Shown here piece by piece: positions 1-51,509 of a stretch of DNA of 51,509 nucleotides. How positions within the stretch are numbered: the stretch's first letter is position 1; every line of letters starts with the position of its first letter. Under the pieces are notes generated by a model. That model was not told the DNA's origin. It saw only the letters and a list, made by a program, of their open reading frames with translations, and ran no database searches. The position numbers and the translations under genes were made by a program. Source of the DNA: Nannocystaceae bacterium (GTDB lineage: Bacteria; Myxococcota_A; Polyangia; Nannocystales; Nannocystaceae); the NCBI GenBank assembly GCA_035550195.1, contig DASZPU010000873.1, positions 1-51,509 on the forward strand, given 5' to 3'.

Positions 1-2907
1 GAACGGCAACGTGAGCGGCAGCGACGCGATGATGGTGACCGGGTGCAGCCAGCTGCCGAACTGTGCGGCGAGCACGAGGAACATGAAGGTGAACGACAGG
101 ATCACCGCCACCTTGAAGCTCTGGATCGCGCGACCGAGCTCGCGCGACCGCCCGTAGAGCTGGCCGCTGTAGCCCGGATCGAGATCGAGCTCGCCCTTGA
201 TGCGCTCGAGCGCGTCGATGATGTTCTGCTCCGACGAGCCCGGCAGTGTGTTGATGAAGATCGTGCTCTGCCGCTCGCGGCCGAAGTGCGTGATGACGGC
301 GGGACCCGTGGTCTCGGTGATCGTCGCGACGTCGGAGAGCCGCACGACTTGGCCGGTCGCGCTGGGCACCGTGATGCGGGCGATCTGCTCGGGTCGGCTG
401 CGCGACGCTGCATCGGCGCGCACGCGCACCTCGTAGCGCTCGCCGGCTTCGCTGTAGTCGGTGACCTCGAGCCCACCCACGAGCAGGCGCATCGCGTTCG
501 CGATGTCGGTGACCGTGACGCCGAGATCGGCCGCACGTCGGCGGTCGATCTGCACCGCATACGCGGGACGACCAGTGATGAGCGACGTGCTCGCTTCGCT
601 CACACCCTCGACCTCGCGCACCTTCGCGAGCATGTCGGTGGTGTATTGATCGAGCTTCGAGATGTCCTGACCGGAGATGATGTACTGCACCGGCGCCGCC
701 TGCTGGCCGGTGCCGCCGAACGCCGCGATGGGGCTGATGAGCACCGTGACGCCCTCGGGGGTCACCTCGGGCAGCACCTCGTTGCGAATCGCGACGATGA
801 GATCGTCCTGCGAGATGTCGCGCTTGTCGGCGGGCACCATGCGGGCGTAGAGCGAGGCCTGGTTGGGCCCGCGGCCCGAGAGATCACCGGCGGGCGCACC
901 GACGGTGAGCACGGTCGCATCGACCTCGGGGAGCTTCGCCACCGCGCGAGCGATGCGTTGGCCGTAGAGCTGGGTCTGCGCCAACGACGTGCCTTCGGGC
1001 GCGCGCACCGTGATCTCGAAGCGCGACTCGTCCTCGTTGGGGAGGAAGTTCTTGGGCACGATCTTCACCAGTGGCCCGATCGACGCGAGCGTACCGATGA
1101 GGATGAGACCGACGACCCAGCGGAAGCGCATCGCGGTCGCGAGCAGCTTCATGTAGCCGCGCTCGATCAAGCGGTAGAGGAAGCCGTCGGCGGCTTGGCC
1201 GTGTCCGCCGAGCGCACCGGGCACGTCGGCGAGCGTGCGCTTGCCGTTGCCCCACTCGCGGAACTGCTGACGCTCGGCCTTGCGATCACCAGGCGCGGGA
1301 TCGGGATCTTCCTCGTCGAGGTCGTCGTCGATCACGCGGCGGAACGGATCGCCGGTGCTCGGGGTGGGCGGCGTCGCGACGGCGCGCGACGGTGCCGGTA
1401 CGGTCGCGTCGAGCTTCTTCGGCGCGACCGGGCCCGAGAGCCAGCGCGCCGACAGCATCGGCGTGAGCGTGAACGAAACGAACAGCGACACGATGATCGC
1501 GAACGACATCGTGAAGCCGAAGCTGCCCATGAAGCGGCCGATGATGCCGCTCATGAACGCGATCGGCAGGAACACCGCGACCAGCGAGAGCGAGGTCGCG
1601 AGCACCGCGAGCCCGATCTCTTGCGTCGCGACCACTGCGGCGCGCCGGGCCGTGTAGCCCTTCTCCTCGATGTACCTGACGATGTTCTCGAGCACGACGA
1701 TGGCGTCGTCGATGACGATGCCGACCGACAGCGTCAGGCCGAGCAACGTGATCATGTTGAGCGTGAGCCCGAGCGCCGCGATGAGCGTGAACGTCGAGAT
1801 GATCGACGTGGGGATCGCGAGCGCGGCGATGACCGTCGAGCGACCGTTGCGCAGGAAGACGAGCACGACCAGCGCCGCGAGGAAGCCGCCCACGACGAGG
1901 TGCTCCTGCACCGCGTGGATCGAGTTCGAGATGAACTCGCTCTCGTCGCGCACGATCTCCAGTCGATAGCTGGGCGGGATGGTCTTCTCGATCTCGGCGA
2001 TGCGCTCGCGCAGCGACTCGACCACGGCGACCGTGTTCGCGCCCGACTGCTTGCGGATGGAGAGGATGACGACCTCTTCGCCGTCGACCGTCGCGATCGA
2101 CTCGGGATCGCGGCCGGCATCCTTCACCTCGGCCACGTCGGAGACGCGGATGACCTTGCCCGCGCGGTTGATGATCGGGATGAGCCCGAACTCGGCGGGT
2201 TCGGCGATGCGGCCCGACACGCGCAGCTGCAGCGTGCGCTCGCCCTCGATCACGTCGCCACCGGGGATCTCGACGTTCTCGGCCGCCAGCGCGCGCTGGA
2301 GGTCGCGGGCGGTGAGGCCCACCGCGCCGAGCTTCTCGGGATCGACGATGACCTGGATGTCGCGCTCGCGACCGCCGCTGATCGCGATGCCGCCGACGCC
2401 GGTCAGCGACTCGATGCGACGACGGATCGTGCGGTCGGCGAAGTCGGTGGCCTCGAGCAGCGTGCGCGTCGAGTGCACGGCGACCAACATGATCGGCGCG
2501 GCATCGGGATCGATGCGCTCGATACGGGGCTGATCGATGCCGTCGGGCAGCTGCGAGAGCACGCGTCCGACGCGGTCACGCACCTCTTCGGAGGCCTCGC
2601 CGACGTCCTTCTCGAGGTCGAAGCGCGCCATGACGACGCTCGCGCCCTCGTAGGAATTCGAAGTGAGCTCGTCGAGACCCGCGATGGAGTTGAGCTGCTC
2701 CTCGATGATCTCGGTGACCTCGGTCTCGACCTGCTCGGGCGATGCGCCCGGTAGCACGGTGGTGACCACGATCGCGGGGAAGTCGATCTTGGGGAAGCGA
2801 TCGACGCCGAGGCCCTGCATGCTGGCGATGCCGAACACGCCGAGCGAGAGCACCAGCACCCACGTGAAGACCGGATGACGAACACAGACTCGGGCGAGCC
2901 ACTGCAT
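1..2907 (-). CDS. RND (HAE1/AcrB-type) efflux transporter permease, C-terminus cut by window edge
   Basis: Absent from the ORF track because it has no stop in the window. Reverse complement from ATG at 2907 reads MQWLARVCVRHPVFTWVLVLSLGVFGIASMQGLGVDRFPKIDFPAIVVTTVLPGASPEQVE... The codons at the edge read FGSWLHPVTIIASLPLTLPF, an RND TM motif. GGGGAG lies about 9 nt upstream. The + ORF 43..2754 is its antisense shadow. Confidence 0.9.
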   Translation of the reverse strand, partial: MQWLARVCVRHPVFTWVLVLSLGVFGIASMQGLGVDRFPKIDFPAIVVTTVLPGASPEQVETEVTEIIEEQLNSIAGLDELTSNSYEGASVVMARFDLEKDVGEASEEVRDRVGRVLSQLPDGIDQPRIERIDPDAAPIMLVAVHSTRTLLEATDFADRTIRRRIESLTGVGGIAISGGRERDIQVIVDPEKLGAVGLTARDLQRALAAENVEIPGGDVIEGERTLQLRVSGRIAEPAEFGLIPIINRAGKVIRVSDVAEVKDAGRDPESIATVDGEEVVILSIRKQSGANTVAVVESLRERIAEIEKTIPPSYRLEIVRDESEFISNSIHAVQEHLVVGGFLAALVVLVFLRNGRSTVIAALAIPTSIISTFTLIAALGLTLNMITLLGLTLSVGIVIDDAIVVLENIVRYIEEKGYTARRAAVVATQEIGLAVLATSLSLVAVFLPIAFMSGIIGRFMGSFGFTMSFAIIVSLFVSFTLTPMLSARWLSGPVAPKKLDATVPAPSRAVATPPTPSTGDPFRRVIDDDLDEEDPDPAPGDRKAERQQFREWGNGKRTLADVPGALGGHGQAADGFLYRLIERGYMKLLATAMRFRWVVGLILIGTLASIGPLVKIVPKNFLPNEDESRFEITVRAPEGTSLAQTQLYGQRIARAVAKLPEVDATVLTVGAPAGDLSGRGPNQASLYARMVPADKRDISQDDLIVAIRNEVLPEVTPEGVTVLISPIAAFGGTGQQAAPVQYIISGQDISKLDQYTTDMLAKVREVEGVSEASTSLITGRPAYAVQIDRRRAADLGVTVTDIANAMRLLVGGLEVTDYSEAGERYEVRVRADAASRSRPEQIARITVPSATGQVVRLSDVATITETTGPAVITHFGRERQSTIFINTLPGSSEQNIIDALERIKGELDLDPGYSGQLYGRSRELGRAIQSFKVAVILSFTFMFLVLAAQFGSWLHPVTIIASLPLTLPF

Positions 2908-2926
2908 GATCGGAAGCTCCCCTCGT

Positions 2927-4117
2927 TCAGCCGACGTCGTCCAAGACGGTTACGGAGACGCCGTCGGCGAGCTCTTCGAGCCCATCGGTGGCGACGCGAT
3001 CGCCGGCCTTCAGGCCCTCGGCGATCGTCACTTGCTTGGAGGTGCGCTCTGCGACCGAGACCACGCGCTCCTCGATGCGATCGCCCGCGATGACGAACAC
3101 GCGCGAGACTCCGGCCGCGGTGCGCACGGCTTCGCTGGGTACCGTGGTGACCGTCTCGGAACCGCCGGTCTGCAGTCGCGCGGTGGCGAAGAGGCCGGGG
3201 CGCAAGAGGCCATCGGTGTTGGGCACCACCGCCTCGACGGTGAGCGAGCGGGTCTCGCGTTGCACCGACGCGCTGACGTAGCGCACCGTCGCTTCGAACT
3301 CGCGATCGGGCAGTGCGTCGACGATCACCGTGACCTTCTGACCGGGCTGCACCGCCTCGAGGTGCTGCTGCGGCACGGACAGCTCGATGCGCAGCGGGTC
3401 GGTGCGTACGAGCGTGACCAGCGAGGTCTGCGGCGTGACGTACTCACCGACCGACACGCTGCGTACCGCGATCTCGCCAGCGAACGGGGCGCGGATCTTC
3501 GCTTCGGACGTGGAGGTCATCGCTTGGTCGAGCGACGCTTCCGCGCCCTGCAGCGCGGTGAGTGATGCACGGGCGCCGTTCTTCGCGGTGCTGAGACGAT
3601 CCACCGCCGATGCGGCTTTCGTGCGCACCTGATCGAGCTCGGCTTGCGCGAGCGCGCCGCTGGCGAACAGACGCTCGGCGCGGGCGAGCTCGCTCTGCGC
3701 GAGGTCGAGCTCGGACTTCGCGAGCTTCACCTCGGGCAACGCATCGGCGTCGGGGACCTTCGCGCCCTGTTTCATGCCGAGCCGCGCGCGCGCTTCGGCG
3801 AGCGACGCTCGTGCGAGCTTGGCCTGCAGCTTGAAGTCGACGTCGCGCAGACGGATGAGCTCGTCACCCTCCGCGACCTTCGCTCCGCGCTCGACCGAGA
3901 CCGCGACCACGCGGCCGGACACGATGCTGGTGACGTTCGATTCTTCGTCGGCGAGCAGCGTGCCGTCGAGCGTGAGCGCGACGGGACGACTCTGCGCGAT
4001 CGCTTCGGCCACGTGCACGGAGACGGTCTTGTCGGCGGTCTCCTCGTGCGGCTGCGCGGCCGGGCGCGTGCACGCGACGAGCAGCAGGGCCAACGATGCG
4101 GTGAATGTCGCTCTCAT
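2927..4117 (-). CDS. RND efflux membrane fusion protein (HlyD/AcrA family periplasmic adaptor), lipoprotein
   Basis: Lipobox LLLVAC; barrel-sandwich and coiled-coil pattern (VSGRVVAVSVERGAKVAEGDELIRLRD, LAEARARL..LAQSELARAERL); sits 19 nt upstream of the RND gene. Confidence 0.9.
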   Translation of the reverse strand: MRATFTASLALLLVACTRPAAQPHEETADKTVSVHVAEAIAQSRPVALTLDGTLLADEESNVTSIVSGRVVAVSVERGAKVAEGDELIRLRDVDFKLQAKLARASLAEARARLGMKQGAKVPDADALPEVKLAKSELDLAQSELARAERLFASGALAQAELDQVRTKAASAVDRLSTAKNGARASLTALQGAEASLDQAMTSTSEAKIRAPFAGEIAVRSVSVGEYVTPQTSLVTLVRTDPLRIELSVPQQHLEAVQPGQKVTVIVDALPDREFEATVRYVSASVQRETRSLTVEAVVPNTDGLLRPGLFATARLQTGGSETVTTVPSEAVRTAAGVSRVFVIAGDRIEERVVSVAERTSKQVTIAEGLKAGDRVATDGLEELADGVSVTVLDDVG

Positions 4118-4764
4118 ACGGCAGCTTTCTGGTCTCGGGATGGATGGAACTTCGCGGCGCGGCGCATGCCGGACGGCGTGAGCCGAAGCGCGGCGAGCAG
4201 GCTCTCGACCTGCGGCAGCTCGACGGTGAAGTCGGGCTGCGTGATCGACATGCCGCGGAAGAGGTAGATCATCACGCGCATCAGCTCGTCGGGTGGCACC
4301 TTGGCATCGATGTCGCCGTCTGCTTGGGCCTGCGCGATCATTTCTGCCGTCGCTCGGGTGATGCGCTGCAAGTGATCGGCGAGCAGCGCGCGGAGGTGCT
4401 CGGACATCACCTCGCCGTGCAACACGGCCTGCATCACGACGCGCGAGGCGTCGACGGTCTGCTCGGCCAGCTGGTTACGCTTGCGAATGACTGCGAAGAC
4501 CAAGCGATCGACCGCGCGCTCGCGCGGGACCGCGAGCAGCTGATCCGACTGCGCGATCATCTCCTCGACGATCGCTTCGAAGACCGCTTCCTTGCTGGTG
4601 AAGTAGTGGTAGAGCAGGCCGTTGCTGAGGCTTGCGGCGGCCGCGATGTCGGTCACCTTGGCGCGCGACAGCCCCTTCTCGGTGAACACCCGAGTCGCGG
4701 CCGCGAGGATCTCGCTGCGGCGTGATGCGCGGATCTGTTGGTTGTCTTCTTCGGAGCGCGGCAT
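4114..4764 (-). CDS. TetR family transcriptional regulator
   Basis: HTH segment EILAAATRVFTEKGLSRAKVTDIAAAASLSNGLLYHYFTSKEAVF. Stop overlaps the MFP start (ATGA at 4114-4117). The track start at 4797 is TTG; I prefer ATG at 4764 (MPRSEEDNQQ). Confidence 0.85.
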   Translation of the reverse strand: MPRSEEDNQQIRASRRSEILAAATRVFTEKGLSRAKVTDIAAAASLSNGLLYHYFTSKEAVFEAIVEEMIAQSDQLLAVPRERAVDRLVFAVIRKRNQLAEQTVDASRVVMQAVLHGEVMSEHLRALLADHLQRITRATAEMIAQAQADGDIDAKVPPDELMRVMIYLFRGMSITQPDFTVELPQVESLLAALRLTPSGMRRAAKFHPSRDQKAAV

Positions 4765-4773
4765 GGCCGTCGG

Positions 4774-4805
4774 TTGACTGGTTGGTTGAACCGCCAATCA
4801 ATCAA
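4774..4805. promoter_or_regulatory. Imperfect inverted repeat, candidate TetR operator / promoter of the efflux operon
   Basis: TTGACTGGTTGG-N8-CCAATCAATCAA (10 of 12 positions complementary), unusually AT-rich for this DNA, 10-40 nt upstream of the tetR ATG. Confidence 0.45.
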
Positions 4806-4863
4806 TACGGCACGACCTCTGGAGCGTCAAGGCTGGACGGCCCCGATACGACGTTCTGTGGGC

Positions 4864-5424
4864 TCACATGGGCGCCCAGCGCGCACCGGTCTCGCAGTCG
4901 ACGTGCGCGAGGTGGGCTCCGTGCGCATCGATGACCATCGTGCCGAAGACGATCGGCAGCGCGAAGCGACGCGGTCCCGCCGAGCCGGGATTGAACACCG
5001 CGAGCCCGCGATCGCGACCGATGAACGGCACGTGCGAGTGACCGCAGATCACGAGCTCGGCCGCGCGAGCGCGTGCGAGTCGAGCGACGTCGGCACGAAT
5101 GCGTGGACCCGCGACGCCGATGTGCACGAGCAGCACGCGCAGTGAAACGTCCGCAGGACCGCGTGCATCGATGACCAGCACGTCGGGGAGCTCGGCCGCG
5201 CGGACATCGATGTTACCGCGCACGGCATGCACGGGAGCGACGCGCGCGAGCGCTTCGAGCACCTCGAGATCGCCGATGTCACCCGCGTGTACGATCGCGG
5301 TGGGCGCGAACGCAGCGATGTGCTCGAGCGTTCGCGGGTGCGGCCGCGAGTGCGTGTCGGCGATGACTGCGAGGCGCAACGGTCCCTCGCCCGCGATCGT
5401 CACGGCGTGCTCGCGTGGCAACAC
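4864..5424 (-). CDS. Metallophosphoesterase, YfcE/MJ0936-like phosphodiesterase
   Basis: Motifs [39 protein letters not shown]; GTG start. Confidence 0.85.
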
Positions 5425-5595
5425 GTCCCCGTACTAGCACCACCTTGGGGCGCGTGCGGCGGAGCCGCGACTTCGCGGATCTGGGTGGGCGAAGGCCCAC
5501 CTCGCGGCCCACCCCTGCACACCGCGCCCATACGGCGATTCGTCGCGCGCGCTCGATGCGGGGCGGCCGCTTGCTACCATCATTCGGCCCCCGCG

Positions 5596-7110
5596 ATGCA
5601 ATCCGACGATCCCCAGTTCACGGACACACTGGCCTCGCAGGGGTCGGTCCGTGGACGCATCGGCGCGCCCGAGCCCGCCGACGAGGTGCACACCAAGCCG
5701 CTCGACACCGGCGATTTCATCGGGCGCTACCGCATCAAGGAGCGCGTCGGTGAAGGTGGCATGGGCGTGGTGTATGCGGCCGAGGATCCCGAGCTCGGGC
5801 GCCTGGTCGCGATCAAGTTGTTACGTCCGATGCAGGGCGACGAGGCCGAGCTGCAACAGCGTCGAATGTTGCGCGAGGCCCAAGCGCTCGCCCGCGTATC
5901 GCATCGCAACCTCGTGATGGTGTTCGACGTGGGCAGCCTACGCGGTCGCGTGTGGATCGCGATGGAGTACGTCGCGGGCGACACGCTCGAGGTGTGGCTC
6001 GCCCGCGAGCGACGCACGTGGGCGGAGATCGTCGACGTGTTCGTCGAAGCTGGGCGTGGGCTCGCCGCCGTCCATTCGGCCGGGCTGGTACACCGCGACT
6101 TCAAGCCCGGCAACGTGATCGTTCGCCAAGACGGCACCGTGCAGGTGCTCGACTTCGGGCTGGCTGCGCGCGCGGGCGAGCGTGATCTCGAGGCCGAAGC
6201 GCGGCGCCACGAGACGCCCGATCTCGACGTGCTCGCGGCGACGCTCACCACCACCGGCGCGTTCATGGGCACGCCCGCGTACATGGCCCCCGAGCAGTTC
6301 CTCATGCGCCCCACCGACGGGCGCGCCGATCAGTTCAGCGTGTGCGTCGCGCTCTACGAAGCGCTCTACGGCCATCGTCCGTTCACCGGCAAGGATCTCG
6401 CGTCGCTCATGGCCGCGACGATCGAAGGTCTACCGGGCCTGCCCGCGGAGATGCCGGGCCTGCCGATCGCGGTGCGCCAGGTGATCGCGCGCGGGCTCAT
6501 GCGCGAGCCCGACGATCGCTTTCCCGACATGACCGCGCTCGTGCAAGCGCTCGCCGACACGCGCGCACCGAAGGAGAAGAGCACGCCGGGTGGTTGGCGA
6601 CGCTTCGCGCTCGGCATGATGGTCGGCGGTGGTGCGCTCGCGGTCGCGACCGCCGTGCTGCTCTCGCAACCCGACGATGCACCGATCGAGCTGCCGACGA
6701 CGCCGAGCGAGCCGGCACCGATCACGACGCCCGCGCCTGCTGCGATCACGCCGACACCGACGACGCCGCAACCGTCGACCGCGTTGCCCGCACCGCCCAT
6801 CGTCGAGCCCGCGCCGATCGTCGCCGACGATCCCGCGGCGATCGAGCAACCCGCGCCTGCGACCGGCACCACGCGCACGGACGCGCGTCCGCTGCCCGCG
6901 ACGCAAGAGCCGGGTGCACCACCGTCGACGACCTTGCCGAGCGCGTTGCCGGGGCTGAAGGATCTCACCGACGACGATCCCGAGCCCGCGCCACCGAGCA
7001 AGCCCAGCGAGCCTGCGCCGACAGCCGAGCCCGCCGCGGAGCCCAGCAAGCCGGTCGATCGTCCCGAGCCGAGCACTCCACCCGCGGACGACCCCGAACC
7101 CGCGCAGTAG
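5596..7110 (+). CDS. Hanks-type Ser/Thr protein kinase with one TM helix and a Pro/Thr/Ala-rich tail
   Basis: VGEGGMGVVYAA, VAIKLL, HRDFKPGNVIV, DFGLA, GTPAYMAPE. The track ORF starts at 5227 but overlaps the divergent phosphoesterase gene; ATG at 5596 (MQSDDPQF) is preferred. Confidence 0.85.
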   Translation: MQSDDPQFTDTLASQGSVRGRIGAPEPADEVHTKPLDTGDFIGRYRIKERVGEGGMGVVYAAEDPELGRLVAIKLLRPMQGDEAELQQRRMLREAQALARVSHRNLVMVFDVGSLRGRVWIAMEYVAGDTLEVWLARERRTWAEIVDVFVEAGRGLAAVHSAGLVHRDFKPGNVIVRQDGTVQVLDFGLAARAGERDLEAEARRHETPDLDVLAATLTTTGAFMGTPAYMAPEQFLMRPTDGRADQFSVCVALYEALYGHRPFTGKDLASLMAATIEGLPGLPAEMPGLPIAVRQVIARGLMREPDDRFPDMTALVQALADTRAPKEKSTPGGWRRFALGMMVGGGALAVATAVLLSQPDDAPIELPTTPSEPAPITTPAPAAITPTPTTPQPSTALPAPPIVEPAPIVADDPAAIEQPAPATGTTRTDARPLPATQEPGAPPSTTLPSALPGLKDLTDDDPEPAPPSKPSEPAPTAEPAAEPSKPVDRPEPSTPPADDPEPAQ

Positions 7111-7147
7111 TGCTCGAATCGATCGCGGTTGTGGTTGAATCACCGCG

Positions 7148-8953
7148 ATGCCGGAGCAGGGCCCGCCGAGCTATCCGCGCGTGGTCGTGGGGCCGCTCGG
7201 CAGCGATCCGCAAGCGGTGATCCGACGCGGGCTCGGCATCGCAGTCGGCGTCATCCTGCTGCTGCTCGATCTCGCGGTCACGCACACCGCCACCGGCACG
7301 TTGGCGATCCTCGCGATGCTCGGCCTGATCGGTGCGCTCGTCGCCGGCCTCTTGCGCGCACGCAGCCGTCGCATCCGCAAGCTCGTCGGTGCGCTCATCG
7401 GTGCGGACGCGATCATCCTCTTCGCGCTCGTCGCTCTGTTCGTCGCGCGCTCGTACATCCTCTCGCAGGCGTACGAAGGCGCGTCGATCGAGCTCGATCG
7501 CGCGGCGCGGATGTACGATCTCGTGTTCCTGGTCGTCGCGGGCCTGCACGGCTTGTCCGCCGCGATGCCCGAGCGCCTCGCCCGGCTCGCGCTGCGGCTC
7601 GCCCAGCGCCCCGCGCTGATGCTCGCGGGCAGCTTCGCCGCGATGATCCTAGTCGGCACCGTGTTGCTCACGCTCCCGGTCTCGGTCGAGAACGTCGGCG
7701 ACGTCTCGTTCATCAACTCGCTGTTCACGATCACCTCGGCGGTGTGCGTCACCGGGCTCACCGTCAACGAGCCGGGCGTCACCTACACGTTCTTCGGCGA
7801 GCTGGTGATCCTGCTGTCGATCCAGCTCGGTGGCATCGGCATCATGACGCTCGCCGCGCTCGCGCTCGCGTTCGCCCGCGACAGCGCGCTCGCCACCCAG
7901 CTGCGCTACGCCGCGATGCTCGACGCGCGCACGCTCACCGACCTGCGCACCACGGTGCAGAGCATCGTGGTCGGTGCGCTCACCATCGAAGCCGTCGGCG
8001 CGCTGCTCTTGTGGCTGCAGTTCGTCGGCGACCCCCGCACCGAAGGCCACTCGGCGGCATGGTTGGCGCTCTTCCACGCCGTGTCCGCGTTCTGCAACGC
8101 CGGCTTCTCGCTCTTCAACGGCAACCTCGTGCTGTTCGCCGACGATGCCGGCGTGCAGACGATCATCATGCTGCTCATCGTGCTCGGCGGGCTGGGCTTC
8201 CCGGTGATCCGCGAGGTGATCCTGCAGCTCCGCGGGCGTGCGGCGTTCATGCTGCGGCGTGACGCGGGGCGCCCCGATCGACTCTCGCTCGCATCGCGGG
8301 TCGTGCTCATCACGAGTGCGGTCCTGTTGCTGGTGGGCACGGTGCTCACGCTCTTGTTCGAGTGGGGCGGCGACAGCTTCGCGAAGCTCAGCGGTCCCGA
8401 GCGCGTGCTGGCCGCGCTCTTCCACTCGGTCAACACGCGCACGTCGGGCTTCTGCACCGTCGACCTCAGCCTCTTCGGTGCACCGACACTCTTGTGGACG
8501 TGCGTGCTGATGTTCATCGGCGGCTCGCCGGGATCCACCGCGGGCGGCATCAAGACCACCACGCTCGCGGCGCTGTGGGCCACGCTGCGCGGCGAGCTGC
8601 GCGGTCGCGAGCCGCAGCTCGGTCACCGCGCGATCGCACCCGAGGTGTTCCGCCGCGCGACCGCGGTCGCGGCGATCTCCGCCAGCATCGTGCTCGCGTC
8701 GCTCACGCTGATGACGATCGTCGAGGCCAAGCAGGACTTCATCAAGCTGCTGTTCGAGGTGTGCTCGGCGTTCGGCACCGTCGGCCTCACCGCCGGCATC
8801 ACCAGCTCGCTCTCGGTGGCCGGCAAGCTCGTGATCATCTTGACCATGTTCGTGGGCCGCTGTGGTCCGCTCACCGTCGCGCTGGCGGTGGGCAGCGCCG
8901 AAGGCTCGCGCCAGCCCTACCGGCTCGCGCGCGAGAGCATGCCGATCGGATAA
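7148..8953 (+). CDS. trkH: TrkH/KtrB family potassium uptake membrane protein with about 150-aa N-terminal extension
   Basis: Selectivity-filter-type repeats TSAVCVTGL, CNAGFS, RTSGFCTVD, GGSPGSTAGGIKTTT, FGTVGLTAG. Confidence 0.9.
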   Translation: MPEQGPPSYPRVVVGPLGSDPQAVIRRGLGIAVGVILLLLDLAVTHTATGTLAILAMLGLIGALVAGLLRARSRRIRKLVGALIGADAIILFALVALFVARSYILSQAYEGASIELDRAARMYDLVFLVVAGLHGLSAAMPERLARLALRLAQRPALMLAGSFAAMILVGTVLLTLPVSVENVGDVSFINSLFTITSAVCVTGLTVNEPGVTYTFFGELVILLSIQLGGIGIMTLAALALAFARDSALATQLRYAAMLDARTLTDLRTTVQSIVVGALTIEAVGALLLWLQFVGDPRTEGHSAAWLALFHAVSAFCNAGFSLFNGNLVLFADDAGVQTIIMLLIVLGGLGFPVIREVILQLRGRAAFMLRRDAGRPDRLSLASRVVLITSAVLLLVGTVLTLLFEWGGDSFAKLSGPERVLAALFHSVNTRTSGFCTVDLSLFGAPTLLWTCVLMFIGGSPGSTAGGIKTTTLAALWATLRGELRGREPQLGHRAIAPEVFRRATAVAAISASIVLASLTLMTIVEAKQDFIKLLFEVCSAFGTVGLTAGITSSLSVAGKLVIILTMFVGRCGPLTVALAVGSAEGSRQPYRLARESMPIG

Positions 8954-8964
8954 GGAGAGAGCAC

Positions 8965-9501
8965 ATGGCACGACGCATCCTGGTGATCGGTCTCGGACGA
9001 TTCGGCTCGGCGCTCGCCGAGTCGCTCGCGCGCGAGGGCTGCGAGGTGGTCGCGATCGACAACGACATGAGCCATGTCGATTCCATCAAGGCGAAGGTGA
9101 CCTACGCGCTCGAGCTCGATGCCACCGATCCGCTGGCGCTGCGCTCGATCGATCCCCACACCGCTGCGGTCGCGATCGTGGCGGTCGGCGAGAACTTCGA
9201 AGGCGCGGTGCTCTCGGTCGCAGCGCTGCGCGAGCTCGGCGTGCAGCAGATCGTCGCGCGCGCGATCACGCCACGGCACGGTCGCATCTTGCTCGCCGCG
9301 GGGGCGAATCGCGTGATCGAGATCGAGTCGGAGATGGGTCGCGCGCTCGGACGCGAGCTCGCGCATGGCTCGGATCCCGCGCTGCACATGGCGGCGCAAG
9401 CGATCGCCGCGAGCCACTCGGGGCCGGTGATCGTGCCCGCGGGTCACCCGACGCCGCCGCCCGGCCCGGGTGGGCCCCCGCCAGGGTACAAAGGTGGCTG
9501 A
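8965..9501 (+). CDS. trkA: TrkA/KtrA-type NAD-binding (RCK N-domain) potassium uptake regulator
   Basis: MARRILVIGLGRFGSALAESLAREGCEVVAIDND Rossmann motif; AAGGAGAGA RBS at 8952-8960; internal start within track ORF 8362..9501. Confidence 0.9.
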   Translation: MARRILVIGLGRFGSALAESLAREGCEVVAIDNDMSHVDSIKAKVTYALELDATDPLALRSIDPHTAAVAIVAVGENFEGAVLSVAALRELGVQQIVARAITPRHGRILLAAGANRVIEIESEMGRALGRELAHGSDPALHMAAQAIAASHSGPVIVPAGHPTPPPGPGGPPPGYKGG

Positions 9502-10345
9502 GCGCGTCGTCGCGCTCGCGCTCGTGCTCGCGTGCGCATGCGGTGGTGCGGCGCGCGACGAGACGAAAGTCGAGATCGTTGCGGCGAGCGAACGACCGAC
9601 TCCGGTTGCAGCTCCGCCGCTGCCCGACGGCGATCCGGCCTACGAGCTGTGGGTCGGTCCGGTGGTGTCGCCGAGCGATCCCCGGCTCGTCGACGAGCTC
9701 GATCGCGTGCCGATCGGTTTCGCCGGCATCGCGTTCCGCTTGGCCGGGCCCGGCTCGTTCGCGATCACCGAGATCGAGGTGACGCTCGCGATGATCGAAG
9801 GCAGCGCGCTCGCCGAGCTCACGCGCAAGCGCTCACCGCTCGGCAAGGACGAGGACATCTTCTTCAAGTCGTGGAAGCTGTCGCAGCCGGGCACGTACCA
9901 AGTGACGGTGAGCGATCCGCGAAGCGGTGCAGTGCTCGCGGCGCGCCGCTTCGAGGTCGCGTCCGATGCGGCGACGAAGCGCGTGCGCACGCCGGTGTCG
10001 CCGCCCTTCCAGCTGACGATCGGCCCCGCGACCTCGCCCACCGATCCCAAGCCGGTGAAGACGGAGACGAAGGTGCCGATCGGCTACGTGGGCATGCGCT
10101 TCGCACCACCGCCGGACGGCAAGCTCACCACGCCGCGCATCGCCGTCACGCTGTGGCGCATCGAAGGCGACACACGCGTGCTCGAGGCGCGCAAGGTCGA
10201 CACGCTCGGCGCCGCCGACGAGGTCTTCTACAAGTCGTGGGAGCTCACCACCACCGGCATCTACGAAGTGGAAGTCGCCGACCCCGACTCGCCGACGCTG
10301 TTCGCGACGACGCGCTTCGAGACGATCCCCGCTGCCGCGCCTTGA
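9494..10345 (+). CDS. Hypothetical lipoprotein made of two homologous ~105-aa domains
   Basis: Lipobox LVLACACGG. Good third-position GC bias. Two repeats share VPIG(F/Y).G..F, I.VTL..IEG, (I/V)F(F/Y)KSW(K/E)L...G.Y.V.V.DP. Start is GTG 9494 or the track start 9470. Confidence 0.7.
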   Translation: MAERVVALALVLACACGGAARDETKVEIVAASERPTPVAAPPLPDGDPAYELWVGPVVSPSDPRLVDELDRVPIGFAGIAFRLAGPGSFAITEIEVTLAMIEGSALAELTRKRSPLGKDEDIFFKSWKLSQPGTYQVTVSDPRSGAVLAARRFEVASDAATKRVRTPVSPPFQLTIGPATSPTDPKPVKTETKVPIGYVGMRFAPPPDGKLTTPRIAVTLWRIEGDTRVLEARKVDTLGAADEVFYKSWELTTTGIYEVEVADPDSPTLFATTRFETIPAAAP

Positions 10346-11284
10346 TCACTTGCGGCGGCGCAAGCACGCGAGCACGACGAGCACGATCGCCCAACCGCCG
10401 GCGTCGCGTTCACTCGTGCAGCCGCAGCCGCGCTCGTCGGGTGGCGCGGTGTCGAGGCAATCGCAGTCGCTGCAGGCTTCGCCGACCAGATCGACGCCGG
10501 TCTCTTCGCGCACCCAACACAGCGCGGGGTAGGGCGCGCCGTAGTAGCCACCGTTGCCACACGGATCACTGCCGCGCGAAGTGATGCCCGCGAGCCGCAT
10601 CACGCCGTTCTTCAAGCGCACGAACGCGGGCCCACCCGAGTCGCCGCTGCAGGTGTCGCGTTGCTGCCCGCCCGCGTAGAACTCGAAGCCCTTCGGCGTG
10701 AGCTTCGCAATCGTCGTGTCGGTCTCGCGCTTGAGCCCCGCGCCGCTCACCGTGTCGCGCTCGGCCGTGTCGCCGCCGTAGCCGACCAACGTGACCGTCT
10801 CGCCCTTGCCCATCGCTTCGTCCCACTCGTCCTGATCGACGATGGGCGTGGTGTAGCCACCGGGCACCTCGAACTCGAGCGGGATCGTGACGTAGCCGTA
10901 GTCGAAGATGTCGTACTTGCACGACGGACAGAACGACGGATGCATGCCCCAGCCATCGGCTTCGACCGAGCCGTGGAACACGTCGTTGCCGTAGCGCACC
11001 ACGACTTCACCGACGTCGTCGGCATCGACGAGACAGTGGGCAGCGGTGAGGATCAGCTTCGGCGCGACGACGGTGCCGCTGCACAGCTCGGAGCCGATCG
11101 TGATCGCGACCACGCCGTCGTACTCGCCGGGATCGGTGGGCTGCCCGCCGATGATCGGCTCCGGCGTCGACGAACCGCGCAACTCGCTCGCATTCGTTGG
11201 TCCTACCCAGACCAGCGCGGCCACCAACGCGGACACCCCCGGCATCATCGAGTCATTAGTAGCAAGCGATCGCCGGACGTGCAC
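10346..11284 (-). CDS. Trypsin-like (S1 family) serine protease with MYXO-CTERM sorting tail
   Basis: IIGG...LTAAHC (His), DTCSGDSGGPAF (Ser); C-terminal GCGC...GGWAIVLVVLACLRRRK. Alternative ATG start at 11248. Confidence 0.85.
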   Translation of the reverse strand: MHVRRSLATNDSMMPGVSALVAALVWVGPTNASELRGSSTPEPIIGGQPTDPGEYDGVVAITIGSELCSGTVVAPKLILTAAHCLVDADDVGEVVVRYGNDVFHGSVEADGWGMHPSFCPSCKYDIFDYGYVTIPLEFEVPGGYTTPIVDQDEWDEAMGKGETVTLVGYGGDTAERDTVSGAGLKRETDTTIAKLTPKGFEFYAGGQQRDTCSGDSGGPAFVRLKNGVMRLAGITSRGSDPCGNGGYYGAPYPALCWVREETGVDLVGEACSDCDCLDTAPPDERGCGCTSERDAGGWAIVLVVLACLRRRK

Positions 11285-11323
11285 GCCGTCCCGTCCGGGG
11301 CCGCATGTGATAGCGTCATTTCG

Positions 11324-11644
11324 ATGCGACCACTCGCGTTGGCCTGCAGCGTCATCCTACTGCTCGGCTCCTGCGGAAACGGCGACGACGAGGCCGATTC
11401 GGACTCGGGCGATTCCGAAGGCAACCCGCCGTTCGCCTGCGGCTCGACGCTCATGTGCCGCGCCGCCGAGGAATACTGCGAGGTCGTGCTCGCGCCGGAC
11501 ATGACGCCGGCCTCCTATCACTGCGTCGAGCTCCCCATGGAGTGCGGCAATTCCCCCGAGTGCGAGTGCCTCGAGATGACGACGTGTGGCGAGTGCACGG
11601 TGTCGACCGAGGGCGGTCTCACCAGCAGCTGCGTGCCCGACTGA
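11324..11644 (+). CDS. Small cysteine-rich lipoprotein, hypothetical
   Basis: MRPLALACSVILLLGSCGNG lipobox; 12 Cys in 106 aa; strong GC3 bias; internal start within track ORF 10661..11644. Confidence 0.65.
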   Translation: MRPLALACSVILLLGSCGNGDDEADSDSGDSEGNPPFACGSTLMCRAAEEYCEVVLAPDMTPASYHCVELPMECGNSPECECLEMTTCGECTVSTEGGLTSSCVPD

Positions 11645-11647
11645 TCG

Positions 11648-12631
11648 TCAACTCGGCACGCAGAAGAAGATCTCGCCGCCGTTGTCCTGCACGGGGCTCG
11701 TGACGCGCAGCGGATCGCCGTGGAAGCCGCCGGGGCAGGTGCAATCACCCGTCCACGGATTCGGAGCGGCGCACTCGATCATGCCGTCTTGCAGCCAGTG
11801 GGTCTGATACGCGCCGGCGAAGCTGATCGGATCGATCGCAGTCGGCACGCACACGTGGATCTCGATCGGTTGATCCGCCGACGCAGCGCCGCACGGTCCC
11901 CACGTGCTCGCGACCATCTCCGCGATCCCGGGCGGGCACGCACAACTCCCGGTGAGCGAGTTCTCGACGACGCACTGGTTCTCGCCGACCACGCATTGGT
12001 CCGCGGAAGACGTCACGTAGACGCCGCCCCAATCGGAGCTCGGTGGTGGGTCGGCGAATGCACACGTCCGCAACGCGGTCGGCGTGTGCAACACACCGTC
12101 TTCCGGGCAGTAGTCGCTCGTGGTCGGCAGCGGATCGCTGGCCGCGAATCCGCTCGGGCAACCGCAGCCGCCGAGGTAGTCGATGTACGACGGCGGAATG
12201 TTCATCTTCGGGCCGCTCGCATCGTCGGTGCAACCACCGCAGCTCAGCGGCTCCGCGTACGCGCCTGCGAACACGACGCACCGCTCTTCATGACACGCGC
12301 CTTGGTTGCAGCCTTCGTCGCAGCACGGCTCGCCGAGGTCGCCGCATGCAGGCACGCCGGTGTCGTCGGGTCCGGTTTCGACGGGGCCCGTATCGTCGGG
12401 TCCGGTCTCGTCGCTCGGATCCGTCGTGCTCGCAGTGGTCGTGCTCGCCGATCCCGACTGCGAGCCCGCGGTCGTTTCGCTCACGCTGTTGCTGCCCGCC
12501 GACGATGCGTCGCCCGACTCCGAGGCGCTGCCGGAATCATCGTCGTCGGGACCGCTGCCGTCGTCGGCCCCGCCCTCGGAGAAACACCCACACAGCAACA
12601 CCATCGCGATCGCGAGCGGTCTCGATGCCAT
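11648..12631 (-). CDS. Cysteine-rich secreted lipoprotein, hypothetical
   Basis: ATG 12631 gives MASRPLAIAMVLLCGC lipobox, then an S/G/D/T-rich linker and a Cys-rich body (CGDLGEPCCDEGCNQGACHEERC...). The track start at 12667 is GTG. Confidence 0.7.
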   Translation of the reverse strand: MASRPLAIAMVLLCGCFSEGGADDGSGPDDDDSGSASESGDASSAGSNSVSETTAGSQSGSASTTTASTTDPSDETGPDDTGPVETGPDDTGVPACGDLGEPCCDEGCNQGACHEERCVVFAGAYAEPLSCGGCTDDASGPKMNIPPSYIDYLGGCGCPSGFAASDPLPTTSDYCPEDGVLHTPTALRTCAFADPPPSSDWGGVYVTSSADQCVVGENQCVVENSLTGSCACPPGIAEMVASTWGPCGAASADQPIEIHVCVPTAIDPISFAGAYQTHWLQDGMIECAAPNPWTGDCTCPGGFHGDPLRVTSPVQDNGGEIFFCVPS

Positions 12632-12676
12632 TTCGGGAGAGACACCGCGACGCGCAAGGTGGCGCACGCGCGCGAT

Positions 12677-13516
12677 TCAGCCCTTCACGCCGCCCGACGC
12701 GAGGCCAGCGACGAGATGGCGCTGCACGACGTAGAAGAGCGCCATCACCGGCAACGACACGATCAGCGCGCCGGCGGCGAAGAGCTCCCACTTCGCGTCG
12801 TACTCGCCGATGAAGCGCTGCAGCATCACCGGCAGCGTGAACATCCGCGCGTCGTCGAGCAGCGTGGCCGCGAGGATGAACTCGTTATACGCGCTCATGA
12901 ACGCGAAGAGCGCGGTGACGGCGATCGCGGGGCGGGCCACCGGCAACACCACGCGCACGAATGCGCCGACTCGGGTCGCGCCGTCGACCATCGCGGCTTC
13001 TTCGAGATCGATCGGGATCGCTTCGAACGCCGCGCGTAGCTGGAAGATCGCGAACGGCACCGCGGTGCTCGCGTAGCAGAGCACGAGGCCGGTGCGCGAG
13101 TTGAGCAGGCCGAGCGCTTCGAGGATGAGATAGAGCGGGATCGCGCTCGCGACCGCCGGGAACATCTGGGTCGCGAGCAACACGCCCATGCCGGTGCGCT
13201 TGCCGAGGAAGTCGAAGCGCGCGAGCGCGTACGCGGCCGGGATCGCGATCAGCACGCCGACGATCGCGGTGGCGGCCGCGACGACGAGCGAGTTGAAGAA
13301 CTGGCGACCGAACATCCACAGCGTCTCGCCGCCTTGTTCGGCGGTCGCGGTGACGACCGCTTCGAAGTGGCGCAGCGTGGGCTCCTGCGGCCACGGCATG
13401 ACGTTGGGCTCGGGCGTCGCGGTGCCCGAGAGCGCCAGCGCGGCCACCCACAGCACGGGGTAGAGCGCGAACGCGACGCCGAGCAAGAGCACCGCATGCA
13501 CGAGCGCGTGCCTCAT
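12677..13516 (-). CDS. ABC sugar transporter permease (MalG/CUT1 family)
   Basis: EAA loop EEAAMVDGATRVGAFVRVVLP, six TM segments. True ATG at 13516 inside track ORF 12677..15376; ATGA overlap with the upstream gene. Confidence 0.9.
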   Translation of the reverse strand: MRHALVHAVLLLGVAFALYPVLWVAALALSGTATPEPNVMPWPQEPTLRHFEAVVTATAEQGGETLWMFGRQFFNSLVVAAATAIVGVLIAIPAAYALARFDFLGKRTGMGVLLATQMFPAVASAIPLYLILEALGLLNSRTGLVLCYASTAVPFAIFQLRAAFEAIPIDLEEAAMVDGATRVGAFVRVVLPVARPAIAVTALFAFMSAYNEFILAATLLDDARMFTLPVMLQRFIGEYDAKWELFAAGALIVSLPVMALFYVVQRHLVAGLASGGVKG

Positions 13517-15669
13517 TGGTGCCTCCGTGCGCGCGCGTCGACGCGCGACAGCAAGCGTGTGCCGAGCGCGAGCAAGCCGAAGATGAGCACCGCGTATGCG
13601 GCCGCGTAGCCGTACTGCGCGTCGCGGGTGAACGCCCAGCGATACGCTTCGGAGACGAGGATGTCGGTGGTGCCGTCGGGATCTCCGCCCGACACCAGGA
13701 ACACCACGTTGAACATGTTGAAGGTCCAGATCGCGCCGAGCGTGACCGCGGGGACGAGCGATGGTTTGATCATCGGCAGCGTGACGTGCCAGAAGCGCTG
13801 CCACGCGCTCGCGCCGTCGACCTCCGCGGCCTCGAGCACGTCGCGCGAGACGCCGCCCAGCGCCGCGACGGTGACGACCATCATGAACGGAAAGCCGAGC
13901 CACGCGTTGGTCGCGACGTTCGCCGTGAACGCGGTGGCGAAGCGCGAGAACCATGCGATGGGCTCGAGCGACAGGCCGAACACGTCGTTGAGCCACAGCG
14001 TCGCGCCGGTGACCGCACCGAACTGGCGGTGGAACATGCCCTTCCACGCGAGCGCGGTGACGTAGTTCGGCACCGCCCACGGGATGATGAGCAGCACGCG
14101 ATACGCCGCGCGCATGCGCAGCGTCGGGCGTGCGAGCAAGAGGCCGAAGCCGAGCCCGAGCCCGAGATGCAGCGCGACGTTGACGATCGTCCACAGCACC
14201 GTCACGCACAGCACCAGCCAGAACGATCCGCTGGCGAAGAGCGGGCCACCGCGCGCGCGCAGGATGTCGACGAAGTTCGCGAGCCCGACGTAGTGCGTCT
14301 CGCCGGCGGGGCCACCGAAGAACGAGGCCGCCGCGCCCACGGTGAGCGGCAGCACCACGAGCACGCCGACCGCGACGACCGCGTGCACGACCCAGCGCCA
14401 TGCATGCACGGAACGACGCAGGCGCTCGCGGAACGCCGAGGTGCGCGCGCGTTGCACGAGCGCGAGCGCACCCGCGAGCGCGGCGAACGAGAGCAGCACG
14501 ATCGCCGGCGTGGGCGAGGCCGGTGGCGGTGGCGGACGCATCACCTGCGCGAAGCGACGCTCGGCTTCCGCGAGCGCGGTCGCGGGATCCACTTCGCCCC
14601 GCAGCACCTTGCGCATCGCTTGCTTCGCGGGCTCCCACGCCGCGCGCATCGCGGTGCTCGTGGACATCGGCACCGCGACGTGGGCCTGCTCGGCGAACGC
14701 ACGCACGAGCGGATCGTCGACGACGAGATCGCTGCGCGCCGACACCATGCGCGCGCGTTGCATGCGGAGCTGCGCAGCGTGCTCGCCCGCCAGGAACGCC
14801 GCGAGTCGGCGCGCTTCGGGCTTCTGCGCGCCGGTCGGCGACAGCATCACGGCTTCGACCGTGAGCAACGGTTTCAGCGGCTGGCCGGTGGCCGCGAGGC
14901 GCGGCAGCGGCACGACGTGGTAGCGCAGCTCGGCGTCGGCGAGATCGGAGGCGAGCCACGGGCCGCTCATCGCGAACGCGGCCTTGCCTCCGCGGAAGAG
15001 ATTGGTGACCAGCGCACCGTCGGCTTCGCGCGGCACGGCGCCGACCTCGAGCATGTGCAGCACGAGCTCGAGCGAGCGCACGGCTTCGCGACCGACGAAG
15101 CCGAAGCGACCGTCGTCGTGCATGAGCGTGCCGCCGAACGCGTGCAGGATCGGCGCGTGGGCGTAGGGGCTCTGCGCTTCGTAGGCGATCGCGACGACAC
15201 CGTCGGGCAAGTTGGACTGCAGCGCGACGATCTCCTCGAGCGTGGCGGGCACGCGATCGACGAGCGCGTCGTTGACGTAGAGCGCGTGCGACTTGAGCGA
15301 CAACGGCAGCGCGAGCGGATCGCCGGCGATCGTGACCGCCTGGGCGGCGACCGGCACGAACGCGCCGTGCGGCCACGCGTCGCCGATCGCCGCGACCAGC
15401 TCGCGACGGCGGTACTCGCCGAGCCGTTCGTGCGACTCGACGTAGACGTCCGGACCTTCACCGAAGGGGATCGCGCTGCCGAGCTTCGACGAGAACGCGT
15501 CGTAGGGGATCGCGAGCAGCTCGACCGGCGGGCCGTCCCACGTGCGCAGCGCTTCGACCAGCGCTTCCTCTTCGGCACCGCGCCACGCGTGCCACAGCCG
15601 CAGCTCGTCGCGAGCGTGCGCCCACGTCGGCACCAGCAGCACGAAGAGGAAGGCGAAGAGCGCTCTCAC
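13513..15669 (-). CDS. Fusion protein: family-1 (MalE-like) solute-binding domain + MalF-type ABC permease
   Basis: GTG 15669 gives signal VRALFAFLFVLLVPTWAHA; SBP body (LRLWHAW.., GPWLASDL); Pro-rich hinge MRPPPPPASPTP; permease with EAAEVDGASAWQRFWHVTLP. One uninterrupted frame. Confidence 0.8.
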   Translation of the reverse strand: MRALFAFLFVLLVPTWAHARDELRLWHAWRGAEEEALVEALRTWDGPPVELLAIPYDAFSSKLGSAIPFGEGPDVYVESHERLGEYRRRELVAAIGDAWPHGAFVPVAAQAVTIAGDPLALPLSLKSHALYVNDALVDRVPATLEEIVALQSNLPDGVVAIAYEAQSPYAHAPILHAFGGTLMHDDGRFGFVGREAVRSLELVLHMLEVGAVPREADGALVTNLFRGGKAAFAMSGPWLASDLADAELRYHVVPLPRLAATGQPLKPLLTVEAVMLSPTGAQKPEARRLAAFLAGEHAAQLRMQRARMVSARSDLVVDDPLVRAFAEQAHVAVPMSTSTAMRAAWEPAKQAMRKVLRGEVDPATALAEAERRFAQVMRPPPPPASPTPAIVLLSFAALAGALALVQRARTSAFRERLRRSVHAWRWVVHAVVAVGVLVVLPLTVGAAASFFGGPAGETHYVGLANFVDILRARGGPLFASGSFWLVLCVTVLWTIVNVALHLGLGLGFGLLLARPTLRMRAAYRVLLIIPWAVPNYVTALAWKGMFHRQFGAVTGATLWLNDVFGLSLEPIAWFSRFATAFTANVATNAWLGFPFMMVVTVAALGGVSRDVLEAAEVDGASAWQRFWHVTLPMIKPSLVPAVTLGAIWTFNMFNVVFLVSGGDPDGTTDILVSEAYRWAFTRDAQYGYAAAYAVLIFGLLALGTRLLSRVDARARRHQ

Positions 15670-16712
15670 GCGATCGCCTCGCCGCCGTGCGCGTCGAACA
15701 GATGCAGCACCGTCGGCGCGAGCGCGATCGCATCGCCCTTCTTCGGGCCGTCGAGGCCTTCGAGCGCCACGACGAACGGCGCGTCGGCGATGCGCCCGTG
15801 CACGAGCACATGCGAGCCCAGCGTCTCGACCACCTCGGCGCGCAGCTTCAACGGGCCGTCGGCGGCCAGCTTCAGATCGTGGGGACGGATGCCGAGCACC
15901 ACTTCGCGATCGTTCGCGAGCTCGCGATCGATCGGTACGCGCACGCTGTTGCCGAGCGCGATCTCCCGGTGCGCGACGCGCCCGCTCAGGAAGTTCATCG
16001 CGGGGCTGCCGAGGAAGCCGGCGACGAAGCGGTTCACCGGGCTGCGATAGATCTCGAGCGGCGCACCGATCTGCTGCACCCGCCCCTTGTCGAGCACCAC
16101 GAGCACGTCGGCCAGAGTCATCGCCTCGACCTGATCGTGGGTGACGTAGATCGATGTGGCCTTCAGCTCGTCGTGCAAACGCCGGATGTCGATGCGCACG
16201 CTGTTGCGCAACGACGCGTCGAGGTTCGACAGCGGCTCGTCGAACATGAACAACGACGGGCGTCGCACGATCGCGCGGCCCATCGCGACGCGCTGGCGCT
16301 GACCGCCGGACAGCGCGCGCGGGTGGCGATCGAGCAGGTGATCGATCTCCAGCAGCGTCGCGACCTCGGCGATGCGGCGATCGATGACCTCGCGCGACTC
16401 CTTGCGCAGCTCGAGCCCGAACGCGAGGTTCTTGCGCACGGTCATGTGGGGATAGAGCGCGTACGACTGGAACACCATCGCGACGTCGCGCTCGCGCGGA
16501 GGCAAGTGCGTGACGTCGCGACCAGCGAACTCGATCGTGCCGCTGCTCGGCTCCTCGAGCCCCGCGATGCAGCGCAACAGCGTCGACTTGCCGCAACCGC
16601 TGCGACCGACGAGCACGACGAAGCTGCCGTCGGCGAACCTCGCGTCGACGCCGTCGAGCACGACGGTGTCGCCGAATCGCTTGCCGAGCCCGCGCAGCCT
16701 GACTTCGACCAT
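15666..16712 (-). CDS. ABC sugar transporter ATP-binding protein (MalK/UgpC family)
   Basis: Walker A GRSGCGKST, Q-loop, signature LSGGQRQRV, Walker B LFMFDEPLSNLD, C-terminal TOBE-like domain. ATG 16712 lies within track ORF 15666..18365. Confidence 0.92.
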   Translation of the reverse strand: MVEVRLRGLGKRFGDTVVLDGVDARFADGSFVVLVGRSGCGKSTLLRCIAGLEEPSSGTIEFAGRDVTHLPPRERDVAMVFQSYALYPHMTVRKNLAFGLELRKESREVIDRRIAEVATLLEIDHLLDRHPRALSGGQRQRVAMGRAIVRRPSLFMFDEPLSNLDASLRNSVRIDIRRLHDELKATSIYVTHDQVEAMTLADVLVVLDKGRVQQIGAPLEIYRSPVNRFVAGFLGSPAMNFLSGRVAHREIALGNSVRVPIDRELANDREVVLGIRPHDLKLAADGPLKLRAEVVETLGSHVLVHGRIADAPFVVALEGLDGPKKGDAIALAPTVLHLFDAHGGEAIA

Positions 16713-16961
16713 GGACGCGGCGCATCCTAGCAACGTCGGCGGTGGCCAGCGCTGGGCTGCGAGCCTTCGTCGAGGATCGCGGCGAACCCTCTTCAATAGC
16801 GCTCGACCCGGTTTGGTTCGGTGGGAAAACGCGGCTTTTCGGGCCCGCCGGGGCGGTTGTGCGCGACAGCACCCGGCCCGGGCGGGCGCTGAACGTCGCG
16901 CGCCGACACGCCGTCGACGGGACCGCATGGCACCGCTTGGGGTGCCGGAGGTCGAAGCGAG

Positions 16962-18563
16962 ATGTCGAACGGATTCAAGCGGGCAATGCTCGTCGGTGTG
17001 TGCACGATCGCGTGCTCGCATCGCGGCGATGGTGGTGGTGGTGACGAGAGCTCGAGCGGCGAGTCGTCGGGGTCGAGCACGACCGAGGTCGATGCGTCGT
17101 CGAGCAGCGAGAGCGGCGCGCCGGCGTGCGTCGATCTCGATCTCGGCGAGGAGATCGGACCTGCGCTCGCACGCGGCACGACCGAAGGTGCGGGGCACGA
17201 CCTCGCGATCTCGTGCGGCGACGCGGACGACGTGGTCTACCGCTGGCGTGCGCCGCAGGCCGGACGCTTCGCGTTCGATCTCGCGGGGTCGAGCTTCGAC
17301 ACCGCGATCGCGGTGCTCGCCGCGGATTGCACCGGCACGGAGCTCGCGTGCAACGACGACGGCATCGGCAAGCAGTCGCGAGTGATCATCGATGCCGAAG
17401 CGGACGACGAGCTCGCGATCGTGATCGCGGGTAGCAAGGGCCAGGCCGGTGCATACGTGCTCGGCATCGCGATGGACGATGGTGTCGACGACTCGTGCAT
17501 CGACGTCGATCTCGCGTCGCGCACCGGCGTCTCGGTCGCGCTGGGCAGCACCGCCGGGCGGGGCGACGAAGTGTCGCCGTCGTGCGCGGTGTCGGGTGCC
17601 GACGTGCTGCACCACTGGACGGCACCCGCGGCCGGCAACTACTCGTTCGCGGTGCCGTCGGGCACGGCTGCGATCGCGCTGTTCGAAGACGATTGCGACG
17701 GCGCCGAGATCGCGTGCGTGCCTTCGTTCGAGGCGCCGTACGGCGCGAACGCGATGCTCGACGCCGGTGAGTCGATCGTGATCGCGGTCGATGATGGTGG
17801 CGTCGCGGCGAGCTACAGCCTCGACATCTTCGCGCTCGGTGGCGGCGCGTGCATCGAAGGCGATCTCGGCAGCGTGGTCGGGCAAGCGGTCGCGAGCGGA
17901 TCGACGGTCGGGCACGGCGACGACGTGCCGGTGCAGGGCTGCGCCGGTGGAGCGGAAGACGTCGCGTACACCTGGACTGCGCCGTACGCCGGCACCTGGG
18001 TGTTCGATCTCGCGGGGTCGTCGTACGACACCGTGCTCGCGCTGCGCGACGGGAGCTGCGGCGGTGTGGAGCTCGCGTGCAACGACGACGCGGCCGGCAG
18101 CGCGTCGCAGCTCGCGATGTCGCTCGCATCGGGGCAGACGATCGCGATCGTGATCGACGGCTACGGCAGCAGCGACGGATCGTACGTGCTCAGCATCGCG
18201 TCGGGCGACGGGCCGACGTCGTGCATCGACTACGATCTCGGCATGAGCGGTGGTCCGCTGGTCGCGTCGACCGACGGTGCGCTCGACGAAGTGACGCCGA
18301 GCTGCGCAGCGTTCGGCAGCGGCAGCGACGTCGAGGTGCAGTGGACAGCGCCGATCAGCATGCACGGCACCGCGACGCTCACCGCATCACCGGGCGCGAC
18401 GCTCTCGCGCCTGTCGGCGTGCGGCGGCGCGGAGCTCGGCTGCAGCGGCGACGACGGCACCGGCACGATGCAGCTCGAGTTCGACGCGCTCGCGGGCGAG
18501 CAGCTGTTGTTCGTGGTCGACGGCGGTCCGTTCGGCGGCGGCTTCGAGCTGCTCATCGAGTAG
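16962..18563 (+). CDS. Lipoprotein with four tandem ~118-124-aa Cys-framed domains, hypothetical
   Basis: Lipobox CTIAC. Repeats start at nt 17127, 17496, 17850 and 18222. Shared pattern: C(I/V)D.DLG...G.T.G.GD......C......DV.Y.W.AP..G...FDLAGSS.DT.(L/I)A......C.G.ELACNDD. Confidence 0.75.
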   Translation: MSNGFKRAMLVGVCTIACSHRGDGGGGDESSSGESSGSSTTEVDASSSSESGAPACVDLDLGEEIGPALARGTTEGAGHDLAISCGDADDVVYRWRAPQAGRFAFDLAGSSFDTAIAVLAADCTGTELACNDDGIGKQSRVIIDAEADDELAIVIAGSKGQAGAYVLGIAMDDGVDDSCIDVDLASRTGVSVALGSTAGRGDEVSPSCAVSGADVLHHWTAPAAGNYSFAVPSGTAAIALFEDDCDGAEIACVPSFEAPYGANAMLDAGESIVIAVDDGGVAASYSLDIFALGGGACIEGDLGSVVGQAVASGSTVGHGDDVPVQGCAGGAEDVAYTWTAPYAGTWVFDLAGSSYDTVLALRDGSCGGVELACNDDAAGSASQLAMSLASGQTIAIVIDGYGSSDGSYVLSIASGDGPTSCIDYDLGMSGGPLVASTDGALDEVTPSCAAFGSGSDVEVQWTAPISMHGTATLTASPGATLSRLSACGGAELGCSGDDGTGTMQLEFDALAGEQLLFVVDGGPFGGGFELLIE

Positions 18564-19776
18564 CGCAGTCGCCTTCGACTGCGACGCCGATGAAGTCGCG
18601 GACCCATCGCTCGCCCGGCACCTCGTCTTGCACGGTGCCGGGCGACCACGTGATCGCGTCGTCACTGTGCAGGAGCACGGTGCCCATCGTCGAGACCGCT
18701 GCATATGCGCCGTCGGCCCACGCGGCGGCGCGCAGCGGCTCACCGGTGTCGCCGATCATCGACCACGAAGCGCCGTCGGTCGAGCGCCAGATCTGTGCGC
18801 CGGCGACCGCGAGGAAGCCCTGGTCGTCGTGGAAGAGATCGTTGATGGGCGCGCCGGTGGGCATCGCGATCAGTTCCCAGGTGGCGCCGCGATCGGGCGA
18901 GCGACACACGTCGCCGGTGGCGACGAGCAACACGTCGCCGACGAGCTCGACGTCGCCGCTGTGTTGGATCGGGTTGGCGCAGTCCGACGAGAAGCCGGTG
19001 CCCTCGCTCCACGTCATGCCACCGTCGTCGCTCACGACCACGAAGTTGCCCTGCGGATGATCGTTGCCGCTCTGGCTCTCGACCGACGCGACCAGCAGGT
19101 TCGCCTCGGGAAATCCGCGGAGCTGACGGAGCTGCTCCGCACCGGGCGGCAGCGAGACATCGATGGAGGTCCACGCGGCGCCGTCGCTCGATTGCCACAC
19201 GCGCTGCGAGAAGATCATCAAGTCGTCGGCGATCGCCGCGACCCCGGACGTGTAGATCGCGTACCCGACCGGCATGCCGTCGGCGACGAACGCATCCATG
19301 CCGAGGTCTTCCCACGATTGCCCGTCGATCGAGCGCAGGATGTGCCCACCTTCACCGCCCCAACCGAGCCCTGCGACGAACGCTCCGTCGCGATACGCGA
19401 GCCCACCGAAGGCGGTCCACTGCGTGTGATCACCTTCTTCATCGGAGAACGCATGCGCGACCCAGGTGTTGCCGCCGTCACACGAGCCGGCGGTCCAACC
19501 ACCATCACCGAGCGCAACGAACACGGGCATCGTCTCGACGACGACCCCCGTCGAGCTCTCGTCGACGACACCACTGCTCGACCCACCCACCGACGTACCG
19601 CTCTCCTCGGATCCACCAGAGCTCGTCGACGCGCTGCCGCTCGTCGAGCTCGCGGTCGTCGCGGTGCTCGTCGACGCACTCGTGGTGGAGCTCTCGCCGC
19701 TCGATTCCCCTCCGCCCGCGGGCTCTGCACACGCCACCGCGAGCACGACCCCGAGCAGCCCGACTCTGCGCTCCAT
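18553..19776 (-). CDS. BNR/Asp-box repeat beta-propeller lipoprotein
   Basis: MERRVGLLGVVLAVAC lipobox. Seven SxDxGxTW-type boxes: SCDGGNTW, SIDGQSWE, SSDGAAWT, SDDGGMTW, SPDRGATW, STDGASWS, SDDAITWS. The track start at 19797 is GTG. Confidence 0.75.
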   Translation of the reverse strand: MERRVGLLGVVLAVACAEPAGGGESSGESSTTSASTSTATTASSTSGSASTSSGGSEESGTSVGGSSSGVVDESSTGVVVETMPVFVALGDGGWTAGSCDGGNTWVAHAFSDEEGDHTQWTAFGGLAYRDGAFVAGLGWGGEGGHILRSIDGQSWEDLGMDAFVADGMPVGYAIYTSGVAAIADDLMIFSQRVWQSSDGAAWTSIDVSLPPGAEQLRQLRGFPEANLLVASVESQSGNDHPQGNFVVVSDDGGMTWSEGTGFSSDCANPIQHSGDVELVGDVLLVATGDVCRSPDRGATWELIAMPTGAPINDLFHDDQGFLAVAGAQIWRSTDGASWSMIGDTGEPLRAAAWADGAYAAVSTMGTVLLHSDDAITWSPGTVQDEVPGERWVRDFIGVAVEGDCATR

Positions 19777-19957
19777 GCCCCCTCGATACCCGCGCACGCC
19801 GATATGGGTGAGCGAGATTCACTCGGGTCGCTTTGCACGAAAACGCCAATCCGAGCCGGGTGAGCGGCTTCACCGGGCATGCATTGAAGGAAATGCCAAG
19901 TCCGGCGCGCGTGAAATCCACGCAACGCACGGCGCGCGATGGTCGACCAGCCCGAGC

Positions 19958-20797
19958 GTGGCGACGAAGCATCACTTCCACCTCACCGCGCGCATGGTCC
20001 CGAACGCCCCGGATCTGACGCTCGAAGAAACGGGCGGCTGGTTGTGGTCGCGCATGCGCGAGGCATTTCCGGAGAGCGTGGCGACGTTGCTCATGCCGAA
20101 CCATCCCCACCTGCTGCCGCTCGTCGACGATCCCGAAGCGGCGGCACAACGACTCGCGCGGTTGCTCGGGCAGTTCGGGCGTCGCTTCGGCATCCGCGGA
20201 CAAGCCAGCCTCGTGGCCGACCCGAAGCCGATGCACGATGCACAGAAGCTCGCGCGCGAGGTCCGCTACATCGCGCTCAATCCCTGCCGCGCAAAGCTCG
20301 TGCGCTGCCCGCTCGCGTGGCCGTGGAGTACGCATCGCGATGTGATCGGCGCGATCGCGGATCCGTGGACCACCGCGGACGCGCTGGCGGACGCGCTACG
20401 ATTTCCGCGCGACGGATTTGCGCGCCGTCACCACGCGTACGTGAGCGGCGATCCGGATGCCTCGGTGACCGGCACGCCCTTCCCACGCACGAGCGCGACG
20501 AGTGACGTTCCGATGATCCCGTTGCCGCGGATCGCCCGCGCCGTTGCAGCTGCGCTCCGCGAGCCGCTCGCGGCACTGCGTCGCCCCGGTCGCGCGCGCG
20601 CGGTCTTCGTTGCGCTGGCGCACGACCAAGGCTGGCGCGCACCGGCCCCGCTCGCCGCGCTCTGTCATTGCGTGCCGCAGACGATCCGCAACGTCGCTTT
20701 GGACCTCGACGTCGCCGCGCTCGCAGCCGCACGCCTCTGCCTCGCCGACGATCGCTTGCGACGACTGCCGCCGAGCACTGCGCCCGCCGGGCGATGA
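19958..20797 (+). CDS. RAYT/IS200-like Y1 (HUH) transposase homologue fused to a DnaA-domain-IV-like HTH
   Basis: FHLTAR, LLMPNHPHLL (HUH position), RYIALNPCRAKLVRCPLAWPWSTH (Tyr motif). C-terminal segment GRARAVFVALAHDQGWRAPAPLAALCHCVPQTIRNV. Start uncertain: GTG 19958 or ATG 19994. Confidence 0.7.
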   Translation: MATKHHFHLTARMVPNAPDLTLEETGGWLWSRMREAFPESVATLLMPNHPHLLPLVDDPEAAAQRLARLLGQFGRRFGIRGQASLVADPKPMHDAQKLAREVRYIALNPCRAKLVRCPLAWPWSTHRDVIGAIADPWTTADALADALRFPRDGFARRHHAYVSGDPDASVTGTPFPRTSATSDVPMIPLPRIARAVAAALREPLAALRRPGRARAVFVALAHDQGWRAPAPLAALCHCVPQTIRNVALDLDVAALAAARLCLADDRLRRLPPSTAPAGR

Positions 20798-22638
20798 CGC
20801 GGCGTGAAAGACCCGGTATCGTGGCCGCCGCGATGCGGCGTCTCGTCCGTGCATGCGTGCTCGCAGCCGTGCTGCTCCCGGCCGGGAGCGCGCGCGCGGG
20901 TGTGGAGGTCGAGCGCTATGCGTTGTCGATGTTCCACTTCAACGTGCAGTACGTCGCGGGTGGGCTCGTGGGCTATCCCGGCTACTCCGGCGAGCTGCGG
21001 CCCGAAGAGGTCGAGGACAGCATCGTGATCCAGAGCCTCGTGCCGGTGCTCGAGCTCTACGCGGCCCATCCGACGTGGGGCGCGAACATCGAGATGCAGG
21101 GCTACCTGCTCGACGTGCTCGCGACGCGACATCCCGACACGTTCGAGCTGCTGCGCGACCTCGCGATCTCCGGACAGATCGAAGTCGTCAGCTTCCACTA
21201 CTCCGATCAGCTCTTCATCGGCTATCCGCAGATCGACTGGGAGCGCTCGCAGGCGCTCACCGCTGCCACGTTCGAAGCGCACGACGTGCCGCTCGGTACC
21301 AGCGTGTTCTGCCAAGAAGGCCAAGCCGGCATGGCGATGGCGGATCGCATGGCCGAGCGCGGCTACCAGACGATGGTGTGGCCGAAGAACCTGTGGAATT
21401 CGCAGCACGGCGACTTCGCAGCCGCGCCGCTGTACACGTTCGGCGACGTCGAGCTGGTGGTCGGTGCACAAGGTGCCAGCTACGACGACGGCATGGGTCT
21501 GCAGATCGAGACCACGTGGACGTTCTTCGACGACGGCGAGCTGATGGCCACCGGCGACTGGAACCCCTACTTTCCCGATCTGTTCATCACCAGCCCGGAA
21601 GCGGTCGCCGAGTACGAAGCGGGCGTGCAGGCGCTCGAAGATCAGGGCTACGTGATCGCGACCGTGCGCGACTACGCCGATGCGATCCGCGATCGTGTGA
21701 CGCTCGCCGATCCGCCGCCGCTCTTCGACGGCACCTGGCAGCCGGGCTCCACCAACGGCGTCGCGAAGTGGCTCGGCGATCGCTCGCTGTGGTTCATCGG
21801 CGGCGGTCCGGCCGATCGCGACAACCACGTGCGCTCGCTCGGTTACCTCGCACATCGCGAGCTGGTCGCGGCCGAGACCGCAGCGCAGGTTGCCGAGCTC
21901 GACGCGCGCGCGGAGCTCGATGCCGCATGGCGCTTGCTCGCGCTCGCGCAGGTCACCGACGCGAGCGGCATCAATCCCTACCGCGGCGAGGTCGAGTACG
22001 GCATCGCGCACAGCACCGAGGTGATGCGGATCGCTCGCGGCGTCATCGAGCGCGCGAAGGAAACGCTCGGCCTCGACGAAGCCGACGTCGATCCGCAGGC
22101 CGGCACGATGATCGCGAGCGACGGCGATCCGTTCACCGGGACGCCAGCCGAGGCCGCCGCCGCGCTCACCATCACCACCGCCGATCCCACGCGCGAGACC
22201 TCGGTCGAGTGGGAGCAGATCGCCGAGGGGCACCATCGCGTGCGCGTGCACCTCGGTCCCGGCGATCCCCGCTCGGCGGCCTACGACGTCAGCGTCACGT
22301 TCGCGGGCGAGCTCGTCGACGAGCTCGTCACCACGCTCGCACTCGCCGACGACGAGCCCTACACGTTCTCGCGCGCCGACTTCGCGTTCACGAACTGGAA
22401 CATGGCGCTGCCGATCGGGCTCGTGAGCCTCGGCCCCGACCGCTACCTCATCAAGGACGCCGGCTTCGTGCACCTGCACGCGGCGGTCGCGCGCGAGAGC
22501 GGCGACGTCACGTTCTCCGATCAGACCCAGCAGCTCGACGAGGGCAGCACCTGGGTCTTCCATGTCTTCGAGGGCAGCGCCGACGAAGCCGTCGCGCTCG
22601 CGCATCGCATCAACTCGCTGCGGGAGCTGGTGCGATGA
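20794..22638 (+). CDS. Secreted glycoside hydrolase family 57-like / polysaccharide-deacetylase-fold protein (putative)
   Basis: Signal MRRLVRACVLAAVLLPAGSARA; FHFNVQY, SGQIEVVSFHYSDQLF, VFCQEGQAG resemble GH57 conserved regions. ATG overlaps the stop of the preceding gene (ATGA). Confidence 0.55.
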   Translation: MTRRERPGIVAAAMRRLVRACVLAAVLLPAGSARAGVEVERYALSMFHFNVQYVAGGLVGYPGYSGELRPEEVEDSIVIQSLVPVLELYAAHPTWGANIEMQGYLLDVLATRHPDTFELLRDLAISGQIEVVSFHYSDQLFIGYPQIDWERSQALTAATFEAHDVPLGTSVFCQEGQAGMAMADRMAERGYQTMVWPKNLWNSQHGDFAAAPLYTFGDVELVVGAQGASYDDGMGLQIETTWTFFDDGELMATGDWNPYFPDLFITSPEAVAEYEAGVQALEDQGYVIATVRDYADAIRDRVTLADPPPLFDGTWQPGSTNGVAKWLGDRSLWFIGGGPADRDNHVRSLGYLAHRELVAAETAAQVAELDARAELDAAWRLLALAQVTDASGINPYRGEVEYGIAHSTEVMRIARGVIERAKETLGLDEADVDPQAGTMIASDGDPFTGTPAEAAAALTITTADPTRETSVEWEQIAEGHHRVRVHLGPGDPRSAAYDVSVTFAGELVDELVTTLALADDEPYTFSRADFAFTNWNMALPIGLVSLGPDRYLIKDAGFVHLHAAVARESGDVTFSDQTQQLDEGSTWVFHVFEGSADEAVALAHRINSLRELVR

Positions 22639-23180
22639 AACGCGTGACGCTCGTGCTGATCTGCGCGGCCGCGTGCCACGATTCCACCGCGCACACGAGC
22701 GCGAGCAGCGACAGCAGCGGTGCGAGCACGAGCGCAGGCACCACGACGCTCGCGACCACCACGACGTCGGGTGCCGACAGCACGTCGACCGCCGGTCCCG
22801 AGCCCGTCGTCGTGCTCGACACGACGCTCGAGCTCGAGCTGAAGGAAACGATCCACGTCACCGTCACCACCACCGGCGACGCCGTCGAGATCGCGATCGA
22901 TCCCTCGCGCGCGTTCGGCATCGTCTCGGGTCCGCTGCAGGGCGCAGGTCGCATCGACGCGTACCCCGAGGCCGATGCGACGGTGTACGTCGCGACCTTC
23001 GACGGCGCGGCGATCGGCGAGGGGCCCTGCGCAGACGCACCGGTCTCGCTCGCGCTCGCGCTGCACCACGATCACGATGCGGACGTGATCGCCGGCGGGC
23101 TCACCGGCTATTGCGGTGCGGCTACGTTCTTCGGCGTACCGATCGTCGAGCCGCTGCGGATCTCGGGCCGCGTGCCGTGA
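22635..23180 (+). CDS. Hypothetical lipoprotein
   Basis: MKRVTLVLICAAAC lipobox, S/T-rich linker, GC3 bias; ATGA overlap with the upstream gene; internal start in track ORF 20853..23180. Confidence 0.65.
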   Translation: MKRVTLVLICAAACHDSTAHTSASSDSSGASTSAGTTTLATTTTSGADSTSTAGPEPVVVLDTTLELELKETIHVTVTTTGDAVEIAIDPSRAFGIVSGPLQGAGRIDAYPEADATVYVATFDGAAIGEGPCADAPVSLALALHHDHDADVIAGGLTGYCGAATFFGVPIVEPLRISGRVP

Positions 23181-23226
23181 CTTTGTCCGCCCCGCGCGGG
23201 TAGGATCGCGTGGGGGCGACCGAGTC

Positions 23227-25125
23227 GTGGACACGGCTTCGGACGAGCACAAGCGCAGCTACCAGCGCATCATCGCGGAGCTCGGCATCGAGCTCGAGGC
23301 GCTGGCGTTCGACGAGTCCGGCACGATCGTCGCGTCGGGCCACGAGACGCTGCCCAACACGCCGTCGAAGGAGCCCGTACCGCGCATAGCTGTCGGGCAG
23401 CCACGCGGCCTCGTCACCCCCGATCTCGTGCTCGATCGCCGCATCGCCGAAGGCGGACGCGGCGAGGTGTGGAGCGCGACCCAGACCGCGCTCGCGCGCC
23501 CGGTCGCGGTGAAGCGCGTGCGCGCGAGCCAGCGCTCGCCGCTCGACGACGACGCGCTCGTCCGCGAAGGTCGCGTGCTCGGCTCGCTCGAGCATCCCAA
23601 CATCGTGCCGGTACACGTGCTCGGCAAGAGCGGCGATGGTGAGCCGCTCGTCGTGATGCGGCTGCTCGACGGCACGCCCTGGCAATCGATGATCGCGCCG
23701 CTGTTCTCCGCGAAGCGTGCGCCCGACGACGAGCAGATCGAGAAGCACCTGCGCATCCTCGTGCAGGTGTGCCACGCGATCGAGTTCGCCCACAGCCGCG
23801 GCGTGATCCATCGCGATCTCAAGCCCGACAACGTGATGGTCGGTCGCTTCGGCGAGATCTACGTGCTCGACTGGGGGCTCGCCGTCGGCCGCGAAGAGAA
23901 CGAGCGCTTGCCCGCCGCGTCGTCGGTGCGCACGCTCGCCGGCACGCCCGGCTACATGGCGCCCGAGATGGCGGTGTGCGACGGCGGTCGCATCGACGAG
24001 CGCACCGACGTGTATCTGCTCGGCGCGACGTTGCACGAGCTCGTCACCGGCTGCCAGCGCCACGAGGCCGCCACCGTCGTCGAGCAACTCGCGCTCGCGC
24101 ACGTGAGCGCGCCGTTCGACTACGGCACGCAGGTGCCGGCCGAGCTCGCGGCGATCTGCAATCGCGCGACGCACCTCGAGCCCGCGCAGCGCTACCCCGA
24201 CGTCGCCGCGTTTCGGGCCGCGGTGCTCGACTTCCTGCGCCACCAGAGCGCGCGCCAGCTCGCCGCGACCGCCGACGACACGCTGCGTCGACTCACCGCG
24301 GCGCTGCAGGGCGAGAGCGCGGGCACGGTGGTCGCACCGGCGAGCCTCTCGACGCTCGCGAGCGAAGCGAAGCTCGGCTTCCAGATCGCGCTGCGTGCAT
24401 GGCCGGAGAATCCCGCCGCGCAAGCCGGGCTCGAGCGCGCGCTCGGGCTCGGCGTCGATCTCGAGCTGCGTCAGGGCAACGCACGCGGTGCGGCCTCGTT
24501 GCTCGCCGAGCTGCGCAGCCCACGTCCGGATCTGGTCACGCGACTGCGCGCGCTCGAGGCCGATCTCATGCGCAAGGAAGGCGAGCTGCAGACGCTGCGC
24601 AAGCTGCGAGACGACGAGAACCTCGGCATCACCGCTGCGCGTCGTCGTCGCGCTTCGATCGCGCTGGGCTCGTTCCTCGGCGGCGGCATACTCTTGCTGT
24701 TCACGATCTCGCGACTCGGCATCCACCGCACCACGTGGGTGGATGCGTTGGTGTTCATGTCGATCTTCTCGATCGTGTTGCTCGTCTATCGCCGCTCGCG
24801 TCGCTCGAACACCAACGCCGTCGGCATGCGCGTGCTCGACATGGCCACGTTCGGATCGATCGCGGCGACGGCGTCGTTCGGGCTCGCGTGGATCACCGGC
24901 ATCGCGCTCGAGCCGGCGGTCAGCTATGCGCTGCTCGTCGCCGGCGCCGCGGCGCTGGTGGCGATGCCGAGCCTCGGGCGCAGCAATCCGACCGCCGCGT
25001 GCTTCATCGGCGGGGCGTTCGGCTCGGCGCTCGCACCCGACTACCTCGGGCCGATCGCGGCGGTGGCCTGCGTCGGCGCGTTCATGGGCGGAGCCTGGGC
25101 CACGCGCGATCTGAGCCGCGGCTGA
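23227..25125 (+). CDS. Ser/Thr protein kinase with polytopic C-terminal membrane domain
   Basis: AEGGRGEVW, VAVKRV, HRDLKPDNVMV, DWGLA (variant DFG), GTPGYMAPE, about five C-terminal TM helices. GTG 23227 is preferred because track start 23116 overlaps the previous gene. Confidence 0.8.
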   Translation: MDTASDEHKRSYQRIIAELGIELEALAFDESGTIVASGHETLPNTPSKEPVPRIAVGQPRGLVTPDLVLDRRIAEGGRGEVWSATQTALARPVAVKRVRASQRSPLDDDALVREGRVLGSLEHPNIVPVHVLGKSGDGEPLVVMRLLDGTPWQSMIAPLFSAKRAPDDEQIEKHLRILVQVCHAIEFAHSRGVIHRDLKPDNVMVGRFGEIYVLDWGLAVGREENERLPAASSVRTLAGTPGYMAPEMAVCDGGRIDERTDVYLLGATLHELVTGCQRHEAATVVEQLALAHVSAPFDYGTQVPAELAAICNRATHLEPAQRYPDVAAFRAAVLDFLRHQSARQLAATADDTLRRLTAALQGESAGTVVAPASLSTLASEAKLGFQIALRAWPENPAAQAGLERALGLGVDLELRQGNARGAASLLAELRSPRPDLVTRLRALEADLMRKEGELQTLRKLRDDENLGITAARRRRASIALGSFLGGGILLLFTISRLGIHRTTWVDALVFMSIFSIVLLVYRRSRRSNTNAVGMRVLDMATFGSIAATASFGLAWITGIALEPAVSYALLVAGAAALVAMPSLGRSNPTAACFIGGAFGSALAPDYLGPIAAVACVGAFMGGAWATRDLSRG

Positions 25126-25273
25126 CCCCAGCGCGTGCACCGCGGCCCTTGCCCCCCGCTCGAAAACGAGTGGAAACACCTGCACGAAAAGAGGTGAATT
25201 CGCCGATCGGTGGCGGGTGGATGCGAAGGTTTGAAAGATATGCCGCCATCAAGGCCTGCGGGGATCTACTGCG

Positions 25274-26668
25274 ATGAAGACCTATCTGGCGATGAACGTG
25301 GGTGCGTCGGTGTTCGCGCTCGGGCTGGCGAGCTGTGGCGGTGGTGGCACGACCGGCACGGCGGGCGCTTCGGCTGAAGAGTCGGGCAGCAACACGGATC
25401 CCTCGACGACCGCGACCACGGCGACGACTGCGGCCGACACGAGCGGTGGCTCGGGCTCCGGCTCGAACTCGAACTCGAACTCGAACAGCGACACGAACTC
25501 CGGCACGGGTTCTTCGTCGGGTGTTGCCGAAGAAGAAGAGGGCGGCGGACCGAAGCTCGACGTCGGCTTCCTGCCCGACACGCCGGAGGCCGAGTGCGGT
25601 GGTCAAGAAGGTGGTGGCGGTGGCTTCGGCGGTGGCGTCGAGCTCTCGTACATCTGGATCTCCGACACGTATCAAGTGCCGAGCTCGATCTCGAAGATCA
25701 ACACCGTCACGATGGTGGAGGAAGGTCGCTACCAAGCGAAGCCCGCCAACGGCGACGCGTCGCGCACGTCGGTGAACTTGCGCGGCGATGTGGCGGTGGC
25801 CAACCGCAACGGTGGTGTCGCGAAGTTCTATGCGAACGTCGCCGACTGCGTCGAGAGCAACGGCACGCCCGGCATCCAGACCTCGAGCGGGCTCAACGAC
25901 GTGCTCGCGTGGGACGAAGAAGAGTGCCGCGCCTGGTACACCGACTTCGTGTGCAGCAGCAACCGCCCGGTCGCGTGGCAGCGCGGCGAGTGGGATCCCG
26001 CGACGTGCCAGTACGTCGACATGAAGCTGTGGACGGTCTGCGACAACAACACCTACCTGCTCAATGGTGACGACGGCACGATCGAGCAGACGGTGCCGGT
26101 GCCCGGTGGCGGCAGCGCGTTCGTGTACGGCGGCGCTGCGGATGCCGATGGCAACTTCTGGGGTCTCAACCTCGGCAACCAGCAGATCTATCGCGTCGAT
26201 CACGAGGACTACACGACGGTCGCGTACCCGCTGCCGCCCTCCGGTGGCTACGGCATCACCGTCGATCCCGAGGGTCGTCCGTGGGTGTCGGGCGGTGGCA
26301 CCGTGTCGCGCTTCAACCTCGACGACTCGACGTGGACGAGCAGCGGCGGCAGTGGTGGCATCGGTGGTTGCATGACCGACGGTGTCGACACGATCTGGCA
26401 CGACAGCGGCAGCGGCACGCTCATGGGCTTCGATCTCGAGTCGCTCGCGGTGGTGAACTCGATCCCGCTCCCGGAGTACGTGCACGGCGTCTCCGTCGAC
26501 TTCCAGGGCAAGGTCTGGGGTGTCAGCTTCGCGGGCAACAACGCCTACCGCGGCGATCCGGACACCGGCATGGTCGACACCTTCCCGTCGCTGACGCAGG
26601 CGTACACGTACTCCGACATGACCGGCTTCGCGCTCAGCACTGCGGGCGGCGGTCAACCGCCGCAGTGA
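25274..26668 (+). CDS. Hypothetical secreted lipoprotein (probable beta-propeller body)
   Basis: Lipobox LGLASC, long S/G/T/N linker, GC3 bias, no catalytic motif recognised. Confidence 0.7.
   Translation: MKTYLAMNVGASVFALGLASCGGGGTTGTAGASAEESGSNTDPSTTATTATTAADTSGGSGSGSNSNSNSNSDTNSGTGSSSGVAEEEEGGGPKLDVGFLPDTPEAECGGQEGGGGGFGGGVELSYIWISDTYQVPSSISKINTVTMVEEGRYQAKPANGDASRTSVNLRGDVAVANRNGGVAKFYANVADCVESNGTPGIQTSSGLNDVLAWDEEECRAWYTDFVCSSNRPVAWQRGEWDPATCQYVDMKLWTVCDNNTYLLNGDDGTIEQTVPVPGGGSAFVYGGAADADGNFWGLNLGNQQIYRVDHEDYTTVAYPLPPSGGYGITVDPEGRPWVSGGGTVSRFNLDDSTWTSSGGSGGIGGCMTDGVDTIWHDSGSGTLMGFDLESLAVVNSIPLPEYVHGVSVDFQGKVWGVSFAGNNAYRGDPDTGMVDTFPSLTQAYTYSDMTGFALSTAGGGQPPQ
25463..25486 (+). repeat. Coding hexanucleotide microsatellite (TCGAAC)x4
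   Basis: Four perfect tandem copies that encode SNSNSNSN in the lipoprotein linker. Confidence 0.9.
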
Positions 26669-26705
26669 GCAATGGACCGCGCGTACGCGCGGGGTACCCT
26701 CGTCG

Positions 26706-27965
26706 ATGATGGTAGCCCCCCGTCGCGCGTTCCCCCTCGCGCTCGCATGCCTCTGCGCCTGTCGACCCGACTCCGATGCGAGCAATGCTCCGCAGCAGAG
26801 CGCGTCGGCGGAGACTCCCGGGGTGCCCGACGATGCATTCGCGGTCGTCGACGGCACTGCGATCTCGCGCGACACCTACGAGGACGCGGTGCTGCAGCAC
26901 GCGTCGGGTGGGCCGGCGAGCCGTGACGATCGCGGGCTGCGACAGCGCATCGGCATCGCCGTGCTCACCCGCGAGCTCGTGAAGCTCGAGCTCGGCAAGC
27001 TCGCGCTCGGCAACGGTGAAGCGATCGAGAAGCGTGCACTGCCGCTCGTCGCCGCGCTGTCGCACGTGCCCACGCCGAGCGGCGACGCGAGCCTACCGAC
27101 GTGGTGGGTGCGTCCGCCGTTGCAGCCGGAGGAGCTCGCGGCCGCGGTCGTGGTCGCCGATGCGCTCGTCGGCGCCGCGGTGAGCGAGCAAGAGATCGCC
27201 GCGGAGTACGAGCGCCAGAAGGATCGCTGGAGCTCCGCGCAGCCGTGGGTGCGGCTCGACACCTGGACGATCGAGTTCAGCGATGCGACCGGCATCGCCG
27301 CGTGCGACGACTACGTCGCGAAGTATCGGCGCTGCTCGGAGAAGTTTCCGGCGGCGACGCGACCCAACGTGCTCGCGGATCTGCGTCGCCAAGCGAACGC
27401 GTGGCGCGAGCAGGCCGACGAGCCCGAGCGTCGCACGGCTGCGGGGCACGAGTGCGAAGCCAGCACGACCGAAGCGCTGCAACAGACCGCATCGATGGGT
27501 TGCGACTGGCAGAGCGATGCGGACAAGGACGAGCGGCGTGCGATCGCGGAGCGCAAGAAGGAGCTGCAGGCGATCGTCGACGACGCGCGTGCGCGCATCG
27601 AAGGCGGCGAGGATCCGCTCGCGGTCGCGGCGGCGCTCGGCGGTCGTGCGGAGCTCAAGCGCATGGTCGCGGCCGACGAGCTGCCCAAGCCGATCGCAAA
27701 GGCGGCGCGCAAGCTGCAGCCGGGTGCGCTGTCCAAGCCGATCGACGACGGGCGCGCGTGGACGCTCATCCGTGTGATCGAGAAGCAGCCCGCGGGCACG
27801 CTCGCGCCGGAGCTCGTGCACGACGAGCTCGCCGCGGATCTCCGCACGCGACGCTTGGCCGATGCACTCGAGGCGCTGCCCGACACGTTGCGATCACGGC
27901 ACAAGGTCGAGCTGCACCCCGACTTCGAGTCGCTCGACGAAACGCCCGACGGCGCGGGACTGTGA
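26706..27965 (+). CDS. Lipoprotein, SurA/PpiC-like (degenerate parvulin) chaperone candidate
   Basis: Lipobox LACLCAC. The C-terminal segment LPKPIAKAARKLQPGALSKPIDDGRAWTLIRVIEK resembles the end of parvulin domains. The function call is weak. Confidence 0.5.
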   Translation: MMVAPRRAFPLALACLCACRPDSDASNAPQQSASAETPGVPDDAFAVVDGTAISRDTYEDAVLQHASGGPASRDDRGLRQRIGIAVLTRELVKLELGKLALGNGEAIEKRALPLVAALSHVPTPSGDASLPTWWVRPPLQPEELAAAVVVADALVGAAVSEQEIAAEYERQKDRWSSAQPWVRLDTWTIEFSDATGIAACDDYVAKYRRCSEKFPAATRPNVLADLRRQANAWREQADEPERRTAAGHECEASTTEALQQTASMGCDWQSDADKDERRAIAERKKELQAIVDDARARIEGGEDPLAVAAALGGRAELKRMVAADELPKPIAKAARKLQPGALSKPIDDGRAWTLIRVIEKQPAGTLAPELVHDELAADLRTRRLADALEALPDTLRSRHKVELHPDFESLDETPDGAGL

Positions 27966-27984
27966 CCTGCGCCGCAATCGGTCG

Positions 27985-28027
27985 TGGCGCGTCGCTGCTC
28001 CACCGTAGTGCATGAAGCGACGCGCCA
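27985..28027 (+). terminator. 12-bp perfect hairpin downstream of the 26706..27965 gene
   Basis: TGGCGCGTCGCT-N19-AGCGACGCGCCA followed by TCTTTCC. Confidence 0.45.
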
Positions 28028-28071
28028 TCTTTCCACTGCGACTTTGTCCGGGACTGGTGCCGATCCGCGAG

Positions 28072-35774: not shown

Positions 35775-37256
35775 ATGGACGAGCTCAGCGTAGCCGACAC
35801 GGGCATTCCAGGATTGGACGACATCTTGGGCGGTGGGCTGCCGCGCGGCCACTTGTATCTGCTCGTCGGTGAGCCGGGGGCGGGCAAGACCACGCTCGCG
35901 CTGCAGTTCCTGCTCGCCGGCGCGGCGCAGGGCGAGACGTGCTTGTACATCGCGCTCTCGGAGACGCGGCGCGAGCTCGACCAAGTCGCGGCGTCGCATG
36001 GTTGGCAGACCGATCGCTTGGCCATCCACGAGCTCACCACCGCCGAGCGCGCGCCGGAGGACGGCAGCCCGCTCTTCGATCCCGGTGAGCTCGATCTGCA
36101 CGAGACCACGAGCACGTTGCTCGCGGCGGTCGAGCGACTGCGGCCCACTCGCGTCGTCTTCGACTCGTTGGCCGAGCTGCGCATGCTCGCGCCGAGCGCC
36201 CAACGTTATCGCCGTCAGGTGTTGGGCCTGCGCGACTACTTCATCGGTCGCAACACCACCGTCCTGCTCATCGACGACGAGCGCAGCGAGTCGACCGACA
36301 TGCAGCTGCGCACGGTGGCGCACGGCGTGCTCGCGCTCGAGCTGCTCACTCCGGACTATGGCGTCGATCGTCGACGACTGCGCATCGCGAAGCTGCGCGG
36401 CGTGAAATATCGCGCCGGCAACCACGACTTCGTGATCGAGCGGGGCGGGCTGACCGTGTTCCCGCGCTTGGTCGCCTCCGAGCACCACACGCCATTCGCG
36501 AGCGAGCCGGCATCGAGCGGGATCACCGAGCTCGATCAGCTGGTCGGCGGTGGCTTCGATCGCGGCACCAGCACGCTCTTGCTCGGGCCGGCGGGCAGCG
36601 GCAAGTCGGCGATCGCGAGCGCGTGCGCGCTGGCGGCCGCGCAGCGTGGCGAGCGGCCGGCGCTGTATCTGTTCGACGAGAACCGGCGCACGTTCCTCAT
36701 GCGCTCGCGCTCGCTGGGTATGGAGTTCGATCGCCAGCTCGAGCGCGGCGCGCTCACGCTGCGGCAGGTCGATCCGGCCGAGCTCTCACCCGGCGAGCTC
36801 GCGGCCGCGCTCCGTCAGCAGGTCGAAGAGCAAGGCTGTCGCTTCGTGATGATCGACAGCCTCAACGGCTATCTCACCGCGATGCCGGGCGAGCGCTACC
36901 TCGTGATCCAGATGCACGAGCTGCTCATGTACATGGCGCAGCGCGGCGTCACCACGTTCCTCGTCGTCGCGCAGCACGGGCTGCTCGACGCATCGAGTGC
37001 ACCGGTCGATCTCACCTATCTCGCCGATACGGTGTTGTGCACGCGCTACTTCGAGGCGCGTGGCGAGGTGCGCAAGGCCGTGTCCGTGCTGAAGAAGCGC
37101 TCGGGTCGGCACGAGAACTCGATCCGCGAGCTGCGACTCGGTGCAGACGGTGTGTCGGTGGGCGCCCCGCTCACCGGATTCCATGGCGTGATGACCGGCG
37201 TGCCTCGCATCGTCGGTGCCGCGCGTACGAGCTCCCGCGATGAGCCGACCGAATGA
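35775..37256 (+). CDS. kaiC: KaiC-like double RecA-domain ATPase
   Basis: Two KaiC/RecA-type halves with Walker A GEPGAGKT and GPAGSGKS, plus GIPGLDDILGGGLPRG and GITELDQLVGGGFDRG openings. Confidence 0.88.
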   Translation: MDELSVADTGIPGLDDILGGGLPRGHLYLLVGEPGAGKTTLALQFLLAGAAQGETCLYIALSETRRELDQVAASHGWQTDRLAIHELTTAERAPEDGSPLFDPGELDLHETTSTLLAAVERLRPTRVVFDSLAELRMLAPSAQRYRRQVLGLRDYFIGRNTTVLLIDDERSESTDMQLRTVAHGVLALELLTPDYGVDRRRLRIAKLRGVKYRAGNHDFVIERGGLTVFPRLVASEHHTPFASEPASSGITELDQLVGGGFDRGTSTLLLGPAGSGKSAIASACALAAAQRGERPALYLFDENRRTFLMRSRSLGMEFDRQLERGALTLRQVDPAELSPGELAAALRQQVEEQGCRFVMIDSLNGYLTAMPGERYLVIQMHELLMYMAQRGVTTFLVVAQHGLLDASSAPVDLTYLADTVLCTRYFEARGEVRKAVSVLKKRSGRHENSIRELRLGADGVSVGAPLTGFHGVMTGVPRIVGAARTSSRDEPTE

Positions 37257-38742
37257 CGACGAGCGCGTGATCGTGTGGGCGCCGCGCGGGCGCGACGGCT
37301 CGCTCGCCGTCACGATCCTCGCGGGCGCGGGGCTCGTCGCCGAGTCCGTGCCCGACATCGAGGCGCTGCTCACCGCGATCGACGAAGGCGTCGGCTGCGT
37401 GATGGTGACCGAGGAGACGCTCACGAGCGCCGTGACGCGAGGCCTCGTGCAGAAGCTGTCGCGGCAGCCGCCCTGGTCCGATCTGCCGCTGCTCGTGTTC
37501 GCGAACCCGGCCCCGCGCATGCGTGCGATCGCCGATGCCAGCAGTCCGCTCGGCAACGTCACGTACCTCGAGCGTCCGGTGCAGATCCGTACGTTGCTCG
37601 CGAGCGTGCGCTCGGCGTTGCGCGGGCGTCGACGCCAGTACGCTGCGCGTGCAGCCATCACCCAACGCGACGAGTTCCTCGCGATGCTCGGACACGAGCT
37701 GCGCAACCCGTTGGCCGCGATCGTGCTCGCCAGCGATCTGCTCGGCGATGCGGCCGAGGGCGAGCACTCGCGCGAGCGCGGGATCATCCTGCGTCAGGCT
37801 CGTCACCTCTCGCGGTTGGTCGACGATCTCCTCGACGTGTCGCGCGTGACCAGTGGCAAGGTGGTGCTGCGGCGCGAGCTGATCGATCTCGTCGAGCTCG
37901 CGCAGCGTTGTGTCGAGCAGAATCTCGCCGCGGCGGAGGCCAAGCGTCAACACTTGCGCTTCGTCGCGGCCACGAGTGCGGTCTTCGTCGATGGCGACGC
38001 GGTGCGCCTCGAGCAGGTGCTTAGCAACTTGCTCACCAACGCGATCAAGTACACGCCGAGCGAGGGGCACGTCGACGTGACGATCGGCATCGAGGCCGGC
38101 GAAGCCGTGCTGCGCGTGCGCGACGACGGCATCGGCATCGATCCCGCGATGACGCAGGCGATCTTCGAGCTGTTCGCACAGGCGCCGGCATCGTTGGATC
38201 GCAGCGAAGGCGGGCTCGGGCTCGGGCTCACGCTCGTGCGCACGCTGGTGCAGCTGCACGGCGGCACCGTGAGCGCGCGCAGCGACGGCGTGGGGCGGGG
38301 CGCGGAGCTCGAGGTGCGGCTGGCCGCGCGTCCGGAGCCGCGAACGAACGCGACGCCGACGCAGCTACGCGATGCGCTGCTGCCGTTGTCGGTCGTGCTC
38401 GTCGACGACAACGCCGACATGGTCGAGCTGCTCGCCGACGTGTTGCGCACCGCGGGTCATCGCGTCGAAGCGGCGTGCGACGGCCCGGCCGGGCTCGCGC
38501 GCATCTTGGCGGTGCGGCCCGACGTCGCGATCGTCGACATCGGATTGCCGGGGCTCGACGGCTTCACGCTCGCGCGACGCGTGCGCGAGCAGCTCGGTCG
38601 CGACATCCGTCTGGTCGCGATCACCGGCTACGGTCAGCCCGAAGATCGCGAAGGCACGCGCCAAGCCGGCTACGACGAGCACCTCGTGAAGCCTGCGACG
38701 CCCGAGCAAGTGCTCGCATCACTGTCGGGCAGCGCACTTTAG
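37240..38742 (+). CDS. Hybrid sensor histidine kinase: N-terminal pseudo-receiver, HisKA, HATPase_c, C-terminal receiver
   Basis: H-box HELRNPL, N-box LLTNAIKYT, DDGIGI, GGLGLGL. C-terminal REC: VLVDDN..IVDIGLPGLDG..LVKP. ATG 37240 overlaps kaiC by 17 nt. Confidence 0.9.
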   Translation: MSRPNDDERVIVWAPRGRDGSLAVTILAGAGLVAESVPDIEALLTAIDEGVGCVMVTEETLTSAVTRGLVQKLSRQPPWSDLPLLVFANPAPRMRAIADASSPLGNVTYLERPVQIRTLLASVRSALRGRRRQYAARAAITQRDEFLAMLGHELRNPLAAIVLASDLLGDAAEGEHSRERGIILRQARHLSRLVDDLLDVSRVTSGKVVLRRELIDLVELAQRCVEQNLAAAEAKRQHLRFVAATSAVFVDGDAVRLEQVLSNLLTNAIKYTPSEGHVDVTIGIEAGEAVLRVRDDGIGIDPAMTQAIFELFAQAPASLDRSEGGLGLGLTLVRTLVQLHGGTVSARSDGVGRGAELEVRLAARPEPRTNATPTQLRDALLPLSVVLVDDNADMVELLADVLRTAGHRVEAACDGPAGLARILAVRPDVAIVDIGLPGLDGFTLARRVREQLGRDIRLVAITGYGQPEDREGTRQAGYDEHLVKPATPEQVLASLSGSAL

Positions 38743-38800
38743 TACCTCGACGCGGCCATGACGGCGTTCCGACCCATCATTTCCACTGTGTCGAGGTACT
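38741..38800. terminator. 11-bp inverted repeat between convergent HK and msrA genes
   Basis: AGTACCTCGAC-N38-GTCGAGGTACT; the arms abut both stop codons. Confidence 0.4.
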
Positions 38801-39407
38801 AGTCGAATCGCCGCACGCGGCTGTGGCAGTACGGCGTCTTGCCGGTGCGCTCGTAGTAGTCCTGGTGGTACGTCTCCGCCGGCCAGAAGCGATCGGCGGT
38901 GCGCAGCTCGGTGACGACGTCGTAGCCGCGCTGCTCGAGCCGATCGATCAGCGACTGCGCGACCTTCTGTTGCTCGGCATCGGTGTAGAAGATCGCCGAG
39001 CGATACTCCGGTCCGATGTCGGGGCCTTGTCCATCGGCCTGCGTGGGATCGTGGATCTCGAAGAAGCGCTTCGCGACCTCTTCGTACCCGACGCGCGTGG
39101 GATCGAAGCGCACGCGCACGGTCTCGAGGTGGCCCGAGGTCTGGCTCGACACCTGCTCGTAGCTCGGCGCGTCGACGTGGCCACCCATGTAGCCGGACTC
39201 GACCGCGATCACACCATCGAGCTGCTGCATGTAGTGCTCGACGCCCCAGAAGCAGCCGCCGGCGAAGTATGCGACGGCCTCTCCGGCCTGCAACTCCGCG
39301 GCGACCACGGTGCGGCTCGGCGTCGCGCTGCTGGATCCTTCCGACCCGGTCGAGCAGGCGGCGAGCAACGTTGCGAGCACGATCGCGCTTGTTCGCATCA
39401 TGACCAT
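38799..39407 (-). CDS. msrA: Peptide methionine (S)-sulfoxide reductase MsrA with lipoprotein signal
   Basis: GGCFWGVE active site; GHLETVRVRFDP, YRSAIFY, YHQDYY. ATG 39407 gives MVMMRTSAIVLATLLAAC lipobox. Confidence 0.9.
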   Translation of the reverse strand: MVMMRTSAIVLATLLAACSTGSEGSSSATPSRTVVAAELQAGEAVAYFAGGCFWGVEHYMQQLDGVIAVESGYMGGHVDAPSYEQVSSQTSGHLETVRVRFDPTRVGYEEVAKRFFEIHDPTQADGQGPDIGPEYRSAIFYTDAEQQKVAQSLIDRLEQRGYDVVTELRTADRFWPAETYHQDYYERTGKTPYCHSRVRRFD

Positions 39408-39515
39408 GGTACGCGCGGACACGGCCGTGGTTACAACCGTCGTTGCGCGGTCGCGCGCGCGTGACGTGAGCGCCGGTCGGGCTTGCGTCCGGCGTCGCTG
39501 TGGCATCATGCAGAC

Positions 39516-41123
39516 GTGGCTTCGCAGCGTACGCGCACGATCCTGATCACCCTCGCGATCACCATGGCGCCGGCAGTGGCGCTCGCCGATCCGCCCTACG
39601 CGGACGAGCTCACGCCGGGCACGCTGCGCGGCATCACGTACGACGCCGGCGATGCGTGGCAGCTCGGCTACTGGGAGTACCTGCCCAGCAACTATGATTC
39701 GCTCGGCGACGACGAGCTGTTACCGCTGCTCGTGTTCTTGCCCGGCATCGGCGAGTACGACGACGTCTCGGCGTGCCCCGGTGGCGCCGACACGTGCGCC
39801 GACACGGACTGCGGCAACGATGGGTTGTGCCGCAATCTGACCTGGGGTCCGCAGGGGCTCATCCGCAACGCACAGTGGGACGACACGCTGCGTCCGTTCA
39901 TCATCGTGTCGCCGCAGAACCCGGTGCCGCCGGGCTCGACGATCGAGTGGGATCTCGACGCGCTCGACGGATTCTTCCAGTACGTCATCGACAACTATCC
40001 CGTCGATCCGCGCCGGCTCTACCTCACCGGCATGAGCCAAGGTGGACGCGGCACGTTGCAGTACGTCGCCGAGCATCCGCGCCGCTTCGCCGCGGCCGCG
40101 TCGATGCCCGGTGGCATCGTGCAACCGGCGGTGAGCTGCACGTTCCAAGACACTGCGTTCTGGTGGTTCCACGGCGAGGACGACAACGACGGCCATCTCG
40201 GGCCCGGCGTGTTCAATCCGTGCGCGATGGTCGAGCTCGCGTCGATGTACGACAACCCGTCGGGCTATCCGCAGTATCCCGATTGCGTCGCAGCGGTCGG
40301 ACAGCCGCGCCCCGACGGACGCATGACGATGTTCTACGACGTGCCGCACTCGTCGTGGATCAACGCGATCGATCCGATCAACGTCGGCTTCCCCGGCGCC
40401 GAATGGGCCAGCGATCAGGGCTGCGGCATCGACATCGAGTTCCGCGAGTACAGCGCGGCCAACGACAGCGACGGCCTCTACAGCTGGTTCTTGTCGATCG
40501 ATCGCCCCGACGTGATCGCACCCGACGATCTCGACGTGCCGGGCGACGGTGCGGATCTCGATCTCGAAGCGACCATCGTCGACGACGATGCAGTGGCGTT
40601 CACCTGGACGCAGCTCGACGGGCCGGCGGTGACGTTGATGAACGACGACGCGCAGACGGTGACGATCTCCGGGCTTCTGCCCGAGACCGCGTACACGTTC
40701 CAGGTGTACGCGCTCGATGCCGACAACCAGTGGGATCTCGACGAGGTCGTGGTGAATGTCGGCGAGGCGCCGCCGCCGGGCACGAGCAGCAGCAGCGGGA
40801 GCAGCGAGGGCGGGTCGACCGACAGCAGCGACGCGAGCAGCGGCAACGCGAGCGCAGACGAAAGCGGCAGCGCCAGCGGGAGCGCGAGCGAGAGCGGGAG
40901 CGCGAGCGAGAGCGGCAGCGCGAGTGGCAGCGCGAGTGGCAGCGCGAGCGCGAGCGCCACCGCTGGCACGGTCGGCGACGCGAGTGCCGAAGGCAGCGAC
41001 AGCAGCGGCAGCGAAGGCACGGGCGAGAACGAAGACGCGTCGGGCTGCGCATGCGCTGCGAGCCCGCGCAGTGCTGGCTTCGCGTGGTTGCTCGTGCTCG
41101 CACCGCTCGTGCGTCGCCGTCGA

Positions 41124-41138
<15 letters not shown>
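39516..41138 (+). CDS. Secreted alpha/beta hydrolase (esterase/depolymerase-like) with Ig-like domain, S/G/A/E repeat linker and MYXO-CTERM tail
   Basis: LLVFLPGIGE, nucleophile elbow GMSQGG, WWFHGEDD. C-terminal GCACAASPRSAGFAWLLVLAPLVRRRR. GTG 39516 is preferred over the track start 39483. Confidence 0.75.
40863..40957 (+). repeat. Coding imperfect tandem repeat (18-nt and 12-nt units) encoding (SGSASE/SGSA)n
   Basis: AGCGGGAGCGCGAGCGAG x2, then AGCGGCAGCGCGAGTGGCAGCGCGAGTGGCAGCGCGAGCGCGAGC. Confidence 0.8.
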
Positions 41139-44138
<3,000 letters not shown>

Positions 44139-44157
44139 GTCGGCGATTGTAGGCGCT

Positions 44158-44709
44158 CTAGCGCTTCGCCGCCTTCTTCTTCGCGGCGGGCTTCTTCGCG
44201 GCGGGCTTCTTCGCGACCGGCTTTTTCTTCGCGGCGGGCTTCTTCGCGGCGGGGCGCTTTGCCGCAGCGACCTTCGGCTTCGCGGCGGGCGGCTTCGCGA
44301 CCTTCTGCGGCGCAGCCGACTTCGTGACGCGCGGGCCTTCGCGATCGAGCTGCGCCACCAACTTCTTCGGCGCCTGCGCGCGATAGCTCTCGTCGATCCA
44401 CGCCTTCAGCATCTCGACGTCGGGCAGCTCGCCGTCGTCGAACTTCGCCGACACCCATCCGCTCTTGCCGAGCCCGTACGGCGTCGGCTGCGTGTTGGGC
44501 AGCATCAACGCCGCCGCGCACGAGTGCGGCAGCTTGCAGCCGATGCCGAGCGGCTCGCCTTCGAGGCTGAGGTACGCGAACGTCTTGTCCTTCACCGCGA
44601 GATCGAGGTGACCCGGCCACGGGCTCTTCGTGTGCGCGCCGGGATACGCGAGCCCGAACGCGCGGAGCTCTTTCAGGATCGCATCGGTGGGGGCGGACTT
44701 GCGGGCCAC
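44158..44709 (-). CDS. MmcQ/YjbR family DNA-binding protein with histone-H1-like AKKP-repeat tail
   Basis: The N-terminal ~125 aa match the YjbR pattern (LRAFGLAYPGA..KTFAYL..LGKSGWV). The C-terminal ~55 aa are (P)AAKK repeats. Confidence 0.75.
   Translation of the reverse strand: MARKSAPTDAILKELRAFGLAYPGAHTKSPWPGHLDLAVKDKTFAYLSLEGEPLGIGCKLPHSCAAALMLPNTQPTPYGLGKSGWVSAKFDDGELPDVEMLKAWIDESYRAQAPKKLVAQLDREGPRVTKSAAPQKVAKPPAAKPKVAAAKRPAAKKPAAKKKPVAKKPAAKKPAAKKKAAKR
44176..44254 (-). repeat. Coding 15-nt tandem repeat (CTTCTTCGCGGCGGG on + strand, about 5 units)
   Basis: Two perfect units followed by three diverged ones; they encode PAAKK units of the H1-like tail. Confidence 0.8.
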
Positions 44710-44726
44710 GCCGGAAGTCTACGCGA

Positions 44727-46091
44727 TCAGCGGACGACGAGCGCGATCCAGGCGTCGTCCATCGCCGGCTCTCCGCCATCGGGGAGCACGCCGCACAACG
44801 CGATGGCTTCGCCGGCCTCGTCGAGCGCGATGCTGCGTGGCACCGCAGCTCCGACGTCGAGCGTGGTCGACCACACGATCTCGAGCTGGTCGTCGACTTC
44901 GATCAGCATCAACGTGGTCGCATCGACGCGCGCCGCCAAGACGGCCCCTTCGCCGACCGTGGTGATCGCATGGCAGGTGGCGTCGCCGTCGAGCGCGTGG
45001 GTCTGGCCCGCGGTCTCGTCGAGGCTCGCGGCGACGCGTCCGAGCTGCAGCGCACGCGGGCTGGCGGTGTCGCTGCTGCCGCACGTCCAGGTGCGGCCGC
45101 TGCCGTCGACCGCGATGACCACCGTCGCCGCGCTCGCACCGAGATCGTAGGTCGCCGGCGGATCGACGATCGTGCCCTCGAAGGCCGACAGCGACAGCGG
45201 ATTGGGCGTGCCGCTGAAGTGACGCTCGAGCCCACGCAGTCGTGCGCCGCCGTGATCGAAGCCTTCGATGAGCACACCCGGGTCGATGCCCATGCTCTCC
45301 GCGGAGAACGCCGGCTCGGGATACTGATCGAGCGGCAGCGCGCCATACCACGCGCGATAGGCCCCATCGAGATACACGTTGGCTGCGAGCACGAGATCGT
45401 TGCCCGTCGTCGAAACGCCGACGAAACCCGACAGCCGCATGTCGTCGTGCCAGGTGAGCTCTTGCTCGAGCCCGCTCACGCCACCCGCGGTGAAGCGCTT
45501 CGCCCAACCATCGCCGGCGACCAAGCCGATGTTGTTGTGGATGCCGACCGCGACGAACTCCTGCGCGTCGATCCATGCGAGCGCACGAAAGCCGCTGCTG
45601 GTGTCGTCGTCGTCGTCGAAGCGCCACGCGGGCGTGCCCTCGCGATCGAAGGCTTCGACCCAGCCGTTGTACACGTCGGGCGCCTCGCTGAGATCGCCGA
45701 CGACGATCACGTGCTCGCGCAGCGACACCGCGTAGCAGTCGTCGCGCAGACCCGGCATGCCGAGGGTTTGCGTCCACAGCAGCGTGCCGGTGACGCGACA
45801 CGCCGAGCAACCATCGCCGGGCACGTCGTTGCCGTCGTCGCAGTCTTCGTCGGGGCCGACCATCATGTCGCCGCAGCCCGGTGCGTCCGCGGTGGTGTCG
45901 ACCGACTCGCTGCCGTCGTCGGTGCTGGTGGGCAGGCCGCTGGTTTCGGTCGCCGTCGTCGCGCTCGCAGTCGCGGTGCTGCTGCTCTCCGCGTGCGTGG
46001 TGCCGTGATCGTCCGCGCCGCTCTCGTCGACGTCGTCCTCGCTGAAGCACGCGGCGACCAGCAAGCACGCGCCGAGGCACGAACGCTTCAC
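44727..46091 (-). CDS. Lipoprotein with one Myxococcus cysteine-rich repeat (DUF4215-type), hypothetical
   Basis: GTG 46091 gives VKRSCLGACLLVAAC lipobox. CGDMMVGPDEDCDDGNDVPGDGCSAC matches the CGDG..ECDDGN..GDGCs..C repeat. Internal start in track ORF 44727..46322. Confidence 0.7.
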   Translation of the reverse strand: MKRSCLGACLLVAACFSEDDVDESGADDHGTTHAESSSTATASATTATETSGLPTSTDDGSESVDTTADAPGCGDMMVGPDEDCDDGNDVPGDGCSACRVTGTLLWTQTLGMPGLRDDCYAVSLREHVIVVGDLSEAPDVYNGWVEAFDREGTPAWRFDDDDDTSSGFRALAWIDAQEFVAVGIHNNIGLVAGDGWAKRFTAGGVSGLEQELTWHDDMRLSGFVGVSTTGNDLVLAANVYLDGAYRAWYGALPLDQYPEPAFSAESMGIDPGVLIEGFDHGGARLRGLERHFSGTPNPLSLSAFEGTIVDPPATYDLGASAATVVIAVDGSGRTWTCGSSDTASPRALQLGRVAASLDETAGQTHALDGDATCHAITTVGEGAVLAARVDATTLMLIEVDDQLEIVWSTTLDVGAAVPRSIALDEAGEAIALCGVLPDGGEPAMDDAWIALVVR

Positions 46092-46110
46092 GTGGCCGAG
46101 GATAGCGCAG

Positions 46111-47595
46111 TCACGTCGGCGGCGTGATGCGGAGCTGCACATGGATCGCGGGCACCGCCGCGGTGCCGTGCCAGCGCTGCTCGGCCCAGCGCAGGTCTCC
46201 GCTCGCGACCACGTCGACGACCTCGAGCTCCCACGCGCCCAGCGTGAAGCCTTCGCCCTGCGTCGTGGGAACGATCGCACGCGAGAGGTACATGCTCTCG
46301 GATTCCGCCGAGAGCTGCGCATCGGTGACGCCGGGGTAGATGCGCAGCCGCAGCGGCGACTGCTCGCCGACCGTGATCTGGTTGCGACCTGCCGAGCTCA
46401 TCCACACCAGCGTGGGGGCCGACGGCGTCGCGATCGTGAGCGTCGGGTCGCACGCGAGCTGCATCCGACGCACACGCACCTCGCCGTCGCTGTCCGCGTC
46501 GCCGCGCAACAGCGAAGCGCCGACCACCTCGACGCGCGAGTCGAATCCGCTGGCACTGAACATCATCGATGACGATGTGTCGGGGTCGTCCGACGAGATG
46601 TCGAGACGAAGATCGATCGGCATGTCCTCGGGCGGCTGCACCAGCGCGAGCGCGAGCTTGCCGGCCTTGGCCGTCTCGCCGGGCGACAGATGCAGATCGT
46701 CGACCACCGGTGCACCGGCCGCGAGCACTGCAGGCAGCGTCGTGCGTTGCGGGCTGGGATCGCCGCAGCCGATCGCGGGCACCGGCGCCGTCGCGATCGA
46801 CTTCGGGGCCGGCTCGATGTGCAGGCGCGCGTGCACCTTGTCTCCGGCCGCGATGATCTCGTCGATCACCACCACACGCGCAGCGACGCGGATGCGCCGC
46901 TTCGCCGCGGTGCGAGCGGGGATCGCATACTGGTAGCCGAGCGTCGACAGCTCGAGCATGAGCTCGGCCGGCCGCGCCACCATCGCGGCGATCACCATCT
47001 CGCCGGTCGTGTCGAAGGCCTGCACCGCGATCGCTTCGGTGCTGAGCCAGAACGAGCGCGACTCGTCGGTGGCCGCGATGTCGGCGTGATCGGGGCACGC
47101 GTTCTTGCGCACGACTGCAGTCACCTCGGGCTCGTCACCGTCGCCGACCTTCGTCGCGATGTGATACGGGCCGAGCACGAACGTCTCTTCGCGCTTCGGA
47201 TCGATCGCCACGTCGTGGCCCCACGCGGCGCCCTTGGCTTCGGCTTGTTCGATCAGCACCTTCAGCGCGGCGCCACGATGACCGCTGCCGCGCGAACCGA
47301 TCCACGCGTGCTCGTCGTACGCGAGCGACACGGTACCGATCGTCTTGGTCTCGCCGGGGCGCACGGTCGCGGTGCCGACCTGCACCATCCCTTCCTTTAA
47401 CAGTGGGGGCAGGGCGGTCGGCTCGCGCCCCGCTTCGCCGCAGCGGCGATCGGCGGGAAGCTCCGGCGGCGGCGCGGGCTCGGGCGCCGCGACGGTCGGG
47501 GTCGCGACCGGCGTGTCGACCGGCGCTTCGTCGCGCGGACGATCGCACGCAGCGATCGCGAGTACGAGAGCGAGCGCGCTGCGTTCGTTGCTCAT
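46111..47595 (-). CDS. Hypothetical lipoprotein with two homologous halves
   Basis: Lipobox LAIAAC. Halves open with CGEAGREPTALPPLLKEG...RPGETKTIGTVSLA and CGDPSPQRTTLPAVLAAG...SPGETAKAGKLALA. ATGA overlap with the upstream gene. Confidence 0.7.
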   Translation of the reverse strand: MSNERSALALVLAIAACDRPRDEAPVDTPVATPTVAAPEPAPPPELPADRRCGEAGREPTALPPLLKEGMVQVGTATVRPGETKTIGTVSLAYDEHAWIGSRGSGHRGAALKVLIEQAEAKGAAWGHDVAIDPKREETFVLGPYHIATKVGDGDEPEVTAVVRKNACPDHADIAATDESRSFWLSTEAIAVQAFDTTGEMVIAAMVARPAELMLELSTLGYQYAIPARTAAKRRIRVAARVVVIDEIIAAGDKVHARLHIEPAPKSIATAPVPAIGCGDPSPQRTTLPAVLAAGAPVVDDLHLSPGETAKAGKLALALVQPPEDMPIDLRLDISSDDPDTSSSMMFSASGFDSRVEVVGASLLRGDADSDGEVRVRRMQLACDPTLTIATPSAPTLVWMSSAGRNQITVGEQSPLRLRIYPGVTDAQLSAESESMYLSRAIVPTTQGEGFTLGAWELEVVDVVASGDLRWAEQRWHGTAAVPAIHVQLRITPPT

Positions 47596-49040
47596 GGGCG
47601 GCGCAACACGAACAGACGTGCCGAAGGCGCACCCTCGGGACCGGGCAGCGTGCTCGCACGATCGCTGGCGATCGTGAACGCGTCACCGACGAGCGCGGCC
47701 AAGCGCGCGGCGTCGTAGGGCTGGGTCGCGCGGCCATTCGCACCGGCGTCGTCGAACGTCTTCAACACGATCGTACCACCGGGCGCGACCAGCCGCGTCA
47801 TCGCAGCGACCCAGCGCGCGGCGTCGCCCGGGGCGAGTAGATGCAGACAGCCGCGATCGATCACGAGCTCGAAGCGCGCATGCAGTCGCGTCGCCGTGAT
47901 GTCGTCCTGCAGCCACACCACGCCCTGCTCGTCGGGACAGCGCGCGAGCGCAGCGGCCGACACGTCGGTCGCGATCACACGATGACCCGCGCGCGCACAC
48001 GCGACCGCGATCGTGCCGAGCCCGGTGCCGACGTCGAGCACGCTCGCACCCGCATGCGCGCGCACGACGGCCATGATGTCGTCGTCGGGCTCGGCCACGT
48101 GCCACGGCAGCTCCGCCTCGGGGCGGCGATAGATCGCATCCCAGTCGCCGGCATCGTGCGGCGCGTGGCGGATGCCGCGGGCGAGCAGCACCGCCTCGAG
48201 CAGCTGCACGACGGTGCCCCACGGCGGCGCCGCGCCGATCATCGGCACACGCTCGGGTGGCGCATCGGCGACCTCGACACCACCGGCCGCGTGCACGACG
48301 TGCATGCCGTCGGCGACGAGCTGCGCCACGTTGCGCTGCACGGCCGCGCTCGCGAGCATCGCTCCGTTCATCGACGGCACGATCACCACCGGCGCGCGCG
48401 TGGCCAACGCGACCGCGGAGACGATCGATCCGTGATCGCCGGTGGCGATGCGCGAGATCGTGGTGGCCGACGCGGGACACACCAGCACGACGTCGGCCCA
48501 CTGCGCGAGGTCGATGTGGGGCACGTGCGACGCATCGCCCGTCGGCCACAGCTCGTCGACGACGCGATGGTGCGTGAGCGCTTCGAACGGCTCGGTGCGC
48601 ACGAATCGGAGCGCTTCCGAGGTCGCGGCCACGCGCACTTGGTGGCGACGTTCGAGCAAGCGCTGCACGAGCATCGGCGTGTGCATCGTCGCGACCGCTC
48701 CGGTGACACCGAGCACGACCCGCGGCCCCGGCACGTGCGGCACGGTGCGGTGGGACGGCGGTGCGACGCGCTCGATCGATCCGGTGCCGAGCAACAGCGC
48801 GAGCAGATCATCGAGCGCGCTGCCTTCGGGCAGCGGTGCGCCGGTGAGCTCCTCGATGTGCGCGACGATCTCGGCGCGGCGCTTCGGCCACTCGACGAAC
48901 GCGAGCACCTCGCGGGCGAGCGCAGCGGAGTCGCCGACGAGCTCGTGGCCCTGACCGTCGCGGCCGAGCACCACCATGCGATCGCCGACCTCGTAGATGC
49001 GGACTACGTTGCAGCGCCGCAGCTTCGCATCGTCGGCCAT
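47592..49040 (-). CDS. Tri-modular protein: PqqD-like RRE + HFCD/CoaC-type flavoprotein + class I SAM methyltransferase
   Basis: ATG 49040 (MADDAKLRR). HIDLAQWADVVLVCPASATTISRIATGDHGSIVSA and VPSMNGAM (flavoprotein). WDAIY..PW and VLDVGTGLG (methyltransferase). Internal start in track ORF 47592..49289. Confidence 0.8.
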   Translation of the reverse strand: MADDAKLRRCNVVRIYEVGDRMVVLGRDGQGHELVGDSAALAREVLAFVEWPKRRAEIVAHIEELTGAPLPEGSALDDLLALLLGTGSIERVAPPSHRTVPHVPGPRVVLGVTGAVATMHTPMLVQRLLERRHQVRVAATSEALRFVRTEPFEALTHHRVVDELWPTGDASHVPHIDLAQWADVVLVCPASATTISRIATGDHGSIVSAVALATRAPVVIVPSMNGAMLASAAVQRNVAQLVADGMHVVHAAGGVEVADAPPERVPMIGAAPPWGTVVQLLEAVLLARGIRHAPHDAGDWDAIYRRPEAELPWHVAEPDDDIMAVVRAHAGASVLDVGTGLGTIAVACARAGHRVIATDVSAAALARCPDEQGVVWLQDDITATRLHARFELVIDRGCLHLLAPGDAARWVAAMTRLVAPGGTIVLKTFDDAGANGRATQPYDAARLAALVGDAFTIASDRASTLPGPEGAPSARLFVLRRP

Positions 49041-49080
49041 CGTGCGGATGATACCGCTGTCACCGCCGCAGGGCCGCAGT

Positions 49081-50952
49081 ATGCTGCCGCCCATGCCGAC
49101 CCTCGGGCGTTCCACGATCGTCCTCATTGCGCTCGCGCTCGCCTGTGCGCCGCGCCGCGACGTCGCGACCACCACGCCGGAATCGCAGCCGACGAAGGCC
49201 GAGCCCACCGCGGTCGGCGAGCCGCGTGCCGCCGGCCCGAAGGTCTCCGACGATCCGATCATCTCGCGCATCGTCGAGCTCGGGCGCACCGAGTCGCAGG
49301 TGGACGATCACCTGAAGCACTTCACCAAGGTGATCGGTCCGCGGCTCACCGGATCGCACGCGCTGATGGTCGCGGAGAAGTGGGCGCGCGATCGCTTCGC
49401 CGCGTTCGGGCTGGACGCGAAGCTCGAGCGCTGGGGCGAGTTTCCCGTGGGCTTCGATCGCGGGCCGTGGTCGGGCGGGATGGTCGCGCCGCAGCAAGTG
49501 AAGTACGAGTTCACGACGCATGCGTGGACGCCGGGCGTGCTCGGTCCGGTGCGCGGCAAGGCGGTCGCATATCCGGCGAGCGCGAAGGAAGTCACCGCAG
49601 CCCCGACGAAGTTCGCGGGCGTCTGGGTCGTGCATCCGCCCGACGAGCCGCGCGGCGATGCGGCCGAGAAGGCGCGCGCGCCCATCGACGATGCGCTCTT
49701 CGCCGCGGGCGCGCTCGGCCACATCGATCGCGCGCGCGATGCCGGCGGCAAGCTGGTGCACACCGGTGGGCGCTACAAGATCGATTGGGCGAAGCTGCCG
49801 CGCGACGTGCACGTGAGCCTGCAAGGCGAGCAGCACGATGATCTCCGCAAGCGCATCGCTGCGGGCGAGCAGGTCGAGCTGGAGTTCTCGATCGACAACC
49901 GCTTCTTCCGTGGCCCGGTGCCGCAGCACAACGTGATCGCCGACCTCGTCGGCAGCGAGCTTCCCGACGAGTACGTGATCGTCGGCGGGCACATCGATTC
50001 GTGGGACGGCGCCGAAGGTGCGGTCGACAACGCCACGGGTTGCGCGACGACGATGGAGGCCGCGCGCTTGTTGGTCGCGGCCGGCGCGAAGCCGCGTCGC
50101 ACGATCCGCTTCATGCTGTGGAGCGGCGAAGAGCAGGGGTTGCTCGGCAGCGAGGCCTACGTCGCGCAGCACCCCGAGCTCACCGACAAGGTGAGCGCCG
50201 TGCTCGTGCACGACGGTGGCACGAACTTCCTCTCGGGTCTGCGCGTGACGCCGGAGATGGCCGAGGACATGAAGAAGGTCTTCGACCCGGTGATGAAGCT
50301 CGACCCCGAGCTGCCGTTCGCGCTGTGGTACGCGGACTCGCTGCGCGGTGGCGGCAGCGATCACAGCTCGTTCATCGCGAAGGGCGTCCCCGGTTTCTTC
50401 TGGGAGCAGGATGGCCGCGCCGACTACGAGCACTCGCACCACACGCAGTTCGATACGCTCGACTTCGCGATCCCCGAGTACCAGCGGCACTCCGCGATGG
50501 TGGTCGCGATCGCTGCGCTCGGGCTCGCGAACCTCGACAAGAAGCTCGATCGCACCGACAGCGCTGCGTTGCCGCGGCGGCAGTTCGGCGCCGATCTCGA
50601 GGACACGCGCGTCACCAAGCTCGACAAGGACGGCGCAGCCGCGAAGGCGGGTGTGAAGGTCGGTGACGAGGTGATCGAGGTCGAGGGCGCGAAGGGCTCG
50701 CGTCGCGAGATGTTCCGGCGCTTCATGTCCGAGGGCACCAAGAAGAAGATCGTGGTGCTGCGCAAGAAGAAGAAGCTCGAGCTCGTGCTCGACTTCAGCA
50801 ACGATCCGGCGGACGCCGAGCGCGACGCGCGACGTGAGCGACGCAACCAGAAGTTCGGACAGCTCGACTACGACAAGCCGTTCGCCGGCCGTGCGATCGA
50901 GAAGCCGAAGCGCGAGGACGGCAAGCCGGCTCCAGCGCCGCCGTCGAAGTGA
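49081..50952 (+). CDS. M28 family aminopeptidase lipoprotein with PA insert and C-terminal PDZ domain
   Basis: Lipobox LALAC. GGHIDSWDGAEGAVDNATG, WSGEEQGLLGS, GGGSDHSSF, HHTQFDT (zinc ligand motifs). PDZ-like KLDKDGAAAKAGVKVGDEVIEV. Confidence 0.85.
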   Translation: MLPPMPTLGRSTIVLIALALACAPRRDVATTTPESQPTKAEPTAVGEPRAAGPKVSDDPIISRIVELGRTESQVDDHLKHFTKVIGPRLTGSHALMVAEKWARDRFAAFGLDAKLERWGEFPVGFDRGPWSGGMVAPQQVKYEFTTHAWTPGVLGPVRGKAVAYPASAKEVTAAPTKFAGVWVVHPPDEPRGDAAEKARAPIDDALFAAGALGHIDRARDAGGKLVHTGGRYKIDWAKLPRDVHVSLQGEQHDDLRKRIAAGEQVELEFSIDNRFFRGPVPQHNVIADLVGSELPDEYVIVGGHIDSWDGAEGAVDNATGCATTMEAARLLVAAGAKPRRTIRFMLWSGEEQGLLGSEAYVAQHPELTDKVSAVLVHDGGTNFLSGLRVTPEMAEDMKKVFDPVMKLDPELPFALWYADSLRGGGSDHSSFIAKGVPGFFWEQDGRADYEHSHHTQFDTLDFAIPEYQRHSAMVVAIAALGLANLDKKLDRTDSAALPRRQFGADLEDTRVTKLDKDGAAAKAGVKVGDEVIEVEGAKGSRREMFRRFMSEGTKKKIVVLRKKKKLELVLDFSNDPADAERDARRERRNQKFGQLDYDKPFAGRAIEKPKREDGKPAPAPPSK

Positions 50953-50995
50953 ACCGATCGCGGGTGTCGTGCACTCCAACTCCGGGCGGGTGAAG

Positions 50996-51509
50996 ATGGG
51001 GTTCTTCGATGATCGGGTGTCCGCCGCACATCTGCGCCAGAAGCAGAGCCTGCTCGAAGAGGCGGCCAAGAGCGGTGCACGCGTCGTGCAGGTGATCGAA
51101 GGCAGCCAGACCGGAATCGCGGGCGTGGTCGCCTCGACGCTCGGGTCGCTCTTCGGTGGCGACACGCGCGTCGACGGCTTGCAGCTGTTGCAGCTCGACA
51201 CCGGTGGTTGGACGCAGCTCTACGCGCAACCATATGCCGGCATGCAGCCGGTGCCGGGCGAGCACCATGCGCTCTTGTCGGGCGCGCTCGCAGCACCGAT
51301 CGTGCTGCGCAGCTCGTCCCGCTTCGGTGCACCGCGCTGGGAGTGTCCGCAGCTGCCCGAGCTCGCAGCGTGGCTCGCCGCGAATCCAGCGCTCGCGGCT
51401 GCGACGAAAGCGATCGAGTGGTCGTGGAAGGCCGGCTTCACCGAGATCCGTCTGCCCTGGGCCGCGCAGCTGCGTAGCGTCGGCGACGGCACGTCGCATC
51501 TCGTGATGA
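50996..51509 (+). CDS. Hypothetical protein, 3' end beyond window
   Basis: Absent from the track because it has no stop. ATG 50996 reads MGFFDDRVSAAHLRQKQSLLEEAAKSGARVVQVIEG... with strong GC3 bias and is open to the window edge. Confidence 0.55.
   Translation, partial: MGFFDDRVSAAHLRQKQSLLEEAAKSGARVVQVIEGSQTGIAGVVASTLGSLFGGDTRVDGLQLLQLDTGGWTQLYAQPYAGMQPVPGEHHALLSGALAAPIVLRSSSRFGAPRWECPQLPELAAWLAANPALAAATKAIEWSWKAGFTEIRLPWAAQLRSVGDGTSHLVM

Follow-up and report, generated by a model that had tools for sequence, protein, structure and literature searches.

Results

Gene organization at the locus

The window, as we call the whole 51.5-kb stretch of myxobacterial DNA that was analysed, contains a gene for a single protein in which an RRE-like domain, an HFCD flavoprotein domain and a SAM methyltransferase follow one another. 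The gene, its domains and its neighbours are arranged as follows:

41124..46091, minus strand: three co-directional genes, for a DUF4215/myxo Cys-rich-repeat lipoprotein, a YjbR-family protein and a Ser/Thr kinase with TPR repeats (Pfam)
46111..47595, minus strand: 494-aa predicted lipoprotein (MSNERSALALVLAIAAC...) with no known domain; context rather than a conserved partner
47592..49040, minus strand: three-domain enzyme gene (RRE, HFCD flavoprotein, SAM methyltransferase), stop codon included
48756..49040, minus strand: RRE/PqqD-like winged-helix domain, residues 1-95 (AF2 and Foldseek), presumed leader-peptide binding module
48171..48728, minus strand: HFCD-family domain of the presumed FMN-dependent cysteine-decarboxylase type, residues ~105-290 (PF02441, PDB matches, clamp alignment)
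47595..48155, minus strand: class I SAM methyltransferase, TPMT-like, residues ~296-482 (Pfam, PDB sequence and structural matches)
49081..50952, plus strand: divergent gene for an M28 peptidase with a PDZ domain and a lipoprotein-type signal (Peptidase_M28, E 5e-36)

The enzyme is 482 amino acids long and begins with MADDAKLRR (translation of the 47592-49040 minus-strand ORF), a start that is backed by the agreeing N-termini of its orthologues. It has no signal peptide. The start codon of the M28 peptidase gene was chosen by inspecting the ORF translation; this gene adjoins the enzyme gene in three relatives (L004, L006 and L086) and is conserved beside it only in the window's own clade.

A preliminary description of this DNA had proposed that the enzyme gene is translationally coupled to the 494-aa ORF and heads a five-gene operon. 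The coupling is borne out by an ATGA sequence, in which the start of the 494-aa ORF overlaps the stop codon of the enzyme gene. As to the operon, the co-directional genes are present but do not form a conserved unit, the five-gene arrangement being kept only in the 93%-identical relative and broken at 76% and 70% identity. The 494-aa gene itself lies downstream of the enzyme gene in L004 (93%), is displaced by about 1.9 kb in L006 (76%) and is absent in L086 (70%). Conservation at 93% identity only says little about function. The 494-aa protein has no Pfam or NCBIfam match, and a search with the leader-motif HMM (see below) found no match in it. The DUF4215 lipoprotein, YjbR-family and kinase genes are not linked to the enzyme family.

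A family of fused enzymes in Myxococcota

More than 120 full-length homologues (475-510 aa, 49-93% identity) have the same architecture; the fusion is therefore genuine, and a frameshift or assembly artefact is excluded. Pfam, NCBIfam and PDB searches uphold the HFCD and methyltransferase parts of the three-domain fusion described earlier, and structure alone identifies the RRE. The AF2 model of the full-length enzyme has a pLDDT of 86. Species-representative genomes contain 265 loci of the family, nearly all in Myxococcota, and the family is restricted almost entirely to this group, mainly to the class Polyangia. When 1.84 billion proteins were searched with a profile of the RRE domain, no more than 122 representatives matched. 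These comprise proteins of ~470-510 aa, a recurrent class of ~285-310 aa and shorter fragments; the five proteins of the 285-310-aa class whose sequences were read all consist of RRE and HFCD domains without the methyltransferase. The family, which is uncharacterised, thus comes in two forms, RRE-HFCD-methyltransferase and RRE-HFCD. A second copy is present in some genomes; L050 and L068, for instance, come from the same MAG. In 45 orthologues, the window protein included, there is little or no variation at the catalytic His and Asn, in SAM motif I or at the RRE residues described below.

The N-terminal domain

The AF2 model of residues 1-100 (pLDDT 89, pTM 0.79) consists of four short beta strands, three helices and a final strand, and so contains the three-stranded sheet followed by three helices that is typical of winged-helix RREs. 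A Foldseek search of the PDB returned TbiB1 with its leader (5v1v) as the best match (E 7.5e-4, probability 1.0, TM 0.56/0.61), further matches being ThcOx, TigE, MibB, McbB, PqqD (5sxy), MadB, PbtF-RRE, MccB and TbtB. Nearly all of the best matches were RRE domains, and at least ten different RRE-containing proteins were among the top 20, with TM values of 0.56-0.64. Nearly invariant residues map to the strand 31-35 (H32, L34) and to the helix 75-86 (L79, L82, L83). The PqqD/RRE assignment of the preliminary description thus holds for the fold but not for sequence profiles: Pfam (including PF05402), NCBIfam and PDB sequence profiles gave no match, even at E<=10. As modelled, the domain is an RRE/PqqD-type winged helix, and its presumed role is to bind a leader peptide.

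The predicted beta-sheet and three-helix winged-helix fold is the one found in the lasso-peptide protein TbiB1, in PqqD and in the N-terminal domains of MibB, McbB, MccB and ThcOx, and two of the top structural matches were solved with a bound leader peptide. Like known RRE systems, orthologous loci have an adjacent ORF with a conserved Pro/Leu-containing N-terminal motif. The enzyme domain differs from these RREs in having no detectable sequence similarity to PF05402 or the NCBIfam RRE models, and the presumed leader of the family overlaps a signal peptide, unlike the leaders of known RRE systems. A literature search for fusions between an RRE and an HFCD enzyme brought up none.

The flavoprotein domain and its relationship to CoaC

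Residues 107-250 match PF02441 (Flavoprotein) with an E-value of 1.7e-24 (86.7 bits versus a cut-off of 22.7). Three motifs, VPHIDLAQWAD, PASATT and PSMNGAM, vary little or not at all across the 45 orthologues, in agreement with the original identification of an HFCD domain. H175 (in VPHIDL) and N225 (in PSMNGAM), both invariant, align with the motifs of CoaBC, SpaF and PPCDC; we take H175 to be the catalytic His (the equivalent of EpiD H67 and Dfp H75) and N225 to be the Asn of the PxMNxxM motif. The HFCD clamp is conserved and contains no Cys (G-x-E-V-A-D-x-P-x-x-R...G-x-A-P-P in the clamp alignment), so that the product would be expected to stay an enethiol. PDB sequence searches matched 13 HFCD entries in total, among them CoaBC (6tgv, 1e-19), SpaF (7cfu, 1e-18), TvaF (6jls, 1e-17), PPCDC (1qzu), MrsD, EpiD and CypD. 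Structural TM to target was 0.84-0.87 for SpaF, TvaF and MrsD.

The highest-scoring profile was TIGR00521 (1e-40, model positions 5-154), with 140 bits versus a cut-off of 219.7; TIGR02113 also scored below its cut-off (79 versus 261 bits). The C-terminal part of the enzyme is a methyltransferase and not CoaB, the called genes of eleven loci include no CoaB/DFP domain, and there is no conserved cluster of CoaB neighbours. On these grounds the earlier statement that this is not the housekeeping CoaBC can be maintained, the more so since no orthologue was found beside coaB in any locus inspected. With CoaC (CoaBC/Dfp) the enzyme shares the best profile score, the best PDB match (6tgv) and a similar clamp motif, ADxxPxRxP as compared with ADSGPGRLP in M. 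smegmatis CoaBC. It differs from CoaC in scoring under the curated cut-off, in having no CoaB domain or neighbour, and in its flanking RRE and methyltransferase domains and its link to a peptide-like ORF. The top score against CoaC models and the mycobacterial-type clamp count against a peptide substrate.

Known LanD enzymes, the peptidyl-cysteine decarboxylases of RiPP biosynthesis, are stand-alone proteins that recognise the C-terminal residues of the precursor, need no RRE, and work with dehydratases or cyclases to form AviCys. EpiD, MrsD, CypD, TvaF, SpaF and MicD share with the present enzyme the HFCD fold, the catalytic His, the PxMNxxM Asn and a clamp free of Cys (sequence E-values 1e-18 to 2e-4; TM as above). 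The enzyme differs from them in its fusion to an RRE and a methyltransferase, in the lack of an AviCys dehydratase or cyclase in the window or as a conserved neighbour, and in that most candidate precursors of its family do not end in Cys. A search of the window, of the Pfam-inspected neighbours and of the conserved neighbour clusters found no Dha/Dhb-forming enzyme or cyclase. That known LanD enzymes do without an RRE, and that the RRE here has no sequence-profile match, are also points against the peptide reading.

The methyltransferase domain

The class I methyltransferase noted at the outset was recovered by Methyltransf_25 (residues 334-422, E 1.6e-12, 48 bits versus a cut-off of 27) and by TPMT (PF05724, residues 296-458), the latter with an E-value of 5e-7 for the whole protein and 3e-8 for the isolated domain (30-34 bits, above the cut-off of 26). 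Methyltransf_11, 12 and 23 also matched. Characteristic motifs are W300...W313, VLDxGTGxG and DRGCLHL; in motif I (VLDVGTGLG), G338, G340 and G342 are invariant in the 45 orthologues. Sequence matches in the PDB include Rv0560c, YtkW, Ecm18 (4nec), a thiol methyltransferase (9h0d) and a halide methyltransferase (8ajp), and structural matches were obtained with Ecm18, halide/thiol methyltransferases and TehB. These nearest structural relatives include enzymes that act on S, halide or Te, which suggests, by analogy, a thiol (S) as a possible methyl acceptor. The similarity to TPMT-like thiol/halide methyltransferases and Ecm18 extends to a Pfam TPMT match across the whole domain and to the structure; identity is low, however (19-25%), and non-thiol methyltransferases (Rv0560c, CypM) score similarly.

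A small leader-bearing ORF adjoins the enzyme gene in most orthologous loci

All-against-all clustering of flanking ORFs from 77 loci revealed no neighbour conserved across the family; the one exception, recognised by its N-terminal motif, is a small ORF bearing a leader-like N-terminus. An ORF of 45-150 aa directly adjoins the enzyme gene in 54 of the ~73 loci with usable flanks, and also in three loci that were looked up separately (L087, L088/L089 and L090). Its N-terminal motif, [KR][KR]-L-x-[IVL]-P-x-[AV]-L-[AST]-[VF]..., lies within a lipoprotein-type (SPII) signal peptide that ends in the lipobox Cys and is followed by a hypervariable, usually Cys-rich tail of 20-130 aa. Lipoprotein status was assigned by visual inspection of the lipobox: all 30 aligned leaders have G, A or S before the Cys, with a basic n-region and a hydrophobic h-region upstream. 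The small ORFs fall into four groups that BLAST does not link; all four adjoin the enzyme gene and have the N-terminal motif in common.

The motif is confined to the vicinity of the enzyme gene. When an HMM of the leader was run against 18,855 ORF segments, all 54 matches at E<0.2 lay within ~1 kb of the enzyme gene, about 20 of them outside the training set; the remaining output was noise, and no HMM match occurred elsewhere in the ±10 kb flanks. Even a crude regular expression gave 32 near and 6 far matches, despite the 2.6-fold greater amount of far sequence. In all, 60 candidates were found in the 54 distinct loci; L042 has three copies in tandem, and L035, L041 and L077 have two apiece. 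The partner ORF lies upstream of a 61%-identical orthologue and also of two RRE-HFCD enzymes of the sister architecture, which has no methyltransferase. In Kofleriaceae the enzyme and partner genes stand between housekeeping genes, and the pair thus behaves as a self-contained two-gene cassette. The peptide substrate that an RRE had been taken to imply is thereby given a candidate counterpart in the orthologous loci.

The window itself contains no precursor-like short ORF, either beside the enzyme gene or anywhere in its 51.5 kb, and no leader-bearing ORF lies beside the enzyme gene in the closest relatives, at 57-93% identity (L004, L006, L086, L005 and L032). The absence of a visible precursor reported in the preliminary description therefore applies to the window and its closest clade but not to most orthologous loci. 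The window enzyme is an intact orphan copy whose cognate precursor is not encoded within the window; the gene for its substrate probably lies in another part of the genome.

A C-terminal Cys is found in about five of the ~63 candidate precursors (two from L035 and single ones from L047, L049 and L090), with endings such as CYC, CFC and GCC. Many candidates have their last Cys 2-7 residues before the C-terminus, and in at least seven the lipobox Cys is the only one. With so few candidates ending in Cys, chemistry at a C-terminal Cys can only be proposed, and canonical decarboxylation cannot explain all pairs without unseen trimming or another target residue. The scarcity of Cys-terminated precursors, and the want of a leader-bearing ORF in the window and its closest clade, are further observations that count against the peptide reading.

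Discussion

With moderate confidence, we regard the enzyme as a cytoplasmic, RRE-guided tailoring enzyme for small lipoprotein-type RiPP precursors; from the genetic linkage, the small pre-lipoproteins are likely to be its cognate substrates. The RRE would bind the conserved N-terminal motif of the precursor before export, and the HFCD domain would use FMN to oxidise a cysteine thiol. Where this Cys is C-terminal, oxidative decarboxylation would yield a reactive enethiol; peptide enethiols are reactive and unstable (10.1101/2020.08.21.260323; PMC10989515). The fused TPMT-like methyltransferase would then cap what is formed, S-methylation of the enethiol or thiol being the most plausible route, and export and lipidation of the modified peptide would take the usual course for lipoproteins. 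This last step follows the logic established for the MNIO-made DAG-RiPPs, where cytoplasmic modification of precursors with SPII signals, and their subsequent lipidation, have been demonstrated (PMC13056109).

DAG-RiPPs are RiPP-lipoprotein hybrids (DybA/DybH, NedA/NedBC; PNAS 2026, PMC13056109). The present pairs resemble them in that the candidate precursors are small and have a putative SPII signal in which the lipobox Cys is invariant, in a presumably cytoplasmic modifying enzyme without a signal peptide, and in minimal clusters of a precursor and one enzyme, with Cys-rich motifs near the C-terminus. The difference lies in the enzyme, an RRE-HFCD(-methyltransferase) flavoprotein here and an MNIO (DUF692) iron enzyme there, and in that lipidation of the present peptides is predicted. 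Neither the window nor the Kofleriaceae cassettes inspected contained an MNIO (DUF692) gene. The published mining was limited to MNIO families (PMC13056109).

Other readings have to be weighed against this one. That the enzyme is a housekeeping CoaC, a phosphopantothenoylcysteine decarboxylase for CoA synthesis, is scarcely credible: the similarity to CoaC models is offset by a score under the family cut-off, the lack of a CoaB fusion or neighbour, the conservation of the extra RRE and methyltransferase domains, a narrow taxonomic range and the presence of two copies in some genomes (L050 and L068, one MAG). A role in small-molecule thiol metabolism is less far-fetched, if still rather unlikely. 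On this view, the target of the CoaC-like decarboxylase and of a thiol methyltransferase would be some N-acyl-cysteine metabolite (for instance, an analogue of pantothenoylcysteine). The RRE-like domain would have a part in oligomerisation or regulation, with the small lipoprotein as an unrelated or regulatory neighbour. Consistent with this are the top HMM match to the CoaC half of CoaBC (1e-40), the best PDB match to M. smegmatis CoaBC with its comparable clamp (ADxxPxRxP versus ADSGPGRLP), the high conservation of that clamp despite hypervariable precursor tails, and the fact that the closest solved methyltransferase relatives act on small molecules. Yet 140 bits fall short of the CoaBC cut-off of 219.7, CoaB is lacking, and the similarity to the thioamitide peptide decarboxylases SpaF (1e-18) and TvaF (1e-17) is almost as great. 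Without a peptide partner it is hard to account for the RRE fold together with a leader-bearing ORF that is linked exclusively to the enzyme, both in 54 loci and in the sister family that lacks the methyltransferase.

Granting such a partner, the small lipoprotein might not be the substrate: the RRE-like domain could bind its signal peptide and control its export, or be used to switch the enzyme, as a sensing or regulatory pair, while the catalytic domains act elsewhere. The small proteins share no universal feature beyond the N-terminal motif and the lipobox Cys, one clade's tails are unrelated to another's (some without further Cys), and the catalytic clamp is conserved whatever the tail type. 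We nevertheless think this unlikely. We know of no precedent for an RRE in such a role, tandem copies (L042, L035, L041, L077) and hypervariable cores are what usually marks precursor peptides, and several tails end in CxC or CC. The preliminary description had itself raised the modification of a protein C-terminus within the local operon, the substrate being the coupled 494-aa lipoprotein or the next, Cys-rich lipoprotein and the kinase-terminated five-gene unit being functional. The ATGA overlap indicates co-translation, both proteins have lipoprotein-type N-termini, the end of the 494-aa protein (...ITPPT) is reminiscent of the 'P-hydrophobic-x' ending that is common in the small precursors, and large proteins (>30 kDa) can be RiPP-type substrates (PMC13056109). 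This reading is nonetheless quite improbable, as the 494-aa protein has no leader motif, the gene order is found only in the 93% relative, being interrupted at 76% and absent at 70% identity, and no member of the operon is a conserved neighbour across the 77 loci.

Tailoring of the small pre-lipoproteins remains the reading that we prefer, and the enzyme-precursor pairs point to an undescribed peptide-modification system. We would put forward, as a tentative and somewhat doubtful extension, that RRE-HFCD(-methyltransferase) enzymes and their pre-lipoproteins constitute an unrecognised, Myxococcota-specific class of lipoprotein-type RiPPs, in which the signal peptide doubles as the leader read by the RRE and a single fused enzyme installs a new cysteine-derived modification before export and lipidation. 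If so, that modification could be, for example, a C-terminal S-methyl aminovinyl thioether, in which the enethiol is trapped by the methyl group.

The N-terminal domain of the enzyme has a predicted RRE fold

The window has a G+C content of about 69% and contains the enzyme gene as follows:

47592-49040 (-): enzyme ORF, 482-aa translation starting MADDAKLRR

A longer reading frame reaches 49289, overlapping the divergently transcribed gene of the M28 peptidase in antisense. The ATG at 49040 was taken as the start, a choice with which the N-termini of the orthologues concur. At the other end, the stop codon shares an ATGA overlap with the start codon of the gene downstream, confirming the coupling noted in the preliminary description, which had also divided the protein into an RRE, an HFCD flavoprotein domain and a class I methyltransferase. 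Residues 1-106 are recognised neither by Pfam and NCBIfam (E<=10) nor by PDB searches with the single sequence or with a 36-sequence profile; timeless, sulfatase and cyanoglobin, which surfaced for this domain in sequence searches, were dismissed as chance matches. The domain was resolved by structure prediction only. With 36 orthologous segments as input, AlphaFold2 folded residues 1-100 into four short strands, three helices and a last strand (pLDDT 89, pTM 0.79). The best Foldseek match in the PDB was TbiB1 with bound leader (E 7.5e-4, probability 1.0, TM 0.56/0.61), followed by ThcOx, TigE, MibB, McbB, PqqD, MadB, the peptide-bound PbtF RRE, MccB and TbtB. Because at least ten different RRE-containing proteins figure among the top twenty matches, the RRE call is correct by fold, even though sequence profiles are silent. 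The nearly invariant residues of the domain are H32 and L34, on strand 31-35, and L79, L82 and L83, on helix 75-86, the site where known RREs dock the leader strand. Every conserved RRE and catalytic residue is retained in the window's enzyme.

The HFCD and methyltransferase domains

By Pfam, residues 107-250 form the Flavoprotein (HFCD) domain (E 1.7e-24). Two residues are invariant in the orthologue alignment, H175 (VPHIDL) and N225 (PSMNGAM), and these, along with Pfam and matches to PDB sequences, bear out the HFCD assignment. The domain is about equally close to M. smegmatis CoaBC (1e-19), to the thioamitide peptide decarboxylases SpaF (7cfu, 1e-18; entry identity confirmed in 10.1101/2020.08.21.260323) and TvaF (6jls, 1e-17), and to human PPCDC (4e-16), with MrsD, EpiD and CypD ranking after PPCDC; its structural matches are CoaBC, SpaF, TvaF, AtHAL3a and MrsD. 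The substrate clamp is strongly conserved and Cys-free (G-x-E-V-A-D-x-P-x-x-R-x-x-x-L-G-x-A-P-P). In the full-length model (pLDDT 86, pTM 0.51), this clamp and the inter-domain linker are of low confidence.

A role as housekeeping CoaC would accord with the best NCBIfam match, the CoaC half of CoaBC (1e-40), the model for the RiPP decarboxylase CypD matching more weakly. That CoaC match, however, reaches 140 bits where the cut-off is 219.7, the enzyme has no CoaB part, its C-terminal half being a methyltransferase, and CoaB does not appear as a conserved neighbour. The housekeeping role was thus discarded, as the preliminary description had anticipated. Residues 296-458 are matched by several models for class I methyltransferases, including TPMT above its cut-off, and both the Pfam models and the structural matches uphold this assignment. 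Relatives of the methyltransferase part by structure and sequence are Ecm18, Rv0560c, halide/thiol methyltransferases, TehB and CypM; the methyl acceptor atom is not readable from these relatives, which lean to soft nucleophiles.

Distribution of the family

A word-indexed search returned more than 120 full-length homologues (475-510 aa, 49-93% identity), which come from Nannocystis and Nannocystaceae and carry only the NCBI names 'flavoprotein' or 'methyltransferase domain-containing protein'. Scanning one genome per species gave 265 loci. The 80 loci retained all encode the three domains and come from Nannocystis, Enhygromyxa, Polyangiaceae, Kofleriaceae, Haliangiales, Sandaracinaceae and related MAGs, the sole taxonomic exceptions being two short contigs binned elsewhere. 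One Kofleriaceae MAG (DASUFX01) encodes the enzyme twice, on separate contigs (loci L050 and L068); the family can therefore be multi-copy in a genome.

When 1.84 billion representative proteins were searched with a profile of the RRE domain, only 122 matched: proteins of about 470-510 aa, the three-domain length, fragments, and a recurrent class of 285-310 aa. All five inspected proteins of this last class (P0125, P0140, P0164, P0192 and P0213) consist of RRE and HFCD, ending just past the flavoprotein domain. Since no inspected match pairs the RRE with another enzyme kind and an RRE-HFCD form exists, the methyltransferase is, judging from domain composition, an accessory module.

Small leader-bearing ORFs adjoin the enzyme gene

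Genomic contexts of the enzyme vary widely between genomes, and clustering of ORFs within ±4 kb at 77 distinct loci yielded no neighbour conserved family-wide. Directly adjoining the enzyme gene, mostly upstream and on the same strand, are small ORFs of four groups that BLAST leaves unlinked:

83-aa type: ten loci
72-82-aa type: Kofleriaceae and Haliangiales, with CPAGCxPxG or a similar sequence at the end
140-aa type: Nannocystis
96-aa type: ending CHEPFT

Common to the four groups is the N-terminal motif [KR][KR]-L-x-[IVL]-P-x-[AV]-L-[AST]-[VF]-[TSAV], followed by a hydrophobic stretch and then [GAS]-Cys, the lipobox-like end of a predicted SPII-type signal peptide; an example leader peptide is KRRLRIPAALAVT. 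An HMM made from the first 23 alignment columns of the leader was searched against 18,855 stop-to-stop segments from 86 loci. All 54 matches with E<0.2 fell no farther than about 1 kb from the enzyme, most being immediately adjacent, and about 20 of them came from outside the training set; matches beyond the 54 were noise at random distances. Even a crude regex for the motif gave 32 near and 6 far matches, despite 2.6-fold more far sequence, and a lipobox regex added more divergent small ORFs. HMM and regex searches together produced 60 candidate precursors at 54 distinct loci; among loci with flanks of sufficient length, about three quarters have a small ORF. Tandem copies occur at L042 (three) and at L035, L041 and L077 (two each). 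An orthologue at 61% identity, on another contig, has a 158-aa Nannocystis-type ORF directly upstream, and each of two methyltransferase-less RRE-HFCD enzymes (L088:5001-5885 and L090:5001-5909) has a leader-bearing small ORF in the same position. At the Kofleriaceae loci, enzyme and small ORF are flanked by purA, hisS-like and NIF3 genes. The pair behaves there as a two-gene cassette that stands by itself, and neither an MNIO nor any other RiPP enzyme was found near the cassettes inspected. The genetic linkage of the enzyme to the leader-bearing small ORFs is exclusive.

With the small ORF at L003:9707-9958, NCBIfam returned NF058595, a 'lipo-invert' putative C-terminal anchoring domain, in the signal-peptide region (E 0.003; 17.7 bits against 37). 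This sub-threshold match was judged hydrophobic/lipobox-like and probably compositional; a literature search for the family found nothing.

C-termini of the candidate precursors

Only five candidate precursors end in Cys (CYC, CFC, GCC). In many, the last Cys lies 2-7 residues from the end, and at least seven have no Cys besides that of the lipobox. Either a trimming step takes place, or the modified residue is not C-terminal, or the chemistry is unlike that of LanD enzymes.

About half of the candidate precursors, with unrelated cores, terminate in proline, a hydrophobic and a small residue (RPIG, TPVG, EPVA, EPFT, VPIV, APVT, TPII, FPVL), at loci including L055:9725-9946, L064:2960-3184, L038, L043, L015, L041 and L042; in the Cys-rich types, a Cys is 5-7 residues from the end (C-x-P-Phi-x). 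The shared end could mark the C-terminus for recognition or for trimming. The window's 494-aa lipoprotein has ITPPT at its C-terminus.

A subset of the precursors carries CxC or CC at the end (CYC, CFC, GCC) or near it (CECLA, CECIS, CCQCFIA), as seen at L035:2591-3594 (two ORFs), L047:487-807, L049:771-1070, L090:4766-5017, L051, L053 and L088:4630-4947. The methyltransferase is absent from the enzyme that goes with the single GCC end and present in those that go with the CxC ends, in numbers too small to test; the split recalls the Rab rule, by which CXC is methylated and CC is not. The CPAGCxPxG tails of Kofleriaceae and Haliangiales (e.g., L055:9725-9946, L069:11388-11705 and L075:10592-10840) resemble CPxCGxG, the motif modified by MNIO enzymes in the DAG-RiPPs ChrA and DybA (PMC13056109). 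An MNIO enzyme that might act on these tails was looked for at the inspected Kofleriaceae loci, and none lies nearby.

The window and its clade

The enzyme gene of the window is flanked by the following:

48997-50952 (+): M28 peptidase with PDZ domain and lipoprotein-type signal, divergent from the enzyme
46111-47595 (-): first of two consecutive predicted lipoproteins downstream of the enzyme, no known domain
44727-46322 (-): second predicted lipoprotein, Thr/Ser-rich linker and DUF4215/myxobacterial Cys-rich acidic repeat

Strict and relaxed regexes, the HMM and the lipobox regex detected no leader-bearing small ORF in the window or in its nearest relatives, L004 (93% identity), L006 (76%), L086 (70%), L005 (62%) and L032 (57%), so the earlier remark that no precursor is visible beside the gene holds for all of these. 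The window's enzyme is probably functional, with its substrate encoded elsewhere. Within the window's clade, the divergent M28-PDZ peptidase is a conserved neighbour, found also at L004, L006 and L086, where the small ORF is likewise missing. Hydrophobic tails at C-termini are what PDZ domains read, and a connection of this peptidase with the missing precursor or with trimming is conceivable.

The five-gene operon of the preliminary description, running from the enzyme and the 494-aa lipoprotein to a kinase, does not survive comparison as a unit: the 494-aa gene is adjacent at L004 only (93%), displaced at L006 and absent at L086, and the rest are unassociated with the family. The possibility that this lipoprotein is itself an enlarged precursor was discarded, given its unconserved position and the absence of a leader-motif match. 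The combination of a Thr-rich linker with a Cys-rich module recurs in the Nannocystis-type precursors of 140 aa (L001:9529-9951); the window's lipoprotein pair, however, has no leader motif.

Elsewhere in the window there is no CoaB, dehydratase, cyclase or MNIO, the remainder being ordinary myxobacterial genes (Ser/Thr kinases, TetR/HlyD, TrkH, MsrA, glutathione peroxidase, KaiC-like ATPase/hybrid histidine kinase). At 39483-41138 (+) lies an esterase/PHB-depolymerase-like gene with a PKD domain and a long Ser/Gly/Ala-rich repeat region; its product has weak NCBIfam matches to myxosortase-dependent families and a C-terminal tail, ...GCACAASPRSAGFAWLLVLAPLVRRRR, that looks like a MYXO-CTERM (myxosortase) sorting signal. 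At 35775-38742 (+), a KaiC-like double-domain ATPase (NCBIfam KaiC, 255 bits, below cut-off) overlaps the next gene, a hybrid histidine kinase/response regulator; together the two resemble a signalling pair built on KaiC, here in a myxobacterium.

Discussion

From the three domains, their conservation and the linkage to small ORFs, we infer a pathway in which the RRE would bind the precursor before its export, at the conserved N-terminal motif, and the HFCD domain would oxidise a Cys, converting a C-terminal Cys to a decarboxylated enethiol. The fused methyltransferase would then trap or cap the product, most plausibly on sulfur, and the modified product would be exported and lipidated. Peptide enethiols are highly nucleophilic (PMC10989515), and thioenol products degrade spontaneously in buffer (10.1101/2020.08.21.260323). 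Direct precedent for the export and lipidation step is provided by the DAG-RiPPs, in which cytoplasmic enzymes modify precursors bearing SPII signals before Lgt/Lsp/Lnt processing (PMC13056109); those enzymes are MNIOs, whereas here the enzyme is an RRE-HFCD protein with or without the methyltransferase. Mining in the DAG-RiPP study was confined to MNIO families, and flavoproteins, decarboxylases and RREs receive no mention there (PMC13056109).

RREs, HFCD proteins and class I methyltransferases are already known, and lipoprotein-type RiPP logic has recently been described. The literature searched contained no RRE fused to an HFCD enzyme, no HFCD-methyltransferase fusion and no precursor family with this signal-peptide-embedded leader motif. 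If our reading is right, the family would include the first RRE-guided HFCD enzyme and the first case of a decarboxylase-made enethiol being handled by a fused methyltransferase rather than a cyclase. The work should interest specialists in RiPPs and in lipoproteins, with the caveat that the window itself holds the enzyme alone, without a precursor. The 23-column leader motif and the RRE profile offer a handle for mining, as they recover the whole family cleanly. If the proposal is true, flavoenzymes would join the MNIO enzymes as makers of lipoprotein-pathway RiPPs, the compact cassette of two genes, with its hypervariable cores, would be at hand for engineering surface-anchored modified peptides, and a functional context would emerge for several hundred myxobacterial genes labelled only 'flavoprotein' or 'methyltransferase'.
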